From an uncultured Chlorobiaceae bacterium (GTDB lineage Bacteria; Bacteroidota; Chlorobiia; Chlorobiales; Chlorobiaceae), in contig CAIOLC010000102.1 of the NCBI GenBank assembly GCA_903859055.1, positions 2,170 to 66,169 of the forward strand: DNA of 64,000 bases. Reading direction: 5' to 3'. The translations under genes and the position numbers were made by a program. The notes under the pieces were generated by a model, which was given only the letters and a program-made list of their open reading frames with translations, did no database searches and was not told where the DNA came from. Every line of letters starts with the position of its first letter. Positions within the stretch are counted from its first letter, which is position 1. Positions 1 to 64,000 of this stretch are shown here, one piece after another.

Positions 1-1005
1 GGGTTCAATTTTGAGATAATAGCAGGGTCTTGTGGTGATGAGCCGGATAAGTTCGGGACGACCAAGCATACGGAAGTAATCTTTTTCCGTTGTTACAATG
101 CTGAGCCCTTTTTCTTCCGCCTCCCGGCGCACCGCGTGCAGTTTTTTTGCGCTGTAGGGCTCGTGATCCCTGAAAAAGCGGTGAGCTGCAACGTTAATTC
201 CCTCTTTTGTGAGGCTGTTGAGAAAGCTTTCAGGGGTGGCTATGCCTGCGAAGGCGAGAAAATTGAGATTTTTTTGAAGGATCGCCTCATCTGCGGTCTG
301 GAACTCCCCTGAAAAACAGATCAGCTCTCCATTCTTAAGCCGGGCCTGGACGATGGGGCGACCCGTTTTTTCCAGCTCCTTGACGATGGAGGTGGCCTGC
401 TCTCTGTCGGTGATTTTGTTGAGCAGAATCAGATCTGCCCGGGAAAGATTTTTCAGTGGCTCCCTCAGGTGCCCTTCAGGCAACATTTTGGCCTTGACAA
501 AAGGTTCTGCGGCATTGATAATGGCGATATTGAGCACCCGGTCAATTTGGCGATGCTGGAAAGCGTCGTCGAGAATGATCACCGATGGTCCCCTTTGGGT
601 AAAGCGTTTGGCAATCTCCATGACCGCCTTTTTTCGTTTATTGGCGACCATGACAATAGCTTCGGGATTGTTCCATGCGAGCATCGCGGTTTCATCGCCC
701 GCTTCCCGGCTGCTGAGCCAGATTTTTTGACCGTCAGAGACAAGTTGTACCCCTTTCGACTCCCGGAGGTATCCTCTTGAGACAATGGCGGGCTTGCATC
801 CAATTGAAAGATAGTACTTGACGACCCAGTCAACAAGCGGGGTTTTTCCTGTTCCCCCAGCCGAAAGATTGCCGATGGAGACAACAGGAATCGGCGATTT
901 CCATACTCTGAAAAGTCCCCGGTTAAACAGAGTATTGCGAAGCTGTACGATACAAGAGTACAGTATGGCAAAGGGGCGGAGAAGTATAACGCGTGGATTA
1001 CCCAT
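1..1005 (-). CDS. lpxK: Tetraacyldisaccharide 4'-kinase, runs off the left edge (absent from the ORF track)
   Basis: Hand translation from ATG at 1005: MGNPRVILLRPFAILY...VVSIGNLSAGGTGKTP...IVSRGY...ILDDAFQHR...LPEGHLREP...FRDH...TTEKD; open to position 1. Confidence 0.95.
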   Translation of the reverse strand, partial: MGNPRVILLRPFAILYSCIVQLRNTLFNRGLFRVWKSPIPVVSIGNLSAGGTGKTPLVDWVVKYYLSIGCKPAIVSRGYLRESKGVQLVSDGQKIWLSSREAGDETAMLAWNNPEAIVMVANKRKKAVMEIAKRFTQRGPSVIILDDAFQHRQIDRVLNIAIINAAEPFVKAKMLPEGHLREPLKNLSRADLILLNKITDREQATSIVKELEKTGRPIVQARLKNGELICFSGEFQTADEAILQKNLNFLAFAGIATPESFLNSLTKEGINVAAHRFFRDHEPYSAKKLHAVRREAEEKGLSIVTTEKDYFRMLGRPELIRLITTRPCYYLKIEP

Positions 1006-1615
1006 GGCTGAAGTGTTCTGAGATGGTCGTTGTGTACGTTTGAAGCTCTTCTTCGCTGTGGAATGTTGGCAGCTCAAGAAGGTGGAGTGTGATCGCGGCT
1101 TTGCTGAATGGTTTTGGAATTTCAAACTGATCCCAACTCCTGAGTCTCCATGTGCTGCTGTAGCATATTTCCGCAAAGAGCAGTGGAAAGTGGTGACTTG
1201 AGGCAAGACGCAACGTGCCGAATTTGAACTGGTTAACCGGTCCGCGTGGTCCATCGGGAGTAAGGACGACCATTCCATGGTGTTGCAGAACCTCCAGCAT
1301 GGCACTTTTTACGGTATCGCCCCCTTTTGAGCTTGAGCCACGGATCAGGGAAAAACCACACTTTTCAAGGGTGTCGGCCAGCACTCGTCCGTCTTCGGAC
1401 AAGCTGACAACCGCAGACAATGTTTTTCCTGGAAAAAGGGTGCGGGCAAGCAGCCAGCCGATGATCATCTTTCCATGCCAGAAGGCGAAAATGGCTCCCG
1501 TCTCACGAAACGTCATCTCCTGGCTCGGTGGGGCTATCGATATGCGGAGGCTTGCATAGAGTAGCTTCAGCACGACAGGAAGGATATAACGGGAAATCAC
1601 CGGAGAGAGTGGCAT
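998..1615 (-). CDS. DUF374 / lysophospholipid-acyltransferase-like protein
   Basis: FWHG, SLSEDG, RGSSSKGG, TPDGPRGP motifs; overlaps the lpxK start by 8 bp. Confidence 0.85.
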   Translation of the reverse strand: MPLSPVISRYILPVVLKLLYASLRISIAPPSQEMTFRETGAIFAFWHGKMIIGWLLARTLFPGKTLSAVVSLSEDGRVLADTLEKCGFSLIRGSSSKGGDTVKSAMLEVLQHHGMVVLTPDGPRGPVNQFKFGTLRLASSHHFPLLFAEICYSSTWRLRSWDQFEIPKPFSKAAITLHLLELPTFHSEEELQTYTTTISEHFSHG

Positions 1616-1777
1616 TGCGGTCAGGAATAATTGGCAATCAGGTATGCTGGGAGCACAGGAATAAATTTTAAAATTGTTTATTTTATGCTTGCCGCATTAT
1701 AAAAATCTTGGGTGCAATTTAACAAACCACGTTGATAAACCACATACTGGAAGAGAATCAACTCTACGCGAAAAATC

Positions 1778-3053
1778 ATGAATGTTTTGATTATAGGGGG
1801 TGGCGCTCGCGAACATGCTCTCTGTTGGGCTGCTGCACAGAGTAACAGGGCGACAGCAGTATTTGTCGCGCCGGGGAATGGAGGAACCGAACTGATGGGT
1901 GGCAAAGTTCACAATGTGCCGCTGCAAGCGACAGCGATAGATGATCTGCTTGAGTTTGCCCGTCAGAATGCTGTTGAGCTGACGATTGTGGGCTCCGAGC
2001 AGCCGCTTGAACTTGGTATTGTGGATCTGTTCCGCAGCGCAGGTAAAAAAATAGTTGGCCCCACCCAGGCGGCTGCTCGTCTTGAGTCAAGCAAGGTCTT
2101 TTCCAAAGAGTTCATGGGGCGCCATGGAATTCCGACGGCTGGTTACCATGTTTTTCGGGATGCGACTTCCGATCTCTCTCGGGCAGCCGCAGACCTCATA
2201 TCCGCAGGTGATCAAGGCAAGCGGTTTATGTGCGGGGAAAGGGGTTTTCATAGCACTCAACAAGGGGGAGGCACTGAGGGCAGTCAAGGATATCTTTGAA
2301 GATCGTATTTTTGGCGATGCTGGAGATGAGGTGGTCATTGAGGATTTTCTTCAGGGTCAGGAGGCGAGTGTTTTTGTGCTGACCGATGGCAGAAAGTACC
2401 GCCTTTTTTTGCCTGCCCAGGATCACAAGAGGATTGGCGATGGCGATACGGGCAAAAATACGGGTGGTATGGGAGCTTATGCTCCGGCCTCTCTGGTGAC
2501 TCCTGAGGTGATGCGGAGGGTAGAGGAGCGGATTATCCAGCCTACCTTGAAGGGGATGGCCGAAGAGGGTTGTCCCTATACCGGTTTTCTCTATGTCGGT
2601 TTGATGATCGATAACGGAGAGCCCTCAGTTGTTGAATACAATGCGCGGCTTGGTGATCCCGAGACACAGGTGGTGCTTCCTCTTCTGAAAAGCGACTTTA
2701 TTGCAGCTCTTCAGGCAAGCGTTGACGGAACGCTGGAAGAGGTTCCCTTTGAGATGCATGAGAAGTCGGCTGCAACGGTTGTGATTGCTTCGGCTGGTTA
2801 TCCTGATCGCTATGTCACTGGCAAGCCGATTACCATCTCTCGGGATGTTGCTGCAATGGAAGAGTGTTATCTGTTTCATGCGGGAACGGCCATCAAGGAT
2901 GGACTGCCTGTGACTGCTGGTGGAAGAGTTTTTTCGGTAACAGCGCTTGGCGATACTCTTGGGGAGAGCATTGATCGTGCTTATCGTGTTGTTGAAAAGG
3001 TCGGCTTTGACGGAGCATATTATCGTACAGACATAGGAGCAAAGGGGCTGTAA
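1778..3053 (+). pseudogene. purD: Phosphoribosylamine-glycine ligase, frameshifted near 2171-2180 (real lesion or assembly error)
   Basis: ORF 1778..2299 gives the N-half (MNVLIIGGGAREHAL, RLESSKVFSKEFM); ORF 2055..3053 gives the remainder (VIKASGLCAGKGV, QDHKRIGDGDTGKNTGGMGAY, EYNARLGDPETQ). Confidence 0.9.
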
Positions 3054-3054
3054 T

Positions 3055-3486
3055 ATGAGACTACCCAGACGTAAATTCGAGATTATTCAGGAACAGGCGT
3101 TCCATGAGTTGCCTTATGAGTGCTGCGGGCTGCTTGTCGGAACGCAGGAGAGTGATCATCGAGGAAATATTGAGAATATTGTTTATGAAATTGCGCCTTG
3201 CAAAAACTGTCTCTATTTCGGCAGGGAGCAGGGGTTTGAGATTGCACATCAGGAGTATCTTGATGTAAAGCGGGAAGCAGCAAAGCATGGATATCGCATT
3301 CTTGGATCCTACCATTCCCATATCAACACTCCGGCAATTCCCTCCCTGCATGATGTTGATTTTGCTCATTCAGGCCATACCTTGCTGATCATTTCGCTGA
3401 TGAACGGGCAACCGAAAGAGGTAACGGCCTGGCTTCGACGTCATTCGGGGGGATTTCACCAGGAGCAGATCCGTGTTGTAGAGTAG
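3055..3486 (+). CDS. JAB/MPN (Mov34) metalloprotease-like protein
   Basis: PYECCGLL and GSYHSH...PSLHD (JAMM motif); starts 1 bp after the purD stop. Confidence 0.88.
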   Translation: MRLPRRKFEIIQEQAFHELPYECCGLLVGTQESDHRGNIENIVYEIAPCKNCLYFGREQGFEIAHQEYLDVKREAAKHGYRILGSYHSHINTPAIPSLHDVDFAHSGHTLLIISLMNGQPKEVTAWLRRHSGGFHQEQIRVVE

Positions 3487-3577
3487 CTTGCCGAGAGTGA
3501 AGTGGCGCAAAACTCTTTGACTTATTTTGTACATTACCCTTTTTTAAAGCTCACCAAGTATTAAACCCGGAAAAAAC

Positions 3578-5056
3578 GTGCCGAAACGGGAAGATATCAA
3601 GTCGATTTTAGTGATTGGAGCAGGTCCTATCGTTATCGGTCAGGCCTGTGAATTTGATTACTCCGGCACCCAGGCGTGCCGTGCACTGAAGGAGGATGGT
3701 TACCGCGTGGTGCTGGTGAACAGCAATCCTGCAACCATCATGACCGATATAGAGTTTGCCGATGCAACCTATATTGAGCCAATTACTCCGGAGTATGTTC
3801 AGAAAATTATCGAACGGGAAAAACCTGATGCACTGTTGCCCACCATGGGTGGTCAGACTGCCCTCAATATCGCAGTCGCTCTTGCCGAGTCGGGCATTCT
3901 TGAGCGCAATGGTGTCGAGCTGATCGGCGCAAAACTTCGGGCCATCAGAAAAGCTGAAAATCGTGAGTTTTTCAGCGATGCGATGAAGAAAATCGGTCTT
4001 GATATGGCCAAAGGTTTTTTTGTCCGCAATGAAAAAGAGGCGAAAGAGGCGCTGGAAGAGATTGGTCTGCCGATTGTGATTCGCCCCTCCTTTACGCTGG
4101 GTGGCACGGGAGGTGGTTTTGCCCAGACCAAAGCCGACTACTATGAAGCGGTTCGGAGAGGGCTTACAGAGAGCCCCATCAGTGAAGTACTTGTTGAGGA
4201 GTGTCTGATTGGCTGGAAGGAGTATGAACTTGAGGTTATCCGTGATCTGGCTGATAACGTCATTATTGTCTGCTCTATTGAAAATGTTGATCCCATGGGG
4301 GTACATACTGGCGACAGTATTACTGTGGCTCCTGCCCAGACGCTCACTGACCGCCAGTATCAGGAGCTTCGGGATGCTTCGATCAGAATTATTCGTGAAA
4401 TCGGGGTTGAGACCGGTGGCAGCAATATCCAGTTTGCCATCAATCCGGTTGATGGTCGTATTGTGGTGATTGAGATGAATCCCCGTGTATCGCGCAGTTC
4501 AGCGCTTGCTTCAAAGGCAACCGGTTTTCCGATTGCCAAGGTGGCGGCAAAGCTTGCTGTTGGCTACCGGCTTGATGAGATTCTCAATGACATTACAAAA
4601 ACCACTCCGGCCAGTTTTGAGCCCACAATAGACTATTGTGTTGTCAAGATTCCTCGTTGGGATTTCGAGAAGTTCAAAAATGTTGATGCCCGTCTTGGCG
4701 TTCAGATGAAATCGGTTGGCGAGGTGATGGCCTTTGGTCGCAACTTCAGGGAGGCGTTGCAAAAGTCGCTTCGTGGCCTTGAGATAGGGCGCGCAGGGTT
4801 AGGTTCTGACGGCAAGGATATTATGAATGTGCTTGATATGACCCAGCAGCAGAAAAAGTTTGCCAAAGAGGATATTCTCGAAAAAATCAAAATACCGAAA
4901 GCTGACCGAATCTTTTATCTCCGTTATGCCTTCCAGGCAGGAGCAACCATTGATGAGGTGCATCAGTCAACCGGCATTGATCCCTGGTTTCTTGACAATA
5001 TCCTCCAGATTGTTGAGCTTGAAGATGAGCTTCGTGAACTTGCTGCTGCCGACTGA
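3578..5056 (+). CDS. carB: Carbamoyl-phosphate synthase large chain, N-terminal half only (492 aa)
   Basis: [57 protein letters not shown]; ends after the oligomerization domain. Confidence 0.93.
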
Positions 5057-5062
5057 CCTGCC

Positions 5063-5833
5063 ATGAGCTATCTCGACAGGATTTTGGTGGAGAAAAAGCG
5101 TGAAGTCGCGGAGCTCAAGAGGGCGAAGCCAGCGCAGCGTTATCGGGAGTTGCAGGGCTCTCTGGGGGCCACCCGTGATTTCAGGCGAACTCTCTTACGA
5201 CAAGGGGGAGGGTTGCGCCTTATTGCCGAGATTAAAAAAGCATCTCCCTCGCGAGGTCTGATTGTCAAGGATTTCGCTCCTCTTGCCATGGCAAAAAGCT
5301 ATGCCGAGCTTGGCGCTTCAGCTTTTTCTGTGCTAACGGATCGCCTCTTTTTTCAGGGCTCCATCGACTCTCTGCAACAGGTGAGCCGATCATTTTCTCT
5401 CCCTGTTTTGCGCAAGGAGTTTATTATTGATGAGTCCCAGATATTTGAGTCGCGCCTGATTGGTGCTGATGCCATTCTGCTGATAGTGGCGGCACTTGAG
5501 TCCGTGCAACTCGGGGATTACCTGCAGGTGGCAGCCGATCTTCACCTGGATGTGCTGGTGGAGGTGCATGACAGGCGGGAGCTTGAGATTGCCATTGAAC
5601 AAGGAGCCTCAATGATCGGGGTCAACAACCGGAATTTAAAGGATTTCTCGGTCGACCTTCATGCTTCGGCTGCGCTTCGTCCACTGATCCCCGAGGGGGT
5701 GGTTGCCGTGGCAGAAAGCGGCATGAAAACTGCCGCAGATATTGCCCTTATCGAGCAGGCATCCTATGATGCCGTGCTGATAGGGGAGGGGCTGCATACC
5801 AGCCCCGAGCTTCGCGCAATTACCTGGTCATAG
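5063..5833 (+). CDS. trpC: Indole-3-glycerol phosphate synthase
   Basis: [38 protein letters not shown]. Confidence 0.95.
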
Positions 5834-6485
5834 CTCTGATTTTTGCAGCAGTGCGTGCAGGGTCAACAGATTTGAAGAATGCGGTGCCAGCAATCAGTGC
5901 ATCGGCTCCTGCCGTTACCACATCCTGCGCATTTTCTTCGGTTATACCACCGTCAACGGCGATGACCATTGCCGGATTTACCTTCAAACGCATCTCATGA
6001 AGCTGCGCGATTTTTCCAATTGCAGAGGGGATGAACTTCTGCCCCCCGAAACCGGGGTTGACCGACATCAGCAAAACGAGATCAAGATCCGGCAGAACGG
6101 ATTCGAGCGTTGAGACTGGTGTGCCAGGATTGATTGAGACTCCAGCTTTAGCGCCGAGGCTCTTGATGAACTGAATGGTGCGGTGCAGGTGTGGACAGGC
6201 CTCCTGATGGACCGTTATCTGGTGTGAACCTGCCTTGACAAAATCCTCGATGTAACGGTCGGGATCGGCAATCATCAGATGAGTGTCGATAATCATCGGT
6301 GTACATGCTGCAATTGCCTGAACGATGAATGGCCCGAAGGTGATGTTGGGGACGAAATTTCCATCCATGATATCGCAGTGCATCCAGTCTGCGCCTGCTG
6401 ATGTGGCAATCTCGATGGAGTTGGAGAGTCTGGTGAAGTCACCCGAAAGAATGGATGGAGCAAGAAGCGTGGATGGTGTGGGCAT
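5820..6485 (-). CDS. rpe: Ribulose-phosphate 3-epimerase
   Basis: [48 protein letters not shown]. Confidence 0.96.
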
Positions 6486-6530
6486 GGTGGTGCGTCCTTG
6501 ATGGTGAAAAAAAGTAACCGGGGCAAATAA

Positions 6531-8732
6531 TTAAAAAGCTTCGCCAATTCCAAAATTGAAGGTGCAGTTGCTCAAGTTCAGTTTTGAAAGACGCCAGGGC
6601 ACTGTCTCAGCGGGGTCATGCAGTTTATAGGCAAAATCAAAACGGAATGGGCCAATTGGAGAGCCTACCCGCAGCCCAACCCCGGAGTCCATCGCAAAGT
6701 CTTTTCTCAGAGAATTATAGGTGAGCGAGTAGGGGCCCGTTCTGTCCCAGATATTTCCGATGTCGGTAAAAAAGGCAATTCCGGAAGACTGATTAAAAAG
6801 TTTAAACAATTTCAGACGGTATTCAAGATTGAGCTCAAGCTTGATATCAGCGCCAAAATTTGAGGCAGCCTTACTTTTGCTGTTGCCTGGTCCGAGAGTG
6901 TTGTAGAGCCATCCCCGCATGGAGTTTGAACCACCTGCATAGAAACGGCGCTCTTCAGGTGTCGACTCGGCTTTTCCATAGGGCATCATCCACCCGATAC
7001 GTCCCCTGGCGGCAAGCTGGCCTTGCGGCGAAATGTTTTTTGAAACACCTAAAGCGGTTTCAACCTTCATATACTGTGAATAGGTTATCCCCAAAACCTG
7101 CGGATCTTTATCCGTAAATCCAGAATACTGCCGGGTATCAATGTATGTGTCTATGAGCCAGGCAAGACTTCCTGACTCTTCAAGAAGCAGGTCAAGTTTC
7201 CATATTGTCTTTTCGGGCATGACACTTGCTCGATTGGTCGAGTTTAAACGAAGCCTGAAGCTCTGGTTCACATGGGTACTCATCAGACTGTCAATTGCTG
7301 TATTGACTGCTGGTTCGTTGTCGGGATTAATTCTGATATTACTGGCAAGATCTTTCTTGAAAAGTTGTTTGAACCCGCCAAGAGAGTCTTTATTAACCCA
7401 TTCGACCTCAAAAAAATCAAAATTCAGGCGAGATGATGGATTCAGGCGGGCGTTATAGGTTGCACGGACCAGACCGGTTTTACTCGACAGAAGCACAGGC
7501 TGTCTGGTTGCAGAGTATTCTACAGTTGTTGAATAAAAGCTTCCTGTTTTTTTGAGAACAGGCATGACAAGGCTGCTTTTCAGACTGAATTCGTAAGGAA
7601 TAACCTTCGTGTATTGGCTCGCGTCGAGATTTGCCAGTACTCTGTTGTCGGAACTGCCCTGTGTGCCGTATTCGGTAGAGGTACGGAACTGTTCTCCGCC
7701 GCCAAAAAGGTTCTTGTTTTCATAAGCAAGAGAGGTGCCAAAGAAGAGAGGTCCATACCGGTTATCCATCAGTATCTTTGGCTCAATCTGGTGCTTTGGC
7801 GCGGTTTCAAGACGAACAGTGGTGTAAAGTTCACCCGCACGCACCGAATCAGGAGTGATATTGATTGACGAAAAGATATTTGTGGCTCCTAAATTCTGGA
7901 GGGTACGTTGTTCAAGACTCTGACGGGTCAACCCCCCCGGTCGGAATTCAATTCCACCCGTGATAAGATCAGCAGACACCTTCTGTTTACCGACAATTAA
8001 GCCGTTAATATTGTCATGAGTAAATTTCTGTGTTATGGGGTTGGGCTCACTTTTGCCGGATTCTTGTGCGACAGCGTGGATTGCTCCGTATTTCAGCCGT
8101 TGCGGCAAATTGAGTCTGAAGAGGAGTCCGGCCCGGTTTCCTGTGGTATCTACTTTGATGCGGATACTGTCTTCATGAAAAAAAGGATAACCATACTCCT
8201 TGAAAAAGGATACCGTTCTGTCACGCTCGTCAATCAGCCGTTCAACAGAAAAGATATCATGGAGTTTCAGCCGTTGTTGGCTGAGATACTCCTTTTTAAG
8301 CTCATCAGAAAGTCGTTCAAGTCCGTTAAATTTGATCGAGTCTATTCTCGATGGTTCATGTTCAAGAACAAGAATGTTCAGTTCCAGCTTTTTACCCTTA
8401 CTTCTGTGGGCAATGGTGTAATCGACATCAGCGTGGAAATAGCCCTTGTAGGAATAAAGCTTTTTGATCAGGAAGATGTCTTTGGCAAACTCGACAGGAT
8501 TGAATGGCTTGTGTACCCCTCCAAACAGGCCAAGCCCAAGGAACGATCGGCTTTTGGTGGTGCCTATAGTCTGCCGAAGCTCCTCAGAGCTGATGGCTTT
8601 ATTGCCAGTGAATCGAATATCGCTGACGTATGCAAGCTGCTCCGACAGCTCTTTTCTCTCTTCTGCTGTCTGGCTGTGTACCCTCAAAGCACACAAGACA
8701 AGAAGGGCGATAAGAATTAATGCTTTTGCCAA
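6531..8732 (-). CDS. Omp85 (BamA/TamA) family outer-membrane protein with POTRA domains
   Basis: Signal peptide, IRFTGN/IKFNG POTRA starts, RFYAGGSNSMRGW, SPIGPFRFDFA, terminal GIGEAF. Confidence 0.9.
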   Translation of the reverse strand: MAKALILIALLVLCALRVHSQTAEERKELSEQLAYVSDIRFTGNKAISSEELRQTIGTTKSRSFLGLGLFGGVHKPFNPVEFAKDIFLIKKLYSYKGYFHADVDYTIAHRSKGKKLELNILVLEHEPSRIDSIKFNGLERLSDELKKEYLSQQRLKLHDIFSVERLIDERDRTVSFFKEYGYPFFHEDSIRIKVDTTGNRAGLLFRLNLPQRLKYGAIHAVAQESGKSEPNPITQKFTHDNINGLIVGKQKVSADLITGGIEFRPGGLTRQSLEQRTLQNLGATNIFSSINITPDSVRAGELYTTVRLETAPKHQIEPKILMDNRYGPLFFGTSLAYENKNLFGGGEQFRTSTEYGTQGSSDNRVLANLDASQYTKVIPYEFSLKSSLVMPVLKKTGSFYSTTVEYSATRQPVLLSSKTGLVRATYNARLNPSSRLNFDFFEVEWVNKDSLGGFKQLFKKDLASNIRINPDNEPAVNTAIDSLMSTHVNQSFRLRLNSTNRASVMPEKTIWKLDLLLEESGSLAWLIDTYIDTRQYSGFTDKDPQVLGITYSQYMKVETALGVSKNISPQGQLAARGRIGWMMPYGKAESTPEERRFYAGGSNSMRGWLYNTLGPGNSKSKAASNFGADIKLELNLEYRLKLFKLFNQSSGIAFFTDIGNIWDRTGPYSLTYNSLRKDFAMDSGVGLRVGSPIGPFRFDFAYKLHDPAETVPWRLSKLNLSNCTFNFGIGEAF

Positions 8733-8766
8733 CCATGAATCCCGTTTTGTCGTGCGTTCTCTCGTA

Positions 8767-8994
8767 CTATGTTAATTGCTCTTCATCATCATACCCAAAC
8801 TCCTCGTCAGTGGGGTAGTCAGGCCATATTTCATCAAGACTTTCATACATATCATCGCTTTCAGGAAGATCATACAGGTTCTCAATCACCTGTTGGGGCG
8901 CACCTGTCCTGCTTGCATAATTAATCAACTCATCTTTTGTTACAGGCCATGGAGCATCGGCTATATGACGGGCAAGATCTAAATTCCAGTACAT
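8767..8994 (-). CDS. DUF2795 family small acidic protein
   Basis: MYWNLDLARHIADAPWPVTKDELINYASRTGAP...IWPDYP. Confidence 0.8.
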   Translation of the reverse strand: MYWNLDLARHIADAPWPVTKDELINYASRTGAPQQVIENLYDLPESDDMYESLDEIWPDYPTDEEFGYDDEEQLT

Positions 8995-9019
8995 ACTTCT
9001 CTTGATTGAATTATTCGGG

Positions 9020-9814
9020 TTAGGAGTGATTATCTCTCAGTTCAAGTGAACTTTTTTGTGTTGTTATGAATTTATCAGGGTTTATATCATTAAAAAAATA
9101 TGCAGTCGGATTGACTTTGACATTATCTTTTTGTACTTCGTAGTGCAGATGGGGTGCTGTTGATATGCCGGTATTGCCCGAGAGCGCAATAATGTCGCCT
9201 CGACAGACCTTCTTGCCCTGTTGTACCAGCAATTTTGAGAGATGTGCATAAATGGTTTTATATCCGTATCCGTGATTGATCGCGATGGTTTGTCCGTACC
9301 CCTTGTCATAGCCTGAATAAACGACAATGCCATCACCTGTTGTCTGGACTTTTGTCCCTTCAGATGCAGCCATATCAATACCCTGGTGAAAAAGAGAGAG
9401 GTTATAGAGCGGGTGTACTCTTAAACCGAATGTGCTGGTAATAGAGCCATTCACAGGTTTGATGTTTGGAACACTTGAAACAAAGGAGGTTGGATCCGGG
9501 TTGTCTGCAAACTCCCCTGTTTCAAGGCCGTTGGCGTTCTGCCGCTCTATCTGCATGACCATCTGCTCAATCATCTGTTCTGCATTGGCAAGAAAACCCT
9601 CTGCTCTTTTGGTCTGGTCTGGCTTTATTTTCCCGTTCTCTCCGGCTTTTTTTTCTGTAGCGAAAAGAGCTGTTGGAGTAAATACGGCAAACGACAGAAA
9701 AATTGTTACTGCCGAAAAAAGAAAAAAAAGTACTTCCCGCAGATGGCTGTAACCAGAGTCAACTGCTTTTTTGCGGTATTCAGACGGCATTGCAAGCCGG
9801 GATGTCGAAGTCAT
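9020..9814 (-). CDS. M23 family metallopeptidase (start codon uncertain: 9868, 9814 or 9790)
   Basis: N-terminal TM segment; HQGIDM (HxxxD) and STAPHLHYEV (HxH). Confidence 0.88.
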   Translation of the reverse strand: MTSTSRLAMPSEYRKKAVDSGYSHLREVLFFLFSAVTIFLSFAVFTPTALFATEKKAGENGKIKPDQTKRAEGFLANAEQMIEQMVMQIERQNANGLETGEFADNPDPTSFVSSVPNIKPVNGSITSTFGLRVHPLYNLSLFHQGIDMAASEGTKVQTTGDGIVVYSGYDKGYGQTIAINHGYGYKTIYAHLSKLLVQQGKKVCRGDIIALSGNTGISTAPHLHYEVQKDNVKVNPTAYFFNDINPDKFITTQKSSLELRDNHS

Positions 9815-9900
9815 GCGGTATTTATGGTGTGTCTGAGCAAGGAATTTCTGTTTGAAATTATTGGGCAAATATAAAAAAACTTTTTTTTATAAGTCAATGA

Positions 9901-12735
9901 TTAATGGGCCTCCAGCCAGTTTTTTCCAATTCCTGTATCGACCTCGACGGGTACGTTTTTAAGTCCACAAGTTATTGCGGCATCAATCATTGCCTGTTCA
10001 ACAAGGGCAGAAAGCGACTCTTTTTCTGTCGTGGTGGTTTCAAAGATCAGTTCGTCATGAACTTGCAGAAGCATCACAGAGTGCATCTGTTTTTCGCGCA
10101 TCCGTGTGCTGCAGAGAATCATGGCGCATTTTATGATGTCAGCGGCTGTTCCCTGAATCGGGGTATTCATCGCTGCCCGTTCTGCGGCTTTCTGCACATT
10201 TGTATTGCGACTGTTGAGGTCCGCGATGTAACGACGCCTTCCGAGAAGAGTGGTGACATAGCCGATTTTTTTTCCTCTTTCGATAATGTTCTGCAAAGAG
10301 TCGAAGAGACACGGATATTTTGCTTTATAGGTGTCGATGATGACTTTGGCCTCCTTCTGGGAAATATTGAGCCGTCGTGCCAGGCCAAAAGGCATGATCC
10401 CATAGAGAACTCCGAAGTTTACCTCTTTGGCTTTGCGGCGCATATCGCCGGTAATCTCATGCAAACCAAAAATTACCCTGGCCGTTGCGGTGTGGATATC
10501 TTCACGGTTGTGAAATGCTTCAAGAAGTTGGGGGTCTCCCGAAATTTCCGCAGCAATCCGGAGTTCAATCTGTGAGTAGTCAGCCGACAGCAACCAGTTT
10601 TCGGGGGTTGATGGAACAAAAGCGCGGCGGATCTCCCTGCCAAGAGGGCTCCGAACAGGAATGTTCTGAAGATTTGGATTCGAGGATGACAAGCGCCCTG
10701 TAGCGGTAACACACTGATTGAAGGAGGTGTGCACTCTTCCTGTTGAAGGATTTACTATTTTTGGCAGTGCATCAATATAGGTGCCCTTGAGTTTCTGGAG
10801 GCTTCGGTACTCCAGGAGGTCACGTGCAACAGGATGCGCTGTGGCAAGCTCTTCGAGCACCTCGACATTGGTTGAAAAGCCGGTTTTTATTGTTTTTCGT
10901 GCAGGGAGCCCAAGGACGTTAAACAGAATGTGCGAAAGCTGTTTCGGAGAGTCGATGTTGAAAGGGGCACCAGCAGTACGGTAGATCTTTTCAGTGAGCA
11001 GCTCAAGCTCTTTTTCTGCGGTAACAGAGGCTTGTGCGAGATGTGCTGAATCGATGCTTATGCCTGCGTATTCCATGCTCGCCAGAACAGAGACCAGGGG
11101 AAACTCTATCTTTTCACAGAGCCAGAGCAGCTCTTTTTTTTCAGCAAGTTTTTTACGGAACAGGTTTTCAAGCTGAAGGGCAAGATCGGCATCCTGACAG
11201 GCATAGTCAGAGAGTTTTGCCGGTTCAACGTCAAAAATATTCACTTTTGCTTTTCCTGTGCCGACCAGTTCATCAAAGGTTGTTGTCTGGTAGCCGAGAT
11301 AGCGAGCCGCCAGATCATCAAGATTATGTGTCTCTTCAGGGTTGATCACATAACTGGCAAGCATGGTGTCAAATCCGACGGGCGAGAGTTCGATGCCATA
11401 CTTTTTCAGAACAAGAGTGTCGTATTTGAGATTTTGGCCTATTTTCAGCACCAATGGATCTTCAAGCAGGGGCTTGAGGAGTTTTAACACCACCTTCCGA
11501 TCAAGCGCGCTATGAGAAAATGAGATAAAGTGTGCTTTTTTCATTGCAACTGACAGAGAGATACCTGCCAGTTCAGCTTCAAAGGTATTGAGACTGGTTG
11601 TCTCCGTATCAACGGCCAGGCGTGCAGTGCCTTGCAGTGATGCCATCAAATGGTGCAATTTTTCTGTTGTATCAATCAGCTCATAGTCTCCCTCACCCCT
11701 CGGTGAGCGAAGCACAGGCTGTGCTTCAGGGGGAGTCTCAAGATCTGTTTCATGCGGAGCCTCATCGCCACTGGGATTCTGCAAAAAAGCCTCAAAAATG
11801 GTTGGTATTCGTGATGCAATGGATTTAAAGCCAAGTTTTTGCAGTAGTGGCACCAGTTTTGTCCGATCCGGGAATCCGCACGCAAGATCATGCAGTGTCA
11901 AGTCAATCTGCAGGTCAGTGCGTATGGTGACCAGTTGCGTGATCAGCTCCAGAGTGGGACGAAATTCTTCAAGACTCTGCCGGGTTTTGGGAGAGATATG
12001 GTCAAGATTCTTGTAGATATTTTCCAGCGACCGGTATTTTTCGAGCAAGGTTGTGGCTGTTTTCGGACCGATTCCTTTTGCCCCGGGAATATTGTCTGAG
12101 GTATCCCCGGTCAGAGTCAAAAACTGGGTGAAAAGCTCAGGAGGAACTCCAAAATGTTCCTTAATTTCTTTAGAGCCGAGAAGCTCCAGTTCATTCTGGT
12201 TTTTGCCGGGCTTGAGAATATGTACACCCTCGTGAACAAGCTGGGCGAGATCCTTGTCAGGGGTAACTATGTACACCTGGCAGCTCTTTTCAAACTTTTT
12301 TGCTGCTGTGCCGATAAGGTCATCAGCCTCGTATCCCGGGGTTTTGATAAGCGGAATATTGAAGGCATCAAGAATTTCGAAGATAGCATCAAGCTGCACA
12401 ATAAGCTCTTCAGGTGGCGCAGCCCTGTTGGCTTTATAGGTCGGGAGAAGCGCGTGCCGAAAGGTTTTTTCCTTGCTGTCAAAGACCGCTGCGAGATAGT
12501 GTGGCTTATACGTTTCAAAAATTTTTAATAACGCGGTTACAAAACCATAGACCGCGCCGGTTGGCATTCCCTCATTACTCGTCATTCCGGCCCGTTGCAG
12601 GGCAAAAAAAGCACGGTAGACCATTGCCATCCCGTCGATAAGAAAAAGGGCTGGTTTTTCACGGATGGGCGCCGGTTTTTCTGTTTTGCTCTCCTGGCTG
12701 TCAGGCGGAAAGAAGTCGAGTTGACGATTGTTCAT
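9901..12735 (-). CDS. polA: DNA polymerase I
   Basis: LIDG/GYEADD 5'-3' exonuclease, DTETT 3'-5' exonuclease, ADYSQIELR, KEVNFG, LQVHDEL. Confidence 0.98.
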   Translation of the reverse strand: MNNRQLDFFPPDSQESKTEKPAPIREKPALFLIDGMAMVYRAFFALQRAGMTSNEGMPTGAVYGFVTALLKIFETYKPHYLAAVFDSKEKTFRHALLPTYKANRAAPPEELIVQLDAIFEILDAFNIPLIKTPGYEADDLIGTAAKKFEKSCQVYIVTPDKDLAQLVHEGVHILKPGKNQNELELLGSKEIKEHFGVPPELFTQFLTLTGDTSDNIPGAKGIGPKTATTLLEKYRSLENIYKNLDHISPKTRQSLEEFRPTLELITQLVTIRTDLQIDLTLHDLACGFPDRTKLVPLLQKLGFKSIASRIPTIFEAFLQNPSGDEAPHETDLETPPEAQPVLRSPRGEGDYELIDTTEKLHHLMASLQGTARLAVDTETTSLNTFEAELAGISLSVAMKKAHFISFSHSALDRKVVLKLLKPLLEDPLVLKIGQNLKYDTLVLKKYGIELSPVGFDTMLASYVINPEETHNLDDLAARYLGYQTTTFDELVGTGKAKVNIFDVEPAKLSDYACQDADLALQLENLFRKKLAEKKELLWLCEKIEFPLVSVLASMEYAGISIDSAHLAQASVTAEKELELLTEKIYRTAGAPFNIDSPKQLSHILFNVLGLPARKTIKTGFSTNVEVLEELATAHPVARDLLEYRSLQKLKGTYIDALPKIVNPSTGRVHTSFNQCVTATGRLSSSNPNLQNIPVRSPLGREIRRAFVPSTPENWLLSADYSQIELRIAAEISGDPQLLEAFHNREDIHTATARVIFGLHEITGDMRRKAKEVNFGVLYGIMPFGLARRLNISQKEAKVIIDTYKAKYPCLFDSLQNIIERGKKIGYVTTLLGRRRYIADLNSRNTNVQKAAERAAMNTPIQGTAADIIKCAMILCSTRMREKQMHSVMLLQVHDELIFETTTTEKESLSALVEQAMIDAAITCGLKNVPVEVDTGIGKNWLEAH

Positions 12736-13583
12736 GCTTCCACTACCCCGTAGCTTCCAAGAACATTCACCATGGTGGCAAATTCCCTGAGATGGTCGAG
12801 TGCGTTGAGGATATTCGGGTTCTCCCGATGGCCAATAAAATCCACATAAAAGAGGTACTCAAAGGCCTTTTTTCTGAATGGTCTCGACTCGATTTTTGTC
12901 AGGTCGATCTTGCGCATGGCAAAGGTGGCCAGAGCGTTAAAAAGGGAGCCTTGTTCGTTGGGAAGCGCAAAAGCGATTGATGTTTTGTATTGTGATGTAT
13001 CAAGTGCGGTTGCATTTTCCAGCAGCTTCAGGGACGGGTGGTTTTCATTATGCGTTATACAGAAAAAGCGGGTGATGTTCCACTCTTCATCAGCCAGATT
13101 TTCTTTCATGATTTCCAGCCCATAAAGTTTCCCGGCCCTTTTTGAGGCAATGGCAAGTTTCGTCAAATCTTTTTCGGCAGCAATCATTTTAGCACTGCCG
13201 GCAGTATCATAGGCAGCTTCAGCTTTGAGTCCCTTGTGTGTCGCAAAAAAATTTCTGCATTGAGCCAACGCCTGGGGATGGGAGAGTACCTTCACAGCGT
13301 TCTCTACAGAAGCACCCTGGAGACCAAGCAGGCAGTGTTCAACTTTCACAAATGTTTCTGCTGCTATTGTTACCGGATGCTGGAGCAGAAGGTCATAGTT
13401 CTGGTGAATGCTGCCGCCGAGTGAATTTTCTATCGGGATAACAGCATAATCGACTCTGCGCTGCTCAACAGCGGAAAAGACCTCTTCAAATGATTCGCAT
13501 GGAACTGGAACTCCAATCCGGAGCGCTGCGATTTCACTATATGCTCCAGGTTCTCCCTGGTAGGCAATCATCAAGTTTGTCAT
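12732..13583 (-). CDS. pheA: Prephenate dehydratase (PDT + ACT domains)
   Basis: IAYQGEPGAYSE, PIENSLGG, SHPQALAQC, NITRF, LTKIESRP. Confidence 0.95.
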   Translation of the reverse strand: MTNLMIAYQGEPGAYSEIAALRIGVPVPCESFEEVFSAVEQRRVDYAVIPIENSLGGSIHQNYDLLLQHPVTIAAETFVKVEHCLLGLQGASVENAVKVLSHPQALAQCRNFFATHKGLKAEAAYDTAGSAKMIAAEKDLTKLAIASKRAGKLYGLEIMKENLADEEWNITRFFCITHNENHPSLKLLENATALDTSQYKTSIAFALPNEQGSLFNALATFAMRKIDLTKIESRPFRKKAFEYLFYVDFIGHRENPNILNALDHLREFATMVNVLGSYGVVEA

Positions 13584-13701
13584 TGTTTTTTCTTGTTGTT
13601 AACTTGCGGAAACGGGCCGCGTTTTGGTTTTATTTAAAGAAAATAAATCTATTATCATAGGCGGGATTATCGGAGGATTAACAAATCAGCAGTTTTTTAT
13701 C

Positions 13702-14454
13702 ATGTCAGGACATAGTAAATGGGCAACAATTAAAAGGAAAAAGGCAGCGACTGATCAGAAACGGGGCAGCTTGTTTACCAAGCTGGTCAAAGAGATTACC
13801 ATTGCAGCTAAAATGGGCGGAGGTGATCCGGCAGGCAATCCACGTCTCCGGCTTGCCATCGACACGGCAAGAGATAACTCCATGCCAATGGATAACATTC
13901 AGCGCGCCATCAAAAAAGGCACTGGAGAGCTTGAGGGGGTTATATGGGATGAGATTACCTACGAAGGGTATGGCCCGGCTGGAATTGCGCTGATTATTGA
14001 AACAGCCACTGATAATCGCAACCGCACAGTGGCTGATCTCCGTCATATTATGAGCCGCAATAATGGTTCGCTTGGTGAAAGTGGCAGTGTCAGTTGGATG
14101 TTCCAGCGCAAGGGCACTCTGGAGGTGCTGAAGTCAGCCGCGAGTGAGGATCTGCTGATGGAGAGATTGCTTGATGCCGGTCTTGAAGACCTCAGCGGGG
14201 AGAGTGACGACTATTTTACCGTTACTACCGATATCAGGGAGCTTGAAACTGCAAAGCAGGCGCTTGACGCAGCAGGAATTGCCTGGGAGAATGCCAAAAT
14301 TGACCTTGTATCCGAGAATTATATTGAGCTGGAGGCGGAGGATGCACGGAAAGTGATCAAACTGATCGATGCTCTTGAGAGTAATGATGATGTGCAGGCG
14401 GTCTACAGTAATATGGAGATAAGTGAGAGCGCAATGGAGAGTTTAAACGAGTAA
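13702..14454 (+). CDS. yebC: YebC/PmpR family protein
   Basis: [29 protein letters not shown]; start placed at the ATG at 13702. Confidence 0.95.
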
Positions 14455-14457
14455 ACG

Positions 14458-15021
14458 ATGGTTGTTCTCGGGATTGATCCCGGTAGTCTTAACACCGGTT
14501 ATGGCATCATTCGTCATGACTCCAGTGGTTTTTCTCTGCTTGTCTGTGGGGTGATCCGGCTTCACTCCAGTAAAAGTCATCCTGAACGCATAGGTCAGAT
14601 ATGCAGGGAACTCGAAGAGGTGATTGTTGCTTTCCAGCCGGAACGACTGGCTCTTGAAACCGCTTTTCTCAGCAGGAATGTGCAGTCAGCCCTGAAGCTT
14701 GGTCAGGTACGTGGTGCGGTTATAGCTCTTGCGATGAGTCGTCATCTTGCTCTGCATGAGTATGCGCCTCGTGAGGTCAAATCGGCAATCACCGGCAGAG
14801 GAGCGGCAAGCAAGGAGCAGGTTGCTTTTATGGTGGCGCGTATACTTGGTATTACTGAGCCTCCCAACTCTTATGATGTTACTGATGCGCTCGGCATAGC
14901 GCTGTGTGATCTGCTTCGGGGAGAGAGTCGTGCCCAGGGTTCGCCTTCCGTGAAGAGAGGGAAGAGGGGGGGAAGCTGGTCGCAGTTCGTCACTGCATCG
15001 CCCGGGATGGTTATCCGTTAG
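14458..15021 (+). CDS. ruvC: Holliday junction endonuclease
   Basis: LGIDPG...[22 protein letters not shown]. Confidence 0.95.
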
Positions 15022-15093
15022 TTTCTCGAGCGAGTCAGGAAGTTTTGTATCTTGCGAAGAGCTGATATGACACAATAAACTAAATGCATCACT

Positions 15094-15642
15094 GTGGAAG
15101 GTCGTATCTTTAATCTGCCGAATTCTCTCAGTTTTCTGAGAATACTCTTGATTCCCTGGTTTCTCTACTCCTATCATGATGGTCATCTCAAGATTGCGAT
15201 TGCCATCATGATAGTTGCTGTGCTTAGCGACTGGTTTGACGGGCGAGTGGCCCGATGGACCAATGAGGTCTCTGAAATGGGGAAAATTATTGACCCTCTT
15301 GCTGACAAACTCTGTCTTGCAAGTGTAGCCATCTATTTTCTTGTGGTTGGCCAGCTTCCCTTATGGTTTGTGCTTTTTGTGGTTTTCAGAGACATCCTGA
15401 TTTTTATTGGCGCAGTCTATGTAAAATTCCGCCATTCTGTTGTAACGACCTCTCTCTGGCCGGGGAAGTGGGCAGTGGGATTTGTCTCCATGCTGTTTAT
15501 TGTTATGGTCTGGCCCCATCCTTTTTTTAAACTCTATCCTCTCAAGGAGCTTTTTTTATACCTTTCTACCGCAGCACTTGTCTACTCCTTTTCACAGTAC
15601 TGTATTAGATTTTACAGAATTCACAAGGGATTGGATTACTGA
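15094..15642 (+). CDS. CDP-alcohol phosphatidyltransferase (PgsA-like)
   Basis: NLPNSLSFLR; SDWFDGRVAR...GKIIDPLADK motif. Confidence 0.9.
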   Translation: MEGRIFNLPNSLSFLRILLIPWFLYSYHDGHLKIAIAIMIVAVLSDWFDGRVARWTNEVSEMGKIIDPLADKLCLASVAIYFLVVGQLPLWFVLFVVFRDILIFIGAVYVKFRHSVVTTSLWPGKWAVGFVSMLFIVMVWPHPFFKLYPLKELFLYLSTAALVYSFSQYCIRFYRIHKGLDY

Positions 15643-15866
15643 GTGCCAGCGGTTAATCATTTCTCCTCAACACAAAGAGCACTTCCGCGAAGTATCGTGC
15701 CAGTCAAAATGATGTGTTATGATATTGACAACTTTACAAAGAAAAGACCTTTATCGTCAACGGGTATCTCTAAGTCTTTTATTGAGTGATGCTTATCGTG
15801 TTTATTGGGTGATGGCCTGTTATGGTGAGAGTGTTGATAACTTGTTGGCAAGATGTTGCTGGTCGT

Positions 15867-15909
15867 TTAAGAAGCGCCCGATCCATTTGCTGAGCGGGCC
15901 GCTTCTTAA
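15867..15909. terminator. Hairpin between the convergent pgsA-like gene and lpxC-fabZ
   Basis: TTAAGAAGCG-CCCG ... CGGG-C-CGCTTCTTAA. Confidence 0.65.
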
Positions 15910-15915
15910 GGGCAG

Positions 15916-17313
15916 TTACTTGTTCTTTGGTACCACAGTGGCCATCAGAGAGGCTTCACAGGCAAGTTCACCCCGAACGTATGCTTTTGCATCAAACTGA
16001 CAGACGTTTCTGCGTCGGTTTGTCACAACAGCTTCAATGACAAGAGTATCACCCGGAAGAACCGGTTTGCGGAAGCGGGCTTTGTCAATACCCATAAAGT
16101 AGACCACACTTTCCTGAATATTATCATTCCCATTAAGCATCATGATGCCACCAGTTTGTGCCATAGCTTCAAGGATGAGGACTCCAGGCATGATAGGGTT
16201 TCCGGGAAAATGGCCCTGAAAGAAAGGTTCGTTGATGGTGACGTTTTTGATGGAGACAATTCTTTCGTCCAGTTTGAACTCCACAATTTTATCGATCAAC
16301 AGAAAAGGGTAGCGGTGTGGAAGTATTTTTTGAATAGCGTTGATATCAAAAATCACCCCCGCTTTTTTTTCATGCTGGTACTGCCGGGCAAGCTTGTTGC
16401 GATCGGCATATTTTTTCAGTTGCCGTACAAATTCAACATTAGAGGCGTGGCCCGGTCGGGCGGCAAGCACCTGTGCCTGCAACGGCATACCAAGCAGAGC
16501 AATGTCGCCGAGCAGGTCGAGGAGCTTGTGACGTGCAGGTTCGTTGGTAAAGCGAAGTTCGCGATTGTTGAGAATGCCATTTTCGCCAAGAAAAAGATTC
16601 TCTTTGCCCAGTGTTTTTCCCAGCGCATCAAGCTCTTCATCTTGCATTGCCTTGTCGATAATGACAAGAGCGTTGTCGATATCCCCCCCCTTGATAATGC
16701 CCTGATTTGCAAGTCCTTCAACTTCACTGAGAAAACAGAAGGTCCGTGAAGAGGAGAACTCGCTGACAAACTCCTTGTCCAGATCAAAAAGACCCGAGTG
16801 CTGTGAGCCGAGAGCAGGATTTTTGTAATCCACCATCACCGTGACCCTGAAGCTGTCGAGTGGCAAAGCTACAATATCAACGCTTTTTGCTGCATCATGG
16901 TATTCAATGGTCTCATCAATGACCAGGTAGTTTTTTGGTTCATCCTGCTCCTGGAAGCCAGCCTCAAGAAGCGCTTTGGCAAAGGGGTGAGAGCTTCCAT
17001 CCATGACCGGAGGCTCCGGGCCACTCAGCTCGATTCGGCAGTTATCAATCTGGAGCCCGTAAAGGGCTGCAAGCACATGCTCGGTGGTATGTACTTTGAC
17101 ACCGTTCAGTGCAATGGTGGTTCCCCGCAGGACATCAACGACATTGTCGATCAGCGCCGGTATTTCAGGGCTGTTTTCGATATCGGTGCGGACAAAACGG
17201 TAGCCGTAATTGATCGGGGCAGGTTTAAACGTAATGGTACATTTTTCGCCGGTGTGAAGTCCCGTGCCACAGAGAGAGAGCTCTTTTTGAAGAGAGCGTT
17301 GATGAATGAGCAT
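15916..17313 (-). CDS. lpxC-fabZ: Bifunctional LpxC deacetylase / FabZ dehydratase
   Basis: TTEHVLAAL and HKLLDLLGD (LpxC); [11 protein letters not shown] and [12 protein letters not shown] (FabZ). Confidence 0.96.
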
Positions 17314-17423
17314 AGTGTAATCGTTGCTCCTGGCCGGGTTGTCGGGCAGGAAATGAAACGCAAATTGTAATACCGGAAAAAATGCAGGTGGTCAAGATAC
17401 AAAAGAAGAGGTTCCTGTTCAAA

Positions 17424-18254
17424 TCAGGAGCCGGAGTGGCGCGCCATCAGCAGTTCTGTCTTGAAATGTTTCAGCGTTTTCTCAAGCAGCAGAGGATGGG
17501 TCACAACACTGCCAGCAAGAATGCTTCCTCCCCTGAAAATATCACTGTTTCCTGAAAAATCGGTAACTATTCCCCCCGCTTCACGCACCAGCAAGACACC
17601 CGCAGCAAAATCCCAGGGAGAAAGTTTAAACTCCCAGAAACCATCAAAGCGCCCGCAGGCCGTGTAGGCGAGGTCAATGGCCGCTGATCCTGCGCGTCGG
17701 ATGCCGGCAGAATCGTAGATGACATCACGTAACATATTGAGGGTGGAGTCGAGGTAGTGGTACTGGCTGAAGGGAAGGCCGGTTGCCATGAGAAAACTCT
17801 CTTTGTCTTTCCGGCTTGATATGGCAATTTTTTTCCCGTTCAGGTAAGCTCCCTCTCCAGCTTCAGCCGTAAACAGTTCGTCAAGTACCGGCTGATAGAC
17901 AACAGCGGTGAGCAGTTTGTGATTGCTGTCTCGCAGTGCTATGCTTATAGAAAAAACTGGAAAGGAGTGAATGAAGTTCAGAGTGCCATCAAGAGGGTCA
18001 ACAATCCATGTTCGACCCGACGAACCGTTCATGACGGTGCCCTCCTCGCAGAGCATGCTGTCGTCCGGAAAGCTTTCGGCAATACATGCGCTAATGGCGG
18101 CCTCACAAGCCTTGTCAACAACCGTGACAAAATCCTTGAACTGCTTGAGCTGGATTTCGGGATGAGAAAGTTCGCCAAATTTTTCGAGAGTAATCGCTCC
18201 GGCAGCCTGCGCAGCGTTGATGGCTACTCGCAGCTCATCGCTTCTCTGTGTCAT
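17424..18254 (-). CDS. suhB: Inositol monophosphatase family protein
   Basis: WIVDPLDGTLNF, RRAGSAA, WDFAAG. Confidence 0.92.
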   Translation of the reverse strand: MTQRSDELRVAINAAQAAGAITLEKFGELSHPEIQLKQFKDFVTVVDKACEAAISACIAESFPDDSMLCEEGTVMNGSSGRTWIVDPLDGTLNFIHSFPVFSISIALRDSNHKLLTAVVYQPVLDELFTAEAGEGAYLNGKKIAISSRKDKESFLMATGLPFSQYHYLDSTLNMLRDVIYDSAGIRRAGSAAIDLAYTACGRFDGFWEFKLSPWDFAAGVLLVREAGGIVTDFSGNSDIFRGGSILAGSVVTHPLLLEKTLKHFKTELLMARHSGS

Positions 18255-18460
18255 CTATCAGCATCAAAAGTGTTATTTTGTTTTGGGGATTAATATACTA
18301 TTTCTTTGTTTGAAATATGGGGGCGCGGATTTCAGTTCAAAAGTATTCTCCCATGTCCTGGCGGTACACTCGGCAGAGCAGCCAGGGGAATTAACAGCAG
18401 CAGATATCTGTTTCCTGTCGAGTACCAGTAAAAGGCTTTACAATTATTCTTCCAATATTT

Positions 18461-18946
18461 ATGAAACTCAGTATTTCAACGCTTCTGCTCTGTATCGGTT
18501 TGTGTTTTGTTTTTGCCTATGCTGGCAGCACCTTTACTCCGGTGCCAGGTTCCGAGTGGTACTACTCTTTGCTGAAGAGGCCTTCGTGGAATCCGCCGGA
18601 CTGGTTGTTTCCTCCTGTCTGGTCGATACTCTTTCTGCTCATGGGCACCTCGTTGGCTCTGGTTGTGGAGCAATGGGGCGAAAAAAAACAGATACAGGTG
18701 GCTCTTGTTGTTTTTGGAGTGCAGCTCCTGCTCAATCTCGGCTGGTCGGCCACCTTTTTCGGGCTTCACTCGCCCGTGATGGCTTTGGTGGTTATAGCTT
18801 TTCTGTGGATTGCCATTGTGTTGACGATTGTGCAATTCAGAGCGTTTTCACCCGTTGCGGCTTACCTCCTGATTCCTTATCTCTTGTGGGTGAGTTTTGC
18901 CGCGTATCTTAATTTTATTATCTGGCAGCTTAACTGGGTCAGTTGA
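18461..18946 (+). CDS. tspO: TspO/CrtK tryptophan-rich sensory protein
   Basis: WYYSLLKRPSWNPPDWLFPPVW, LNLGWSATFF, PYLLWVSFAAYLN. Confidence 0.93.
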   Translation: MKLSISTLLLCIGLCFVFAYAGSTFTPVPGSEWYYSLLKRPSWNPPDWLFPPVWSILFLLMGTSLALVVEQWGEKKQIQVALVVFGVQLLLNLGWSATFFGLHSPVMALVVIAFLWIAIVLTIVQFRAFSPVAAYLLIPYLLWVSFAAYLNFIIWQLNWVS

Positions 18947-19022
18947 TATTTTGTGATTGGTTGTCACTTCGATACGCGCTTTGCGCTACTCAGTGACCGG
19001 CGGTCGGTGGTGCAGAACACAA

Positions 19023-19058
19023 AAACGAAAAGCGCAGTATCGACTGCGCTTTTCGTTT
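19023..19058. terminator. Bidirectional intrinsic terminator between tspO and acs
   Basis: Perfect 16-bp stem AAACGAAAAGCGCAGT-ATCG-ACTGCGCTTTTCGTTT. Confidence 0.85.
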
Positions 19059-19084
19059 CAATATAGTAAGTGAAAAGCCGGGGC

Positions 19085-21076
19085 TCAGTCACTCTCCTGA
19101 TCACGAAGATTCTCAAGCACGCCGAAATCTTCGAGCGTGGTGATATCTCCCTTGATTTCGTTGCTTGTGGCAAGCTCGCGAAGAAGGCGGCGCATGATTT
19201 TGCCGCTGCGTGTTTTTGGCAACCCTTTAGCAGCCCATCTGATTTCATCGGGTTTTGCAATGGGACCAATCTCCTTGGCAACGTGGTTGCGGAGCGCATC
19301 ACGAAGTGCCATATCGCCGACATACTCATCTTTCAGTGTGACGAAGGCAACAAGAGCATTGCCCTTCAGTTCATCAGGACGGCTGACAACGGCGGCCTCT
19401 GCAACAGCCTCATGTGATACCAGAGCACTTTCGACTTCACTGGTGCCGAGACGGTGACCAGAGACGTTGACCACATCATCGACGCGTCCCATGATCCAGA
19501 TATAACCATCCTCATCCTTGCGAGCACCATCGCCGGTAAAGTACATGTCCTTGAAGTCAGACCAGTAGGTTTTTTCATAGCGCTCGTTGTCGCCATAGAT
19601 GGTACGAAGCATTGATGGCCATGGCTTTTTGATGACGAGATAGCCACCTTCGTTGGGTTCACATGGGGTGCCATCTTTTCGGACAACGTCAACCATAATG
19701 CCAGGAAGCGGTCGAGTGGCAGTACCAGGTTTTGTCGGGGTTGCGCCCGGTAGTGGAGAGACCATGATGCCACCGGTTTCTGTCTGCCACCAGGTATCAA
19801 CAATAGGACATCTCTCCTGTCCGACAACCTTGTGGTACCACATCCAGACATCAGGATTAATCGGTTCGCCGACGCTTCCGAGCAGGCGGAGTGAATTGAG
19901 GTTGTGTTTGGTGACCCACTCGTTTCCGGCGCGGATAAAGGCGCGGATAGCGGTTGGTGCGGTGTAGAGAATGGTGACCTTGTGGCGGTTGATGATATCC
20001 CAGAAGCGATCCCACTGGGGATAGTTCGGAGCGCCTTCATACATGAGCATGGTTGCGCCGTTGAGCAGAGGGCCATAAGCCATATAGCTGTGTCCGGTAA
20101 TCCAGCCTACATCAGCCGTACACCAGTAAATGTCCTCATCCTTGATATCAAAAACGTACTTGAAAGAGCTTGCTGCATGGACCATATATCCGGCGGTCGT
20201 ATGCAGAATTCCTTTTGGTTTGCCGGTTGAGCCGCTTGTGTAGAGCACAAAGAGCGGATGTTCAGAATCTACCTCAACCGGTTCGCACTCATCGGATGCA
20301 AGACCCATGAGATCATGCCACCAATGGTCCATGCCGTCGTGCATGTGAACAGTTTCGCCAGTTGCCTTGAGTACCATAACGTTGCGGACCGAAGGTGTGT
20401 TGACAATAGCTTCGTCAACAATGTTTTTCAGGTTGATCGAACCACCACGGCGTCGTGAACCGTCGGCGCAGATGATCATCTTGGCGCGCGAATCATTGAC
20501 ACGCTCCGTAATAGCGTGAGCTGAGAATCCTGCAAAAATAACGTTATGGACAGCTCCGACACGGGCACATGCAAGAACGGAGATAACCAGTTCTGGTACC
20601 ATACCCATATAAATAGCTACCCTGTCACCCGGCTTGATTCCTGCAATTTTCAGTACATTGGCAAACTTGCAGACCTGGCGATGCAGCTCTCCATAAGTCA
20701 AAACTCGCTGGTTTCCCTCTTCTCCTTCCCAGATAATGGCGGCCTTGTTCTTTCTCCAACTTTTTACATGAACGTCAAGAGCATTGTAGCAGATATTGGT
20801 TTTGCCACCATTAAACCATTTCGCATAAGGGCTGTTCCACTCCAGTACCGTGTCCCATTTTTTGAACCAGTGGAACTGTTCCGCAATTCCACCCCAATAA
20901 GCTTCAGGATCTGCTTCTGCTGCGGCATAAAGTTTCTCATACTCTTCCATTGAAGAGACATGCGAATTTTTCGAAAACTCCGCCGGAGGGGGAAATTTCC
21001 GCTTTTCAGACATGACAGAGCTGATCGATACCTCTTGCTGAGTGTTGGATGTTGTTTCGTCTGTAGCTGTAGCCAT
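19085..21076 (-). CDS. acs: Acetyl-CoA synthetase
   Basis: [39 protein letters not shown]. Confidence 0.97.
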
Positions 21077-21264
21077 TGATACCAGATTTTATGTGTTGAG
21101 AAAAAAGAAAAGCCCCCCCATCACAGGCATTCGGGAACATGGAAAATAATCAGTTGAAGCTGACATTAAAAGCCCGATGGCAAGTTTCTTTTCTTCAGCT
21201 TCAATTTTATTGAAAAAATATTTCCAGTAACTCTGTCCACTCAATACAGCTTCTTCTTTTTATA

Positions 21265-23682
21265 TCATTTTACCGCAAAATTTACAAGTTTATCTGCAAC
21301 CACGATCTCACGAAGAATTGTTTTGCCGTCAAGAAATTTGAGAGCCGTTTCAACTTTTTTTGCTTCAGCAAGCAGAAACTCTTTCGGACTTTTCGCCGGT
21401 GCAGAAAAGGTGCCTCTCAGCTTTCCGTTAATCTGTACGGCTATGGTCAAAACAGTATCCTCAACCAGTACTGGTTCATAAGAGGGGAAAGATATCCTGC
21501 TGATTGACGTGGAGTGACCCAGAGCCTCCCACAACTCCTCTGCAATGTGTGGAGCGTAGGGCGCAAGCAGGACGAGCAGTGTTTCAATCGCGGTCCGATT
21601 ATTGCAACCACTCTTGTGCAGTTCGTTGACAAAGACCATCATCTCAGAGATGGCGGTATTGAATTTGAGACTTTCGGTATCCTCGCCAACTTTTTTGATG
21701 GTTTTGTGCATACGTCTCAGCAACTCGTCGGGTATTGAGTCCAGGGAGAGTGCTGCCATTTCACCCTCAAAGGTGGGATAAACCAGTCGCCACACTTTTC
21801 CAAGAAAACGGCTGATGCCTTCGATGCCGTTGGTGTTCCATGGTTTTACCTGTTCAAGCGGGCCAAGAAACATTTCGTAGAGTCTGACTGCATCAGCACC
21901 ATAACGTGTAAGGACATGGTCGGCGGGGATGACATTGCCGCGTGATTTGGACATTTTTTCATTGTCTTCACCAAGAATCATTCCCTGATTAAAGAGTTTC
22001 CTGAATGGCTCTTTTGTGCTGACCACGCCAAGGTCAAAGAGCACCTTGTGCCAGAAACGGGCATAGAGCAGGTGGAGCACAGCATGTTCGGCACCACCGA
22101 TGTAGAGATCGACATTCATCCAGTAGCGCTCCTGCTCGGGGTCGACCAGTTGCCGACTGTTTTCAGGATCGATAAAGCGGAGATAGTACCAGCAACTTCC
22201 CGCCCACTGCGGCATGGTGTTGGTCTCTCGTCGGAATGCGCCGTGTTCATCTGTACCGTAGAGCCAGTGCGGAATATTGGCGAGTGGTGATTCACCGGTT
22301 GATGATGGATGATAGGCCTCGACCTCCGGCAGCACAAGAGGCAGTGCTCTCTCTGGCCGAAGGATCCCATCTTCATAATGCTTGATGGGAATAGGTTCTC
22401 CCCAATAACGCTGGCGGCTGAAGATCCAGTCACGAAGTTTGTAGTTCACCTTTCTTGTGCCGAAACTTTTTGTTTCAAGCCATGCAGCCATCCGATCGAA
22501 TGCTTCAGCACAAGCAAGTCCGTCAAGCGAAATTTCAGCGTTGGCTGAGTTGATGCAGATGCTGTTTTTATCCTCAAAAACAGCATCCTGAACATCATGG
22601 GGGCTTTTGATCACCTCAAGAATTGGCAGGTGGTACTGCTTGGCAAACTCCCAGTCACGGAGGTCGTGGGCTGGCACCGACATGATAGCTCCTGTGCCGT
22701 AGCTGATCAGCACAAAGTCGGATATCCAGACCGGCAGTGGCTCGCCTGTTGCGGGGTTGATGGCATAAGAGCCGGTAAAGACACCTGTCTTCTCTTTCTG
22801 AAGGCCGGTGCGTTCGAGCTCAGTTTTCAGCTTGGCCTGGCGGATAGAGTTTTTTACCTCAACCAACTGCTGCGCGGTGGCAAGCTTTTCGGCAAGCGGG
22901 TGTTCCGGTGAAATGACAAGATAGGTTGCTCCGAAAAGGGTATCTGGCCGTGTTGTATAGACCCTCAGTTTCTTGTTGTGGCATCGCAGCTCAAAATCGA
23001 TTTCAACTCCTTCCGAGCGGCCAATCCAGTTGCGCTGCATCTGCTTCACATTATCCGGCCACTCAAGCTCGTCGAGATCAGCAAGCAGGCGGTCGGCATA
23101 GGCGGTGATTTTCAGCACCCACTGTCGGAGAGGTCGGCGGATAACGGTATAGCCATCAGCTATTTTTTCTTCCACCTCCTCATTTGCCAGCACCGTCTTC
23201 AGCTCTTCGCACCAGTTGACATCCACCTCCGACATATAGGCGAGTCCTCTGTCGTAAAGCTTCAGAAAAATCCATTGGGTCCATCTGAAGTATCCTGAGT
23301 CGGTCGTGTTGATCTCGCGAGACCAGTCGTAAGAGAAGCCCATTGCCTGCAACGTGCTCTTGAAGCTGCGGATATTCTCTTCCGTGGTGATTTTCGGGTG
23401 TGTGCCTGTTTTGATGGCAAACTGCTCTGCGGGAAGTCCAAACGCATCCCAACCCATGGGATGGAGTACATTATAGCCGCAACTGCGTTTGTAGCGCGCC
23501 ACAATATCCGAAGCGGTGTAGCCTTCGAGATGGCCGACATGGAGCCCGGTGCCACTGGGGTAAGGGAACATGTCGAGTACATAGTATTTCGGCTTGGCGG
23601 AATCATCTCCGGTTTTAAAGCTGTTTTCTGCCTGCCATCGGGCCTGCCACTTTGACTCTATTGAGGAAAAATCGTATTTCAT
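21265..23682 (-). CDS. leuS: Leucine--tRNA ligase
   Basis: MFPYPSGTGLHVGH, WIFSRQRYWGEP, KMSKS. Confidence 0.98.
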   Translation of the reverse strand: MKYDFSSIESKWQARWQAENSFKTGDDSAKPKYYVLDMFPYPSGTGLHVGHLEGYTASDIVARYKRSCGYNVLHPMGWDAFGLPAEQFAIKTGTHPKITTEENIRSFKSTLQAMGFSYDWSREINTTDSGYFRWTQWIFLKLYDRGLAYMSEVDVNWCEELKTVLANEEVEEKIADGYTVIRRPLRQWVLKITAYADRLLADLDELEWPDNVKQMQRNWIGRSEGVEIDFELRCHNKKLRVYTTRPDTLFGATYLVISPEHPLAEKLATAQQLVEVKNSIRQAKLKTELERTGLQKEKTGVFTGSYAINPATGEPLPVWISDFVLISYGTGAIMSVPAHDLRDWEFAKQYHLPILEVIKSPHDVQDAVFEDKNSICINSANAEISLDGLACAEAFDRMAAWLETKSFGTRKVNYKLRDWIFSRQRYWGEPIPIKHYEDGILRPERALPLVLPEVEAYHPSSTGESPLANIPHWLYGTDEHGAFRRETNTMPQWAGSCWYYLRFIDPENSRQLVDPEQERYWMNVDLYIGGAEHAVLHLLYARFWHKVLFDLGVVSTKEPFRKLFNQGMILGEDNEKMSKSRGNVIPADHVLTRYGADAVRLYEMFLGPLEQVKPWNTNGIEGISRFLGKVWRLVYPTFEGEMAALSLDSIPDELLRRMHKTIKKVGEDTESLKFNTAISEMMVFVNELHKSGCNNRTAIETLLVLLAPYAPHIAEELWEALGHSTSISRISFPSYEPVLVEDTVLTIAVQINGKLRGTFSAPAKSPKEFLLAEAKKVETALKFLDGKTILREIVVADKLVNFAVK

Positions 23683-23920
23683 GTATTCTTTTTGGGTGAA
23701 ACGATAGAAGCAATTATGTTATAAGAAACTATAAGCAGTGGCAGTAACATCAGGATCAACAAAAGCTATACAGCAATGTTACAAGTTTTCAATAATCCCT
23801 TTTTTGATATCCTCTCCATACTCCGTTAATGGAGCGGGAATTTAAACATAAAGAGGGAAAGTGAGAGAATAGTATTTTCGGGAGGATGAATATTTTTGCT
23901 TTTGTGAAATAGTACATTTC

Positions 23921-24589
23921 CTACCGACTTCTTTTCCCGAAACCCTGCCCCGGTCGCCCATGTCCCCCTGTTTCTTCTGGAGCAATAAATTCATAGACTT
24001 TTTCGGCTGTCATCTTATTGGCGACAGCGATTTCAGTCAGAGTCTGCTCTTCGGAAACAACGGTTAACCCCGCTTGTTCCAGCTTTGCTTTCAAGGCGGC
24101 AGCGTCACCGCCCAGCCCTGGTTGCTCTGCCAGTTGCGTAAGGTTCATAAGCTCTGCATGTGGAACAGGGGGTTGCTTTTCCTGACGTTCCCAGGAGCCG
24201 GAAATTGAATCGCCTAACTTGATCACTGACGAGAAGGGCTGGAGGCCAAAGTAAGTCCCTGTTCCAAACAACAAGGAGAGAGCAATTATGACGAGCAGCT
24301 CCCTGGGATTGTTAAGCCCAGCACTGGTTTTGGATTTCAGATAGCAGAGGAAGGCTTTCCAGTTGATAAAAAAGAGGTGGAACAGAGAGAGGATTAAAAA
24401 GGAAAAGCCGAAGATGATATGCTGGTGCTGCCATCCCCTTTTTGTTAAACCGATTATTTGCCAGTCAGTCCAGTTGGCGACTCTTCCGTGAGGAGAGATA
24501 TAGAGGATTACCCCTGAAACCAGCATCATGAAAAGCGCGATGAAAAGGCCGAAGCTGATAAAGACCCGCCAACTGAATGATTTTTTCAT
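23921..24589 (-). CDS. DUF4405-like membrane protein with conserved His (possible heme b binder)
   Basis: MKKSFSWRVFIS, SGVILYISPHGRVANW, WQHQHIIFG, LFHLFFINW; its ATG overlaps the upstream TGA. Confidence 0.75.
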   Translation of the reverse strand: MKKSFSWRVFISFGLFIALFMMLVSGVILYISPHGRVANWTDWQIIGLTKRGWQHQHIIFGFSFLILSLFHLFFINWKAFLCYLKSKTSAGLNNPRELLVIIALSLLFGTGTYFGLQPFSSVIKLGDSISGSWERQEKQPPVPHAELMNLTQLAEQPGLGGDAAALKAKLEQAGLTVVSEEQTLTEIAVANKMTAEKVYEFIAPEETGGHGRPGQGFGKRSR

Positions 24590-24819
24590 GGCTTGGTGAT
24601 TGCTGGTTTCCATTGACTGGTCGTATGGCACACAGAGCAGTTCGCCTGCGTCTGGCGGTGCAGATTATCATCAGGCTGGTCACGTTTATGACACCTGATA
24701 CACTGCGATGAAGCATTCAGCCTTCTGTGGTCGAAGCTTGCGTGCTGTTCAGTGGTTTTTGCGGCATTTGCAGCAGAGCTGAACAGCATGGCTATCGTGA
24801 TAAACAATAATCTCTTCAT
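24586..24819 (-). CDS. Exported diheme c-type mini-cytochrome
   Basis: Signal peptide MKRLLFITIAMLFSSAANA; CIRCH and CSVCH; extra His in FDH and NLH; GAGG RBS. Confidence 0.85.
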   Translation of the reverse strand: MKRLLFITIAMLFSSAANAAKTTEQHASFDHRRLNASSQCIRCHKRDQPDDNLHRQTQANCSVCHTTSQWKPAITKP

Positions 24820-24843
24820 GGCATCACACCTCTTGATTTTGTA

Positions 24844-25257
24844 TTACCGATTCATTCCTGCGCCTCGCCCCATTCCCTGCCCCATTCCCATATTCGGGTT
24901 GTACTGATCCCATACCCATTCAGCTACGGCGCGTAATTCAGCATCCGGCAGCGTGAGGGCAGGCATAAGACCAAATCGGGTAATGGCTTGAGGGTCAATT
25001 GCGCTGTTTTTGTTCGGTGATTTCAGGTAAGCAACAATGTGATTCATACCCTCTTTTTTTGTCTGGAACTTCAGATGGTAGCGGTTAGCGAGCGGCATAA
25101 TTGGCGGGGCAGCTTTTGGCGGGGGCATCACGGAATGGCAGACACTGCAACTTCTGGTAAAAATCTCCTGGCCACTCAATGCTTTAGCTGATACGATTGG
25201 CGGTGAAAACCCTGACACCAAACCGGACAGAATACAAACGGACAGAACTCTTTTCAT
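24844..25257 (-). CDS. Exported class I monoheme cytochrome c
   Basis: AGGAG RBS before the ATG at 25257, signal peptide, CSVCH, distal Met in RFGLMP. Confidence 0.88.
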   Translation of the reverse strand: MKRVLSVCILSGLVSGFSPPIVSAKALSGQEIFTRSCSVCHSVMPPPKAAPPIMPLANRYHLKFQTKKEGMNHIVAYLKSPNKNSAIDPQAITRFGLMPALTLPDAELRAVAEWVWDQYNPNMGMGQGMGRGAGMNR

Positions 25258-25655
25258 GATTATTCTCCTGTTACTGTTTACCCATCTTATCGACCTGATC
25301 AACTCTTTATTGTCAATACATATTCGATTAATAATGCGGTAATATAGTCATATTTGAATCAGAGGTATTGACTTATATACGCATACTGTTTGGTCTTCAC
25401 CATTTTTAGTGCAAGTTCTCTACTGAATACGACGATTTTTTCAGTAGAACCGTGCGTAACTGTTTTATCTATTTTCTCCAACCATTTACAGGAAAAAAGC
25501 AAAAGCTTTTGAGAAGCGAGGTACCTGAAGGCTGAAATCAGGATATTGGGAGTCACGTCATGGGATGACCCCGTTTAGCGTAAAAAAACTGGCTATTCAA
25601 AAAAAAATCTCTATACCGGCACAAACAGTTGATCGATAAATAAAAATTCGCGATA

Positions 25656-25684
25656 TTTATACCAATAGGGGGTATGGGTATAAA
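25656..25684. promoter_or_regulatory. CsoR/RcnR/CstR-type operator inside a symmetric TTTATA-N17-TATAAA promoter-like element
   Basis: TTTATACCAATAGGGGGTATGGGTATAAA: ATACC-N7-GGTAT dyad with a G5 tract. Confidence 0.6.
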
Positions 25685-25776
25685 GCATCCCCATTTACCC
25701 ATAGAAAGTACGCTCTGTCATTCATATTGATAATGTGGAGCCATGAACCGAAAAATTTCAGATAAAGTGAAAACCT

Positions 25777-26142
25777 ATGAAAAGCTCTCTTGAAGTGAAC
25801 CCCGCTGCGGCCCTTGCCATGATTCAAAAGGGAGCATTGCTTGTTGATGTACGCGAATCGCGTGAAATTGCCGAAAAGTCATTTGATCTGCCGGATGTTA
25901 TCCAGATTCCTTTGGGTGAAATGAAAAGCCGGTATCGTGAAATACCTGAAAACCGTCAGGTAATTGTGGCCTGTCGCAGTGGTAGTCGCAGCATGATGGC
26001 AACCAGCTTTCTTGCGGGGAAGGGATACAGCAAAGCAATGAATATGCAGAACGGAATAATGGGATGGGAAAGGGAGGGGCTGCCACTCAAAACACAACCG
26101 AAACAAGCAGGAGGAGGATGGCTGCAACAGATATTTGGGTGA
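25777..26142 (+). CDS. Single-domain rhodanese (sulfurtransferase)
   Basis: LLVDVRE, active-site loop CRSGSRS, GIMGWEREGLP. Confidence 0.93.
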   Translation: MKSSLEVNPAAALAMIQKGALLVDVRESREIAEKSFDLPDVIQIPLGEMKSRYREIPENRQVIVACRSGSRSMMATSFLAGKGYSKAMNMQNGIMGWEREGLPLKTQPKQAGGGWLQQIFG

Positions 26143-26180
26143 AAATGAGAATAAATGCACATTCACGTGTATAGAGAAAG

Positions 26181-26225
26181 ATGTGCAAAGCAACGCTTAA
26201 CGCTACTCCATGTTGCTTTGCACAT
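26181..26225. terminator. Hairpin between the convergent rhodanese gene and the sqr operon
   Basis: Perfect 14-bp inverted repeat ATGTGCAAAGCAAC / GTTGCTTTGCACAT, 17-nt loop. Confidence 0.7.
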
Positions 26226-26252
26226 GCTTTAAGGATCCCCCCTTACCGGTTG

Positions 26253-26411
26253 TCAGGAGTGTCCGCCAACGACAACCCTCATAATCTTGACATTTAACAC
26301 AACAAATCGAACAAGCTGCCACAGCAGGTTTTTCCGCCAATAGAGTATCCCTTTTGATGGTACCGGCGGATAAGCTTCATCGTAATATGCTTTAACTTTA
26401 TTGGTGCCCAT
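26253..26411 (-). CDS. 52-aa small protein directly downstream of sqr (not in the ORF track)
   Basis: Hand translation MGTNKVKAYYDEAYPPVPSKGILYWRKNLLWQLVRFVVLNVKIMRVVVGGHS; starts 35 bp after the sqr stop and ends before the hairpin. Confidence 0.75.
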   Translation of the reverse strand: MGTNKVKAYYDEAYPPVPSKGILYWRKNLLWQLVRFVVLNVKIMRVVVGGHS

Positions 26412-26446
26412 AGTATTTCATGTTTGATGTTATCATTATACAACAG

Positions 26447-27901
26447 TTATTCAGGAATTAACCACCAGAATGGATAACCCTTTGCTTTATGGAAAAAGAG
26501 ATAGTGCAGGATTACTTTCAACCAGTGCCCTGCCAGACCAGCCTCTCCGAGAGAGTAGTTCATATCGCGACCCCATTCAGGATATTTGTCCCAGTCAGGA
26601 ACAACAGGAAAGAGGGTCATTGATGCGCCGAGTCCATCCAATGAACCAAAACCCGCTGATACAACACATGCGGCGCCCATTCTGCTCATTGAGGCTTTAT
26701 GGCGATGCTCTTTGGCCCCCTGAATTTGTTCAGCAATATTCAGTGCTACAATTTTACCCATAACACCTGCAGGCATACCAGTTCGCGGTGCTGTCGGAAA
26801 AATCTGACGGCCACTCGGGCTTGCCATGGGTTTGGAAATAGGATGCGGAGGGGCAAAGGCTATGCCAGGAGCATAGATATTTTTGTAGAGAGGATTCTGG
26901 TAAAGAGAGGGCCAGTCATCAGCCTCCCACTCCTCAAAAGGTTTTGCCTCATAATTTGCATCAACTTTCATAAACTTGTTTGGCGCAAACATCTTTTCGG
27001 TAATTTCGACTCCAATCTTGTCATAAGCCGTCAGACCAGCTCCTGAAAATGAGGGGATGAGCATGGCGAAGTCAAATTCCTGAATACACTCTTTACCATC
27101 CAGTGTTTCATAATATGCCTTGCCTGGTTCAACCCTGTGAACTCCGGCTCGTTTTATCCATTTGATACCATATTCGGCCATGAGGGATTCAGTGAAGACC
27201 TTCGTCGGAGTGTAATAGCCCCCCCTGTTAATAAAAGCACCTGCCATGCCAAAATCACCCAGCTCATACTCATTGGAGATCCAGGTGATCTGCGCCATAT
27301 TACTCAGACCCCGTTTTGAGATCTCCCAGGCCACATTCAGAATGTATTCAAAGGCTGCCCCCTGGCAGGTTGCCATTGCATGGCCCGTGCCGATCAAAAT
27401 GCGCTGCTTCTTGCCAGCCTGCATCTTTTTGATATTGTCCTGAAGATGTTCCCATGCGTGGGCCGCATGGTCGTATGTACAAACTGAAAAAGTGTTCTTG
27501 TCGGGACCGAGCCCCTCGGTTGCCTCAAAATTCAGCTTTGGACCGGTGGCATTGACCAGAAAATCATAGTCAACCTTTTCGCGTTCTCCCTTTCTCAACA
27601 GGTCGGTGTACTCAATGGTCACATACCCTTTCTTGATTTCACTATCCCCTTCCGGGTGTATTGCAACAGCTTTGGCCTGCTTCAGGATGATGCCCCAGCG
27701 GTTATAAACTTTTTTCAGTTCAAAGCGGACATCATCAATTTTCATCTGGCCAACACCAACCCAGATGTTTGACGGAGTCCACTGATAGTAACTGTTTGGG
27801 GTAACGACAACAACCTCATGCTGTTTGCCAAGTTTCTTTTTGAGAAAAGAGGCTGCGGTATGTCCTGAAACACCTGCTCCTAAAACTACAACTTTTGCCA
27901 T
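26447..27901 (-). CDS. sqr: Sulfide:quinone oxidoreductase, type IV (SqrD/SqrX-like)
   Basis: VVVLGAGVSG FAD motif; Cys in SVCTYDH, ATCQGAAFE and GAACVVSAG; PRTGM; C-terminal GHWLK...YPFWWLIPE. Confidence 0.93.
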   Translation of the reverse strand: MAKVVVLGAGVSGHTAASFLKKKLGKQHEVVVVTPNSYYQWTPSNIWVGVGQMKIDDVRFELKKVYNRWGIILKQAKAVAIHPEGDSEIKKGYVTIEYTDLLRKGEREKVDYDFLVNATGPKLNFEATEGLGPDKNTFSVCTYDHAAHAWEHLQDNIKKMQAGKKQRILIGTGHAMATCQGAAFEYILNVAWEISKRGLSNMAQITWISNEYELGDFGMAGAFINRGGYYTPTKVFTESLMAEYGIKWIKRAGVHRVEPGKAYYETLDGKECIQEFDFAMLIPSFSGAGLTAYDKIGVEITEKMFAPNKFMKVDANYEAKPFEEWEADDWPSLYQNPLYKNIYAPGIAFAPPHPISKPMASPSGRQIFPTAPRTGMPAGVMGKIVALNIAEQIQGAKEHRHKASMSRMGAACVVSAGFGSLDGLGASMTLFPVVPDWDKYPEWGRDMNYSLGEAGLAGHWLKVILHYLFFHKAKGYPFWWLIPE

Positions 27902-27982
27902 AGAGACTCCAGCTTTTAAGTGGTTTTGAATGATGTTCTGATCTTCTGGGTTGTGCGGCAGAATTACTCAACTGTCAGTCGT

Positions 27983-28186
27983 TTACTTGAACGCATGACC
28001 GGACTCGATGCCAACAGCCTTTAAAATTTTGGCCACAGGGCAAAAGCCGGTAAATGCTGCCTGAAAAAGGTTTGCACCTACAAAGCCGGTAAACCAGAGC
28101 CAGTTCGGGTTGTGATAGAGAGAGAGTAAAACGCTTGAAAGCACAAAACAGCCTGCAATTGCAAAGACGATACGATCGATATTCAT
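27983..28186 (-). CDS. DUF2892 (YgaP-like transmembrane domain) protein
   Basis: [12 protein letters not shown], two TM helices, [16 protein letters not shown]. Confidence 0.88.
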
Positions 28187-28237
28187 ACGGGTGGGTGTTA
28201 ATGATTATGGATTATGGAACTCTCTCAAGATTTCTGT

Positions 28238-28912
28238 TTATTCATTATCCCGGGTCGCTGATTCTTTTTTTGTTGCCGTAACAAGAAATACTGGATATGC
28301 TGCCGTAAAGCCTGCTCTGTTTGTTTTGTTGAAGGTGTATATGGTCTCAAACGACTTCACCTCCAGACCGGCACCATGCAGTAACGCAGCAAGCTTCGTA
28401 CGGTCAAATCCGTGATGAACCTTTTCAAGCGGGTCGTCATGAAACAACCCATCTTCCATGTCAAGATCAGCCAGTGCGAGAGTGCCGCCGGGAGAGAGCA
28501 GAGTGGAGAGGCGGTTCAGAAACCCTGCCGTGTCATCAATATGGTGAAGCGTCATGCTGCTGTAAATCAGCTCAAAGCTGCTGTTGTGCAGAGCGCACTC
28601 AGATGGTGATGAGAGATTTATACAGCTTGCCTCAATGCTCTCTATGCCCGATGTTCTGATTTTCTCCTTCAGCACGGCGAGCATCTCACGGGAGGTATCA
28701 ATTGCCCGGAGGGTTTTCACCAACGGAGCAATTTCCATGGTGAGCAGACCTGTGCCGCATCCGAACTCCAGAGCATGCATGGTTTTGTTCGGGCTTGTTG
28801 CAGTAATGATTGCTTTGGCAACAGTGAGAGCAACCGCTCTGCGTTGAGGATTTGCGTCCCACTCGGCGGCTTCGCGATTAAATTTTTCTGAACTGTTCCA
28901 GGTGCCGGACAT
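28238..28912 (-). CDS. Class I SAM-dependent methyltransferase
   Basis: LEFGCGTGLL, IDTSREML, YSSMTLHH, LSPGG. Confidence 0.9.
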   Translation of the reverse strand: MSGTWNSSEKFNREAAEWDANPQRRAVALTVAKAIITATSPNKTMHALEFGCGTGLLTMEIAPLVKTLRAIDTSREMLAVLKEKIRTSGIESIEASCINLSSPSECALHNSSFELIYSSMTLHHIDDTAGFLNRLSTLLSPGGTLALADLDMEDGLFHDDPLEKVHHGFDRTKLAALLHGAGLEVKSFETIYTFNKTNRAGFTAAYPVFLVTATKKESATRDNE

Positions 28913-28952
28913 AGTGATAAGTGTAGAAATTATAAAAGAGTAAAAAGAGCCA

Positions 28953-29420
28953 TCAGGGCTGTAAATCAGAGATGCACCCACCCTTCCGTTTAAGGGATGC
29001 GCCGCAGTGAGGGCACAGTGTCTCTCTGCAAGGCTCTCCCTTCAGGTGCGGCAGCTCAAAGCTGCATGCAGGACAAACACAAATATCAGGACGGTTAGTT
29101 GGAAAAGAGTCACAGAGAGAGCGTACAACTCCCCCCTGGATACAGAGTTGTTTGCCGCCAACAATGGCTTCTGCAACTTTTTTGCGGGCAGCTTCAAGAA
29201 TACGGCCAAAGGTTGGGCGCGATACATTCATCTGCACCGCAGCCAGAGCCTGATATAAACCCTCCTTGTCGGCCAGCCTGATAGCTTCGAGCTCGTCAAC
29301 AGTCAGCATCACGCTTTCCAGCACGTCGGGCGATACCCCTTCGGGCTGGAAACAGGTTACCTTCGGTAGCTCCCGGACACAGCGGCAGAGTGTAGGCCGT
29401 CCTGCTCGATTGGTTGTCAT
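28953..29420 (-). CDS. DUF134 (UPF0251) putative DNA-binding protein with a Cys-rich C-terminal tail
   Basis: GRPTLCR, ELEAIRLAD.EGL.Q...A..MNVSRPTFGRIL..AR.KVAEA; tail CVCPAC...CRETLCPHCG. Confidence 0.85.
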   Translation of the reverse strand: MTTNRAGRPTLCRCVRELPKVTCFQPEGVSPDVLESVMLTVDELEAIRLADKEGLYQALAAVQMNVSRPTFGRILEAARKKVAEAIVGGKQLCIQGGVVRSLCDSFPTNRPDICVCPACSFELPHLKGEPCRETLCPHCGASLKRKGGCISDLQP

Positions 29421-29445
29421 AGCCTGAGTTTGGAAAAATTAGGTT

Positions 29446-29847
29446 TTACCGGGTAACTGCTTTAACAATAAACTCAGGCGGATCCATAATGTGCTTTTTA
29501 ACCGCGCAGAGATTGGCTGCACTGATAACCGCATCCTTGTATTTTTCAGGAAAATCCGGTGGCAGCTCAATGGCGATTTCGATTTTTCCAATGCCCTTCC
29601 CCGACTCTTTTGAAAAATGTGATTGAACAAGCCGGATGCCCCCTGTCGGGATGCCTCTGCTCTGGCAAAAAGAGAGGACAAAAATACCTGCACAGGTTCC
29701 GATTGATGCAAGAAAAAGGGAAAAAGGCTCAGGAGCTGAACCCTCTCCACCAGCATATTCCGCCTGATCGGTATGAATGGTAAAGCCATTAAAGTCGGCA
29801 TTCACCTTTTTCCCGCCTCCGAACGTCACGATCATTTCGCTATTCAT
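29446..29847 (-). CDS. OsmC-like protein
   Basis: TDQ...GGEGSAPEPF.LFLAS.GTCAG and LCAVKKH (two Cys). Confidence 0.87.
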   Translation of the reverse strand: MNSEMIVTFGGGKKVNADFNGFTIHTDQAEYAGGEGSAPEPFSLFLASIGTCAGIFVLSFCQSRGIPTGGIRLVQSHFSKESGKGIGKIEIAIELPPDFPEKYKDAVISAANLCAVKKHIMDPPEFIVKAVTR

Positions 29848-29889
29848 GATAAAGAGTAGTGACAATAGTTGCTTTAAAACTTTAGTAAC

Positions 29890-29918
29890 ATTATAAGCAT
29901 AAGCTCATAACAAAGCAA
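29890..29918 (-). promoter_or_regulatory. Sigma70-type promoter with a 20-bp dyad filling the spacer
   Basis: Minus strand TTGCTT-N17-TATAAT; dyad TTATAAGC-ATAA-GCTCATAA at 29891-29910. Confidence 0.6.
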
Positions 29919-29950
29919 CCCGCCAAGGCTGTTTTCGGTACTAATCGAAA

Positions 29951-29969
29951 AAATAATTCTGAATTATTT
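29951..29969. promoter_or_regulatory. Perfect 9-1-9 AT-rich palindrome upstream of the osmC promoter
   Basis: AAATAATTC-T-GAATTATTT. Confidence 0.35.
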
Positions 29970-30097
29970 ATCCAGGCCAGTACCGTTGAAATGAAACAAA
30001 TAGTGGAGGTGATCTCTTTTCATGGTGAGTGGAAGATGACAAAACCGGAAAAGGGGGGCAGATTTGGAGGGTATATTGTGATTGACCGGGAAAAACA

Positions 30098-30131
30098 AAA
30101 AAGCAGTACAGCGTGAACTGTACTGCTTTTT
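30098..30131 (-). terminator. Intrinsic terminator of pnp
   Basis: AAAAAGCAGTACAG-CGTGAA-CTGTACTGCTTTTT. Confidence 0.85.
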
Positions 30132-30146
30132 CAGTATTGATAGTAT

Positions 30147-32324
30147 TTAGTTGCTCTCTTTGGGTTTCTCCTGGTCAACCGCCTTGATGGAGAGGGCAAA
30201 CTTGGTCTTGCCAGTGCGTGGATCCTTGCGCACATCCACCAGTTTCACCTTTACCTTCTCGCCGATCTTAAGATGATCGCTCACCTTTGTCACCCTGGTG
30301 GTACTCGATATTTCGGAGATGTGAACAAGTCCGTCAGTCTTGGGGAGGAACTCTACAAAGGCTCCAAGCTCATCGCGAATGTCGCGCACCTTGCCAATAT
30401 AGATGGTTCCAACTTCAGGCTTGGCGGTAAGGCTTTTTATGGTGGCAAGCGCCGCGTTGGTGCCCTCACTGGTGGAGCAGGCGATGGTGACGGTTCCGTC
30501 ATCATCGATATTGATCTCGGCACCGGTCTCTTCGGTAATGCTGCGGATGGTCTCGCCACCTTTGCCAATAATCATACCGATACAGTCAACCGGCACCTTG
30601 ATGGTGGTCAGTTTTGGAGCAAAGTTTGCAAGTTCCTGACGGGTAGAAGAGATCGCCTTCTCCATTTCACCGAGAATGTGCAGTCGTCCTCGGCGTGCCT
30701 GCTCAAGAGCGGTTTCAAGAATATGATAGTCAAGCCCGTCAATTTTGATGTCCATCTGGCAGGCGGTAATACCATCTTTGGTGCCTGACACCTTGAAATC
30801 CATATCTCCAAGGTGATCTTCATTGCCGAGAATATCGGAGAGGACAGCATAAGAGGATCCCTCTTTGATCAATCCCATGGCGATACCTGATACCGGTTTT
30901 TTAATTGGAACACCACCATCCATCAGGGCAAGCGTTCCACCGCAGACCGATGCCATTGATGAAGAGCCGTTTGACTCAAGAATATCAGAAACGATGCGGA
31001 TGGTGTAGGGGAACTCCTCCTGGGCAGGAGCAACCATTTTGATGGAGCGTTCGGCAAGATTGCCGTGGCCGATCTCTCTGCGCCCGACACTGCCAAGCCG
31101 TCCACACTCACCGACGCTGAAGGGCGGAAAGTTGTAGTGGAGATAGAATTTTTTATCGGCGCTGTTGGTCAGGGTATCGACGGACTGGGCATCTTTTTTT
31201 GTGCCGAGAGTAATGGTGACAAGTGCCTGTGTCTCGCCTCTGGTGAAGAGTGCTGAACCGTGGGCTCTCGGGATGATGCCCAGTTCAATACTGATCGGGC
31301 GTACCTGATCAAGTGCCCTGCCGTCAAGTCGTTTTGAATCGTCAAGAATCATGTGGCGCATCACCTTTTTCTCAATGGCATGAATCTGCTCTTCTATGAT
31401 ATGCTGGTTGACACAGAGCGCTTTCTCTGGATCAGCGGCGATCTCCTCGTTGCTGATGGTCGATTTGAAGTGCTCGATGGTTGATGCAATGATTTCGCGG
31501 TAGATCAGGGCTGTCTGGTCAGCACGCTCTTCCTTTGCAAGTGGAGTATAGGCAAGCTCCTTGAGACGGGTTTCGCAGAGTTCGCGAATGACATCAGTAA
31601 GCTCCGCCGGTATTGAAAGTGGAGCAAACGGGCGCTGCGGTTTTGCCACTTCTGCTGCTATTTCGTTTTGAAGAGCGCAAAGCTTTTTGATTGCCGTGTG
31701 GCCAAACTTGATCGCTTCAACCATCTCAGCTTCCGATATCTCTTTCATCTCACCTTCGAGCATACAGATGGTATCGTTGGTGCCACCGATACAGATATCA
31801 ATGTCGCTCTCCTGTAACTCGTTGATGTCAGGGTTAATAATATAGAGGCCGTTGATTCTGCCAACCCTCACCTCCGACATCGCGTTGTGAAAGGGAATGT
31901 CAGAGACCATGATGGCGGCTGAAGCAGCCAGGCCGCCCAGTACATCAGCATCATTGATCTGGTCTGAAGAGATAACGGTGACAATAATCTGGGTTTCATA
32001 GAGGTAGCCGTCAGGGAAAAGCGGGCGGAGTGCCCGGTCGATCAGTCTGGCTGAAAGAATCTCCTTTTCGGAAGGGCGACTTTCGCGCTTGAAAAAACCA
32101 CCGGGAAACTTGCCGGCAGCCGAATATTTTTCGCGGTATTCAACCTGGAGCGGAAAGAAGTCCTGGTTGGGTGGCGGACTCTTTTTGCTTGATACTACCG
32201 TCGCAATCACCATCGTATCGCCAAGGCGGACAACTACTGCCCCATCGGCCTGTTTTGCCATTTTGCCGGTCTCAATCGAGATTACCTTCCCCTGGCCAAG
32301 ATCAATTGCTTTGTTAACAATCAT
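30147..32324 (-). CDS. pnp: Polyribonucleotide nucleotidyltransferase
   Basis: [40 protein letters not shown] and S1 domains. Confidence 0.97.
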
Positions 32325-32438
32325 GAAAATCGTGTTGTAAAAAGTGATAAAAATGCTGCCCGGTTTTCTCAAGCAATAAACAAGTTCAGCAATATAACAT
32401 AAAAAATATCTTCTGGCACATTGTTCCCTGGCTTGCCC

Positions 32439-33290
32439 CTATGCCCGGATCCTCAGGTTATCGATAAGCCGGGTAGAGCCACAGATGGCGGCGACAAGCA
32501 GCCGGTACTCTTTACCCTTTTCTGCAGTTTCAGCCAGTTCAAAACTGATTGCATCAACAAAATTGACGTAATCAGTGCGGCAGCCGGGCGTGGAGCTGAT
32601 TATCTCTTCAACCTCTCTGGCAATGGTCTGCAGGTTTCGTTCATCTCCTGCCATCCGTTTTTCAGCGTGGCATAGACCCTGGTAAAGGATGCCCGCCTTG
32701 TTGCGCTCATCACTTGAGAGGTAGATATTTCTTGAACTCACTGCCAGGCCATTCTCCTCTCTGACAATAGGGGCAGGTACAATGGTGACCTCCATGTTGA
32801 GATCTGTCACAAGCTGGCTGATGATGGCGAGTTGCTGTGCATCCTTCTCTCCAAAGATTGCGCGATGTGGTTTTGTGATATTGAACAGTTTGCTCACTAC
32901 CGTTGCCACTCCATTGAAATGTCCAGGTCTCAGCTTTCCTTCAAAGTGTTCACCAAGAGCCCCGCACTGCAGTGTTGTCTGAAAATGGTCGGGGTAGATG
33001 CTGCTCACTTCCGGGGCAAAGAGATAGTCGACTCCGGCTGATCTGGCAAGAGCGACATCCTGTTCGAAAGGTCGCGGGTAACGGTGGAGCTCTTCAGTGG
33101 GGGCAAATTGCATCGGATTGACAAAAATCGTGAGTATAACGGTTCCTGCGCTTTGGCGGGCAAGCTTGATAAGGCTGAGATGCCCTTCGTGAAGTGCTCC
33201 CATGGTCATAACAACAGCAATAAGCTGACGGTTGAGGCGAAGCTTTTCAGCGATGACCTGCATCTGGCCGGGTTCAGTGATGATCTGCAT
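32439..33290 (-). CDS. panC: Pantoate--beta-alanine ligase
   Basis: [45 protein letters not shown]. Confidence 0.96.
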
Positions 33291-34008
33291 GGTTTTTCTC
33301 TGATTTGATTGTTTTTTTCCCCGATGGATGGACAATTACAACAAACTCTCCTCTTGTTTTTCCATCGACAAGTTGTTGACGTATCTCCTCAATGGTTCCG
33401 GTAAGATACTCTTCATACATCTTTGTCATCTCTCGTCCAATGAAAATTTGTGCGTCAGGCAGGAGATTGCTCACTTCGTCAAGGAGCTTGATAATTCTGT
33501 AGGGCGATTCGTAGACAACAAAAGAGGCCTGGAGTCCGGTAAGATATTCAAGACGACTTTTTCGCCCTTTTTTGTGAGGAAGAAAGCCTGCGAAAAAGAA
33601 ATTGTTGACAGGAAGTGGACAGACCGATAGGGCCGCTGTAAGCGCACTTGCTCCAGGAACAGGAATCGTGAGAAGGTGTCGTTCATGCAGCGCATGCAGC
33701 AGCGCATATCCCGGATCGCTGATAACGGGAGTTCCTGCGTCGGTGACAAGAGCCACATCAACCCCCTCTTCAAGCAGAAGAATAATCTGGCCAATTGCCC
33801 TTGGCTCGTTAAAGTTGTGGTAACTGATCAGCTTTTTGCCTGAAATTTCAAGATGGTTCAAGAGAATTGATGTGCGTCTCGTATCTTCACAAGCGACAGC
33901 TCCAACCTGTTGCAAGGTTTTTATTGCTCTCAGGGTAATGTCTTCAAGATTGCCGAGCGGCGTTGCAACCACGTACAGTATTCCAGAATGTGATGGTTCG
34001 GTTGACAC
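33274..34008 (-). CDS. rsmI: 16S rRNA (C1402-2'-O)-methyltransferase
   Basis: [43 protein letters not shown]. Confidence 0.95.
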
Positions 34009-34102
34009 AGGTATGTGAGTGGTTGAACAAAAGGTTTCTTATGTAGATTGATGATGGTTTTAGTATAATAATAAAAGTACGATAAACAGCGTTCATGAGC
34101 AG

Positions 34103-35083
34103 ATGAAGGATAAGGTAGAGTTACTGTCGGTCGGCGACTTGCGGGTACAGTTTCCTGGAAAAAAAAGAGGAGTGATGGGGAGATCTCTCCCCGTTCCAGT
34201 AGTCAACGGAGTGTCGTTTGATGTTTTTAAGGGAGAGACGCTTGGGTTGGTCGGTGAGTCAGGTTGTGGAAAAACAACACTTGGCAGAGCGCTTGTTCGC
34301 CTTGGCCCTGCGGTTGTGGCTGGCAAGGTTTTTTTTGAAGGTCGGGAGATCTCCAGTATCGGGAATCGTCAGTTCCGCTCTCTTCGCAAAGAGATGCAGA
34401 TGATTTTTCAGGATCCTTTCGGTTCGCTTAACCCGCGTCTGACGGTTGGTCAGACACTTGAAGAGGTTGTGCTGGTGCACGGTATTGCCCGTGGTGAAGC
34501 TGCACGCAGGAGGATGAGTGAACTGCTTGATGTTGTCGGATTGAACAGGGAGTACTTTAACCGTTATCCTCATGAGTTTTCAGGCGGCCAACGACAGCGC
34601 ATAGGCATCGCTCGTGCGCTTGCGGTCAATCCGAAATTTATTATATGCGATGAGCCGGTCTCGGCACTTGATGTCTCCATTCAGTCGCAGATTCTCAATC
34701 TCCTCAAGGATCTTCAGCGCAATATGGGGTTGACCTATCTTTTTATCGCTCATGACCTGTCGGTTGTCGAGTATATCTCTGATCGTGTTGCTGTCATGTA
34801 TCTTGGAAAAATTGTTGAGATTGCAGACTCTACAGAACTCTATGCCAACCCGCAGCATCCCTACACAAGAGCGCTTCTCTCTGCTATTCCCAATCCGGAA
34901 TTTGGTGCCAGAAAGGAGCGTATTTTATTGAATGGTGATTTACCGGCTCTTCTGGATATGCCTGACGGATGTGCCTTTCATACAAGATGTCCTGTTGCGA
35001 AAGCAGAGTGCAAACATCAAACACCACAGCTTCAGATTCAAAACAATAATGGGCACCAGGTGAGCTGTCTCCTCTATGAATAA
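34103..35083 (+). CDS. Oligopeptide ABC transporter ATP-binding protein (AppF/OppF type)
   Basis: GESGCGKT, FSGGQRQR, DEPVSALD, HPYTRALL, C-terminal Cys motif. Confidence 0.93.
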   Translation: MKDKVELLSVGDLRVQFPGKKRGVMGRSLPVPVVNGVSFDVFKGETLGLVGESGCGKTTLGRALVRLGPAVVAGKVFFEGREISSIGNRQFRSLRKEMQMIFQDPFGSLNPRLTVGQTLEEVVLVHGIARGEAARRRMSELLDVVGLNREYFNRYPHEFSGGQRQRIGIARALAVNPKFIICDEPVSALDVSIQSQILNLLKDLQRNMGLTYLFIAHDLSVVEYISDRVAVMYLGKIVEIADSTELYANPQHPYTRALLSAIPNPEFGARKERILLNGDLPALLDMPDGCAFHTRCPVAKAECKHQTPQLQIQNNNGHQVSCLLYE

Positions 35084-36875
35084 CTCTCTGCCAGTAAAGC
35101 GGCGCGGCTGTCTCCGCAAAGGGTGTCTTGCCCTGATGATTCTTCCGGCACTGATTGTTGTCGGACTCTTGTGGGGTCTCCGCTCATCCCGCTCTCTTCC
35201 TGATCGTTTTGTGCTGGTACTGCCTCTCAGTGGCGGGGTTGATGAAATTCGCAATGAGAGTTCATCGCTTCCATTCATGCCATCGCGAGGCCCACTCTCG
35301 TTTCAGGAACTCCTTTTTGTGCTCGACAATGCTGTTGCTGATGAGCGGGTAAAAGAGCTGTTGCTGGATATTGGAGGGTTACAGGCAACCCCCGCAAAAA
35401 TCGGTGAATTGCGCGACGCTGTTGAAAAGGTGCGTAAAGGGGGTAAAAAAGTTACCGCTCTTCTTCACTCTGCCGAAGACAGCGACTACCTCCTTGCTTC
35501 GGCATGTGACACTATTGTTGTTGAGCGGGGGGGATATCTTCATCTTGATGGATTGAAGGCGGAGTCTCTTTTTTATACCACTCCTCTTGGGAAAGTTGGA
35601 GTTCAGGTTCAGGCCGCACAGTGGAAAAAATACAAGAGTGGTATTGAGCCCTATGTGCGAACCGGGGCCAGTAAAGAGTACTTTGAGCAGATCAACGCCT
35701 TGCTTGATGAGGTGTACGATCATTATCTTACCACTGTTTCGAAACGGCGGAACATCCGCCGATCCGCCTTCGAGGCAATTATCAACAATGAGGCACTTCT
35801 TTCGGCCAACAGAGCCAAAGCGCTCGGGCTGGTGGATGCTGTGGCATCATCATGGGAGTTGGAGCGTTCGCTGACGAGAAAAATCACCGGAAAAGAGCTT
35901 TCCAGCGATAATGAGGCTTATGTCTCTGCGGCAGAGTATCGTGCAGCAGTGACGTGGCCGAAGAGATCAACGACCGATGAGGCCATTGCCGTTCTTACCA
36001 TCTCTGGCACCATTGTTCGTTCTCTTGGTGAGCTTGGAGAGGGCGTGGATGTGCAGACCTTGAAAAGCTCTCTTGATGCCGCACTGGAGAACAAAAAAGT
36101 CAAGGCCATTGTGCTTCGCATCGACACTCCTGGCGGTGATGCGCTCGCTTCGGCGGATATGCTGCAGATGCTTGACTCGGCAGCCGTGAAAAAACCTTTG
36201 ATTGTCTCCATGTCGGGTGTCGCCGCTTCCGGTGGTTATATGACCGCTCTGGCAGGAAAAACCATTTTTGCCCAGCCGCTCACCATCACCGGCTCAATCG
36301 GAGTTTATGCCCTGAGGCCCAATATCAGCGGGCTTGCTGAAAAGATTGGATTGAAACGTGACGTTGTGACGAGAGGTCGCTACGCTGATGCCAATACCCC
36401 CTTCAAACCGCTTGAGGGTGAAGCGTATAACAAATTTGTTACAGCTTCAGGAGAGGTTTATGAGGACTTTATTGCCAAGGTTGCTGCGTCAAGAAAAATG
36501 CAGGTTGCTGCTGTGGACTCTGTGGCTGGTGGCCGCGTCTGGACCGGAAGTCGTGCGATGAAGGCTGGTCTGGTTGACCGTATGGGGGGGCTTTTTGATG
36601 CACTTCAGGCGGCACAGCTTCTTGCTAAAATCGAACCTTCAAAAAAACCGAAGATTCTGCTCTATCCAGTGCAGAAAAGCTGGTTTGAGTCTCTGCTTGA
36701 CGGAAAAAGCAGCAGTTTCTCTGAAAGAGTGGCGGTTGCCATCAAAAAGCAGGTGATCCAGGAGGTTGTTCCCCGTCAGCACTTCACTTCAATGGAGAGA
36801 TTCTACGAGATGCTGGTGAGTTCAGGTCAGCTTCATCTCCTTGCCGTGATGCCTTGTGAGGTTATCATTAACTGA
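35076..36875 (+). CDS. sppA: Signal peptide peptidase, 67K type
   Basis: Tandem S49 domains; IDTPGG, SMSGVAASGGY, TGSIGV, GRVWTG. Confidence 0.93.
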   Translation: MNNSLPVKRRGCLRKGCLALMILPALIVVGLLWGLRSSRSLPDRFVLVLPLSGGVDEIRNESSSLPFMPSRGPLSFQELLFVLDNAVADERVKELLLDIGGLQATPAKIGELRDAVEKVRKGGKKVTALLHSAEDSDYLLASACDTIVVERGGYLHLDGLKAESLFYTTPLGKVGVQVQAAQWKKYKSGIEPYVRTGASKEYFEQINALLDEVYDHYLTTVSKRRNIRRSAFEAIINNEALLSANRAKALGLVDAVASSWELERSLTRKITGKELSSDNEAYVSAAEYRAAVTWPKRSTTDEAIAVLTISGTIVRSLGELGEGVDVQTLKSSLDAALENKKVKAIVLRIDTPGGDALASADMLQMLDSAAVKKPLIVSMSGVAASGGYMTALAGKTIFAQPLTITGSIGVYALRPNISGLAEKIGLKRDVVTRGRYADANTPFKPLEGEAYNKFVTASGEVYEDFIAKVAASRKMQVAAVDSVAGGRVWTGSRAMKAGLVDRMGGLFDALQAAQLLAKIEPSKKPKILLYPVQKSWFESLLDGKSSSFSERVAVAIKKQVIQEVVPRQHFTSMERFYEMLVSSGQLHLLAVMPCEVIIN

Positions 36876-36881
36876 CCTCCT

Positions 36882-36906
36882 TACCTCCCCGAGGGTCGGG
36901 GAGGTA
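36882..36906. terminator. Hairpin between convergent sppA and the porin gene
   Basis: TACCTCCCCGA-GGG-TCGGGGAGGTA. Confidence 0.7.
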
Positions 36907-36930
36907 GAGAGATGGTGAAGAGCGGATGAG

Positions 36931-38280
36931 TTAAAATTTGTAGGTTAACGAGCCTTGTGTCCTTATGACGTTGCTTTCGGCAGAACCCTTGTAATCGGTT
37001 TTCCAGTTCGAGACCTGGAAGCCAAGGATCAAGCTTGGTGTTATGTTGTTGAGAACTCTTGCAAAGATCACCTGGTTCTGAGAGCGGGCATTGAGTGCGA
37101 GATCATCTTCATTTGGCTTGTCTATCCCAGCGCCAATACTCAATGATCTCGATGTGGACGGTGCGTATTTGAGGGCTGCCCATCCCCCTGAAGCACGAAT
37201 CTTCTTGAGATCACTTATAGAGGACTGGTTGACTCCCTGGGCGATACCACCCCAGTAATCGTCAAGATTTGCGCCAGTAAAATATTCTCCGGCAAAGGCC
37301 ATTTTTTTGCAGAGAGGCAAGCTCAGCTCAACATTACCTGACCATGAGTCAAGCGTTTTATGGGCACCTGTAGTATTGGTATCCCACTCCTCCTGGCCGT
37401 AGTGGCCTGAAAATGCCAGTGTTGTCGGCTGATCCTGCACAAGAAGCGGAGCAGAAAAGGCTATGCGGCCCTGGATGGTAGGCATTTGAGCGTCCTTGCC
37501 GGGATCGGTATTGTACCCTAAGGATAGAGGATCTGGTTGACTATTTTTTTCTCCGATAGTTCTTGCTGCGGCAACAGCTATCTCAAAATGGCTCTTCTCT
37601 CCAACTGAAAATCCTTTTGTGAGACGAACCTGAGGATGGCGAGTGCCGATATTTCCAGATGCCCACATGATGGCGGAGTCATCAACAAAAGGGATCAGGG
37701 AGGAGTGAAGATCCCATGTCTGCCCTGCAAGAATGCTGAAATCAGAGGCTGGCCAGTATGCCTTGAAATAGGCATGGCGCATACGGGGGTTCATGTTGTT
37801 TTCACTGCCGCCGCCAAGAAAGTCAAATTCGATATTTCCGGTCAGTTTTATTTTTTCAGTGTCTGGGCCGCTGAGGTTTAAACCGAGCCTGGTTGCGCCT
37901 GCTGTAAGATTCCATTCACCGTCGTGACTGTTTTGACCTTCAGGCCATGCCCACAGAGCAATGTTTCCCGGATTGATTTTTCCGTCATCATAGGATGCAT
38001 CAAAACGGGCAAAACCATACAATTGAATTTTTGTTCCGGAAGAGGTCGAAACCAGCGGAGTGGGGAGCACCTCGCTTTTTTTGGGAGCTTCAGCATCAAC
38101 CTTTGGAACTTCACGTTGTGCATTTGCTGATTGTTTCAGTTCAGCCAGCTCCCTCTCGAGGCGGTTCATACGTGTTGTTAAAGTTTCAGCGGCAAAGCAG
38201 GGAGCTGCTGTGAGAAGTGAGCCTGCAAGCATCAGTGCATAACCAAGTTTTCCCCGTTCATTCATAAGAGTTTTCCTCAA
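36931..38280 (-). CDS. Outer-membrane beta-barrel, DcaP-like porin with an N-terminal coiled coil
   Basis: Signal peptide, RMNRLERELAELK, YGFARFD, IEFDF, RMRHAY, AGQTW, terminal TYKF. Confidence 0.72.
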   Translation of the reverse strand: MRKTLMNERGKLGYALMLAGSLLTAAPCFAAETLTTRMNRLERELAELKQSANAQREVPKVDAEAPKKSEVLPTPLVSTSSGTKIQLYGFARFDASYDDGKINPGNIALWAWPEGQNSHDGEWNLTAGATRLGLNLSGPDTEKIKLTGNIEFDFLGGGSENNMNPRMRHAYFKAYWPASDFSILAGQTWDLHSSLIPFVDDSAIMWASGNIGTRHPQVRLTKGFSVGEKSHFEIAVAAARTIGEKNSQPDPLSLGYNTDPGKDAQMPTIQGRIAFSAPLLVQDQPTTLAFSGHYGQEEWDTNTTGAHKTLDSWSGNVELSLPLCKKMAFAGEYFTGANLDDYWGGIAQGVNQSSISDLKKIRASGGWAALKYAPSTSRSLSIGAGIDKPNEDDLALNARSQNQVIFARVLNNITPSLILGFQVSNWKTDYKGSAESNVIRTQGSLTYKF

Positions 38281-38520
38281 TGTGTTTGAATGTTTATTAA
38301 AGAAGTTTTTTAAAATCTGACTTGAATTCTTGTCGTTTTCAATATATCATAGTGGCTGAAAATTTTTTCAGTTGTTTTTTTTAAATCTCACAGGGTTGAA
38401 TCCCCATCGCTTGCGGTGAAGTTTGTTAAGCTTCTTCTCAACCAGGTACCCCGCTGCTGGAGGCTTCATCAGAAGTACCTCTTACTCGTTGCGGGAGGTG
38501 GCCATGAGCAGATAATCATT

Positions 38521-40080
38521 TCAGAAACTCCAGAAATCCCGGTCAAGATTGCGGTACTGAATGGCCTGGATGAGGTGTTTCATAGCAATCTTCTCGGAGT
38601 TGTCAAGATCGGCGATGGTGCGGCTCACTTTGATGATTCGGTCGTGCGCCCGTGCAGAGAGGTTCATGCGATTCATGGCATCCATCAGCTTTTGGGAAGA
38701 CTCTCGGTCAAGATGGCAGAAGCTTTTGATCTGCCGTGTGTTCATCTGGGCATTGGTATAGATTTTCGGTGATACGGTTGAGGCAAATCGTCTCTGCTGG
38801 ATATTGCGGGCGGAGATGACCCGTTCGCGGATTGTCGCCGAACTTTCGGCAAGAGATGCAACAAAAAGAGCGGAGTTATCGACTTTCGGCACATCAATGT
38901 GAATATCAATACGGTCAAGAAGTGGGCCTGAAATTTTTGAAAGGTATCGCTGAATCATTCTTGGTGGGGCAGTCAGATTCCCGTCACGATCTTTCAGCGC
39001 TCCCGCAGGGCTGGGGTTCATGGCGGCAATCAGCATAAAGCCTGCTGGATATTTTGTAGTAATGGCAATTCTTGAGACGATGGCTTCACGATCTTCAAGG
39101 GGCTGGCGGAGCACTTCGAGAGCATTGCGGCTGAATTCCGGCAGCTCATCGAGAAAAAGAATGCCGTTGTGGGCAAGGCTCACCTCTCCCGGCTTGGCTG
39201 TTGCTCCACCGCCGATCAGTGCAACATTACTGGTTGTATGGTGCGGGCTGCGAAAAGGTCGCCGGACCATGAGCGGGCGATCTTTTTCCAGCAAGTTTGC
39301 CACCGAGTAGATTTTGGTGGTTTCGAGTGACTCTTCAAAGCCAAGAGGGGGGAGAATCCCAGGCAACCCTTTTGCAAGCATGGTTTTGCCGCTGCCGGGA
39401 GGTCCGATCATAATGACGTTATGGCCGCCAGCCGCTGCAATTTCAAGTGCTTTTTTTGCAGCCCCCTGCCCCTTGATGTCTGCGAAATCAACAGGGTACT
39501 CCTGCACTCCCTCAAAAAGCTCGGCTACATTGACGGTCACCGGATTTGGAAGAATGACACCTGCCATCAGGGCTACCGTCTCGTTCAGGCTTTCAACACC
39601 GTAGACCTCGATGGTGGAGCCGTTGGATGCAGAGACTGCGACTGCTGCCTCTGGTGCGTTGGGCAATGGAACAATCAGCCGTTTTATATGCTCTTTTCCT
39701 GCCATTATGGCCACCGGCAGCGCTCCGTTGATTCTTCTCAATGAACCGTCAAGGGCAAGTTCACCCATGATAAGGGTATCTGCAAACCGGTTGCTGATAA
39801 GATCAAGCGAGCCCAGCAGCCCCACCGCAATCGGAAGATCAAAGGCGGTACCCTCCTTTTTTATATCTGCCGGGGCAAGGTTGACGGTAATTTTTTTCGG
39901 AGGAATAATAAACCCTGAATTTCGGATGGCAGTCAGAATCCTCTCCCGGCTCTCCCTGATTGCGTTATCCGGCAGCCCCACCACCGTAAAGGATGGAATG
40001 CCGGAAGTAACATTAATTTCAACCGTCACCTTCAGGGCATCAATCCCAATCAGCGCAGCAGCGTTAAGGATAGAGAGCAT
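38521..40080 (-). CDS. comM: YifB/ComM Mg-chelatase-like AAA ATPase
   Basis: VGLPD, TVNLAPAD, GPPGSGKT, PGEVSLAHNG, FLDELPEF, SGPLLDRID. Confidence 0.93.
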   Translation of the reverse strand: MLSILNAAALIGIDALKVTVEINVTSGIPSFTVVGLPDNAIRESRERILTAIRNSGFIIPPKKITVNLAPADIKKEGTAFDLPIAVGLLGSLDLISNRFADTLIMGELALDGSLRRINGALPVAIMAGKEHIKRLIVPLPNAPEAAVAVSASNGSTIEVYGVESLNETVALMAGVILPNPVTVNVAELFEGVQEYPVDFADIKGQGAAKKALEIAAAGGHNVIMIGPPGSGKTMLAKGLPGILPPLGFEESLETTKIYSVANLLEKDRPLMVRRPFRSPHHTTSNVALIGGGATAKPGEVSLAHNGILFLDELPEFSRNALEVLRQPLEDREAIVSRIAITTKYPAGFMLIAAMNPSPAGALKDRDGNLTAPPRMIQRYLSKISGPLLDRIDIHIDVPKVDNSALFVASLAESSATIRERVISARNIQQRRFASTVSPKIYTNAQMNTRQIKSFCHLDRESSQKLMDAMNRMNLSARAHDRIIKVSRTIADLDNSEKIAMKHLIQAIQYRNLDRDFWSF

Positions 40081-40219
40081 GGCAAAAAGAGTGATGAATT
40101 TCAGTAATTATACGCAAGGTAAATAAATAATCAGAATACGCGAATATTTCTTTTTATTTTCTTCCTTGCATTCTACCACCAAATTCATCACTCCCCATTG
40201 TCAACTGTCAATTGCCCCA

Positions 40220-42988
40220 CTATCCCGTCGTACGCAGCCCTCCCGAAATGGCATTGACGGTCAGGAACAGCTCCACCAGCAGATTTTCTGACTCCTCCGC
40301 TTTACCTGAATGCTGTAGCTCTCTCCATTGCCTGAGCAGTTTGATCTGCTGCAGGTGCAGCATCTCAAGCCCTTCACGTCGTGGGGCAATAAATTTGTTG
40401 ACATTGATGCGCTGGGTTTCAAGGGGCTTGGCAAAAAGCAGCTCAATAAATTTTTTTGTACGGTGATATTCAGCTTCAATCATGCAGAGGATGCGTTCCC
40501 TGGTACTTTCGTTGTTGACCAGAGAGGCGTATTGACGCATGATCTGCAGGTCGGCTGATGCCAGACTTGTATCTGCATTGCTGATAATGTAGCGGATTGG
40601 TGGCCAGGCGTAGCTCCGGTTACGGATCTCTTCGAAGGTTTCAGGGGTGTTGTCGTGGAGGTATTCCAGGGCACTGCCAACACCGTACCAGCCTGAAAGA
40701 GAGAAACGAGCCTGGTTCCAACTGAAGACCCAGGGGATGGCACGCAGGTCATCCAGATTGGCTTTTCCGCTTCTCCGGGAGGGGCGGGAGCCTATTCTGC
40801 TTGATTCTATAAGGTCAATAGGGGTGGCTTCACGGAAAAAGGTGAGAAACCCTTTCGCATTGATCAATTCACGGTAAGCCTTTCTGCTCTTTTCGGAGAG
40901 CAAATCCATGACGGGTTCAAGAGGGTGGGGTCGGTGTTCTCCACCATGTTGTTTGATCAGGGCTCCGGCAGCTCCTGCCATAAAAAGTTCAAGATTATAG
41001 ACGGCCGTGATGCGGTTTGCGTACTTCTGTGCAATGGTCTCTCCCTGCTCTGTTACGCATATTCCTGCTTTGAAGGAGCCGAATGGCTGCGCCTTGATAA
41101 AACGGTGGGTTGGTCCAGCTCCCCGGCTGATGCTTCCGCCTCTTCCGTGAAAAAAAAGAATCTCAGTATCACACTCTCTGCCCGCTTTGAGTAATGCCTC
41201 CTGCGCCCGGTAGAGAGTCCATGCGCTGGCAAAAATACCTCCATCCTTGTTGCTGTCGCTATACCCGATCATCACATTCTGTACTTTGTTCGCTCTGCCT
41301 GATTTATTTTTCTGCTCTTCAAGACTTCGCTGTGTGACGGGGTGGCTGAGAAACTCTTTGAGAATCTCAGCACTTTTCCTCAGATCTTCAATGGTTTCAA
41401 AGAGCGGCACAACTGGCAGGATACAGGCATCTCCTTGACCGGTCGGAGTCATCAATCCCACTTCGCGGGCAAAGAGGTAGACAGAGAGAAGGTCCGATGC
41501 ACTTCTGGTCATACTCACAATGAGGGATCCAACACCCTTGGTGCCATACTGCTTGCAGTGGTTCACCAAGACCTTGTAGCAGGCAAGCACCGCTTCCGCC
41601 TCAGCTCCCACGGTCATATCGGGATGAGTAAATGGTCGTGGTGAGTGTAGTTCATGATCAATAAAAGCTCTTCTGGCACTCTCATTCCACTCCAGAAAAT
41701 TGTTTCCGTCCATACCGGCAGTATTCATGAGCTGACAAATTGCACGTTCATGAATATGGCTGTTCTGACGAATATCCAGTTTACCGAGATGAAAGCCGAA
41801 GGTTTGTACAATTCGGTACACAGGCAGCACCTCGGCATCGGCAAGATGCTGAGCCCCGACGTTGAGCAGTGACTGGCGCAGAATCGAAAGGTCATCAAGC
41901 AGTTCATCAGCACTTTTGTAACGGCAGCTCTCATGATTCATCCTGACGTTTTCAAGGGCATCCATCTCAAAAGGGAGTGAGGCAATCATCAGGTTCAGGA
42001 ACTGTCGCCATGGCTCATGGCGGTTTCTCAAGAGAGCCTCAACACCCGCTTTCCCAAGTTTGTTGCTGAGAGTTGCAATGCGGCGGGCAAGTGGTTCTTC
42101 CGGTCTTTGCAGTCGCTGGGAGAGGCTTAATTTTGAGGCAAGCTCTGTAAGGTGACGCAAGGCAAGTTTCAGGGCATTACGGCGCATGTCGGCAAGAGTC
42201 TCTTCGGTAACCTCTGCGGTAACAAGTGGATGGCCGTCACGGTCTCCACCAACCCAACTGCCGAAGCTGAGCCTGGGCAACGAGTTGGGGGCGGAGAGCT
42301 TTCGGGTGTCAAATCCACTCTCCTGCCACGCTTGCAGCAGACGCTTGTCGAGCATGGGGAGCACCTCTGAAAAAATGTTGTGCAGGTAGTGAATCACATT
42401 TCTCCGTTCATCAGAGACATCAGGTTTTTCGTACAGGATCTCTCCTGTTCTCCAAAGTCGCTCCAGCACGACCTTTATCTCGTTTCGAATATCAAGCTGT
42501 TCGAGTGGTGTCCACATCTGGTTCTCTCGCTTGACGACAAGAAGATAGAGTTGACGATGCTGTTCAAGCACCGTCTTGCGTTTTGCTTCGGTGGGATGCG
42601 CGGTGAGCACCGCTTCGATAGAGACCCGGGGAAGCAGTTCGGATATTGTTGTTTCCGAAATCCCTAGTTCCCGGAAACGGAGAAGCGTTCTGCCCCAGAG
42701 TCCGGTGAGATGCGTCAGTCCATGTTCAGCTTCAAGGGCACGGCGATTCTGGGCAGCGGAGTTCTCCTCAGCCATGTTGAGAAGCTGAAAAAAAATGGAA
42801 AAGGCCTGAAGAGCGCGCTCGCTATCAGGATACTGTTCCAGAGGCTTTCCCGCATTCTGCCAGGGGAGATGGTCTGCCAGATCACTCTCTCCAAGGTCGC
42901 GGAGCACCTCCTGAAAGCAGTGAAGAAGAAACAGAAAATCGCGTTCAGCTTTTTCAAAATCAATGATACTGCTGGTGGTGGTGATCAT
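40220..42988 (-). CDS. ppc: Phosphoenolpyruvate carboxylase
   Basis: LTAHPTE, WVGGDRDG, VMIGYSDSNKDGG, FHGRGGSISRG, LRAIPWVFSW. Confidence 0.96.
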   Translation of the reverse strand: MITTTSSIIDFEKAERDFLFLLHCFQEVLRDLGESDLADHLPWQNAGKPLEQYPDSERALQAFSIFFQLLNMAEENSAAQNRRALEAEHGLTHLTGLWGRTLLRFRELGISETTISELLPRVSIEAVLTAHPTEAKRKTVLEQHRQLYLLVVKRENQMWTPLEQLDIRNEIKVVLERLWRTGEILYEKPDVSDERRNVIHYLHNIFSEVLPMLDKRLLQAWQESGFDTRKLSAPNSLPRLSFGSWVGGDRDGHPLVTAEVTEETLADMRRNALKLALRHLTELASKLSLSQRLQRPEEPLARRIATLSNKLGKAGVEALLRNRHEPWRQFLNLMIASLPFEMDALENVRMNHESCRYKSADELLDDLSILRQSLLNVGAQHLADAEVLPVYRIVQTFGFHLGKLDIRQNSHIHERAICQLMNTAGMDGNNFLEWNESARRAFIDHELHSPRPFTHPDMTVGAEAEAVLACYKVLVNHCKQYGTKGVGSLIVSMTRSASDLLSVYLFAREVGLMTPTGQGDACILPVVPLFETIEDLRKSAEILKEFLSHPVTQRSLEEQKNKSGRANKVQNVMIGYSDSNKDGGIFASAWTLYRAQEALLKAGRECDTEILFFHGRGGSISRGAGPTHRFIKAQPFGSFKAGICVTEQGETIAQKYANRITAVYNLELFMAGAAGALIKQHGGEHRPHPLEPVMDLLSEKSRKAYRELINAKGFLTFFREATPIDLIESSRIGSRPSRRSGKANLDDLRAIPWVFSWNQARFSLSGWYGVGSALEYLHDNTPETFEEIRNRSYAWPPIRYIISNADTSLASADLQIMRQYASLVNNESTRERILCMIEAEYHRTKKFIELLFAKPLETQRINVNKFIAPRREGLEMLHLQQIKLLRQWRELQHSGKAEESENLLVELFLTVNAISGGLRTTG

Positions 42989-43215
42989 AAGGTTATAAGG
43001 GTGCTTTTTGATAAATGCTGCATTTCCATTAGTATTCTAAAAAAACAAGGAAGTTACAAATGATGTTTTGTTATCGCGGTGCTTAGCGATTTAATTGATT
43101 CCCTGATGTAAAAGGGCATCTTTTTCAGAGTTTCTGTTTGTTGGCTTTACTATTTATGCTTATCTTTTCCTATAATTTTTGGGTTAAGCTGCTAACACCT
43201 AATTCACTACCTGTC

Positions 43216-43890
43216 ATGGACAACAAATCAAATGGAAAGCTTCTTGCTTTAGCAGCAGGTGGCGCTGTCTTAATGGGGTCGTTTTTTTTCGGGGTCTCTT
43301 TTTTCACCGGCTTTGAGGTTCCCGCCAAAAATTTCTCCAGCATTATAACGCCGTTAAAGTCTTTTGGCGGCTGGCTGACGTTAATCTGTTTTGCCTCTGC
43401 TGTTATCATGGGTCTTGGCAAAATGTCTTCCAGAATCAGCTCCAAATGGTTTTTAAGTTTTCCACTTTCGATTCTTGCTATTGTTGCAGTCATGTTTGGT
43501 TCGCTCTGGCTCGTACCGGGCGGAATACTTCGTTCCAATTCAGGGAGAGCCAATCTTGGACGCACGTCGATGATGGATGGTTCCTCAATCCGTTCTGTTG
43601 ACCAGTTAAAGGCATGGCTTGAAAAGCCGATTTTGTCTGCTAATGTTCCTGTTGCTCCTCCCGGCTTTGATTTTCCGGGTGCAAAAGCTCTCTGGACAGC
43701 CAAGTGCAATATCTGTCATTCGCAGCTTTCCACAATGGACGTGCTTAAAAGCAAGTATAAAAAGAGAGGCAAGATTGATGTGGTTGTCAAGTTGATGCAG
43801 GAAAAAGGCGGTGGCCCGTCAGGAATGATTAATAATGAGGATGCTACAAAAATCGAGCAGTTCCTGAACGAGGGGCTTGATAAATACTGA
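43216..43890 (+). CDS. pscC: Photosynthetic reaction-centre cytochrome c (cytochrome c-z / c551)
   Basis: MDNKSNGKLLALAAGGAVLMG N-terminus, three TM helices, KWFLSFPLS, GFDF, CNICH, VVKLMQ. Confidence 0.88.
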   Translation: MDNKSNGKLLALAAGGAVLMGSFFFGVSFFTGFEVPAKNFSSIITPLKSFGGWLTLICFASAVIMGLGKMSSRISSKWFLSFPLSILAIVAVMFGSLWLVPGGILRSNSGRANLGRTSMMDGSSIRSVDQLKAWLEKPILSANVPVAPPGFDFPGAKALWTAKCNICHSQLSTMDVLKSKYKKRGKIDVVVKLMQEKGGGPSGMINNEDATKIEQFLNEGLDKY

Positions 43891-43919
43891 TCAGCGTAGG
43901 TTTTTCTCCATACTGTTTC

Positions 43920-43952
43920 AAAAAGCCTCAGCGTTCCTCTCTGAGGCTTTTT
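43920..43952. terminator. Bidirectional terminator between pscC and queF
   Basis: AAAAAGCCTCAG-N9-CTGAGGCTTTTT. Confidence 0.85.
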
Positions 43953-43962
43953 GTTTTCAGCT

Positions 43963-44313
43963 TTACGATTTGGTGCTATAGTTGACGGTGACAGTCTCGG
44001 TAATTCCGCCCCGTGCTTTCCACTCAGTGACGACTGTCAGCGAGCGTGGATGAAGAAGTGCGGCAAGGTCGTCAAGGATTCTGTTGGTAATGTTTTCGTA
44101 AAAGATGCCGGCGTTACGGAATTCGAGAAAATAGTATTTCAGCGACTTCAGCTCGACGCAGCTTTTGTCAGGCACATAGCGGATGGTAATGGTGCCAAAG
44201 TCAGGAAGTCCGGTGATCGGGCAGACGGAGGTAAATTCCGGATTGACAATTTCGATGGTGTAGTCTCTGTCCGGGTAGGTATTGTCGAAGAGTTCAAGTA
44301 TCTCTTTTTTCAT
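43963..44313 (-). CDS. queF: preQ0 reductase, type I
   Basis: EFTSVCPITGLPDFG, ELKSLKYY, ARGG. Confidence 0.95.
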   Translation of the reverse strand: MKKEILELFDNTYPDRDYTIEIVNPEFTSVCPITGLPDFGTITIRYVPDKSCVELKSLKYYFLEFRNAGIFYENITNRILDDLAALLHPRSLTVVTEWKARGGITETVTVNYSTKS

Positions 44314-44447
44314 CGGGTATCGGGGTTTACTTTTGACGGGATGAGAGCTCTTGCGGGATGAAAGCTCATTTCGATGTAAAATAGAAATCCGTGGCGATTT
44401 TCGGTAACTTCGCTTTTGTTTTGTTCGGGTTTATTGAATGTAACGGT

Positions 44448-45155
44448 ATGGCAATGATGCAGGTATCACAGGAGAGTGCGAGTTCCGAACTCCCTTTGCT
44501 CTACAAGGAGCTGGCGGCTGAGTACGATTTGGCCGAGACCCGCTATACTTTTGGCGGGCAAGCGTTTACTTTTCTAAGTGTGCTCGATAGCTATGCACTT
44601 CTTGACCGTATATCGCCAGAGGAGTTTATCAAGGATGAGCAGATGCCCTACTGGGCGGAAATATGGCCATCGGCGATAACGCTCTCCTCATTTATTGCCG
44701 ATGAGCTTCAGCTTGAAGGGCTTCGCGTGGTTGAGATAGGCGCTGGCGTTGGAATGGCTTCGACTGTTGCTGCAAGGAAAGGGGCGGCTGTTCTGGCTAC
44801 AGACTACTCTCTTGAAGCGCTTCGTTTTGCCCGTTACAATGGTCTGAAAAACAGGGTAGCCCTCTCCTGCGAGAGGCTCGACTGGCGTCTGGTGCAGTGC
44901 AGTGAACAGTTTGACCTCTTGTTTGCAGCCGATGTGCTGTATGAGAGGGTGAATCTGCTTCCCATTGTAACGGCGATTGACAAGTTGCTTGCACCTGGAG
45001 GTGTCGCCTACATTGCTGATCCACGTAGAAGAATGGCAGAACAGTTTCTGGAGCTGGCAGCCGAAAATAATTTTTCGATAACCTCGTTCCCGAAAAAATA
45101 TTCTGGAGGCACTGTGCCAGTCTCCGTGAACATCTACAAGATGAGCAGAAGATGA
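44448..45155 (+). CDS. Class I SAM methyltransferase (Methyltransf_16 / METTL21-like)
   Basis: PYWAEIWPSA, EIGAGVG, ATDYS, LDW, AADVLYE. Confidence 0.85.
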   Translation: MAMMQVSQESASSELPLLYKELAAEYDLAETRYTFGGQAFTFLSVLDSYALLDRISPEEFIKDEQMPYWAEIWPSAITLSSFIADELQLEGLRVVEIGAGVGMASTVAARKGAAVLATDYSLEALRFARYNGLKNRVALSCERLDWRLVQCSEQFDLLFAADVLYERVNLLPIVTAIDKLLAPGGVAYIADPRRRMAEQFLELAAENNFSITSFPKKYSGGTVPVSVNIYKMSRR

Positions 45156-46015
45156 ACAATCACCGGGAGCAGCTCGCGGTTCGCTGGCGTTATCATGCAG
45201 GCCATGGTGCCCTGGTGTGGCAGATGATGTTTACTGAAACAGGTGATCTCATCGGCCAGAAGCGCTTTACGGCCACCAGGAAGGCTCTTTTTTTCGGGAT
45301 AGAAACCTCGACAGGCCACCTGTTTCGCGATAACTATCTGTTAATGGATCATCTTCATCCTCTGCCTGCTGGTGAGGGGTGGTTTACCGGAATTGAAACG
45401 GTTAGGGGCGCGCTTGTTTACTGCTATGCCTGTCAGCCATACAGCCCTGAACACCAGGGGGTATGGGCGCTTGATGTAAGGGCAGGAGAGGTGGTCTGGT
45501 CACGTTCGGATATCTCGTTTATCGCCAATCTTGGAGATGAGTTTCTCGTCTGTCGAACCTCGCTTTTTAACGGATTTCCGGAGCGGGAGTTTTTGCTCAT
45601 TGACCCGATGAGTGGCACCGTGGTCAGCAACGCAGCTCTTGAGAGTCATCAAGTTCATGCCATCAGGGAGAATGTTCTGCCGGAAGAGGAGCGGCAGCAG
45701 ATTATTTTACCAAAGTTTGTTTTGGAAGGTATGCCGGAAGAGCAGCTTGCCCTGCAGAGAGTTGGTGTTGCTGATACCAGTCGATGTGAGTGTATCGTTC
45801 ATTGTTCCGTAACGGTTGCAGCATTGCACGAACTGTCAATCTCGACAGGAGTCTGGCGATCTACTCTTGCCGTCTGGCGAATGGATGGTCTGGTTTATGA
45901 GGAGTGTATGGAGGATGTGGCAGACAAACCCTGCCTGAACAATTTTCTGATCCAGGGTGATCATTTATATTATCTTAAGGGAAAAGAGGAACTGGTCTGC
46001 GTAGTGCTCTCGTGA
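45152..46015 (+). CDS. Conserved hypothetical protein (DUF4905-like)
   Basis: 287-aa ORF overlapping both neighbours by 4 bp; family named from recall only. Confidence 0.65.
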
Positions 46016-47022
46016 ACGATTCTGCGATATTATTGCTGCCAGCCGTATTTAAGGGTGCATCCCTTCCAGTGGCTGGCTTTCTTGAGCATCTCATAAGCCG
46101 CAGAAATTTGTCGATGCATACGGCTCTTGCCTACAGAACTGATCTGGTTCAGTTTTTCTCTTTTCTGGTGAACCATTTTCAGCTTGACGATCTTGTCACC
46201 CTTGACCCCGGAGAGATCACGGCGGTTGATGTCAGGCTTTTTATGGCCTCCTTGATGCAGAGGGGAGTGCAGCCGCGATCAATTGCCAGAAAACTTGCTG
46301 CAGTGAAAAGCTTTTATCGATACATGAAGGATATCGGCTTTGTCAAAAACTCTCTCTTCTCCTCCCTTGTCACTCCCGGATACCCGCATCGGGTACCTGC
46401 ATTTTTAACTGAGCAGCAGACCAAAAAGCTCTTTGACAAGCTCTCTTCCTCCAGTTTTTCAGAGCTTCCAACGAGGGGGGAGATCACCCTCGAGGCCTCT
46501 TTTGTGCGTGAACGCGACAGGAGTATTCTTGAACTGTTGTATGGCAGCGGGCTTCGTCTCTCTGAACTGACAGAGCTGACGATGGAATGCCTCGATCTTG
46601 AGAGGGGATTTGTCAAATTAACAGGGAAAGGGAGAAAACAGAGAATTGTTCCAGTCGGGCAACCGACCATCGATGCGGTTAAAAAATATTTTGAAGTCAG
46701 GCGAAACTTCTTTAGAATACGAGAAGAGGGGGAGGCGGGGGTGCCGCTTTATGTTTTTGTAACCAAAAGAGGCAAAAAGCTTTATCCCATGCTTATCCAG
46801 AGATTGACCAGAAAATATCTTGCCGGTGTTACTGAGCAGAACAAGAAAAATCCTCATTTGCTTCGCCACTCGTTTGCCACGCATCTGTTGAACAGCGGGG
46901 CTGACCTCAAGAGTGTCAGTGAAATGCTTGGACACAGTAATCTGTCAACAACTGAAATCTATACTCATGTTACTTTTGATCGCCTGAAGGAGGTTTACCT
47001 CAGGGCGCATCCCAACGCATAA
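46012..47022 (+). CDS. xerC: Tyrosine recombinase XerC/XerD
   Basis: [34 protein letters not shown]...TTEIYTH. Confidence 0.9.
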
Positions 47023-47103
47023 ATCTACTGTGGGCTCTGGATATACTCTTGACCCGGGGTCTTGTTCCTTCATTACGTTCACCTTATTTCAACGGAGGTT
47101 TTT

Positions 47104-47424
47104 ATGACAAAAGTTGTAGCCAATGATGTGGTTAAAGTGACAGTGACGCTTCGCCATTCCAACAATCACAGTGCCATAGAGGAGTATGCGCGCAATGCAG
47201 TGCTTGCTCTGACAAGAGTCTTTCCGGGTATTATCAGTTGTCATGTTATTTTGGATCATCAAAAAAATGACTTTGAAAAGAACAAGCTTGCCGAAATAAC
47301 GGTCCATGTGCCACAGAATGTTTTTGTGGCAAAAGAGGCTGGCACCGCCTATGAGCAGACGATTGACACTTGTGTTGAAGCACTGAATCGTCAGCTTCTG
47401 AGGCACAAGGAAAAAATGCAATGA
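47104..47424 (+). CDS. hpf: Ribosome hibernation factor (HPF/RaiA)
   Basis: TLRHS...IEEYA, AEITVHVP, position between xerC and hprK. Confidence 0.8.
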   Translation: MTKVVANDVVKVTVTLRHSNNHSAIEEYARNAVLALTRVFPGIISCHVILDHQKNDFEKNKLAEITVHVPQNVFVAKEAGTAYEQTIDTCVEALNRQLLRHKEKMQ

Positions 47425-47511
47425 TGGCATGATGAGGCGAACTGCGGGGCGCAATGGGTAAAGCCTCGCAGTTTTTCTTTCCGTTTTATTAACATATCGA
47501 TTGCTGAAGCC

Positions 47512-48504
47512 ATGAATTTTGATCAAAAAGGGTTAAAAAAGCGATCAATTACGGTTACTGAATTTTTTGACACGATTGGAGATAAGTACGACATAAAACT
47601 GAAGCGCCTCAATAGCGTTGATGAGAGCAGTCGGCAAATATTTGAGCGTGATCTTCATCGCCCCGGACTGGCTCTTGCTGGTTTTACCAATCTTTTTACC
47701 TTCAAACGGGTACAGATTCTCGGCAACACTGAGACACGATTTTTATATAATCTTGATGAACCGTCCAAAATCAGGGCGTTTGAAAATCTGGTGCGCTTCA
47801 AAATTCCCTGCATTATTCTGACCAGTAATAACAAGCTTTCGCCTGTTTTGCTTGATATGGCTACCATGGCGGGGATTCCTGTATACAGTACCAGATGCTC
47901 CTCTACCAAAGCCATCTATAATGTCACCGATTTTCTTGATGACCATTTTTCGCTTTATCTGCAGTATCATGGTTCAATGGTTGACGTCTACGGTGTTGGT
48001 GTTTTGCTGACCGGGAAAAGTGGGCTTGGGAAATCCGAAATTGCTCTTGATCTCATAGAGCGCGGCCATGGACTTGTTGCCGATGATGTGGTTGTTATTC
48101 GCCGGAAAGGGGAGTCGATGGCACTCTCGGCAAAAAGAAACACTATCATCGACCATTTTATGGAGATTCGGGGTCTTGGAGTGGTCGATGTGAAGGCCAA
48201 TTTTGGTATCAGAGCAATCCGTGAGGTCAAGGAGGTACAGGTTGTTGTTGAGCTGCTGGAGTGGAACAAGGAGATTGTTTATGAACGACTGGGCCTGGAT
48301 CTCAAGTCTACCAGGATTCTTGGGGTAGAGGTTCCACAGGTAGAGCTGCCAATTTTCCCCGGTAAAAATATTACTGTTATCATTGAAGTTGTTGCTCTCA
48401 ATTTTCTTTTGAAGCGATACTCCAATTATGTTGCTGCCGAAGCTCTGACCAAAAGGATAAATAGCGTGATAAACAGCGAAAAAATAGAGGATGATCATGA
48501 TTGA
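47512..48504 (+). CDS. hprK: HPr(Ser) kinase/phosphatase
   Basis: DLHRPGLALAG, HGSMVDVYGVGVLLTGKSGLGKSE, LVADD, MEIRGLG. Confidence 0.96.
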   Translation: MNFDQKGLKKRSITVTEFFDTIGDKYDIKLKRLNSVDESSRQIFERDLHRPGLALAGFTNLFTFKRVQILGNTETRFLYNLDEPSKIRAFENLVRFKIPCIILTSNNKLSPVLLDMATMAGIPVYSTRCSSTKAIYNVTDFLDDHFSLYLQYHGSMVDVYGVGVLLTGKSGLGKSEIALDLIERGHGLVADDVVVIRRKGESMALSAKRNTIIDHFMEIRGLGVVDVKANFGIRAIREVKEVQVVVELLEWNKEIVYERLGLDLKSTRILGVEVPQVELPIFPGKNITVIIEVVALNFLLKRYSNYVAAEALTKRINSVINSEKIEDDHD

Positions 48505-50287
48505 GGTGAGCAAGTGGTTTTCCCCGGGAGGCAGGTCGATGTACAGCCTGTTTCTGCTTATGGTTTTGCTGGTGCTCACCTCCTGTGGCGGGAAGAGTGG
48601 TGGAGACAACAGGGCACGCACCGCGATGGACTCCACGCTTGTTATTGCCATGCTTGGCGATGCCGATTATTTGAATCCCGTGCTTGGGAGCACCGTGACA
48701 TCAAGCAATATCATCGGCCTTATCTATCCATCGCTTTTGCAGAGTGAGTTTGATACCGAAACGGGACTGATGAACTATATTGCCCTTGAAAAAAAACTTC
48801 GGACAACAACATCGGGGCAGGCGCAGAAAACGCCAAAGGGTTCAATTGCAAGGAGTTGGAGTTTCTCAGCCGATCATAAAACGCTCACCTACACGCTCAG
48901 AAACGATGCCTTCTGGAACGATGGCGAGCCTGTCGTATCGGGTGATTTCAAGTTTACCTACAGGTTGTACGGTAATCCTGTTGTTGCCAGTGCCCGTCAG
49001 CAGTATCTTGCTGAGCTTGTCGGTGCCGACAAAGGTCAGGTTGATTTCGACAAAGCCATAGAAACACCCAATCCGACGACACTGGTGTTCAGGTTTTACA
49101 AACCGGTGCCGGAGCATCTTGCACTTTTTCATACTTCGCTGACTCCCCTTCCTGCACATCGCTGGAAAAATGTGAAGCCGGTTGATTTTCGCAATGCACC
49201 TCTCAATACGGCGCCGCTTGGGGCTGGTCCTTACCAATTAAAGAGCTGGAAACAGCAGCAGGAGCTGGTTCTTGCTTCAAGCCCAAAGTCAACTCTTCCC
49301 AAGCCGGGAAATATTCCGCTGATCACCTTCAGGGTTGTGCCCGATTACACGGTGCGCCTGACGCAGCTTCAGACCGGCGCAGTGGATGTGGTTGAAAACA
49401 TCAAGCCCGAAGATTTTACTGCTCTCTTAAAAGCGAACAGAGAGATTGAAGTCAAAACGGTTGGTCTGAGGGTGTACGATTATGTCGGTTGGTCCAATAT
49501 CGATCAGAAAGAGTATCACAAAAGTGGTAAAGTGATTCCCCATCCCCTTTTCGGCTCTGCCAGGGTGCGTCTTGCCCTCACGTGCGCCATTGATCGTGAG
49601 TCGATTATTGACGGTTATCTCAAAGAGTATGGGGTGATCTGTAATACTGACATCTCTCCATCACTGAAATGGGCTTATAACGCCCGGATTACTTCCCATG
49701 GATTTGACCCTGCCAAAGCGACAGCCCTGCTCAAGGCAGAGGGGTGGCTTCCTGGAGCCGATGGCATTCTGCAAAAACAGGGCAGAAGGTTCAGCTTTGT
49801 GCTTTATACCAATTCGGGCAATGCCCGGAGAAACTATGCGAGTGTTATTATTCAGCAGAATCTGCGTTCAATCGGCATTGACTGCAAGCTTGATGTCCAG
49901 GAGTCCAATGTCTTTTTTGAAAACCTTCATCAGCGCAAGCTTGACGCGTGGATGGCTGGCTGGGCGATAGGGCTGGAGATCGATCCCCTTGATGTTTGGG
50001 GTTCCGATCTCAACAAAAGCCGTTTTAACTTTACCGGTTATCAAAATCCACGGCTTGATCAACTCTGTGGGCTGGCAAAGCAGAAGATGGAGCCAACCGG
50101 AGCAAAAGCTTACTGGCTGGAGTATCAGGAGATTCTTCATCGCGATCAGCCGGTAACGTTCCTCTATTGGATGAAGGAGACCCAGGGGTTCAGCAAGAGA
50201 ATTGAGGGAGAGGAGCTTAATATCGCAGGCTCTTTTTATAATATTGATGACTGGAGGCTGCGCCCTTCAGCCAACATTGCGCAGTAA
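48491..50287 (+). CDS. Peptide/nickel ABC transporter substrate-binding lipoprotein (family 5)
   Basis: Lipobox LTSC, LNPV, FWNDGEPV..GDFKFT, GAGPY, RLALTCAIDR. Confidence 0.9.
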   Translation: MIMIEVSKWFSPGGRSMYSLFLLMVLLVLTSCGGKSGGDNRARTAMDSTLVIAMLGDADYLNPVLGSTVTSSNIIGLIYPSLLQSEFDTETGLMNYIALEKKLRTTTSGQAQKTPKGSIARSWSFSADHKTLTYTLRNDAFWNDGEPVVSGDFKFTYRLYGNPVVASARQQYLAELVGADKGQVDFDKAIETPNPTTLVFRFYKPVPEHLALFHTSLTPLPAHRWKNVKPVDFRNAPLNTAPLGAGPYQLKSWKQQQELVLASSPKSTLPKPGNIPLITFRVVPDYTVRLTQLQTGAVDVVENIKPEDFTALLKANREIEVKTVGLRVYDYVGWSNIDQKEYHKSGKVIPHPLFGSARVRLALTCAIDRESIIDGYLKEYGVICNTDISPSLKWAYNARITSHGFDPAKATALLKAEGWLPGADGILQKQGRRFSFVLYTNSGNARRNYASVIIQQNLRSIGIDCKLDVQESNVFFENLHQRKLDAWMAGWAIGLEIDPLDVWGSDLNKSRFNFTGYQNPRLDQLCGLAKQKMEPTGAKAYWLEYQEILHRDQPVTFLYWMKETQGFSKRIEGEELNIAGSFYNIDDWRLRPSANIAQ

Positions 50288-50293
50288 AATGTT

Positions 50294-51259
50294 ATGCTGA
50301 GATATATTTTTAAACGGTTACTGATTGCCATACCACTGATTTTCGGGGTGTTGACTCTCACCTTTTTTATCATCCGGCTTGCTCCGGGTGATCCGGCAGC
50401 TTTTTTTATTCAGCCGGGGATAAGCCCCAATGTTGCCGAGCAGATCAGGGCGCAGTATGGGCTTAATGATCCGCTGCCGGTTCAGTATGTCAAGTGGCTT
50501 GGCAATGTACTGCAAGGGGATTTCGGGCGCAGTTTCAGCCGATCACAGCAGCCAGTTATTGAGGTGATTGCCAGTGCTTTGCCGATCACCATGACCATTG
50601 CCTTGCTGACCCTTGTTGCCAATTTTGCCTTTGGTATTCTTATTGGCATTATCTCTGCGGTTCGCCAGAACAGCTTTCTTGACCGTTTTCTGACAGTGAC
50701 AGCACTCTTTTTTTATTCGATGCCGGAGTTCTGGTTTGCCTTGATGATGATCATTCTTTTTGCCCTGAAGTTTCCCCTTTTTCCAACATCAGGGCTGAAC
50801 GAGATTGGGGCGGAGGGCTTTGGCCCTGTGGGTTTTGTGATCGACCGAATATGGCACTTGGTGTTACCGGTGACTGTGCTCAGTATTAACGGGGCGGCAG
50901 GTATTGCCCGTTATGTCAGGGGAAGTATGCTTGAGGTTATCCGGCAGGACTATATCCGTACGGCAAGGGCAAAGGGTTTGCCAGAAAATCTGGTGATTTT
51001 CCGTCACGCGCTTCGAAACGCACTGCTTCCCGTGATAACCATTATGGGAAGTTCTCTACCCTTTATTTTCAGCGGAGCCCTGTTTATTGAGGTTATTTTT
51101 GCCTTTCCCGGGATGGGAAGGGTAACGGTGGAAGCTATTTTTTCAAGGGATTATCCCCTCATTATTGCCAACACCTTTATCTCAGGTTCACTGATTGTGC
51201 TTGGTAATCTTTTTGCAGATGTGCTCTATGCTGTTGCTGATCCAAGAATAAAACTCTGA
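50294..51259 (+). CDS. Peptide ABC transporter permease (DppB/OppB type)
   Basis: LAPGDPA, GDFGRS, HLVLP, DYIRTARAKG, RHALRNAL, FAFPGMG. Confidence 0.93.
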   Translation: MLRYIFKRLLIAIPLIFGVLTLTFFIIRLAPGDPAAFFIQPGISPNVAEQIRAQYGLNDPLPVQYVKWLGNVLQGDFGRSFSRSQQPVIEVIASALPITMTIALLTLVANFAFGILIGIISAVRQNSFLDRFLTVTALFFYSMPEFWFALMMIILFALKFPLFPTSGLNEIGAEGFGPVGFVIDRIWHLVLPVTVLSINGAAGIARYVRGSMLEVIRQDYIRTARAKGLPENLVIFRHALRNALLPVITIMGSSLPFIFSGALFIEVIFAFPGMGRVTVEAIFSRDYPLIIANTFISGSLIVLGNLFADVLYAVADPRIKL

Positions 51260-51292
51260 ACGCCCGTTTTTAATCTGTAACCTCTTGTCTGT

Positions 51293-52327
51293 TTGAGAAT
51301 AGAATTGCTGAATACACCACCTGATGCGGTCGAGTCAAGGATTGATGAACAGATACGGCCAATACGCATGGAGGATTTTGCCGGGCAGCAACGACTGACT
51401 GATAACCTCAAAGTTTTTATCTCAGCGGCAAAGATGCGGGGCGATGCGCTGGATCATGTTCTGTTGTCCGGCCCGCCAGGCTTGGGCAAGACGACACTTG
51501 CCTATATTATAGCTTCGGAGATGGGGAGCAGTATCAAGGCCACCTCCGGGCCACTGCTTGACAAGGCAGGAAATCTTGCCGGATTGCTGACAAGTTTGCA
51601 AAAGGGTGATGTGCTCTTTATTGATGAAATCCATCGGATGCCGCCAACGGTTGAGGAGTATCTTTACTCGGCTATGGAGGATTTTCGTATTGACATCATG
51701 CTCGACAGTGGCCCCTCTGCAAGGGCTGTGCAGTTGCGTATTGAGCCATTTACCCTGGTGGGAGCAACGACCAGATCCGGTTTGTTGACCTCGCCTCTCA
51801 GGGCAAGATTCGGTATCAACAGCCGCTTTGACTATTATGAGCCTGAACTGCTTGAGCGGATCATCATCAGGGCATCTTCTATTCTTGGTATTGGTGTTGA
51901 CGCTGCGGCAGCTACAGAAATTGCCGGACGATCAAGAGGTACCCCGCGTATTGCCAACAGACTGCTCCGGCGGGCCAGGGATTTTGCGCAGGTTGATGGC
52001 ATCGCAACCATCAGCAGAGCTGTTGCCATGAAAACGCTTGACTGCCTTGAAATTGATGAAGAGGGGCTGGATGAGATGGATAAAAAAATCATGGAGACCA
52101 TTGTCAACAAATTTAACGGTGGTCCTGTCGGTATCGCCTCTCTTGCTGTTTCTGTCGGTGAGGAGCGGGATACCATTGAGGAGGTCTATGAGCCCTATCT
52201 CATTCAGGCAGGTTATTTAACCAGAACGACCAGAGGGCGAGTTGCTACTCGTCAGGCATTTCTCCGTTTTTCAACCGGTTCTGAGACTCATGAATCTCCC
52301 TTGTTTGACGCACAGCAGGATCAGTAA
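51293..52327 (+). CDS. ruvB: Holliday junction branch migration helicase
   Basis: GPPGLGKTTLA, FIDEIHR, GATTRSG, RGTPRIANRLLRR, EPYLIQ. Confidence 0.97.
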   Translation: MRIELLNTPPDAVESRIDEQIRPIRMEDFAGQQRLTDNLKVFISAAKMRGDALDHVLLSGPPGLGKTTLAYIIASEMGSSIKATSGPLLDKAGNLAGLLTSLQKGDVLFIDEIHRMPPTVEEYLYSAMEDFRIDIMLDSGPSARAVQLRIEPFTLVGATTRSGLLTSPLRARFGINSRFDYYEPELLERIIIRASSILGIGVDAAAATEIAGRSRGTPRIANRLLRRARDFAQVDGIATISRAVAMKTLDCLEIDEEGLDEMDKKIMETIVNKFNGGPVGIASLAVSVGEERDTIEEVYEPYLIQAGYLTRTTRGRVATRQAFLRFSTGSETHESPLFDAQQDQ

Positions 52328-53591
52328 AACCATTTATTTCTCTGCTGTTTTTTTTTCTCTGCTCTTGTCTCTGCCAGCCACTGGTACAGGGCGGTTCGAT
52401 GCTGTTGCTGATGATCATCGAAGAGAGTTTGTTGCCGCATTATTGCAGAGCGCTAAAGGGGAGTATCAAAGCGCCATTGAACATCATCGCAAGCTGCTGA
52501 TCACTGATCCCGACAATGCAGCGCTCCACTACGCTCTTTCAAAAAATTATCTTGCCCTTGGCATTATCGATTCAGCCCGATTTCACAGTGAAAAAAGTGT
52601 TCAACTGAATCCTGATAACAAACATTATCTGACCTTGCTTGGCGGCATATCCCATCAGATGAATAATTACCGGGCGGCTGCCGACCGCTATCGTCAACTT
52701 GCCACTCTTGAGCATGGAGCAGGGAAAGAGAGGCTGCTTTTTACCCTTGGCCAGCTCTATTTCCAGACGGCCCAGTATGACCTTGCCATCAAGACCTTCA
52801 AAGAGCTGCTGCAAGAGAATCCTCGAGCCATCTCTGCATGGCTGGCGCTTTTTGAGAGCACAGTGCGGACTGGTAACACCACGGTATTTCGACAGGAGCT
52901 TGAACAGTTGTACAGCTCTTCTCATGCGACTCTGGATCAAAAGGTAGAGTTGGCGCGGCTGTTTGTGATTCGTGCCACGAAGGAGCGCGCTTATGTTGAT
53001 TCGGCATATCTGATGATCACTGCCATTCAACAGCATTATCCCGGCAATCCACGACTAACCCTGACTCTTCAGGTTTTGCAGGCCGAACTTCTTTTTCAGA
53101 CAGGCAACACGAAAAAGGCCCTGTTTCTGCTTCAAAAAGTGGTTCGTTCGAAACATACCAACAAGGAGAAGTGGCTCTATCTGCAGGCGAACAGTACTCT
53201 TGCCCTCTGTTATGACAAGTTGGGTCAATACAGCAAATGTATTCGTCTCTACGAGAGTATTCTGCGGGTCGAACCCGAGAACATTCTGATGATGAACAAT
53301 CTTGCCTATATTCTGGCCGTTCAGGGAAAATCGCTTCCCCGTGCAAGAGAGCTGGCCATGAAAGCGGCAACACGGGAGCCTGCCAATGCAAGTTATCTCG
53401 ATACACTTGGATGGGTGCTCTTTAAAATGGGGATGTATGAACAGTCAAGGGAGCAGTTGGAAAAAGCGGGCAGACTGAATTCGCGAGAGGCGGAAATTTT
53501 TGAACATCTCAGCACCGTCTACGAAAAGCTCGGCAACAGCCGGAAAGCCATCGAAATGCGGGAGCGGGCCAAAACCCTTAAAAGTCGATAG
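52290..53591 (+). CDS. Tetratricopeptide repeat protein (start uncertain)
   Basis: Several TPR-like units (DPDNAALHYAL, NPDNKHY, EPENILMMNNLAY, YLDTLGWV). Confidence 0.85.
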   Translation: MNLPCLTHSRISKTIYFSAVFFSLLLSLPATGTGRFDAVADDHRREFVAALLQSAKGEYQSAIEHHRKLLITDPDNAALHYALSKNYLALGIIDSARFHSEKSVQLNPDNKHYLTLLGGISHQMNNYRAAADRYRQLATLEHGAGKERLLFTLGQLYFQTAQYDLAIKTFKELLQENPRAISAWLALFESTVRTGNTTVFRQELEQLYSSSHATLDQKVELARLFVIRATKERAYVDSAYLMITAIQQHYPGNPRLTLTLQVLQAELLFQTGNTKKALFLLQKVVRSKHTNKEKWLYLQANSTLALCYDKLGQYSKCIRLYESILRVEPENILMMNNLAYILAVQGKSLPRARELAMKAATREPANASYLDTLGWVLFKMGMYEQSREQLEKAGRLNSREAEIFEHLSTVYEKLGNSRKAIEMRERAKTLKSR

Positions 53592-53593
53592 AA

Positions 53594-53690
53594 AAAGTTC
53601 AAGGTTCAAAGTTCAAAGTTCAAAGTTCAAAGTTCAAAGTTCAAAGTTCAAACCTTGAACTTGAAACTTTGAACTTCCAAAACTTTGAAA
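53594..53690. repeat. Heptamer tandem repeat followed by a degenerate inverted arm
   Basis: Eight units at 53594-53649 (seven AAAGTTC, one AAGGTTC); 53653-53690 holds reverse-complement units (TTGAAC, TTTGAAC). Confidence 0.92.
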
Positions 53691-53694
53691 AAAT

Positions 53695-56600
53695 TCAATC
53701 GAAACGGCGTGCTGCCAGATATTCATAATGTGCCCAGCGCGCATCCACCTCTTTCTGGATAGCCGTGTAGTACTCTTCTGCAAGAGCTTTATGGCTCTTT
53801 TTGAGCATTCTGAAGCGATTCTCCATATCAAGGAACTGTGCAACCGGAATCTTTGGCTTTTTCGAGTCAAGAGTCAACGGGTTTTTGCCCTCCAGTAACA
53901 GTTGAGGATTATAACGATAGAGAATCCAGTGGCCGGAGTCCACCGCCGCCTTCTGATTGTCAAGAGCCGTCGCCATGTTGATGCCCTGGGCGATGCAGTG
54001 CGAGTAGGCTATAATGATTGACGGGCCGTCATAGGCCTCGGCCTCAAGAAATGCTTTCAGTGTCTGTTCATCTCTGGCACCAAAGGCCACTGATGCTACA
54101 TAGGCATTTCCATAGCTCATCGAAATCAGGCCAAGATCCTTCTTGGTCACGGTTCGTCCTGCCGTGGAGAACTTTGCTACAGCAGCTTTTGGTGTGGCTT
54201 TTGAGGCCTGTCCGCCGGTGTTGGAGTAGACCTCTGTGTCGAGCACAAGAAGGTTCACATTTTTATTGCCAGCCGTTACGTGGTCAACGCCACCATACCC
54301 GATATCGTAGGCCCATCCATCGCCACCAACACCCCATACACTCTTCTTGACCAGCATATCTGCCAGTGAAAGCAGGTTACGGGTATCTGAGGAGGTGGTC
54401 AGCACCAACTTCTCTTTCAAAAGGGAGACGCGTGCTCTCTGCTCTGCAATTTCAACTTCGTTGGTCTCGCTTGCTTCCAAAATCTCCTTGACCAGGGTTT
54501 CTCCGACCTCTGAGGCCACTCTTTTCAAAAGCTCACCAGCATACTCCCGCTGTTTGTCAATAGAGAGTCTGAAACCGAGAGAGAACTCTGCGGCATCTTC
54601 AAACAGTGAGTTGGACCATGCCGGGCCGCGACCACAGGAGTTGCTGGTGTAAGGGGTCGTTGGAAGGTTGCCACCATAAATGGATGAACAGCCTGTGGCG
54701 TTGCCGATGACCAGGCGATCGCCGAACAACTGGGTCAAGAGCTTGACATAGGGGGTTTCACCGCAGCCGGTGCAGGCACCGGAAAACTCGAAGAGTGGCT
54801 GCTGAAGCTGCTGCTCCTTGATCAGCCGTGTGTTGATTTTGCTGCGGTCATATTCAGGAATGGAAAGATAGAACTCCCAGTTCTCAGCTTCAGCTTTCCG
54901 TAGAGGCGGCTGCGGGCTCATGACCAGCGCTTTTGCGCCGCTGCTCTTATCCTTGCCGGGGCATATCCGCGCACAAATTTCACAGCCGGTGCAATCTTCA
55001 GGGGCAATCTGGATCGTGTAGCGCATCCCTTCCCAGCTCGTCCCTTTGGCAGCAGTGCTTTTGAAGGTGGCGGGCGCATGCTCCAGATTCTCGGGAGCAT
55101 AAACCTTGGCGCGGATGGCTGCATGAGGACAGACAAAAGCGCATTTGGCGCACTGTATACATGCTGAAGGTTCCCAGACAGGAATTTCATCAGCCAGATT
55201 GCGTTTTTCAAATTTTGCAGTGCCAGTGGGGTAGGTGCCATCTGCCGGAAAGTCACTGACGGGGATGTTGTCGCCATCACCGGCAATGATTCGCGCCAGG
55301 ACGTTGCTGACAAATGCAGGCGCATTGCCAACCACCGTTGGCCTCAGCTCCTTGATGCTGTCAGCCGCCGAACCGAGAGTGACCTGATACAGATTGGAGA
55401 GAGTTTTGTCGACCGCCTGAATATTCTGATTCACCACCTCATCACCTTTCTTGCCATAAGTCTGCCTTATGGCGTTCTTGATCTTTTCTACAGCCTCTTC
55501 ACGGGGCAGTACACCGGATATGGCGAAAAAGCAGGCCTGCATGATGGTGTTGATTCGCTGGCCCATGCCGCTGGTGTGAGCAACCTTGTAGGCATCAATA
55601 GTATAGAGTTTGGCCTCTTTGCTGATCAGGTGCTTCTGTACAATTTTAGGCAGCTTTTCCCACAGTTCATGAGCCGCATAAGGTGAATTCAGCAGCAGAG
55701 TTCCCCCTTTTCTGAGATTTTTAACCAGATCAAGCATCTCCAGGAAGATCCAGTGGTGGCAACCGATAAACTGAGCCTCGGTTACCAGATAGGCCGAACG
55801 AATCTGTTCAGGCCCAAATCGCAGGTGTGAGGTGGTAATAGAGCCCGATTTTTTTGAGTCGTACACAAAATAGCCCTGAGCAAAATTATCAGTGTTTTCG
55901 CCAATAATCTTGATACTGTTTTTGTTGGCACCAACCGTGCCATCCGAACCAAGACCGTAAAAGAGAGCCCTGAACATCTCATCAGCTTCAATCGAGAAGG
56001 AGGGATCGTAATCGAGGCTGGTGTGGGTAACATTGTCGTTGATGCCAACGGTAAAGTGATTTTTGGGTTTTGCTGATGCGAGGTTGTCGAACACGGCCTT
56101 GACCATCGCCGGAGTGAACTCTTTGGAAGAGAGGCCATATCGGCCACCAAGAACGGTTGGCATCGATTTCAGCAGGCCATTCTGCACCGCTTCATGCAGG
56201 GCATTGACGGTGTCGAGGTAGAGTGGCTCGCCTGCGCTGCCGGGCTCTTTGACACGGTCAAGCACCGCAACAGAGGTAACCGAGGCTGGAAATGCCTTGA
56301 CAAAACGATCAACATCAAAAGGACGGAAGAGACGGGGATGGATAACCCCCACCTTTTCATCCTGTTTATTGAGATATTCCATGGTCTCGCGCGCTGTTTC
56401 AACACCTGAACCCATCAGGACGATGACCCGTGTTGCATCGGGAGCACCATAGTATTCGTAAAGCTTATAGTGCCGTCCGGTGAGTTCGCCAAATTTGGCC
56501 ATTGCCTTTTCAGTGATCTCCGGGCAGGCGTTATAGTAGCCGTTGACGGTCTCCCTTGCCTGGAAATAGACATCAGGGTTCTGGGATGTTCCGCGAAGCA

Positions 56601-57240
56601 CCGGTGCATCAGGGCTGAGGCGGCGGTTTCTGTGAGCGATAACCAGATCGTCGTTGACCATCTCCTTGATAATCGTGTCGGGAATCACCTCGATTTTGGA
56701 TATTTCGTGTGAGGTTCTGAAGCCGTCGAAGAAGTGGAGAAAAGGTACTCTTGACTCAAGCGTTGCGGCCGAGGTAATGAGAGCAATATCCATCACCTCC
56801 TGAACAGAACTTGATGCCAGCAGCGCAAATCCTGTGCCCCTTACCGACATGACATCGCTGTGGTCACCGAAGATCGAGAGCCCCTGTGCGGCAAGCGCAC
56901 GGGCCGAGACGTGAATGGCGCAGGGGGTCAGTTCACCTGCAATTTTATACATGGTCGGAATCATGAGCAGCAAGCCCTGTGATGCCGTAAAGGTTGTGGT
57001 CAGAGCACCAGTCTGCAACGCTCCGTGAACGGCAGCCGCAGCACCAGCTTCACTCTGTAATTCATCAACTTTTGGAACGGTCCCCCAAATGTTTTTTTTC
57101 CCCTCGGCAGACCACATCTCTGAATACTCACCCATCGGTGATGCCGGGGTAATGGGATAGACACAAATTACTTCACTGGTGCGATAAGAGATATGAGCTA
57201 ACGCTTCATTTCCCTCCATAGTTTTAAAAGTGCGGGTCAT
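53695..57240 (-). CDS. nifJ: Pyruvate:ferredoxin (flavodoxin) oxidoreductase, homodimeric type
   Basis: YPITPAS, QSEAGAA, CIQCAKCAFVCP, CTGCEICARICP, GACTGCGE, GDGWAYDIG. Confidence 0.97.
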   Translation of the reverse strand: MTRTFKTMEGNEALAHISYRTSEVICVYPITPASPMGEYSEMWSAEGKKNIWGTVPKVDELQSEAGAAAAVHGALQTGALTTTFTASQGLLLMIPTMYKIAGELTPCAIHVSARALAAQGLSIFGDHSDVMSVRGTGFALLASSSVQEVMDIALITSAATLESRVPFLHFFDGFRTSHEISKIEVIPDTIIKEMVNDDLVIAHRNRRLSPDAPVLRGTSQNPDVYFQARETVNGYYNACPEITEKAMAKFGELTGRHYKLYEYYGAPDATRVIVLMGSGVETARETMEYLNKQDEKVGVIHPRLFRPFDVDRFVKAFPASVTSVAVLDRVKEPGSAGEPLYLDTVNALHEAVQNGLLKSMPTVLGGRYGLSSKEFTPAMVKAVFDNLASAKPKNHFTVGINDNVTHTSLDYDPSFSIEADEMFRALFYGLGSDGTVGANKNSIKIIGENTDNFAQGYFVYDSKKSGSITTSHLRFGPEQIRSAYLVTEAQFIGCHHWIFLEMLDLVKNLRKGGTLLLNSPYAAHELWEKLPKIVQKHLISKEAKLYTIDAYKVAHTSGMGQRINTIMQACFFAISGVLPREEAVEKIKNAIRQTYGKKGDEVVNQNIQAVDKTLSNLYQVTLGSAADSIKELRPTVVGNAPAFVSNVLARIIAGDGDNIPVSDFPADGTYPTGTAKFEKRNLADEIPVWEPSACIQCAKCAFVCPHAAIRAKVYAPENLEHAPATFKSTAAKGTSWEGMRYTIQIAPEDCTGCEICARICPGKDKSSGAKALVMSPQPPLRKAEAENWEFYLSIPEYDRSKINTRLIKEQQLQQPLFEFSGACTGCGETPYVKLLTQLFGDRLVIGNATGCSSIYGGNLPTTPYTSNSCGRGPAWSNSLFEDAAEFSLGFRLSIDKQREYAGELLKRVASEVGETLVKEILEASETNEVEIAEQRARVSLLKEKLVLTTSSDTRNLLSLADMLVKKSVWGVGGDGWAYDIGYGGVDHVTAGNKNVNLLVLDTEVYSNTGGQASKATPKAAVAKFSTAGRTVTKKDLGLISMSYGNAYVASVAFGARDEQTLKAFLEAEAYDGPSIIIAYSHCIAQGINMATALDNQKAAVDSGHWILYRYNPQLLLEGKNPLTLDSKKPKIPVAQFLDMENRFRMLKKSHKALAEEYYTAIQKEVDARWAHYEYLAARRFD

Positions 57241-57524
57241 ACTGGCAGTCACCTGATTTGTATTGATGAAAGGCATGCGTAAGTGTGCAGTGTACTGGCG
57301 TGCAGGCCATCAATCAACAGCAAAAGTTGCTTGACAAGAAAACAGGCCAATGTGGCAACAAAGATATTAAAAAAAATGATTATTGATAAATTTAATTAGA
57401 TTCCGGCTTTTCCCGTTGAGAGACCCTCCGGTGGTCGTGGCAGTCTCTTTTGAATTGCCCTGCACAGGCCCAAGCTCTTTCGTTTACTTTTTCAATACAT
57501 ATATCCCAGGACAAGAGGTTTATC

Positions 57525-58271
57525 ATGGACGCGGAACACTCCGAAAACATTGTCTATGGCAGAAATGCCGTCCTTGAGCTTCTCCAGCAAAAGCCCGAGA
57601 GTATCGAGAAGATCTATTTTCAGTTCAACACCTCTCATCCAAAACTTAAGGAAATTGTTATCACCTCACGGCGCCTGAAGCTTGTCAGCGGCAAGGCCCG
57701 GCTTGAAAAGCTTTCGGATATCGCAGGCACCACGAAACACCAGGGTGTCTGTGCGCTCATCAGCGCCGTCACCTACTATTCACTCGAAGAGGTTCTGGCA
57801 CATCCCCGCAATACCTTTCCGCTTTTTGTGGTGCTGCAGGGGCTGGATGATCCGCACAATATCGGGGCCATTATCAGAACCGCCGAAGCTGTGGCCGCCG
57901 ATGCGGTGGTGCTGGTTGAGGGTAAAGGCGCTCCGGTAAATGCGGTCGTCCATAAAGCGGCTGCCGGAGCGCTCTCCCATATCAGGATTTGCAAAGTAAA
58001 GAGTCTGGTGCGTGCTCTGGAGTTTCTGCATCAGTGCAATGTTCAGGTTATCGCTGCCGACATGGATGCCGAGCTGAATTATACCGACGCTGATATGAAA
58101 AAAGCGACGGCCATCGTTCTTGGCATGGAGGGAAGCGGACTTGCGCCGGAGGCGGTACAATTCTGTGACCATGTTGTTCGGATTCCGATGGCAGGCTGCG
58201 TTGAATCGCTCAATGTCAGTGTCACCGCCGGGGTGCTGCTCTACGAGGCAATGAGGCAGCGACTTGCGTAA
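57525..58271 (+). CDS. rlmB: 23S rRNA (G2251-2'-O)-methyltransferase, TrmH/SpoU family
   Basis: VYGRNAV, HQGV, DPHNIGAIIRTA, LGMEGSGL, ESLNVSV. Confidence 0.9.
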   Translation: MDAEHSENIVYGRNAVLELLQQKPESIEKIYFQFNTSHPKLKEIVITSRRLKLVSGKARLEKLSDIAGTTKHQGVCALISAVTYYSLEEVLAHPRNTFPLFVVLQGLDDPHNIGAIIRTAEAVAADAVVLVEGKGAPVNAVVHKAAAGALSHIRICKVKSLVRALEFLHQCNVQVIAADMDAELNYTDADMKKATAIVLGMEGSGLAPEAVQFCDHVVRIPMAGCVESLNVSVTAGVLLYEAMRQRLA

Positions 58272-58374
58272 CTTGCCCTGCCCATTGATTTGAAGGAATT
58301 CCAAAAAATAGTACCTTGAGCATAATTAAATATTGCAGAGCAGACTCCATCAACACACTTTCTCTCTTTTGACC

Positions 58375-58758
58375 ATGACTATTCCTGCCGACCTTCGCTA
58401 TACCAAAGACCACGAATGGATTACACTGCTTGAAGATGGCAGTACTGCGCTGGTTGGTATCACTGACTTTGCCCAGCACGAACTTGGCGATATTGTTTTT
58501 GTGGAGCTGAAATCGGCAGGAACCACTCTCAAAGAGCATGAGGTGTTCGGGACGGTTGAGGCGGTCAAGACGGTCGCCGATCTCTTTGCGCCGGTTGCCG
58601 GAGAGATAGTTGAGGTCAACACAGAACTCGATAACGCTGAAATTGTCAATCAGGATCCCTATGGGAAAGGCTGGCTGGTCAAGATAAAGGTTGCCAATCC
58701 GGCAGCAGTAACTGCGCTGCTTGATGCTGAGGCTTACCGCCAGTTGACGGGGGAGTAA
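58375..58758 (+). CDS. gcvH: Glycine cleavage system H protein
   Basis: YTKDHEW, GITDFAQHELGD, VEAVKT lipoyl-Lys, NQDPYGKGW. Confidence 0.96.
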   Translation: MTIPADLRYTKDHEWITLLEDGSTALVGITDFAQHELGDIVFVELKSAGTTLKEHEVFGTVEAVKTVADLFAPVAGEIVEVNTELDNAEIVNQDPYGKGWLVKIKVANPAAVTALLDAEAYRQLTGE

Positions 58759-58761
58759 CGG

Positions 58762-60096
58762 ATGCCGTTTATAGTCAATACTGCGGATGAAAGAGAGGCG
58801 ATGCTTCGTGCCACAGGTGCCAGCTCCTTTGATGATCTTCTTGCCGATATCCCTGAAGAGATTCGCCTGAAGAGGGTGCTTGACCTCCTTCCTGCCGTGG
58901 ATGAGCTTCAGGTGCGCAAACTTCTCGAAGGGCTTGCGGCGGCTAACCGGAGCACCTCCGACTTTGTCAGCTATTTGGGCGGAGGCGCTTATGACCATTT
59001 TATCCCTGCGGCTATCAAGAGCATTGTCTCCCGCAGCGAGTTTTACACGGCCTACACTCCCTATCAGGCAGAGGTTTCACAGGGAACACTGCAGGCGATC
59101 TACGAATACCAGAGTCTGATATGCCGTCTTTATGAGATGGATGTCACCAATGCCTCCATGTATGACGGCGCGACGGCTCTTGCCGAAGCGGTGTTGATGG
59201 CGATGAATGTTACCGGTCGCAGTCAGGTGGTGGTGGCAGGCAAGCTGCATCCCTGGAACAGCTCTGTCCTGAAGACTTACCTTGAGGCTTCGGGCCATAA
59301 TGCGGTTATTCAGAATGTGCTTCAGGATGGTGTGGGCGATCTTGCCTCACTCAAAGCGCTGGTGAACGAGAGTGTTGCCGCTGTTGTGGTTCAGCAGCCC
59401 AACTTTTATGGCTGCCTTGAGGATGTTGAGGCTCTTGGCACCATTGCTCATGCAGGTGGAGCGCTTTTTGTGGTCTCTGCTGATCCGCTCTCTCTGGGTC
59501 TGCTTGCAGCGCCCGGCAGTTATGGAGCTGATATTGCGGTGGGTGAGGGGCAGCCACTGGGCACACCGCAGAGTTTCGGAGGCCCCTATCTTGGCCTTTT
59601 CAGCGTCAAACAGCCGCTGGTACGCAAGATTCCTGGTCGCCTGGTCGGTATGACGAAGGATCGTGATGGTGAGGATGGCTTTATTCTGACGCTTCAGACT
59701 CGCGAGCAGCACATTCGTCGCGAAAAAGCAACCTCTAATATTTGCAGCAACCAGGCACTCAATGCGCTTCAGGCAGCCGTCTATCTTTCGCTGCTCGGCA
59801 AAGAGGGGCTTCGTGAGGTTGCCACCCAATCGGCACAGAAGGCGCACTATTTGGCGGGAAAGATTGCTGCAATACCAGGCTTTTCATTGAAGTATTCGTC
59901 GCCTTATTTCAGGGAGTTTGTGGTTGAAACACCGATTCCTGCAGCAGTTGTGGTCGAGCGGATGCTCGAACAGAAGATCTTTGCCGGTTATGATCTGGCG
60001 GCTCATGGTGAAACAGGGTTGCTGGTTGCGGTTACGGAGAAGCGGAGCAAGGGGGAGCTGGATGGTTTTGTGGAGGGGCTGGCGGGTTTGTTATAG
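58762..60096 (+). CDS. gcvPA: Glycine dehydrogenase subunit 1
   Basis: [45 protein letters not shown]. Confidence 0.96.
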
Positions 60097-60135
60097 GAGT
60101 TAGGGGAGTTATAGGTTTTATGGGAGTTATAAATT
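60091..60135. repeat. Five degenerate 9-bp tandem units
   Basis: TTATAGGAG TTAGGGGAG TTATAGGTT TTATGGGAG TTATAAATT. Confidence 0.6.
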
Positions 60136-60164
60136 TTTCAGCTCCCTGGGAGGGAGCTGAAAAA
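60134..60164. terminator. Bidirectional terminator between gcvPA and dapA
   Basis: TTTTTCAGCTCCCT-GGG-AGGGAGCTGAAAAA. Confidence 0.88.
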
Positions 60165-60184
60165 GGGGAGGATTGGGGATGATT

Positions 60185-61075
60185 TTAGATGAGGTTGAGG
60201 GTTTTTAGCTCCTGATCGATGATCTTTTTGCTTTCGTCTGAAAGGGGAACAAGTGGCAGGCGGTAGTTCTCTTCAATCATACCCATACGGGCAAGGGCGT
60301 ACTTTACTGGTACCGGGTTGCTCTCAATAAAGTTCAGCTTCAGGAGCTTGCGATATCGGCGGTTGATTGAGCGAGCCTCTTCGAGGTCGTTCCGCTTGAC
60401 CGCTTCAATGAGTTGCTTGATCTCTTTTGGTATCTGGTTTGCCGCAACAGAGATTGCCCCGTCTCCACCCATTGCCATAAAGGGGAGAATCAGCGAATCT
60501 TCACCAGTCAGCACAGAGAAATTGTCAGGTCGCTCCTCAAGCAGTTCAGAGATTTGACCGATATTTTCTGATGCCTCCTTGACCGCTGCAATGTTTTCAA
60601 AATCACGGGCGAGCCGCAGGATAGTCGATGCCGCGACATTGCAACCAGTTCTTCCTGGAACATTATAGATGATAATCGGCACAGAGACCGCCTCGGCGAT
60701 CTGCCGGTAGTGCTGATAGATCCCCTCCTGCGATGGCTTGTTGTAATAGGGAGAAACCGACAGAATTGCCAAAGCACCCGCCTTCTCGGCATTTTTTGCC
60801 AGCTCGACAGCATGTTTTGTATCATTGGTGCCCGCACCCGCCGCCACCATTATCTTTTCACCAGCCTCATCCTTTACCGTGCGGATAATCTCAGCCTGCT
60901 CATCCCCGGAAAGTGTTGGCGACTCACCGGTCGTTCCACAGGTGATGATAATATCCGTCCCCGCCTTGATATGAAACTGCACCAGTCTCCTCAAGGCATC
61001 GCTATCTATCGAATTGTCCTGCCTGAAGGGGGTCACAAGTGCAACGGCGGATCCTGAAATGTAACGTCTGGACAT
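60185..61075 (-). CDS. dapA: 4-hydroxy-tetrahydrodipicolinate synthase
   Basis: [41 protein letters not shown]. Confidence 0.96.
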
Positions 61076-61424
61076 ACTTTTTTATCCCGGTAGTATTGAA
61101 AATCGTTGTAAGTCAATCGTGAGAACTTGAGCCTGGTCATGGTATCGTTCCCGGTCAGAGAGAGAATATACAGAGAAAGGTAATTTGTAAAACTGATTTT
61201 ATCGCAAAATCAGAAAACTCTTTTTAAAAAATCAGCAGGAGCGAGGATGTGCGTTGAAAATCAATATTCTTTTAAAATTCTGCCAGGAGGTTCTCTATAT
61301 TTTGACAATAATAACCGATGTAGAGAGATAAAGGAGTCTTATGCCTAAAGAGGAGCCCGGAGTAAGAGCATATCTCCTGACTGTTTACTGCGATTTTCTG
61401 TTTTCAAACTTATTTTTACCAAAG

Positions 61425-61455
61425 GGCACCCTGCTTTTCGGGTATGCAGGGTGCC
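61425..61455 (+). terminator. GC-rich hairpin in the leader of the siroheme-synthesis gene (possible attenuator)
   Basis: GGCACCCTGC-N11-GCAGGGTGCC followed by AATTTATTTT. Confidence 0.4.
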
Positions 61456-61517
61456 AATTTATTTTCGATGGGAAGCCCCCCTTGTCGGGGAACTCTTGTT
61501 GAATCAAAGGAGAGATC

Positions 61518-62987
61518 ATGAAGAGTTTTCTGCCGCTGAATATCAGAATAGATAACAGGAAAATTCTCTTTGTCGGAGGCGGTAAAATTGCACTTCACAA
61601 AATCAAAACGGTTCTGCAGTACACCAGCAATATTTCAATTATTGCGCCAGAGATTCAGGATGAGCTGCATGAGACGGGATTTACAGAGATCTATAAAGAA
61701 TATGAAAAATCGGATCTTGAGGGCTTTTTTCTTGTCTATGCCTGCACCAACAACATAGAGGTGAACCGCAGGATAAAAAACGATGCGGCAGCTTATGGAA
61801 TTATGGTCAATGTTGTCGATAACCGGGAGTTGTCAGATTTCATTTCACCGGCAGTCATCAAAAAAGATGAGATGACCATTGCCGTATCCTCAAATGGAGA
61901 AAATGTAAAAAAATCAGTTGAGTGGCGAAACAAGATAAAAGCTATGCTCCAGCATGGCGATTTCTTTACAAAGAGTTCCGAACCGAACAAGAGTGGATAT
62001 GTCTCTATCATCGGTGCTGGGCCTGGTGACCCTGAATTGCTGACCATAAAGGCGCAAAGAGTGCTTCGTGAGGCCGATGTTATTCTTTATGATGACCTGG
62101 TGAGCAGCGAGATCGTTGACCGGCTTGACGCAGAAAAAATTTATACCGGCAAAAGAAAGGAGAGCCATCACTTTGAACAGGAGGCCATCAATGAAGAGCT
62201 TGTTTGCCAAGCTCTCCAGGGGAAAAAAGTTGCCAGATTAAAGGGAGGAGACCCCTTTATTTTTGGTCGAGGTGGTGAAGAAATAGAAGCGCTGCGGCAA
62301 CATGGTATCAGATATGAAATAATACCTGGTATTACTGCAGCCCATGGTGCCAGCGCCTACACAGAGATCCCCCTGACCATGAGAAAAATCTCCTCTTCGG
62401 TAGCCTTTTGCACTGGTCATCCGGTCAACAAAATCCAGGTTCCGGATGCGGATACTCTTGTCTACTACATGGTTGCATCTACCGTTCATGAGGTACTGGA
62501 AGCAGTTGCTGAAAAAGGCAGGGATGAGAATACCATGGTTGCGATAGTTCAGAATGCAACATGTTACAATCAGAAGATTATTACAGGCACACTGGGTGAA
62601 TTAAGAAAAAGTGAGCATGCGGTCTCTTCGCCAGCACTGCTTGTTCTTGGTAAAAATATCAATCAGTTTATCAAGGATAACTGGTACTCCAAAAAGAAAA
62701 AGGTGCTCATTGCGGGGGAAGATTCCGGGCTTTATGTTTCTGAGGAGTATACCAGGGTGCTTTTTTCATGCAAAAGTGTCGAGTGTACTGAACGGCATAA
62801 CCATCCACAGGAAATACCGTTAGACCTTGACTTTATTGACGAGATATATTTTTCATCATTGGCCAGCCTCAGAAACTTCAGCCTCCTCTATAAGAGCATT
62901 CCAGAGAAAATAACGGTAAAAACAGCCAGCCGCAAGGTAAATGATGAGTATAAAAAGCTTTTCCAGATATTGACTATTTCGTTGTAA
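61518..62987 (+). CDS. cysG: Siroheme synthase-like fusion: precorrin-2 dehydrogenase + uroporphyrinogen-III C-methyltransferase + short HemD-like tail
   Basis: LFVGGGKIA and VNVVDN...DFISP; [35 protein letters not shown]; about 97 extra C-terminal residues. Confidence 0.85.
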
Positions 62988-63027
62988 TGAAGTATTTCTC
63001 TGAACTGTAGAAGGCTGGTTAAAAAGA

Positions 63028-63159
63028 TCAACTTAACTCATCGCCCTCGAGGAGATCAAGAATTCCGTTTAAGAGCGCATCAAGGGATTTTCCGTACATT
63101 CCTGATTTTTCTCATCGATAGTCACGCCTGAATTTCCGTGAAAATTCAATCCTCCTCAT
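63028..63159 (-). pseudogene. yafQ: YafQ-family toxin remnant
   Basis: Hand translation MRRIEFSRKFRRDYR*EKSGMYGKSLDALLNGILDLLEGDELS*; internal TGA at codon 16 and truncation. Confidence 0.75.
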
Positions 63160-63413
63160 TAAGCACCCTGAATAATTCTTCTCTGGAACTAACAGCAATA
63201 AGCTCTCCTCGTTGTGAGACTCCATAATAGCTTCTATCGTCTCGGCATTCGGGATGTGAGCGGTTCAAATGGCAATGCTTTTTCAGCGGCAACCCGCATC
63301 AGCATAAGGCGCACAGCATCGGACAGGGTGAGCCCTATGGAAGCCAGTACAGCGGTGGCTTCAGCTTTGGTTTTTTCGTCGATTCGAGCCCTCACAACAG
63401 TGTTTGCAATCAT
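63146..63413 (-). pseudogene. dinJ: RelB/DinJ-family antitoxin with two frameshifts
   Basis: VVRARIDEKTK...LASIGLTLSDAVRLML...LPFEPL; removing two CA duplications restores IPNAETIEAIMESQRGELIAVSSREELFRVLNEED*. Confidence 0.85.
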
Positions 63414-63613
63414 CTCTTTTTCTTGTTTGTCTCTACTCGTCGTGATTTCATGACGATGCTCTCTGACCGATTGCTTACAGGCGAAGAGCAGACCAGCTCT
63501 TCCTGATATCATTATTCAAGGGTCAGGTAAAGCCCTGCTTATTTTCCAGTTCCCCAAAGAATACTTTATATTGCTGATGATATTCATCTCCGTAATCCAC
63601 CTAATCCTTTCCA

Positions 63614-64000
63614 ATGGGTATTATCTCCCCACAGAAACCTGAACCGACAGGTCTCATTTCCAGGAGCGAAAAACGGTCAGTGAAAATACTTGTCGCCTCC
63701 CCCGGTGATGTCGACAGGGAACGGGAGATTGTTGAAGAGGTGATTGCAGAGTGGAACATCCGTAATGGTGATGATCGTCACATGGTTATCGAGGCGGTTC
63801 TGTGGGAAAAACATGCCGCGCCCGAAAACCGGGGAGAGGGCGAGGGGCCGCAGGAACCAATTACCCGCCAGCTTGTTGATGATTGCGATTGTGCTATCGG
63901 GATTTTCTGGCATCGCATAGGAACACCGACCAAACTTGCTGAAGGTGGAGCGGTTGAAGAGGTGCAGAGAATGCTGACCGTGCTGAAGCGTCCGGTGATG
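63614..64000 (+). CDS. DUF4062-like domain protein, runs off the right edge (not in the ORF track)
   Basis: Hand translation ...VKILVASPGDVDREREIVEEVIAEWN...LWEKHAAP...QLVDDCDCAIGIFWHRIGTPT...GGAVEE; start at ATG 63614 or GTG 63680. Confidence 0.78.
   Translation, partial: MGIISPQKPEPTGLISRSEKRSVKILVASPGDVDREREIVEEVIAEWNIRNGDDRHMVIEAVLWEKHAAPENRGEGEGPQEPITRQLVDDCDCAIGIFWHRIGTPTKLAEGGAVEEVQRMLTVLKRPVM

Follow-up and report, generated by a model that had tools for sequence, protein, structure and literature searches.

A relocated SqrD cluster in a freshwater green sulfur bacterium as a partly new form of a known sulfide-response gene set

Results

Genes and features between leuS and pnp

The window is a 64,000-nucleotide stretch of DNA from an uncultured Chlorobiaceae bacterium with a 2.65-Mb, 95% complete genome. 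Ten genes lie between leuS and pnp (Table 1), and their identities, strands and Pfam domains agree with an earlier reading made from the letters of the window only (the sequence-only reading). Around sqrD and a small ORF are found osmC–DUF134–methyltransferase–DUF2892 (unit 1), a rhodanese gene, and cytochrome c–dihaem cytochrome–DUF4405 (unit 3).

Table 1 Positions of the genes and features at the locus.
Feature	Position	Strand	Remarks
leuS	21265-23682	-	flank
Inserted block (~6.4 kb), leuS start to pnp terminator	23684..30095		BLASTN homology to empty site stops at both ends
DUF4405 membrane cytochrome b-type protein	23921-24631	-	PF14358, E 1.8e-14; C-terminal soluble domain
77-aa periplasmic dihaem c-type cytochrome	24586-24819	-	signal peptide, two CXXCH
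Monohaem class I cytochrome c	24844-25302	-	PF00034/PF13442; likely start 25257; signal peptide
CstR/CsoR-type operator TTTATACCAATAGGGGGTATGGGTATAAA	25656..25684		inverted repeat; 93-121 nt upstream of rhodanese
Single-domain cytoplasmic rhodanese	25777-26142	+	PF00581, E 1.1e-11; active-site loop CRSGSRS
14-bp hairpin, convergent rhodanese/small ORF	26181..26225		perfect stem 26181-26194/26212-26225
52-aa ORF, partner of type IV SQR	26253-26411	-	downstream of sqrD
SqrD (type IV sulfide:quinone reductase)	26447-27901	-	CT0117 orthologue
DUF2892/YgaP-like small TM protein	27983-28186	-	PF11127, E 4e-14; conserved GFCP cysteine
Class I SAM-dependent methyltransferase	28238-28981	-	Methyltransf_11/23/12/25; likely start 28909
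DUF134/UPF0251 DNA-binding protein, CT0950-type	28953-29420	-	PF02001, E 4.6e-23
OsmC-family thiol peroxidase-like protein	29446-29865	-	PF02566; three Cys: IGTCAG, SFCQS, NLCAV
osmC promoter TTGCTT-N17-TATAAT	29890..29918	-	spacer filled by 20-bp palindrome
20-bp palindrome TTATGAGCTTATGCTTATAA	29891-29910	-	fills spacer, overlaps -10 box of osmC promoter
pnp terminator hairpin	30096..30133	-	belongs to pnp, not island; kept at relatives' empty site
pnp	30147-32372	-	flank

The DUF134 protein of unit 1 carries a conserved N-terminal Cys and a C-terminal CxCxxC...CxxC cluster. Its Chlorobaculum tepidum orthologue is the UPF0251 protein CT0950, and CT1277 is a paralogue. In an AF2 model of low confidence (pLDDT 65), residues 41–88 match sigma-70 region 4, and a fold search with this model gave no significant whole-protein match. 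The methyltransferase, which comes after the DUF134 gene in relatives too, stayed under every NCBIfam cut-off. In 20 of 42 Chlorobiaceae loci, DUF2892 immediately precedes sqrD.

In unit 3, the DUF4405 gene likely starts at the ATG at 24589, overlapping the stop of the dihaem cytochrome gene (ATGA). The dihaem cytochrome has weak cytochrome c7/c3 matches and is conserved beside DUF4405 in relatives. A member of the DUF4405 family was shown to bind haem b, and in structure the family is akin to MsrQ and PepSY-type cytochromes (bioRxiv 10.1101/2024.03.13.584918). The three proteins might form an electron conduit between the periplasm and either the quinone pool or the cytoplasm.

A hairpin shared by the convergent rhodanese and small ORF had been proposed; it is present with a perfect stem and is probably a bidirectional terminator. 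A dyad had also been claimed for each promoter region. This holds for the divergent region of rhodanese and cytochrome and for the osmC promoter. The strongest inverted repeat upstream of osmC (30098–30131) does not belong to the island, as it is the pnp terminator.

The block is an insert in a variable spacer

Whether leuS and pnp are neighbours in relatives had been left as a question, and they are: 11 other Chlorobiaceae genomes have panC-pnp-leuS-acs in one unbroken run. Therefore the 6.4-kb block is an insert. The empty site (L086–L089 and L091) consists of the leuS start, 17–40 nt, the pnp terminator hairpin and the pnp stop. An sqrD island between pnp and leuS occurs only in the window and in its closest relative (L002, genome G103). 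The block is the main cluster for sulfide oxidation (SqrD) in this freshwater green sulfur bacterium, relocated to a new chromosomal site, and the whole piece would have entered the spacer in this lineage and its closest relative.

The pnp-leuS spacer is a hotspot of variable cargo, and in L082 and L090 it holds an unrelated type I R-M system. Against the closest relative, the window is a mosaic of segments at 99%, 91% and 81% identity; that relative keeps sqrD, lacks the rhodanese block and has DUF4405 deleted. All of this fits a reading in which the units are functionally independent, brought together as hotspot cargo and by vertical inheritance in one freshwater Chlorobium clade, with sqrD and the small ORF as the only functional unit. 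We consider this reading possible, though rather unlikely, in view of the arrangements and operators described below.

SqrD and its putative small partner

The SQR is of type IV, as the sequence-only reading had it, and is SqrD, not SqrX. It is 81% identical to CT0117 of C. tepidum (112431–113885 of the 2,154,946-bp genome). Its Cys141, Cys179 and Cys412 are invariant across 86 homologues, and its nearest solved structures are the type I SQRs 3SZ0 and 3HYV. A search of the host genome for further copies found sqrD as the sole sqr, and neither CT1087 nor a CT1277-type gene was found there. SqrD would turn sulfide into polysulfide, reducing menaquinone.

The 52-aa ORF encodes a disordered N-terminus with a YPPxP motif, a basic amphipathic helix at residues 20–49 (pLDDT about 90 in the AF2 model) and a C-terminal GHS. 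It matched no Pfam or NCBIfam family, and its C. tepidum orthologue is annotated as hypothetical (AAM71366). A profile search returned 410 representative clusters, nearly all of 43–80 aa. A match lies downstream of the SqrD-type sqr at each of 78 Chlorobiota and Bacteroidota loci (78/78), and the same is true of all 41 Chlorobiaceae sqrD loci for which 4 kb or more of downstream sequence is available. In three of the four genomes examined, those in which a downstream ORF was found, SqrX is followed by a shorter relative, and so is a Sulfurimonas sqr homologue. sqrD and the 52-aa ORF are an ancestral pair that is shared with Bacteroidota. The small protein may be a membrane-interface partner of SqrD.

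Two operators for two units

The sequence-only reading credited the block with regulatory parts of its own, and we found a DUF134 gene with a conserved palindromic operator, together with a CstR-type operator at the rhodanese promoter. Nearly all loci keep the palindrome before osmC, at a distance of 35–83 nt. This genome contains 2 palindrome sites, and the reversed pattern, used as a control on five other genomes, matched nowhere. For the extended CstR-type motif, exactly 2 sites were counted in this genome, one before the rhodanese gene and one before a cstR-like gene, against 0 for its reversed control. Both dyads are far beyond chance.

The palindrome is also found upstream of stand-alone sqrD in C. 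tepidum (G026), at C. luteolum and C. phaeovibrioides loci and in Chlorobium sp. N1. A further copy lies 87 nt before CT1087, and CT1277-type genes are directly preceded by one in four of five genomes. In C. tepidum, deletion of CT1277 is reported to derepress the sqr CT1087, and a motif, PSOS-1, is reported at the CT0117, CT1087 and CT1277 promoters and assigned to CT1277 (bioRxiv 10.1101/172254). CT1277 itself is a DUF134/UPF0251 protein. From the matching promoters and position, the osmC palindrome appears to be PSOS-1.

The osmC-DUF134-methyltransferase module is headed by a sigma-70-type promoter, with its spacer and -10 box under the palindrome. The operon's own DUF134 protein, a paralogue of the repressor CT1277, is a candidate repressor of its own operon and might bind the palindrome. 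L011 and L017 retain the palindrome in an operon that lacks the DUF134 gene. In the window, no palindrome and no CstR-type site was found ahead of sqr, DUF2892 or the cytochrome unit; control of sqrD therefore presupposes read-through. We infer that transcripts from the osmC promoter would run across DUF2892, sqrD and the small ORF, because the gaps are 25–81 nt and no terminator precedes the hairpin at the end of the small ORF. With such a repressor and such read-through, the genome's only SQR would be under the genome's only DUF134 operator. The operon might respond to sulfide in this organism.

At the rhodanese, the CstR-type operator points to a second control. The same motif lies 26 nt upstream of the genome's own CstR-like gene (C280:7777), which is on another contig with a TolC/RND pump and encodes a C-x-N-x3-C fingerprint. 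The best PDB match of this regulator is 7MQ1, with the same Cys...Asn-x3-Cys pattern. In relatives, the motif precedes CsoR-family genes (L004–L007, L031, L035, L037, L078), and rhodanese homologues of 55–61% identity are divergent from a CsoR-family gene. The CstR-like repressor would hold the rhodanese off until persulfide builds up.

These operators also bear on the proposal that the non-SQR genes are an envelope or thiol-oxidative stress defence set, only secondarily beside sqrD. OsmC would then be a hydroperoxide reductase, MsrQ-like DUF4405 and the c-type cytochromes would feed periplasmic repair, and DUF134 would sense redox or metal state, not sulfide. The OsmC-family fold and the kinship of DUF4405 to MsrQ agree with it. 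The C. tepidum DUF4405 gene is not beside sulfur genes; its neighbours are ORFs that resemble, by eye, ECF sigma, anti-sigma and LTXXQ periplasmic proteins. In the fold search the C-terminal part of DUF134 showed a weak similarity to rubredoxin/desulforedoxin Cys4 sites, and DUF134 genes elsewhere are typically paired with NifX-like cofactor-binding genes. However, the DUF134 operator stands before both bona fide C. tepidum SQR genes, the CT1087-type SQR lies within the osmC-DUF134 operon in relatives, and loss of the paralogue CT1277 is reported to alter the sulfide response of CT1087 (bioRxiv 10.1101/172254). DUF2892, the rhodanese and the CstR-type operator all indicate sulfane sulfur. A stress defence set is therefore improbable.

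Recurrence of the units around sqrD

All three units occur around sqrD at L011 and L078, and units 1 and 3 at L009, L016, L017 and L019. The sequence-only reading had staked its case partly on such co-occurrence elsewhere, and its absence, which would have spoken against that case, is not what we see. Of the 33 sqrD loci with two flanks, 6 carry units 1 and 3 together, 6 carry only unit 1, 1 carries only unit 3 and 20 have neither (Fisher p=0.005 for co-flanking, without phylogenetic correction). In the tree, the arrangement unit 1–sqrD–unit 3 is limited to successive basal branches of one clade. Therefore much of the co-occurrence reflects shared ancestry, not repeated selection, which is in line with functionally independent units.

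The modules are also widespread apart from sqr. Of 121 Chlorobiaceae genomes, 98 have a DUF134 orthologue and 111 a DUF4405 orthologue, in most cases a long way from sqr. The osmC-DUF134 pair is kept in C. tepidum (G026), G031, G040 and G021 (L113–L115, L117), and the cytochrome c-DUF4405 pair in G031, G057 and G021 (L104, L103, L105). Against independence, the modules come together in several permutations, with sqrD central, without sqrD, or with a CT1087-type sqr inserted; six genomes have the uninterrupted order cytc-DUF4405-osmC-[CT1087-like sqr]-DUF134-MT-DUF2892 with no sqrD in it. The palindrome joins osmC, sqrD, CT1087 and DUF134 genes in one regulon across genera, and in L017, L019, L039 and L078 a CstR-type operator stands upstream of osmC in place of the palindrome or beside it.

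The opposite extreme is one dedicated circuit, in which cytochrome c-dihaem-DUF4405 takes the electrons of SqrD-reduced quinol and the sulfur carriers pass on the SqrD product. The physical clustering, the recurrence of units 1 and 3 around sqrD, and a haem-b membrane protein with periplasmic cytochromes as a plausible quinol:cytochrome c path are in its favour. Yet among the palindrome and CstR-type sites no common operator was found: there are two distinct operators for two units and none for the cytochrome unit, so the single co-regulated circuit of the sequence-only reading is not borne out. Nothing of this kind would tie the cytochrome module to the other modules, and a sigma-54 promoter search upstream of the cytochrome gene was negative. 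The module is found in SqrX-only genomes (G031, G021) or unlinked to sqr, and the closest relative dispenses with DUF4405 and the rhodanese while keeping sqrD. We regard one circuit as the least probable of the readings.

Discussion

On balance, we believe that the SqrD cluster, inserted whole, is probably a composite of five modules, each found elsewhere in green sulfur bacteria. These would be sqrD with the 52-aa ORF, DUF2892, osmC-DUF134-methyltransferase, the rhodanese with its CstR-type operator, and cytochrome c-dihaem-DUF4405. The modules consist of genes found across the family that lie together in one freshwater Chlorobium clade; they do not amount to a dedicated system. Since the helper genes and the two control sequences recur in relatives, the cluster is only partly new. 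The block had been put forward as a candidate new system, but its regulatory core is partly described (CT1277/CT1087, PSOS-1). The block is thus a real, partly new form of a known sulfide-response gene set.

The closest known counterpart is the C. tepidum sulfide regulon (Hilzinger et al., bioRxiv 10.1101/172254). The window SQR is the orthologue of CT0117, the window DUF134 is a paralogue of the repressor CT1277, and the palindrome matches sites upstream of CT0117, CT1087 and CT1277. PSOS-1 is reported to take the same position, overlapping the -10/-6 box and reaching into the spacer. The differences are that the candidate regulator in the window is the CT0950-type paralogue, co-operonic with osmC and the methyltransferase and physically joined to sqrD, and that the genome lacks CT1277 and CT1087.

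The cst/CstR system of Staphylococcus aureus and Enterococcus faecalis (CsoR family) shares the repressor fingerprint with its 7MQ1 match, and an operator of an AT-rich inverted repeat flanking a G-tract, before the regulator gene and a rhodanese beside SQR. It differs in that the regulator here is encoded in trans, together with a TolC/RND pump, and that the CstB persulfide dioxygenase and multidomain CstA are absent; moreover, the SQR here belongs to type IV, not type II, in a strictly anaerobic, phototrophic host. In another phototroph, Rhodobacter capsulatus, the sulfide/polysulfide-responsive SqrR/BigR (ArsR family) likewise represses sqr and rhodanese genes; here, DUF134 and CsoR-family proteins would be the sensors, and there is neither an ArsR-family regulator nor an ATTC-N8-GAAT box. 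Finally, the window DUF4405 domain, with its conserved His, resembles the DUF4405/MsrQ/PepSY-like/FezC haem-b cytochromes (bioRxiv 10.1101/2024.03.13.584918), including predicted transmembrane electron transfer to extracytosolic partners, whereas it is paired with c-type cytochromes instead of ApbE/flavinylated proteins, has an extra C-terminal soluble domain and lies among sulfur genes.

Gene content of the block

The block between pnp and leuS in the window is an insertion built from recurring gene modules, and it carries two operators of specific distribution. ORF calls and searches against Pfam and NCBIfam agree with the gene list that had been read from the sequence alone, including the flanking leuS and pnp genes. 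No substrate could be assigned to the methyltransferase, which scored below every NCBIfam cut-off, and any action on H2S or a thiol is speculation only.

Features of the block between pnp and leuS in the window
Feature	Position	Strand	Evidence
OsmC	29446-29865	-	ORF and domain search
DUF134	28953-29420	-	ORF and domain search
Class I SAM methyltransferase	28238-28981	-	ORF and domain search
YgaP-like/DUF2892 membrane protein	27983-28186	-	ORF and domain search
SQR	26447-27901	-	ORF and domain search
52-aa ORF	26253-26411	-	ORF
Single-domain rhodanese	25777-26142	+	ORF and domain search
Perfect 14-bp hairpin on which the rhodanese gene converges	26181-26225		Inverted-repeat search
Monohaem cytochrome c	24844-25302	-	ORF and domain search
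77-aa dihaem cytochrome	24586-24819	-	ORF and domain search
DUF4405 protein	23921-24631	-	ORF and domain search

The sulfide:quinone oxidoreductase and its small companion

A PDB search, which returned no structure of a type IV SQR, matched the window SQR to the homologous SQR structures 3SZ0 and 3HYV (E about 1e-35). The window protein contains the FAD-binding GxGxxG motif (VVLGAGVSG, residues 5-13), and all 86 homologues compared retain its Cys141, Cys179 and Cys412. The nearest homologues come from Chlorobiaceae (77-95% identity), followed by Bacteroidota (about 70%). Among 121 Chlorobiaceae genomes, two groups of type IV SQR are separated by their identity to the window protein, at least 78% in one and 39-44% in the other. 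CT0117 of C. tepidum, the gene at 112431-113885 of a 2,154,946-bp single-contig genome, falls in the first group; therefore the window SQR is SqrD, an assignment based on its orthology to CT0117 (81% identity), and the choice between SqrD and SqrX that the sequence-only reading had left to phylogeny is made. We identify that genome as C. tepidum TLS and the gene as CT0117 because the same genome encodes proteins named CT1277 and CT0950. The SqrD/SqrX nomenclature is reportedly given in a 2011 review by Gregersen. SqrD is the route by which sulfide electrons enter photosynthesis in most green sulfur bacteria. A copy count found the window sqr to be the sole detectable copy in its genome, which is 94.75% complete. 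Activity of CT0117 has been reported in C. tepidum, where the protein was called a "bona fide SQR" (bioRxiv 10.1101/172254).

Of the 80 loci retrieved with the SQR, 78 are from Chlorobiota and Bacteroidota, and in every one of these sqr is followed by a match to the 52-aa ORF. The protein has a conserved N-terminus (Y-x-(D/E)-E-x-Y-P-P-x-P), a basic amphipathic helix (W-Q-x-x-R-F-x-V-L-N-x-K-I) and a C-terminal G-H-S; AF2 modeled residues 1-19 as disordered and residues 20-49 as a helix with pLDDT about 90. A 38-aa ORF with the same helix motif lies 39-44 nt downstream of SqrX genes in three of the four loci examined, and no such downstream ORF was reported at the fourth (L123). A Sulfurimonas sqr homologue is likewise followed by a 54-aa version. 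Searching with a profile of the small protein gave 410 representative clusters, almost all of 43-80 aa, and the 52-aa ORF matched nothing in Pfam or NCBIfam even at E<=1. Its database names are all "hypothetical protein". We infer that the protein is probably a membrane-interface partner of type IV SQR. Such a 40-60-aa amphipathic partner might be needed for membrane docking or quinone access. A conserved mini-protein accompanies every type IV SQR where one was sought and found.

Insertion between pnp and leuS

The adjacency of leuS and pnp in relatives, which the sequence-only reading had put forward as a check, was borne out: panC-pnp-leuS-acs are contiguous in 11 genomes, with an intergenic gap of 80-280 nt. 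These include four close MAGs and, we presume, C. tepidum, C. luteolum, C. limicola, C. phaeobacteroides, P. phaeoclathratiforme BU-1 and Prosthecochloris aestuarii. The sqrD block stands between pnp and leuS only in the window and in its closest relative (locus L002, genome G103). In comparison with the empty site, homology is lost from the leuS start to the pnp terminator, so the insert measures about 6.4 kb. In two other relatives the gap is occupied by a type I restriction-modification system composed of two HsdM, HsdS and HsdR (L090:900-13000 and L082:6200-19200; genomes G059 and G110). As different cargo fills the same gap elsewhere, the pnp-leuS spacer is a cargo hotspot; it resembles an integration hotspot in which no integrase or tRNA is evident.

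Comparison of window 23925-30430 with L002:6801-13500 gave a mosaic. The pnp-osmC-DUF134-methyltransferase segment is 99.2% identical, the DUF2892-sqr-small ORF segment 90.8% and the cytochrome c segment 80.8%. L002 is without the rhodanese block, has lost DUF4405 by a deletion that left a 37-nt remnant, and is longer by 690 nt that include a second DUF2892-like gene. This pattern points to recent recombination inside the cluster. The cluster also illustrates the shuffling of sulfur modules in freshwater Chlorobium populations.

Another contig of the window's own genome (C259:3860-3920) contains a relic osmC promoter with the identical 20-bp palindrome, similar flanks and apparently the first few osmC codons, with no osmC behind them; it adjoins a convergent iron-type alcohol dehydrogenase gene. 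The relic may be the footprint of a former location of the cluster.

Recurrence of the units in relatives

We counted the units at 55 Chlorobiaceae sqrD loci, with those having enough flank as denominators. Upstream of sqrD, DUF2892 stands directly adjacent in 20 of 42 loci, osmC is found in 16, the methyltransferase in 14 and DUF134 in 11; downstream, cytochrome c occurs in 10 of 41 loci and DUF4405 in 9. Of the 33 loci with both flanks, 6 have the osmC-DUF134-methyltransferase-DUF2892 unit (unit 1) as well as the cytochrome c-dihaem cytochrome-DUF4405 unit (unit 3), 6 have only unit 1, 1 has only unit 3 and 20 have neither (Fisher p=0.005, with no correction for phylogeny). The combination proposed from the sequence alone does occur outside the window, as all three units, rhodanese included, are present in L011 and L078. 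In the SQR tree, the branches with the unit 1-sqrD-unit 3 arrangement follow one another at the base of a single freshwater Chlorobium clade of 42 species; much of the recurrence is therefore shared ancestry followed by break-up.

The units also occur together without sqrD. Six genomes hold them in one string of different permutation, cytochrome c-DUF4405-osmC-[383-aa sqr-like gene]-DUF134-methyltransferase-DUF2892. Of the 121 Chlorobiaceae genomes, 111 have a DUF4405 orthologue and 98 a DUF134 orthologue, most of these genes being far from sqr, and the osmC-DUF134 pair is kept in all four other cultured-type genomes examined, C. tepidum included. P. phaeoclathratiforme BU-1 has the order osmC-DUF134-methyltransferase-x-DUF2892-sqrD-small ORF, with its DUF134 gene annotated Ppha_1343. 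In a further common arrangement (L015, L018, L020, L027 and L033) an opposite-strand gene for a 102-aa HTH_3/XRE (HigA-like) protein precedes sqrD, with no palindrome. Some MAGs have two sqrD copies, one per arrangement (e.g. L003/L028 and L016/L022).

The 383-aa product, a 24%-identical "second sqr" of relatives, could have been a generic disulfide reductase, a reading we rejected since its 70% identity makes it the orthologue of CT1087. Many freshwater Chlorobium genomes have its gene embedded in the osmC-DUF134 interval (e.g. L009:7380-8531), and the C. tepidum counterpart is at L119:4598-5857 (1,024,597-1,025,857). Those genomes thus hold both SQR types in one cluster. The window's genome is without CT1087-type and CT1277-type genes and has lost the former. 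CT1087 was described as sulfide-induced (bioRxiv 10.1101/172254).

The osmC-promoter palindrome and DUF134

Each promoter region had been read as carrying a dyad. Those at osmC and the rhodanese gene proved meaningful, and the most pronounced inverted repeat before osmC (30098-30131) is just the terminator of pnp. A scan with the sigma-70 consensus returned promoter and terminator numbers no higher than in shuffled sequence. Alignment of the osmC upstream regions of 31 distinct loci revealed a sigma-70-type promoter, TTGCTT-N17-TATAAT, with a 20-bp palindrome (consensus TTATGAGCATATGCTTATAA, window 29891-29910) extending over its spacer and -10 box. The window copy reads TTATGAGCTTATGCTTATAA and is separated from osmC by 36 nt.

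The palindrome has two variants, GAGCATATGCTT and TAGCATATGCCA. With up to three mismatches allowed, it precedes every stand-alone sqrD at a distance of 144-254 nt (at 112,168 for CT0117 of C. tepidum), and it also precedes NifX-like genes. In four of five genomes searched, the second DUF134 paralogue is immediately preceded by the variant TTATTAGCATATGCCAATAA. A 390-aa ORF that adjoins ATP-citrate lyase and is CT1087 has a related site 87 nt before it. A reversed control pattern gave no matches. The window's genome has one intact palindrome, at osmC, besides the relic on C259. Within the window none is directly upstream of sqr or DUF2892, and sqrD sits downstream in the same gene string.

The window DUF134 is the orthologue of "UPF0251 protein CT0950", and C. 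tepidum has a paralogue, "UPF0251 protein CT1277". Hilzinger et al. (bioRxiv 10.1101/172254) place the PSOS-1 motif at the promoters of CT0117, CT1087 and CT1277, overlapping the -6 box and reaching into the spacer. The palindrome occupies precisely these promoters and positions, and judged by this shared location it very probably is PSOS-1. Deletion of CT1277 derepresses CT1087 (Hilzinger et al., bioRxiv 10.1101/172254). The genetic evidence for DUF134 control of sqr comes only from this paralogue (bioRxiv 10.1101/172254), and a literature search on CT0950, CT0118 and UPF0251 returned nothing relevant. The PDB sequence search found no DUF134 structure and a fold search of the DUF134 model no significant whole-chain match; the model gave local matches to a sigma-region-4-like HTH and, weakly, to a rubredoxin-like fold, with Cys clusters present.

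The CT0950-type DUF134 protein appears as a candidate for binding the palindrome and gating osmC-DUF134-methyltransferase. Its control would also reach DUF2892-sqrD-small ORF by read-through, the gaps being 25-81 nt with no terminator before 26225.

The rhodanese dyad and a CstR-like regulator

The dyad at the rhodanese promoter (25656-25684, TTTATACCAATAGGGGGTATGGGTATAAA) resembles a CsoR/CstR operator in form. In relatives, rhodanese homologues of 55-61% identity are divergent from a CsoR-family gene with the same motif between them, and the operator is conserved. The extended motif ATACC-N7-GGTAT-N-GGTAT occurs at exactly two sites in the window's genome, at the rhodanese gene (window 25659-25681) and before a CstR-like gene on contig C280 (7777-7799), and its reversed control gave 0 matches. 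The C280 gene (7826-8074) is followed by TolC and an RND pump. Its product is 76-78% identical to the c17 representative (...EEC...QRNLKQC) of the CsoR family, for which the best PDB match is 7MQ1 (...DRDC...TENLTEC) with the same Cys...Asn-x3-Cys pattern. The family member carries Cys...Asn-x3-Cys and not Cys...His-x3-Cys, that is, two Cys and an Asn for the Cu-ligand His. CstR-type persulfide sensing has been described for Firmicutes; it appears to act in Chlorobiaceae on the rhodanese and an RND pump. The CstR-like repressor would let go of the rhodanese promoter once persulfide builds up.

The CstR-type motif was also seen between a cytochrome c5 gene and osmC (L017:1454, L019:7036, L039:5994 and L078:6608). 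L078 has no DUF134 gene in the operon, and there the CstR-type operator takes the usual place of the palindrome, which may be a natural regulator swap.

The cytochrome unit

DUF4405 matches PF14358 at 54.5 bits (gathering cut-off 26.7), a family known to bind haem. Neither the palindrome nor the CstR-type motif was found upstream of the cytochrome c-dihaem-DUF4405 unit. The sequence gives no backing to the proposal that all units form one co-regulated circuit that includes a haem chain, as no operator shared with the cytochrome unit was found. Because HK/NtrC-type genes adjoin the unit in relatives, a sigma-54 promoter was sought upstream of the cytochrome gene; 22 of 23 loci had none. No apbE gene was found among the ten ORFs of the block. 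A role in photoferrotrophy or extracellular electron transfer was considered, the relatives including C. ferrooxidans, and dropped because the module is Chlorobiaceae-wide (111 of 121 genomes, which we take to include C. tepidum, C. limicola and P. aestuarii). The haem-b DUF4405 protein and the two periplasmic cytochromes may carry electrons across or along the membrane.

A second dihaem and short DUF4405 pair in the window's genome (C233:945-1585) is 72% and 64% identical, the DUF4405 protein having 149 aa and no C-terminal domain. The haem unit of the dihaem protein, about 48 aa, recurs as tandem repeats in multihaem ORFs on C31, C205 and C187. The C. tepidum DUF4405 orthologue (L102:6023-8516, about 287 kb) has 279 aa with two C-terminal repeats; its neighbors appear by sequence to encode an LTXXQ-motif periplasmic protein, a putative anti-sigma factor and an ECF sigma factor, which hints at an envelope-stress link.

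Proposed function and comparison with known systems

SqrD and its mini-partner would oxidize sulfide and reduce menaquinone, and OsmC, DUF2892 and the rhodanese would deal with reactive thiol and sulfane species. We regard as possible, and still rather doubtful, the wider proposal that CT0950-type DUF134 proteins are direct sulfide/polysulfide-responsive repressors of sqrD across green sulfur bacteria and that type IV SQRs are two-subunit enzymes with the amphipathic partner. Sensing might use the conserved cysteines or a rubredoxin-like Cys4 site. If true, DUF134/UPF0251 would add another structural class to the reactive-sulfur sensors, which include CstR, SqrR/BigR and FisR. The CT0950-type regulator, with an operator common to sqrD, CT1087 and CT1277, could settle which protein binds PSOS-1. 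The searchable literature contains no account of the CT0950-type DUF134/osmC operon, of its fusion with sqrD or, in relatives, with a CT1087-type sqr, of the small type IV SQR partner, of the putative CstR-type control in Chlorobiaceae, or of the recurrent linkage of the cytochrome c/DUF4405 module.

By analogy, the block would work like known sulfide and reactive-sulfur response clusters, namely the C. tepidum PSOS-1 regulon, the Firmicute cst operon and the SqrR regulon. As in the PSOS-1 regulon, the window has a palindromic operator overlapping the -10 and a DUF134 gene in the operon; an operator directly before sqr, a further mark of that regulon, is absent from the window. The Firmicute cst operon (cstR-cstA-cstB-sqr) has an adjacent cstR, a multidomain CstA, the persulfide dioxygenase CstB and a type II SQR. 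In the window, by contrast, the regulator is in trans, the only sulfurtransferase is the single-domain rhodanese, there is no metallo-beta-lactamase/PDO gene in the block and the SQR is type IV. With its regulator in trans, no CstA or CstB and a type IV SQR, the block is therefore not a cst operon. The window's genome does share with the CstR regulon a CsoR-family repressor with two Cys and an Asn, and one operator at both regulator and target.

Follow-up and report, generated by a model that had tools for sequence, protein, structure and literature searches.

Membrane proteins of the DUF4405 family have only lately been described as cytochromes. One such protein, from the Oscillospiraceae, with four histidines and six helices in its chain, was shown by spectroscopy to contain haem b (Huang et al. 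2024, bioRxiv 10.1101/2024.03.13.584918, PMC11334425). FezC, a relative from ferrosomes, also binds haem b, and its sites are proposed to arise through homodimerization; MsrQ (YedZ) and the PepSY_TM protein FoxB are small dihaem-b membrane proteins whose electrons go to a partner in the periplasm (bioRxiv 10.1101/2024.03.13.584918). Neither c-type partners nor Chlorobia are mentioned by Huang et al. 2024 (PMC11334425), and our literature search found no publication tying DUF4405 to either.

Here we characterize a three-gene operon from an uncultured member of the Chlorobiaceae, contained in a stretch of 64,000 nucleotides (the window; positions are counted from its first letter). The stretch comes from a 2.65-Mb genome of Chlorobium that was assembled from metagenomic data. 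The operon is most likely a cytochrome-c-partnered variant of the DUF4405 membrane conduit first described in 2024 and, judged by sequence, probably acts as a small membrane-to-periplasm electron relay.

Gene anatomy and predicted haem ligands

The three open reading frames proposed in an earlier note on this DNA are all present, co-oriented on the minus strand and filling positions 23921–25257. They encode a class I His/Met cytochrome c (monoheme; 24844–25257, 137 aa, Pfam PF00034, Cytochrom_C), an exported mini-cytochrome c (diheme; 24586–24819, 77 aa, of which 58 remain in the mature form) and a DUF4405 membrane protein (23921–24589, 222 aa, Pfam PF14358). The overlap claimed for the latter two genes can be read directly from the sequence: at an ATGA junction (24586–24589, minus strand) the DUF4405 ATG (24589–24587) lies over the diheme TGA (24588–24586), an arrangement that is, on this reading, one of translational coupling. 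Scans for promoters and terminators gave no signal above shuffled background.

The monoheme protein scores 28.4 bits against PF00034 (cut-off 21.3) and begins with a Sec-type signal peptide (aa 1–24, ending VSA before a lysine). Its haem motif, CSVCH, spans aa 37–41 (25135–25149, minus strand), and the axial methionine is M98, from an RFGxMP motif; among 47 orthologues, conservation of C37, C40, H41 and M98 is 97% or higher. Domain score, signal peptide and conserved ligands all agree with the exported His/Met cytochrome c that the earlier note had recognized. The closest solved relative is a Sco/cyt c cytochrome c domain (2L4D, E 1e-3). The protein ends in a Gly/Met/Arg-rich tail, NPNMGMGQGMGRGAGMNR, conserved in kind among orthologues.

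The diheme protein has a signal peptide ending ANA, leaving a mature chain (A20–P77, 58 aa) that is devoid of methionine. It carries two haem motifs, CIRCH (C40–H44; 24688–24702, minus strand) and CSVCH (C61–H65; 24625–24639, minus strand), and two spare histidines that are candidate distal ligands, H31 of 'FDH' (24727–24729, minus strand) and H54 of 'NLH' (24658–24660, minus strand). Across 32 sequences (21 orthologues and 11 repeat units, for which see below), the invariant residues are H31, C40, C43, H44, P49, H54, C61, C64, H65, W70 and P72. Given the invariance of the spare histidines and the lack of methionine in the mature chain, the predicted ligation of both haems must be bis-His; the exported, double-CxxCH protein with spare histidines foreseen in the earlier note, and its bis-His character, are thus upheld at the level of sequence. 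Pairwise dN/dS values of 0.08–0.28 (16 comparisons) place the gene under purifying selection.

The affinities of this small protein are with class III cytochromes, albeit marginally. Scores against the Pfam c7 (PF14522) and c3 (PF02085) families reach 17.1 bits, below their cut-offs of 24.8 and 22.9, and the top PDB match of the diheme profile is a 'cytochrome c7-like domain' protein (8K9E_A, E 1e-3), so we describe the repeat unit as marginally c7-like by profile. An AF2 model (pLDDT 59) was too poor for a fold search. Class III cytochromes use about 23 (c7) or about 27 (c3) residues per haem. The earlier note's remark that the protein is unusually small therefore stands for the protein as a whole, at 58 aa, and falls for its haem density, since 29 residues per haem are ordinary for class III. 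Residues 27–74 match a single unit of the 48-aa tandem repeat from which membrane-anchored 10-, 16- or 18-haem cytochromes are built in many Chlorobiaceae; a partial multihaem cytochrome of this kind is present in the window's own genome, on a separate contig (L092).

The membrane protein matches DUF4405 at 54.5 bits (cut-off 26.7), with model positions 1–66 of 66 aligned to residues 10–77. An AF2 monomer of moderate confidence (pLDDT 69, pTM 0.35) is composed of TM1 (aa 7–31), TM2 (aa 50–75), an amphipathic helix (aa 77–90) and TM3 (aa 95–114), followed by a conserved SWE...PVPHAE motif that includes H144, two helix-turn-helix-like helical repeats (aa ~146–205) and a Gly-rich linker at a truncated C terminus. 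Foldseek found no match to this model in the PDB below E=1, and a sequence-profile search of the PDB returned nothing meaningful. The only near-invariant histidines among 151 relatives are H57 (24419–24421, minus strand; 151/151) and H71 (24377–24379, minus strand; 150/151). Both reside on TM2, 14 residues apart, a spacing that puts one ligand near each membrane face. This departs from the earlier suggestion of histidines on adjacent transmembrane helices: H34 (in SPHG) is histidine in just 14 of 151 relatives and proline in most, which rules it out as a haem ligand, and the conserved pair is on TM2 alone. H144 (in PVPHAE), conserved in only 126/151, is likewise ruled out as an obligatory ligand.

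With three helices and two conserved membrane histidines, the protein does not conform to the six-helix, four-histidine single chain described for the family. A single chain cannot form a bis-His site, because both conserved histidines are on one helix of the three. This arrangement leads to a homodimer model, in which two bis-His haems b would be held between TM2 and TM2', one near each face; we infer such a dimer, by analogy, as the economical solution. The membrane haem b postulated in the earlier note finds its backing at family level, in the demonstration of haem b in a DUF4405 protein (Huang et al. 2024); a DUF4405 devoid of haem, which the note would have counted against its reading, is contradicted at that level.

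Most orthologues of the membrane protein are 277 aa long and have three helical repeats, the third of which is missing from the copy in the window. The final residues of this copy, GQGFGKRSR, correspond to the linker that leads into the third repeat in the 277-aa forms. Of the two Gly-rich tails pointed out previously, that of the monoheme is a genuine conserved feature, whereas that of the DUF4405 protein is a linker exposed by repeat loss. We found no remnant of the third repeat downstream of the stop codon, and short forms have arisen repeatedly. The 55 extra residues of the longer orthologues are the C-terminal helical repeat, ruling out a fused diheme as their identity.

Topology, natural fusion and distribution

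Charge bias in 151 DUF4405 sequences (N terminus +1.6, loop 1 +1.0, loop 2 +4.0, C-terminal flank −1.7) predicts that the N terminus and loop 2 face inwards, with loop 1 and the C-terminal part outside. A group of paralogues bears on the same question. Members of clusters P0140, P0144, P0146 and P0153, together with L182:4029-4883, have the C-terminal end PDDELHRRTNARCSSCHQSSRW, which over 22 aa shares 64% identity (E 2e-9) with residues 49–70 of the diheme, the LH...CxxCH half of that protein. Covalent haem attachment is confined to the periplasmic side of the membrane. The DUF4405 C terminus would thus be periplasmic, because the fused c-haem motif matures only there, and, since half a diheme unit is fused in these paralogues, a physical connection of membrane protein and c-haem module exists in nature. 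It offers the strongest support for direct electron exchange between the two.

To survey gene order, the best DUF4405 locus was taken from each of 80 Chlorobiaceae species genomes, sorted by tblastn. The monoheme–diheme–DUF4405 cassette recurs in this order at 20 of the 80 loci (in one, L019, the diheme gene is interrupted by a TGA). Eight loci have diheme–DUF4405, about 28–29 have monoheme–DUF4405 and 24 have DUF4405 with no adjacent cytochrome c gene. The abutting or overlapping diheme–DUF4405 junction is kept in 21 of the 28 diheme-bearing loci; along with the half-module fused in paralogues, this sustains the link between membrane protein and diheme drawn in the earlier note. Counted over 122 Chlorobiaceae genomes, DUF4405 is present in 112, often in 2–4 copies, and full-length diheme in about 32, nearly always abutting DUF4405. 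DUF4405 is the constant part, and its cytochrome partners and neighbours vary.

A quick IQ-TREE phylogeny of DUF4405, with SH-aLRT support, gathers the cytochrome-linked genes in one clade (98%). The basal group of this clade has the monoheme only. The diheme loci are all contained in a single subclade of 47 members (95%), within which one or the other cytochrome was subsequently lost; on this tree the diheme gene must have been gained or lost at least 4 times and the monoheme gene at least 9 times. The pairing of monoheme with DUF4405 thus probably came first, and the diheme was inserted afterwards.

Half-size DUF4405 proteins with helical repeats extend well past this family: outside the Chlorobiaceae we counted 1454 clusters, 231 of them at E<1e-30, and located 392 related loci, mainly in Verrucomicrobiota and Planctomycetota. 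A cytochrome c gene was found beside DUF4405 in none of 80 sampled loci from these two phyla. As DUF4405 so often stands without an adjacent cytochrome c gene (24/80 loci within the Chlorobiaceae, 80/80 outside), the c-type cytochromes are lineage-specific add-ons, and the core function of DUF4405 may be other than cytochrome c reduction.

Genomic context and competing functional readings

Adjoining the operon, and separate from it, is a mixed-strand island (25777–29865, assigned by Pfam) that comprises a rhodanese gene (25777–26142, plus strand) and, on the minus strand, a 52-aa ORF (26253–26411) and genes for SQR (26447–27901), a YgaP-like TM protein (27983–28186), a methyltransferase (28238–28981), DUF134 (28953–29420) and OsmC (29446–29865). 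A Pfam scan of nine cassette and island proteins revealed no ApbE or FMN-binding domain; the genome's only ApbE match is on another contig (C245), ruling out a flavinylation-associated cluster. The island or parts of it (OsmC/DUF134/methyltransferase/YgaP) occur within 8 kb of DUF4405, on either side, at about 20 of 80–81 loci. The window's SQR has an 81% identical orthologue at about 112 kb in a genome of 2,154,946 bp (G025), which we take to be C. tepidum TLS, the orthologue presumably being sqrD/CT0117.

Other surroundings are diverse. In L028, L029, L052 and L057, the three-gene cassette is preceded by genes for a sensor kinase, a sigma-54 regulator, small G/M-rich secreted proteins and a presumed outer-membrane barrel; in L028 and L029 it also abuts or precedes dsrCABL. 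In other phyla, DUF4405 genes are placed beside CoA-disulfide-reductase–rhodanese fusions with a methyltransferase, MinD/Mrp/NifX/DUF5320/ZIP clusters, metXY–nifUS or sigma-54 regulators. The neighbours share a loose sulfur, Fe–S or metal theme, with no constant partner.

In the relay that we propose, the DUF4405 N terminus would be cytoplasmic and the C-terminal helical repeats would project into the periplasm to meet the exported cytochromes: the 58-residue diheme, with its two bis-His haems, and the His/Met monoheme, with its flexible Gly/Met/Arg tail. Electrons from menaquinol or a cytoplasmic donor would pass to the b haems and from these to the c haems, and would then enter the periplasmic cytochrome c pool and so reach either the photosynthetic reaction centre or a different acceptor in the periplasm. 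Outward flow from menaquinol is a tentative assignment, favoured because class I cytochromes with His/Met ligation are normally of high potential. The order of carriers need not be fixed. The earlier note envisaged a set chain from haem b through diheme to monoheme, and the natural variants (monoheme plus DUF4405, diheme plus DUF4405, DUF4405 by itself) do not support this. There is a small chance that the system goes further still, as a minimal menaquinol:cytochrome c oxidoreductase—a homodimeric three-helix cytochrome b joined to the smallest natural diheme c—that would feed the donor pool of the reaction centre while by-passing the cytochrome b/Rieske complex, with the 48-residue diheme unit serving both as building block and as membrane docking piece of the 10–18-haem wires beside Cyc2-type iron oxidases.

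Several other functions can be set against this relay. The coupling to SQR put forward in the earlier note, in the form of a dedicated quinol oxidase wire draining SQR-made menaquinol into periplasmic cytochrome c, takes its appeal from sulfur genes near the cassette: SQR and the 52-aa ORF lie 1–2 kb away in the window, L013, L014, L016, L018, L019 and L030, dsrCABL adjoins in L028 and L029, and the DUF4405 genes of other phyla often accompany CoA-disulfide-reductase–rhodanese fusions, nifS/nifU or metY. The coupling is nevertheless weak. SQR adjoins the cassette in only about 8–9 of the 80 loci, and as these belong to close relatives, common descent accounts for the proximity; its orthologue, present in 80 of 122 genomes, is mostly distant from the cassette or on other contigs; and C. 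limicola DSM 245 and Prosthecochloris marina keep the monoheme–DUF4405 form in unrelated surroundings. As all quinone reductases share one quinol pool, adjacency to SQR would not be needed in any case, and we consider a dedicated SQR wire improbable. An envelope module for redox or metal stress has a modest chance of being correct: here DUF4405 would reduce periplasmic metals, persulfides/polysulfides or damaged proteins under the control of stress regulators, and the c-type cytochromes and Gly/Met-rich tails would serve that end instead of photosynthetic flow. The sister clade of the cytochrome-linked genes points this way, having at 18 of 18 loci an ECF sigma factor, an anti-sigma factor and a PF13801 Metal_resist (ZraP/Spy-like) protein ahead of DUF4405 (one member is from the presumed C. 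tepidum TLS genome, where no other type of copy was detected), as do the regulator-led cassettes of L028, L029, L052 and L057, the L008 locus, which follows a MacAB/OEP efflux system, and the copy in C. limicola, next to a CDF transporter. E. coli ZraP has a Gly/Met-rich C-terminal tail, which that of the monoheme resembles, and the targets reduced by the related proteins MsrQ and FoxB are periplasmic. On the other hand, neighbour families change from locus to locus, the operon encodes no reductase or obvious terminal enzyme, and class I cytochromes with His/Met ligation are typical carriers and not stress proteins. Metal-resistance or other non-sulfur neighbours, which the earlier note took as a sign against its reading, are thus in part a trait of the wider family, through the PF13801 clade.

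Electrons might instead travel inwards, from periplasmic or extracellular donors through c-type cytochromes related to Cyc2-associated multihaem wires into the menaquinone pool. The diheme is a unit of the 10–18-haem membrane-anchored cytochromes, one of which (L094) has a small monoheme and a Cyc2-like porin-cytochrome as neighbours, and bis-His c haems are usually of low potential. We judge inward flow decidedly improbable: the His/Met monoheme is expected to be of high potential, making menaquinone reduction uphill, and in the Chlorobiaceae genomes searched no multihaem cytochrome gene was found beside a DUF4405 paralogue. Highly improbable is a haem-based sensor, in which the DUF4405 haem would perceive redox state or sulfide and signal through the helix-turn-helix-like C-terminal repeats or nearby sigma factors. 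Those repeats weakly match IF2_N, TetR_N and Sigma70_r4, and two paralogue groups adjoin sigma or sigma-like genes, but every such match is below cut-off, and the C terminus, predicted to be periplasmic and required to be so in the fusion paralogue, would have no access to DNA. We retain the membrane-to-periplasm relay as the probable function.

Relation to described electron-transfer systems

In its proposed job, the connection of c-type cytochromes in the periplasm with the quinone pool, the cassette is akin to cytochrome bc complexes, Geobacter Cbc-type systems and NapC/CymA. The analogy is functional only, as the cassette has no Rieske protein and neither the NapC/NrfH fold nor homology to these systems. 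Should the module oxidize menaquinol, the textbook scheme of electron transport in green sulfur bacteria would have to include a second path between quinone pool and reaction centre.

The diheme shares with class III c7/c3 cytochromes and the ActA-like 8K9E_A its CxxCH motifs, predicted bis-His ligation and a span of about 25–30 residues per haem. It differs in having two haems in 58 residues, as a free single copy of the repeat, and could serve as a minimal model of haem–haem electron transfer.

Passage of electrons to a periplasmic partner is the likeness to MsrQ and FoxB. These two belong to other families with other helix numbers, and act on MsrP (a Mo enzyme) or ferric siderophores; a PDB search with the Chlorobium DUF4405 protein gave no sequence match to either. 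FezC is closer in design, being half-size and using the homodimeric bis-His haem logic that we infer for the Chlorobium protein. It nonetheless lies in a ferrosome cluster, has a proposed role in iron redox chemistry and a different soluble part, and lacks c-type partners.

The flavinylation-associated DUF4405 proteins have the same Pfam domain, conserved transmembrane histidines and a proposed transmembrane transfer to an extracytoplasmic partner. Those described so far pair with ApbE and flavinylated flavodoxin-type proteins, whereas the Chlorobium protein is paired with c-type cytochromes and, in place of their six helices and four histidines, has three helices and two histidines, along with helical repeats in the periplasm. 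The half-size helical-repeat group is large and unstudied, and the Chlorobium locus provides a testable handle on it. DUF4405 proteins were recognized as haem-b cytochromes only in 2024, and only with flavin partners; here a half-size core would have been recruited to c-type cytochromes in phototrophs, a recruitment that the natural fusion supports.

Diheme units singly and in tandem

The genome that contains the window has a second diheme gene (locus L011, contig C233, 945–1181), 72% identical to the window diheme. It is coupled to its own DUF4405 gene (1178–1585; 135 aa counted from the overlapping ATG), which ends straight after the membrane domain and is followed by argH. The monoheme gene is absent upstream of this pair.

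Among the membrane-anchored cytochromes of Chlorobiaceae are proteins that carry 10, 16 or 18 CxxCH motifs each. These proteins are built from 48-aa diheme units in tandem, with the pattern FxH...CxxCHKxDxPxDxLH...CxxCH...WKPA. Genes of this type lie at L093:4909–6324, L094:5446–6687 and L095:4580–5407 in related genomes, and at L092:5484–5891 in the window's own genome, where the gene sits at a contig end. The neighbours of the L094 gene are a 421-aa Cyc2-like porin-cytochrome (7904–9169) and a small monoheme (9236–9673).

DUF4405 paralogs and their gene settings

The DUF4405 genes closest on the tree to the cytochrome-linked clade occupy a four-gene operon in all 18 of 18 members (L074–L091, for example L077:7923–10416), ordered ECF sigma, anti-sigma, PF13801 (ZraP/Spy-like) and DUF4405. 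The same DUF4405 architecture recurs in Verrucomicrobiota and Planctomycetota (L096–L175) in three settings: with CoADR-rhodanese and a methyltransferase; in MinD/Mrp/NifX/DUF5320/DUF89/ZIP clusters; and flanked by metY and nifU-nifS.

In the DUF4405 paralog at L182:4029–4883, the C terminus is fused to one c-haem half-module (PDDELHRRT..CSSCH), as it is in DUF4405 paralog clusters P0140, P0144, P0146 and P0153. Several Chlorobium genomes encode a short third paralog group of 155–190 aa (L177–L180, for example L178:3922–4398). Here the loop SGRGPG replaces PPGRVANW, and a small sigma-like gene adjoins the group.

A small ORF next to SQR, interrupted orthologs and Gly/Met/Arg-rich stretches

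Behind the sulfide:quinone oxidoreductase (SQR) gene lies a 52-aa ORF (window 26253–26411) that is 90–96% conserved. It adjoins SQR wherever SQR was captured, in the window and at L013, L014, L016, L018, L019, L030 and L066. In-frame stop codons interrupt two orthologs: a TGA in a diheme gene (L019:2705–2934, G090:C42) and a TAG in an SQR gene (G098:C13:569–2020). Either could reflect a pseudogene or an error of assembly.

Low-complexity Gly/Met/Arg-rich stretches (MGMGRGMG...) occur in three kinds of place: the monoheme tail (window 24847–24900), DUF4405 linkers of distant relatives (clusters P0257 and P0265) and small secreted proteins whose genes precede certain cassettes (L052:11189–11551). 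These stretches are similar to the C-tail of Escherichia coli ZraP.

Follow-up and report, generated by a model that had tools for sequence, protein, structure and literature searches.

A candidate CstR-type operator before a rhodanese gene in an uncultured Chlorobiaceae bacterium

Introduction

Green sulfur bacteria are major players of the anoxic sulfur cycle, with few recognisable regulators. The locus described here, from an uncultured Chlorobiaceae bacterium (assembly GCA_903859055.1), raises the question of which protein might read a G-rich palindrome lying between a cytochrome c operon and an oppositely oriented rhodanese gene, and which of the two transcription units it would control. 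The DNA analysed is a 64,000-nucleotide stretch of contig CAIOLC010000102.1, called the window below; all coordinates without a contig prefix refer to it. An original prediction, made from these letters, placed a CsoR/CstR-like operator inside a symmetric, possibly bidirectional promoter facing both units, proposed that a persulfide-sensing, CstR-like repressor encoded elsewhere acts on it in trans, and advised a search of the genome for CsoR/RcnR genes and for further copies of the motif. Both searches were run and are reported here, together with a comparison across the family. The operator and the trans-acting repressor are borne out; the symmetric promoter is not.

The palindrome and its setting

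The palindrome lies in a 519-bp intergenic region (25258-25776). On the minus strand to its left is a cytochrome c gene (24844-25257, by Pfam) that heads a three-gene operon; it probably starts at 25257, which leaves 401 bp between it and the operator. On the plus strand to its right, 95 bp from the operator, is a gene for a single-domain, cytoplasmic rhodanese of 121 aa (25777-26142; Pfam Rhodanese, 45.4 bits) with the active-site loop CRSGSRS. A 16-codon ORF (25743-25793; ATGAACCGA...TCTTGA) runs in another frame across the rhodanese start codon (25777).

Read directly, the operator is a 23-bp palindrome, ATACCAATAGGGGGTATGGGTAT (25659-25681), made up of the pentamers ATACC-A-ATAGG-G-GGTAT-G-GGTAT. 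Its general form is ATACC-n-ATACC-n-GGTAT-n-GGTAT, four pentamers spaced 6 bp apart, and it can be read as ATACC-N7-GGTAT written twice, the two copies overlapping with an offset of 6 bp. The first 17 bp (25659-25675), ATACC-AATAGGG-GGTAT with a G5 tract, form a site of the classical cst/CsoR type. The elements lie where the original prediction had put them: ATACC at 25659-25663, AATAGGG at 25664-25670 and GGTAT at 25671-25675, with TTTATA at 25656-25661 and TATAAA at 25679-25684 on either side of a 17-bp spacer (25662-25678). An inverted-repeat scan shows these two hexamers to be the A/T flanks of the outer arms of a 29-bp full palindrome, TTTATACC-N13-GGTATAAA (25656-25684, arms at 25656 and 25677), and the operators of relatives are likewise bordered by A/T-rich sequence. 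None of the three nested elements (23, 17 and 29 bp) is assigned a strand.

The core dyad exceeds chance expectation. The window has a single exact ATACC-N7-GGTAT and the whole 2.65-Mb genome has six; four of these are inside ORFs of 362-856 codons, and the only two intergenic copies are the window site and one on contig C280 (C280:7777) that immediately precedes the genome's one CsoR-family gene. These two, tatttATACCAATAGGGGGTATgGGTAT in the window and atattATACCTATACAGGGTATtGGTAT on C280, are alike well beyond the 10 specified bases. A 23-bp weight matrix trained on relatives' sites only, with the organism's own genome left out, gives 30.9 bits to the C280 site and 30.4 bits to the window site; the next genomic match, at 14.0 bits, stays within what shuffling produces (best scores in shuffled genomes, 14.4-17.5 bits), so only two sites stand out. 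Matches with one mismatch are not enriched, numbering 63 genome-wide against 53 for a reversed control, and the four such matches in the window were set aside as chance, all being in long ORFs and without the outer pentamers. Across 81 genomes of the family, a degenerate form of the 23-bp pattern finds 108 sites as opposed to 15 for the reversed control, typically one to three per genome. One genome (G076; loci L028, L076 and L077) has seven operator sites, one of them adjoining flavodiiron-protein-like and NifX-like genes, which suggests a locally expanded regulon.

The original prediction also described a second dyad overlapping the first, TATGGGTA (25673-25680), N15, TACCCATA (25696-25703), again with no strand assigned. 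Its coordinates are correct, but its significance did not hold up: the window has 72 perfect inverted repeats of 8 bp with spacers of 3-20 bp, or about 0.6 for every intergenic region as long as this one, and the dyad was not seen in the downstream sequence of relatives, leaving it at chance level. It was also tried and rejected as a second operator, with a half-site agreeing at 8 of 10 positions, a match estimated at ~0.4 by chance in the region; the TACCCATA arm is a chance half-site-like match, outside the element.

A probable promoter upstream of the operator

In Chlorobaculum tepidum, dRNA-seq has given a green sulfur bacterial RpoD promoter consensus, TTG-N17-23-TA[ATC][ATC][AT]T, related to the TTG/TAnnTTTG type of the Bacteroidota; an operator that overlaps the -6 box or +1 is taken there as a sign of repression, and one example has its -6 box 4 bp ahead of +1 (preprint, 10.1101/172254). 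Measured against this lineage consensus, TTTATA is without the TTG and TATAAA without the final T, and no exact match was found on either strand of 25258-25776. A scan for E. coli-type promoters returned a single candidate, TTGATA-18-AAAAAT (25727-25756), which was no better than shuffles and was rejected.

The relatives indicate where the promoter may be found. Exact-consensus promoters occur near the operator start at 11 of 20 relatives' rhodanese promoters, with the box ending 0-5 bp before the operator, and at 22 of 30 cstR promoters, with the box ending anywhere from 2 bp inside the operator to 4 bp before it. In the window, the TTG at 25629-25631 on the plus strand is the probable -33 element of the rhodanese gene, at an offset of -30 from the operator (-28 to -32 in relatives). 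Positional homology also points to the probable -6 box on the same strand, either GATATT (25652-25657, spacer 20) or TATTTA (25654-25659, spacer 22), each agreeing with the consensus at 5 of 6 positions. The rhodanese +1 is accordingly predicted near 25662-25664, inside the operator's first pentamer: with the promoter just upstream of it, the operator would cover +1, TTTATA would overlap the likely -6 box and TATAAA would fall downstream of the start. The second genomic operator (C280:7777) abuts the regulator's own promoter, TTG-N19-TATATT, with ATACC following the box directly.

Several other features of the region were considered. An RNA element in the 5' leader was rejected, the fold of 25659-25780 being ordinary (z = -0.71) and without an Rfam family. 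No Rfam family was found in 25200-26500 as a whole; just sub-threshold matches, to a microRNA family and on both strands, fall on a strong hairpin (26172-26232) that lies between the rhodanese gene and the convergent genes beyond it, a small ORF of 52 codons and then an SQR gene. The hairpin is probably a bidirectional terminator.

On the other side of the operator, the ~370 bp at 25258-25628 have no annotated feature, no Rfam match and no consensus promoter on either strand, that of the cytochrome operon included. Orthologues of the cytochrome operon were compared at 29 loci, and at none was an operator present within 300 bp upstream; the nearest, at one locus, is 316 bp away. In G076 the cytochrome operon is downstream of the rhodanese gene and convergent with it. 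With a distance of 401 bp in the window and no operator within 300 bp at the orthologous loci, the bidirectional control that had been suggested is unlikely, and the cytochrome operon is probably outside the control of the window operator.

The candidate repressor and its operon

As the original prediction stated, the window has no CsoR-family gene. The whole-genome search finds exactly one PF02583 (CsoR/RcnR, DUF156) gene, on the separate contig C280 (G000:C280:7853-8068; 74.6 bits, cut-off 22.8), in keeping with a repressor that would act in trans. The full gene (C280:7826-8080) encodes a protein of 84 aa (75.4 bits in a Pfam scan), and the operator before it, ATACCTATACAGGGTATTGGTAT, is 26 bp ahead of the ATG.

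CstRs are characterised by an x-C-x-C motif without the Cu-ligating His, while a Tyr is kept in all Cu(I)-sensing clusters of the family (PMC8643695). In the C280 protein the ligand positions are Cys35, Asn60 and Cys64: both cysteines of the x-C-x-C pattern are present, the copper ligand His and Tyr are absent, Asn60 stands at the His position in place of the C-H-C or C-H-H set of copper sensors, and the residue before Cys35 is Glu (E34; ...KGEEC35...), not the Tyr of Cu(I) sensors. All 31 orthologous regulator genes that were read keep the C35/N60/C64 signature. Among solved structures the closest is the C9A form of SpCstR from S. pneumoniae (7MQ1; E 1.9e-9, ~32% identity), but its 40.8 bits are not far above InrS (35.9 bits) and CsoR (35.3 bits) in the same comparison, so that placing the protein in the persulfide branch depends on the ligand signature together with the regulon. 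SpCstR belongs to SSN cluster 10, which is published as a persulfide-sensor cluster along with clusters 3 and 4. The repressor's NLKEC aligns on the NLTEC of SpCstR, placing N60 on the "wedge" residue Asn55, the position altered in the N55A mutant structure 7MQ3. The nearest named NCBIfam models are RicR, FrmR and RcnR, all far under cut-off. Taken together, the two cysteines and the missing His support a putative repressor of the CstR type, as the original prediction had supposed; within the CsoR family this is the branch with two cysteines and no His.

The regulator gene heads an operon (C280:7826-13285; locus L012, 2827-8286) in the order cstR, outer-membrane factor (OEP, 442 aa), RND permease (1068 aa) and MBL-fold protein. 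The pump scores 444 bits as a multidrug-type RND versus 271 bits as CusA/CzcA. No gene for a periplasmic adaptor lies between OEP and RND in the C280 operon, where the gap is 2 bp; in one relative (G017) a 149-aa lipoprotein ORF lies between these two genes. The best solved relatives of the MBL protein are 4YSB, two unnamed MBL-fold entries (8ZBD and 9RHQ) and plant glyoxalase II, and after these come ETHE1 (4CHL, annotated as a persulfide dioxygenase), BpPRF and S. aureus 3R2U. We take 4YSB to be the Myxococcus persulfide dioxygenase and 3R2U to be S. aureus CstB. On these matches the MBL protein that follows the pump appears to be persulfide-dioxygenase-like.

Conservation in the Chlorobiaceae

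The window's rhodanese region, searched against 81 genomes of the family, gave 29 homologous loci in relatives. An operator (up to 3 mismatches, up to 400 bp upstream) is present at 21 of these 29 rhodanese loci, which supports the rhodanese gene as the plus-strand target. At the loci of cstR orthologues the association is complete: all 30 have an operator within 150 bp upstream, all 30 have the OEP gene directly downstream, and the RND pump is next after OEP wherever the fetched sequence extends that far. A PF02583 gene is present in every one of the 81 sampled family genomes. In a sample of the phylum, the CstR subtype was found in 40 of 40 genomes of the family and in none of 161 genomes of other families.

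In three relatives (G034, G063 and G076) cstR stands next to the rhodanese gene and diverges from it, the pair having a single operator in common, and these shared operators differ from the window site by a single base (G063, G076) or by three (G034). The one-base variant is ATACCAATAGGGGGTATAGGTAT; in G063 and G076 it separates cstR from the rhodanese gene, and in G072 it precedes the rhodanese gene. Operators of a third class are seen at relatives' loci L072-L077 (G063, G072, G074, G078 and G076), between a gene for a lipoprotein cytochrome c (~126-133 aa, CAGCH) and an osmC operon consisting of osmC, a 383-aa FAD oxidoreductase and DUF134/methyltransferase. Divergent pairs with an operator between them are, in relatives, cstR/rhodanese, osmC operon/rhodanese and lipoprotein cytochrome c/osmC operon, the last with another cytochrome than that of the window's cytochrome operon.

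The regulon in the organism itself is narrower. Although the same gene families are in the window, the osmC promoter there (compare 29866-30146) has no such operator; the neighbouring osmC-DUF134-sqr operon has none in this genome, while relatives have one. The weight-matrix scan of the genome placed no operator before the SQR gene next to the rhodanese gene, and no TauE was found in the regulon.

Some relatives carry additional CsoR paralogues, of a 91-aa C-H-H type and an 89-aa H-C-H-C type (loci L043-L046, L050 and L057). No operator palindrome precedes these paralogues, which are probable metal sensors. The organism studied here has the CstR-type copy only, and therefore no recognisable Cu- or Ni-sensing CsoR.

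Proposed mechanism and alternatives

We think it probable that the window palindrome is the operator of the CstR repressor encoded on C280 and that it overlaps the rhodanese promoter. The reading draws on the motif, on its being unique in the genome and conserved before both gene sets, and on the sequence signature of the repressor; the CsoR/CstR-type operator of the original prediction is supported both by its agreement with the S. mitis cst core (14/17) and by its place before 30 of 30 cstR orthologues. In the reduced state, repressor tetramers would sit on the palindrome, probably two of them, one on each overlapping ATACC-N7-GGTAT half. With the palindrome starting some 1-2 bp after the probable -6 box (about 25652-25659) and covering the predicted start, transcription of the rhodanese gene would be blocked. 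When cytoplasmic sulfane sulfur (persulfides, polysulfides), the presumed inducer, increases, a Cys35-Cys64' cross-link would be expected to form; the cross-linked repressor would leave the DNA, and the rhodanese gene and the repressor's own operon would come on together. For a CstR, such links between protomers are di-, tri- or tetrasulfides produced by persulfide or polysulfide, and Cu(I) does not bring about release. The genes behind the operators include several that handle sulfur: the rhodanese, the persulfide-dioxygenase-like MBL protein and, in relatives, the osmC/FAD-oxidoreductase operon. Against this reading are the proposed promoter's own box, which agrees with the consensus at only 5 of 6 positions, the efflux genes (OEP and RND) that form the core of the regulon and are typical of metal sensors too, and the green sulfur literature, which credits sulfide regulation to CT1277 and PSOS-1 (10.1101/172254), not to a CsoR-family protein.

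Three other explanations have to be weighed against a CstR operator. The symmetric promoter of the original prediction, with TTTATA as -35 and TATAAA as -10, would fire on both strands and leave a repressor bound in its spacer in control of both the rhodanese gene and the cytochrome c operon. Its hexamers and their 17-bp spacing are real, and some relatives do have one operator between divergent genes. We nevertheless consider it unlikely: the hexamers are the palindrome's own flanks and do not fit the lineage consensus, mapped green sulfur promoters being of the form TTG-N17-23-TAnnwT, of which the intergenic region has no match on either strand; the promoters of relatives lie upstream of the operator, not around it; and the cytochrome start is 401 bp off, with no operator within 300 bp at any of the 29 orthologous loci. 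Another possibility is a copper- or other metal-sensing repressor of the CsoR/RcnR type, the rhodanese gene being a side target of a metal-efflux regulon. Membership of PF02583, the identity of the nearest named NCBIfam models (RicR, FrmR and RcnR, if far below cut-off) and the efflux genes downstream of the regulator would all suit such a sensor. It becomes very unlikely in view of the ligand changes (His to Asn, and the Tyr of Cu sensors to Glu), a pump that is closer to multidrug-type RND (444 bits) than to CusA/CzcA (271 bits), the nature of the other operator-linked genes (a rhodanese and a persulfide-dioxygenase-like enzyme), the lack of any copA/copZ-type gene beside either genomic operator site, and the C-H-H and H-C-H-C paralogues of relatives, which are without the operator.

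Finally, the palindrome might be bound by some other regulator, either the DUF134/HTH protein of the same island or CT1277 by way of PSOS-1, in which case its co-occurrence with the CsoR-family gene would be coincidental. There is a precedent in a 2017 preprint that has an operator motif, itself undeposited, before sulfide-regulated Chlorobiaceae genes and assigns it to CT1277 (10.1101/172254). The targets of PSOS-1 (sqr genes and TauE) nevertheless differ from those found here, and the motif is of the type bound by CsoR-family proteins and stands before 30 of 30 cstR orthologues. One relative, G026, is informative in this respect: at neither of its DUF134 loci, one of which is at 1.195 Mb, is the palindrome present even when 4 mismatches are allowed, and its only strong site, at 1,949,009-1,949,031 and next to a TATTTT box on the minus strand, precedes the CsoR-family gene. 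We take G026 to be Cba. tepidum TLS, in which gene 1277 would presumably fall at 1.195 Mb. With the palindrome absent at this putative CT1277 locus and the targets different, identity with PSOS-1 appears unlikely, and binding by another regulator is highly improbable.

Implications

If the palindrome is a CstR operator, green sulfur bacteria would have a family-wide candidate sensor with an exact 23-bp operator and a very small regulon: its own efflux/dioxygenase operon, the rhodanese gene and, in some species, the osmC/FAD-oxidoreductase operon. A literature search for CstR or CsoR in green sulfur bacteria found no paper making that link. Chlorobaculum tepidum is genetically tractable.

The invariant core of the regulon invites a further, rather improbable suggestion, namely that it is an export system: cytoplasmic sulfane sulfur would be sensed and a sulfur species (polysulfide or organic persulfide) pumped across both membranes, the rhodanese feeding this route. 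If true, this would attach a defined sensor and transporter to a process that has long lacked an explanation, the transfer of zero-valent sulfur to the globules that green sulfur bacteria form outside the cell.

Comparison with known systems

Within the Chlorobiaceae, a parallel is the PSOS-1/CT1277 circuit of Chlorobaculum tepidum (10.1101/172254), in the same family: there too the operator overlaps the -6 box and +1 of sulfide-responsive RpoD promoters, and the proposed repressor is autoregulated. It differs in its regulator, an HTH protein, and in its targets, sqr genes and a TauE-like gene, and seems to be distinct from the CstR circuit described here.

TTHA1953 of Thermus thermophilus (PMC10318464), a sulfur oxidiser, is a cysteine-dependent member of the CsoR family that represses remote sulfur-oxidation genes in trans and also regulates a divergent cytochrome c gene. 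Long G/C tracts are missing from its motif, it targets sox genes, and NaHS did not release it in vitro; here, by contrast, a classical cst-type operator goes with a small regulon of two sites. In S. aureus, the persulfide-sensing CsoR paralogue CstR represses the sulfurtransferase and persulfide dioxygenase genes of the cst operon (cstA, cstB, sqr and tauE) and has the same x-C-x-C motif (PMC8643695), whereas here the SQR gene is without an operator, the dioxygenase-like gene follows an efflux pump and no TauE was seen.

There is a strong likeness to the cst/CstR systems of S. mitis, S. pneumoniae and Enterococcus faecalis (SSN cluster 10; 7MQ1; PMC8643695), whose regulators are also small PF02583 proteins with two cysteines and an Asn in place of the His, and have single-domain rhodaneses among their targets. 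The CstR binding assays were done with the S. mitis cst operator, ...AAATATACCCTTATGGGGTATATTAAA, whose core, ATACCCTTATGGGGTAT, is ATACC-N7-GGTAT (PMC8643695); like the window site, this operator has A/T flanks and a central G/C tract, and the two 17-bp cores are identical at 14 of 17 positions. The differences are equally clear: protein identity is ~32%, the operator here is longer, with four pentamers in 23 bp, the regulator's operon encodes OEP and an RND pump where the Firmicutes operon has a CoA-persulfide reductase, the rhodanese gene is unlinked and on a separate contig, and the host is an anaerobic, sulfide-living phototroph, not a Gram-positive pathogen. The published model for the Firmicutes proteins has two tetramers per operator (PMC8643695), and two overlapping copies of the site would fit such a model. 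In kind, the circuit proposed here would be an expected extension of a known mechanism, its local interest lying in the doubled operator and the invariant efflux system; as far as motif and gene context can tell, the comparison shows that the operator grammar of Gram-positive CstRs, ATACC-N7-GGTAT, carries over to the Chlorobi as two overlapping copies.

Follow-up and report, generated by a model that had tools for sequence, protein, structure and literature searches.

A conserved microprotein gene downstream of sqr in green sulfur bacteria and its proposed association with SqrD/SqrX-type sulfide:quinone oxidoreductases

Introduction

Sulfide:quinone oxidoreductase (SQR) is the point at which the electrons of sulfide enter the quinone pool. 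It has this role in sulfur oxidation, whether phototrophic or chemotrophic, and also in sulfide detoxification. Both in enzymology and in metagenomic pathway calls, SQR is treated as a one-gene function. In the window analysed here (the whole stretch of 64,000 nucleotides from an uncultured Chlorobiaceae bacterium), a very short open reading frame follows a sqr gene on the same strand. A preliminary description of this DNA had proposed that the frame encodes an overlooked accessory or anchoring subunit of SQR. The locus raises the question of whether such a short frame is a gene at all and, if so, what its product does beside an enzyme which is thought to consist of a single protein. The analysis indicates that the SQR of the SqrD/SqrX class probably has a small partner that has remained unstudied.

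Anatomy of the locus

The relevant features of the window are the following.

26253..26411, minus strand: gene of a 52-aa microprotein (the sORF), stop codon included, supported by ORF scan, conservation, dN/dS and family signature.
26412..26446, minus strand: spacer of 35 nt between sqr and the sORF, unconserved in sequence.
26447..27901, minus strand: gene of a SqrD/SqrX-like SQR of 484 aa, the invariable upstream partner of the sORF.
26181..26225, no strand assigned: hairpin (14-bp stem, loop of 17 nt) that separates the sORF from the rhodanese gene converging on it.

The sORF begins with ATG and its translation is MGTNKVKAYYDEAYPPVPSKGILYWRKNLLWQLVRFVVLNVKIMRVVVGGHS. The preliminary description had placed it right after sqr, filling the gap between the sqr stop and a terminator, and this arrangement is borne out by the 35-nt distance on one side and by the hairpin, 27 nt past the sORF stop, on the other. 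The two arms of the hairpin (26181-26194 and 26212-26225) form a perfect 14-bp inverted repeat, and the minus-strand sequence just after it is CUUUCUCU. It is probably a shared terminator which closes the sqr-sORF transcription unit, a reading for which there are no RNA data. A single hairpin separates the rhodanese gene (25777-26142, plus strand) from the sORF, and it could act as a bidirectional terminator. A simple terminator scan did not pick it up, because its loop is longer than the 8 nt which the scan allows.

On the other side of sqr, 81 nt upstream of it, lies the gene of a 67-aa DUF2892/YgaP-like membrane protein (27983-28186, minus strand). The DUF2892 gene is found in 19 loci only, all from Chlorobiaceae; a YgaP-like gene also stands beside the pair on a GC-rich contig (L119).

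Residues 1-19 of the peptide are polar and proline-rich and include the conserved AYYDEAYPPVPS, residues ~20-49 form a W/R-rich, basic amphipathic helix, and the C-terminal end is GGHS; the polar N-terminus, the PPVP motif and the helix are all present as first described. The net charge of the peptide is +6 and its hydrophobic moment is ~0.35-0.43, with R35, N40, K42 and R45 falling within the hydrophobic stretch. An open frame of this size is by itself not beyond chance, as the 6-kb stretch of the window from 23 to 29 kb is overlapped by 78 ORFs of 30 aa or more; the significance of the sORF comes from its conservation.

The neighbouring sulfide:quinone oxidoreductase

The 484-aa neighbour has a Pfam Pyr_redox_2 match, and its PDB sequence matches to the SQRs of Acidithiobacillus ferrooxidans and Aquifex aeolicus reach ~1e-35. 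Its structural model superimposes on 3KPK with a TM score of 0.86 and an rmsd of 2.7 Å, and on type I SQR structures, including 3T31, with TM scores of 0.85-0.86. C141 (svCt) and C179 (atCqg) align with the redox cysteines siCt and asCfg of 3SZ0/3KPK; together with C412, they are invariant in 81 homologues, down to 39% identity. The three cysteines correspond to C128, C160 and C356 of the A. ferrooxidans enzyme, the correspondence between C412 and C356 being inferred from position and not from the alignment. By predicted fold and by its cysteines, the neighbour is a sulfide:quinone oxidoreductase; that it carries out sulfide-dependent quinone reduction is an inference.

SqrD and SqrX are paralogous clades, of which SqrX is confined to green sulfur bacteria (PMC5776472) and has been labelled type IV (bioRxiv 10.64898/2026.09.24.754110). 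C. limicola and Chloroherpeton thalassium are reported to possess homologues of CT0117, the SqrD of C. tepidum (bioRxiv 10.1101/172254). The two SQR paralogues found in the Chlorobiales (see below) fit the description of SqrD and SqrX, and the name "type IV" agrees with the literature, no phylogeny against reference sequences having been used for this assignment.

Evidence that the sORF is a gene

In a search of 41 related genomes, the sORF frame is intact and has no internal stop in the 23 strong matches. The frame is intact in about 100 loci, and a scan with one genome per species confirmed at least 334 public loci with an intact frame. In close relatives, the product is always 52 aa long, except where, in a few cases, an alternative start has been called further upstream, and the start methionine and the C-terminal GGHS are conserved. 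The median dN/dS for 63 distinct loci is ~0.07 (Nei-Gojobori, pairs with usable dS), the mean pN is 0.13 against a mean pS of 0.74, and synonymous sites are saturated. The low dN/dS at saturated synonymous sites implies purifying selection at the level of the protein, and not the conservation of an RNA or of a terminator. The preliminary description had expected that, downstream of orthologous sqr genes, dN/dS would be below 1 and the frame kept, and a lack of frame conservation would have counted against it; as the frame is intact at every locus and dN/dS is low, that ground for refutation is absent.

The DNA around the sORF behaves otherwise. The spacer between sqr and the sORF ranges from 25 to 251 nt across loci, differs in sequence and contains stops, and, depending on the locus, the sORF stands in any of the three phases (0, 1 or 2) with respect to sqr. 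No Shine-Dalgarno sequence is evident before the sORF in this Chlorobium lineage. GC-rich genomes and some AT-rich ones carry a Shine-Dalgarno-like GGAG or AGGAG ahead of the ATG; in GC-rich phyla the start lies 4-20 nt past the sqr stop, and the GGAG often comes from the last sqr codons. In those phyla which use Shine-Dalgarno sequences, this short spacing behind GGAG points to a coupling between the translation of sqr and that of the sORF.

The extreme C-terminus of SQR (W479, P483 and E484, in ...WWLIPE before the stop; window positions 26447-26461 and the matching sites of loci L101-L119) is itself invariant among SQRs of this clade as distant as 39% identity. The last SQR codons (...IPE and stop, CCGGAGTGA) double as the Shine-Dalgarno sequence of the sORF in GC-rich genomes.

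Homologues of the peptide extend well beyond close relatives. When 1.84 billion representative proteins were searched with a profile, 176 clusters matched at E up to 1e-3. Among the best 150 of these 176 clusters, 147 are proteins of 24-110 aa (median 57 aa), and the family consists mostly of stand-alone proteins of ~40-90 aa. The other three matches, which are long (671-1388 aa), were discarded as repeat proteins whose scores sum up chance matches. A weak match in one of the related genomes (G040) was likewise rejected as a chance match, because it lies in an open frame of 476 aa (443 aa from the ATG) which encodes a TRAP-transporter (DctM-like) membrane protein.

These data bear on a sceptical reading, according to which the sORF is not an independent gene. 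It would then be open merely by chance across a conserved RNA or terminator element, or it would prolong the C-terminus of SQR through read-through or frameshifting. The shortness of the sORF, the many chance ORFs of similar size in the window and the lack of a visible Shine-Dalgarno sequence in the source genome would all suit such a reading. It is contradicted by the strong purifying selection at saturated synonymous sites, by the maintenance of the start methionine and of the 52-aa length behind a spacer which varies in length, contains stops and occurs in three phases, by the Shine-Dalgarno motifs found before the sORF in other phyla, and by the fact that nearly all of the 176 profile clusters are small stand-alone proteins. 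The sceptical reading is thus extremely improbable, and the conservation data in effect refute it, as far as sequence comparison can do so. The sORF is, on the same comparative grounds, a genuine protein-coding gene, for which direct evidence of translation is lacking.

An unnamed family of microproteins

The family has a core signature near the C-terminus, P-x7-R-x5-Q-x2-R-F-x3-N-x10-H, and this core motif is present in 140 of the 147 small representatives drawn from the best 150 of the 176 clusters. The window peptide meets the signature with P18, R26, Q32, R35, F36, N40 and H51. In a 40-sequence alignment of the family, Q32 is invariant and the other six positions are each at least 90% conserved.

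No Pfam or NCBIfam match to the window peptide was found at E up to 0.1, and no PDB sequence match at E up to 10. Ten divergent members gave no Pfam or NCBIfam match either, except for two noise-level Pfam hits (E of 0.36 and 0.56). The family members in GenBank are all titled "hypothetical protein" and have no family assignment; they include ACF14820.1 (Chloroherpeton thalassium), ABB22962.1/WP_011356838.1 (Pelodictyon luteolum), MEI6691843.1 (Chlorobium sp.), WP_131355654.1, WP_291983835.1 and Clim_2404/ACD91425.1. No paper describing the microprotein was found in the literature on SqrD, SqrX, CT0117 or downstream hypothetical proteins. The family is widespread and unnamed, with neither a paper nor a curated family found for it. 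The term "unannotated", which the preliminary description had used, holds in the sense that there is no family and no name other than "hypothetical protein"; it does not hold for gene calling, since public collections already contain gene calls for the identical protein and for relatives of it.

Full-length natural fusions between the peptide and SQR were found neither among the profile matches nor, among proteins of 301-959 aa, in a region-restricted search that took the read-through fusion as its query, and there is consequently no Rosetta-stone support for an interaction. Two public gene calls, P0022 (105 aa) and P0030 (110 aa), were considered and rejected as true fusions. Each joins a fragment of SQR to only the C-terminal 32-35 residues of the peptide, the fragment being the N-terminal ~78 aa of SQR in P0030 and an internal C-terminal piece in P0022; judging from their sequences, they are likely to be deletions or assembly chimeras and not full-length fusions.

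Peptides 92-94% identical to that of the window are also found on two contigs (L035 and L043) which are binned in MAGs named "Dehalococcoidia" and "delta proteobacterium". Both contigs almost certainly come from Chlorobium and were binned wrongly, and they are no evidence for the presence of the family in those phyla.

Linkage to one class of SQR

At loci where upstream DNA is available, every family member examined lies directly 3' of a SqrD/SqrX-like SQR gene, on the same strand. The pair occurs in Chlorobiales, Bacteroidales and Acidobacteriota. In all the Chlorobiales and Bacteroidales loci with upstream DNA, an SQR orthologue of 65-95% identity is found 25-251 nt upstream of the peptide gene. 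The preliminary description had mentioned, as unverified, that similar peptides follow sqr-like genes in other phyla. Such peptides, with the pattern W-Q-x-x-R-F-x3-N-x-K, do exist in Bacteroidales, in Acidobacteriota (Luteitalea) and on unassigned contigs. The divergent members which were sampled, from Luteitalea records and unassigned metagenome contigs of 33-72% GC, lie 4-70 nt behind an SQR orthologue of 50-57% identity.

The rest of the gene neighbourhood is not conserved. Besides sqr, the neighbours are unrelated in the divergent loci, and even within Chlorobiaceae they vary (DUF2892 in 19 loci, a methyltransferase in 15, DUF134 in 14, rhodanese in 5).

A second, more distant ORF of ~390-405 aa, resembling pyridine-nucleotide-disulfide oxidoreductases, is seen 1-3 kb from the sqr-sORF pair in several Chlorobium genomes (G007:C43:32430, G018:C8:42017, G009:C22:14795 and G019:C37:87172).

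Presence and absence of the two genes match exactly in both groups of genomes that were compared. Of 41 Chlorobiales genomes, the 21 which carry the 52-aa peptide are exactly those with an SQR at or above 74% identity. Similarly, the same 6 of 151 Acidobacteriota genomes have both genes (hypergeometric P ~7e-11); the two genes are adjacent in five of the six and split across contig ends in the remaining one. The distances between SQRs and those between peptides are correlated with r = 0.95 (72 pairs). It must be kept in mind that co-occurrence and co-divergence partly follow from adjacency alone.

The association extends to a paralogue of the enzyme. An SQR of 39-40% identity is present as five copies in five Chlorobium genomes (G001, G005, G012, G013 and G014), and each of the five has its own 38-aa sORF, MRPTSFDKFLMRCRIYQFWRFIVLNIKILKAVHHDKTA, with the same core. 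In these genomes, the 38-aa sORF is followed by a stem-loop and a T-run, that is, a terminator; the C. limicola version of it is Clim_2404. Both sqr-sORF pairs are present in one genome, G012. Seven more distant SQR/FccB-like paralogues of the Chlorobiales (24-28% identity) have no such peptide nearby, according to an HMM which scores positive controls at 6e-35 and 4e-18.

Orphan intact copies of the peptide gene were not seen in the loci and genomes examined. One genome, G019, contains a second copy of the island (L133, G019:C37:84600-88000, minus strand) in which the DUF2892 gene is intact and sqr is deleted. In this decayed copy, the first ~20 codons of the sORF are deleted as well, and the remnant, located ~100-320 nt downstream of the DUF2892 gene, is truncated and frameshifted: it reads ...YWRKKQLWQIVRFVVLNY up to a stop and then, out of frame, IIKIMRIVVGGHS up to another stop. 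The intact sqr-sORF pair is retained on contig C18 of the same genome. This decay suggests that the peptide does not persist without its SQR. As judged from gene order and co-occurrence, the sORF is an obligate genomic partner of one class of SQR, while its biochemical role remains an inference.

Predicted structure and possible role

The AlphaFold2 input was the read-through fusion encoded at a natural locus of a related Chlorobium, where the sORF is in frame with sqr and only the SQR stop comes before it. With an alignment of 132 rows, the model has a pLDDT of 84.5 and a pTM of 0.85. In it, SQR ends in one long helix (456-473), and the peptide forms a helix of 30 residues (fusion residues 516-545) with a moderate pLDDT of 69-79; the conserved N-terminal part of the peptide is predicted with low confidence. 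With a shallow alignment of 31 fused rows, the pLDDT is 63.9, and the C-terminal third is mostly below 50, with a peak near 52. The Foldseek alignments cover ~480-495 columns and do not inform on the peptide helix.

On a helical wheel, R26, Q32, F36, N40 and H51 share one face, and K27, R35, K42 and R45 the other. The conservation of polar residues on one face of the putative helix suggests a specific protein interface, and the basic face is inferred to suit anionic lipid head groups. A transmembrane helix like that of CydX was considered and discarded, given that the best 18-residue Kyte-Doolittle mean is 1.6, that R35, N40, K42 and R45 are conserved and that the hydrophobic moment is 0.35-0.43. 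The helix is thus unlikely to cross the membrane and is predicted to lie more likely at its surface.

The interpretation that we favour, with moderate confidence, takes the peptide for a small additional subunit of SQR, located where the enzyme faces the membrane. The idea that it binds and anchors the enzyme is inferred from the genomic linkage, from the pattern of conservation along the helix and from analogy, in the absence of binding data. The peptide would fold as one long basic amphipathic helix, roughly from residue 20 to residue 49, which would bind SQR on its membrane-facing side. The stripe formed by R26, Q32, F36, N40 and H51 would contact the enzyme, and the basic stripe formed by K27, R35, K42 and R45 would contact lipid head groups. 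In this way the peptide helix may complement the one amphipathic helix which the prediction places at the C-terminus of this type of SQR, and may help membrane anchoring, the shaping of the quinone site, or both.

Several observations count against a subunit. There is no direct evidence for translation or for binding, and the AlphaFold2 output does not give the position of the peptide relative to SQR. The confidence of the peptide helix is only moderate in the deeper run, and mostly very low in the shallow one. A charge of +6 would also suit a role at the cytoplasmic face or in nucleic acid binding. The purified SQRs described in the literature are called single-subunit enzymes; to our knowledge, these are mostly of other types.

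The peptide might instead act only transiently, as an assembly or targeting factor which helps SQR to arrive at or insert into the membrane or its periplasmic face, or assists the uptake of FAD by this signal-less flavoprotein, and then dissociates. The strict linkage, the co-occurrence and the decay after the loss of sqr fit this possibility equally well, the family is never fused to SQR, and the disordered, conserved N-terminal segment could be a separate docking element. It is nevertheless rather unlikely, since coupled translation would yield both proteins in roughly equal numbers, as is more usual for subunits, since there is no Tat-like twin arginine, and since the hydrophobic stretch is broken by conserved R, N and K residues. 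A Tat signal peptide as such was examined and rejected: only R26 is conserved, position 27 being K, R, T or S, and the helix which follows contains conserved charges.

Another possibility is that the peptide is functionally linked to SQR and physically separate from it, either as a modulator of the enzyme or as a factor of the membrane surface which handles the polysulfide product or arranges lipids or quinone around the enzyme. Indeed, a basic amphipathic helix could bind anionic membranes alone, and linkage by itself is no proof of contact. However, the polar stripe R26, Q32, N40 and H51 on one face is typical of a specific contact with a protein rather than of general binding to lipids, each paralogous SQR keeps its own co-diverged peptide, and no orphan intact copies have been seen. 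We regard such a separate function as unlikely, and retain a second subunit as the working interpretation.

A stronger statement, that the SqrD/SqrX-type SQRs are obligate two-subunit enzymes in which the microprotein is part of the membrane anchor and of the quinone-binding site, is conceivable and can only be put forward tentatively, the balance of the evidence being not yet in its favour.

Significance

Many green sulfur bacteria rely mainly on SqrD/SqrX-type SQRs for the oxidation of sulfide, and enzymes of this type also occur in Bacteroidales and in soil Acidobacteriota. If the two-subunit reading is true, the rule according to which SQR is a single-subunit monotopic enzyme fails for this whole class, and the heterologous and kinetic studies made without the peptide have used an incomplete enzyme. 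The microprotein could then explain differences between SQR types in membrane binding, quinone specificity and kinetics. It also provides a simple genomic marker for SqrD/SqrX-type SQRs.

Comparison with known systems

By sequence, the peptide belongs to none of the systems to which it may be compared, namely the helices of type I SQRs, YjlC, the CydX-type subunits and FccA. The closest parallel within the same enzyme fold is offered by the C-terminal helices of the type I SQRs (3HYV from Aquifex aeolicus, 3T31 and 3KPK from A. ferrooxidans), which are likewise basic, aromatic-rich and amphipathic. Lying at the membrane interface, these helices hold the monotopic enzyme in place and form part of the wall of its quinone channel. 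They belong to the enzyme chain, whereas the window peptide is the product of a separate gene, with no demonstrated sequence homology to them. The window-type SQR has one long predicted C-terminal helix (456-473), and the peptide is inferred to supply a second one.

In Bacillus subtilis, the small protein YjlC (DUF1641) likewise shares an operon with its enzyme, the type II NADH dehydrogenase YjlD/Ndh (NDH-2), a monotopic flavoprotein that reduces quinone and falls into the same structural superfamily as SQR. Chain 9a63_B, from the integrative model of YjlC and NDH-2 (9A63), is among the fold matches of the SQR model. YjlC has ~140 aa and is encoded upstream of the gene of its enzyme; it belongs to Pfam DUF1641, which the window peptide does not match, and its partner is NDH-2 and not SQR.

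The flavocytochrome c sulfide dehydrogenase FccAB (1FCD, 3VRD) is another case in which a flavoprotein homologous to SQR works with a second, co-encoded subunit, the cytochrome FccA, and FccB-type structures are among the fold matches of the SQR model. FccA is a haem protein which accepts electrons, whereas the window peptide has no cofactor motif and its SQR is expected to reduce quinone.

CydX and CydS are single-helix subunits of cytochrome bd oxidase, of 30-50 aa, which are encoded at the 3' end of the operon and long remained unannotated. CydX is a true transmembrane helix, whereas the window peptide, which is unrelated in sequence and accompanies another enzyme, is likely to be interfacial. 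Beside them, the product of the sORF adds one more overlooked microprotein linked to a respiratory enzyme.
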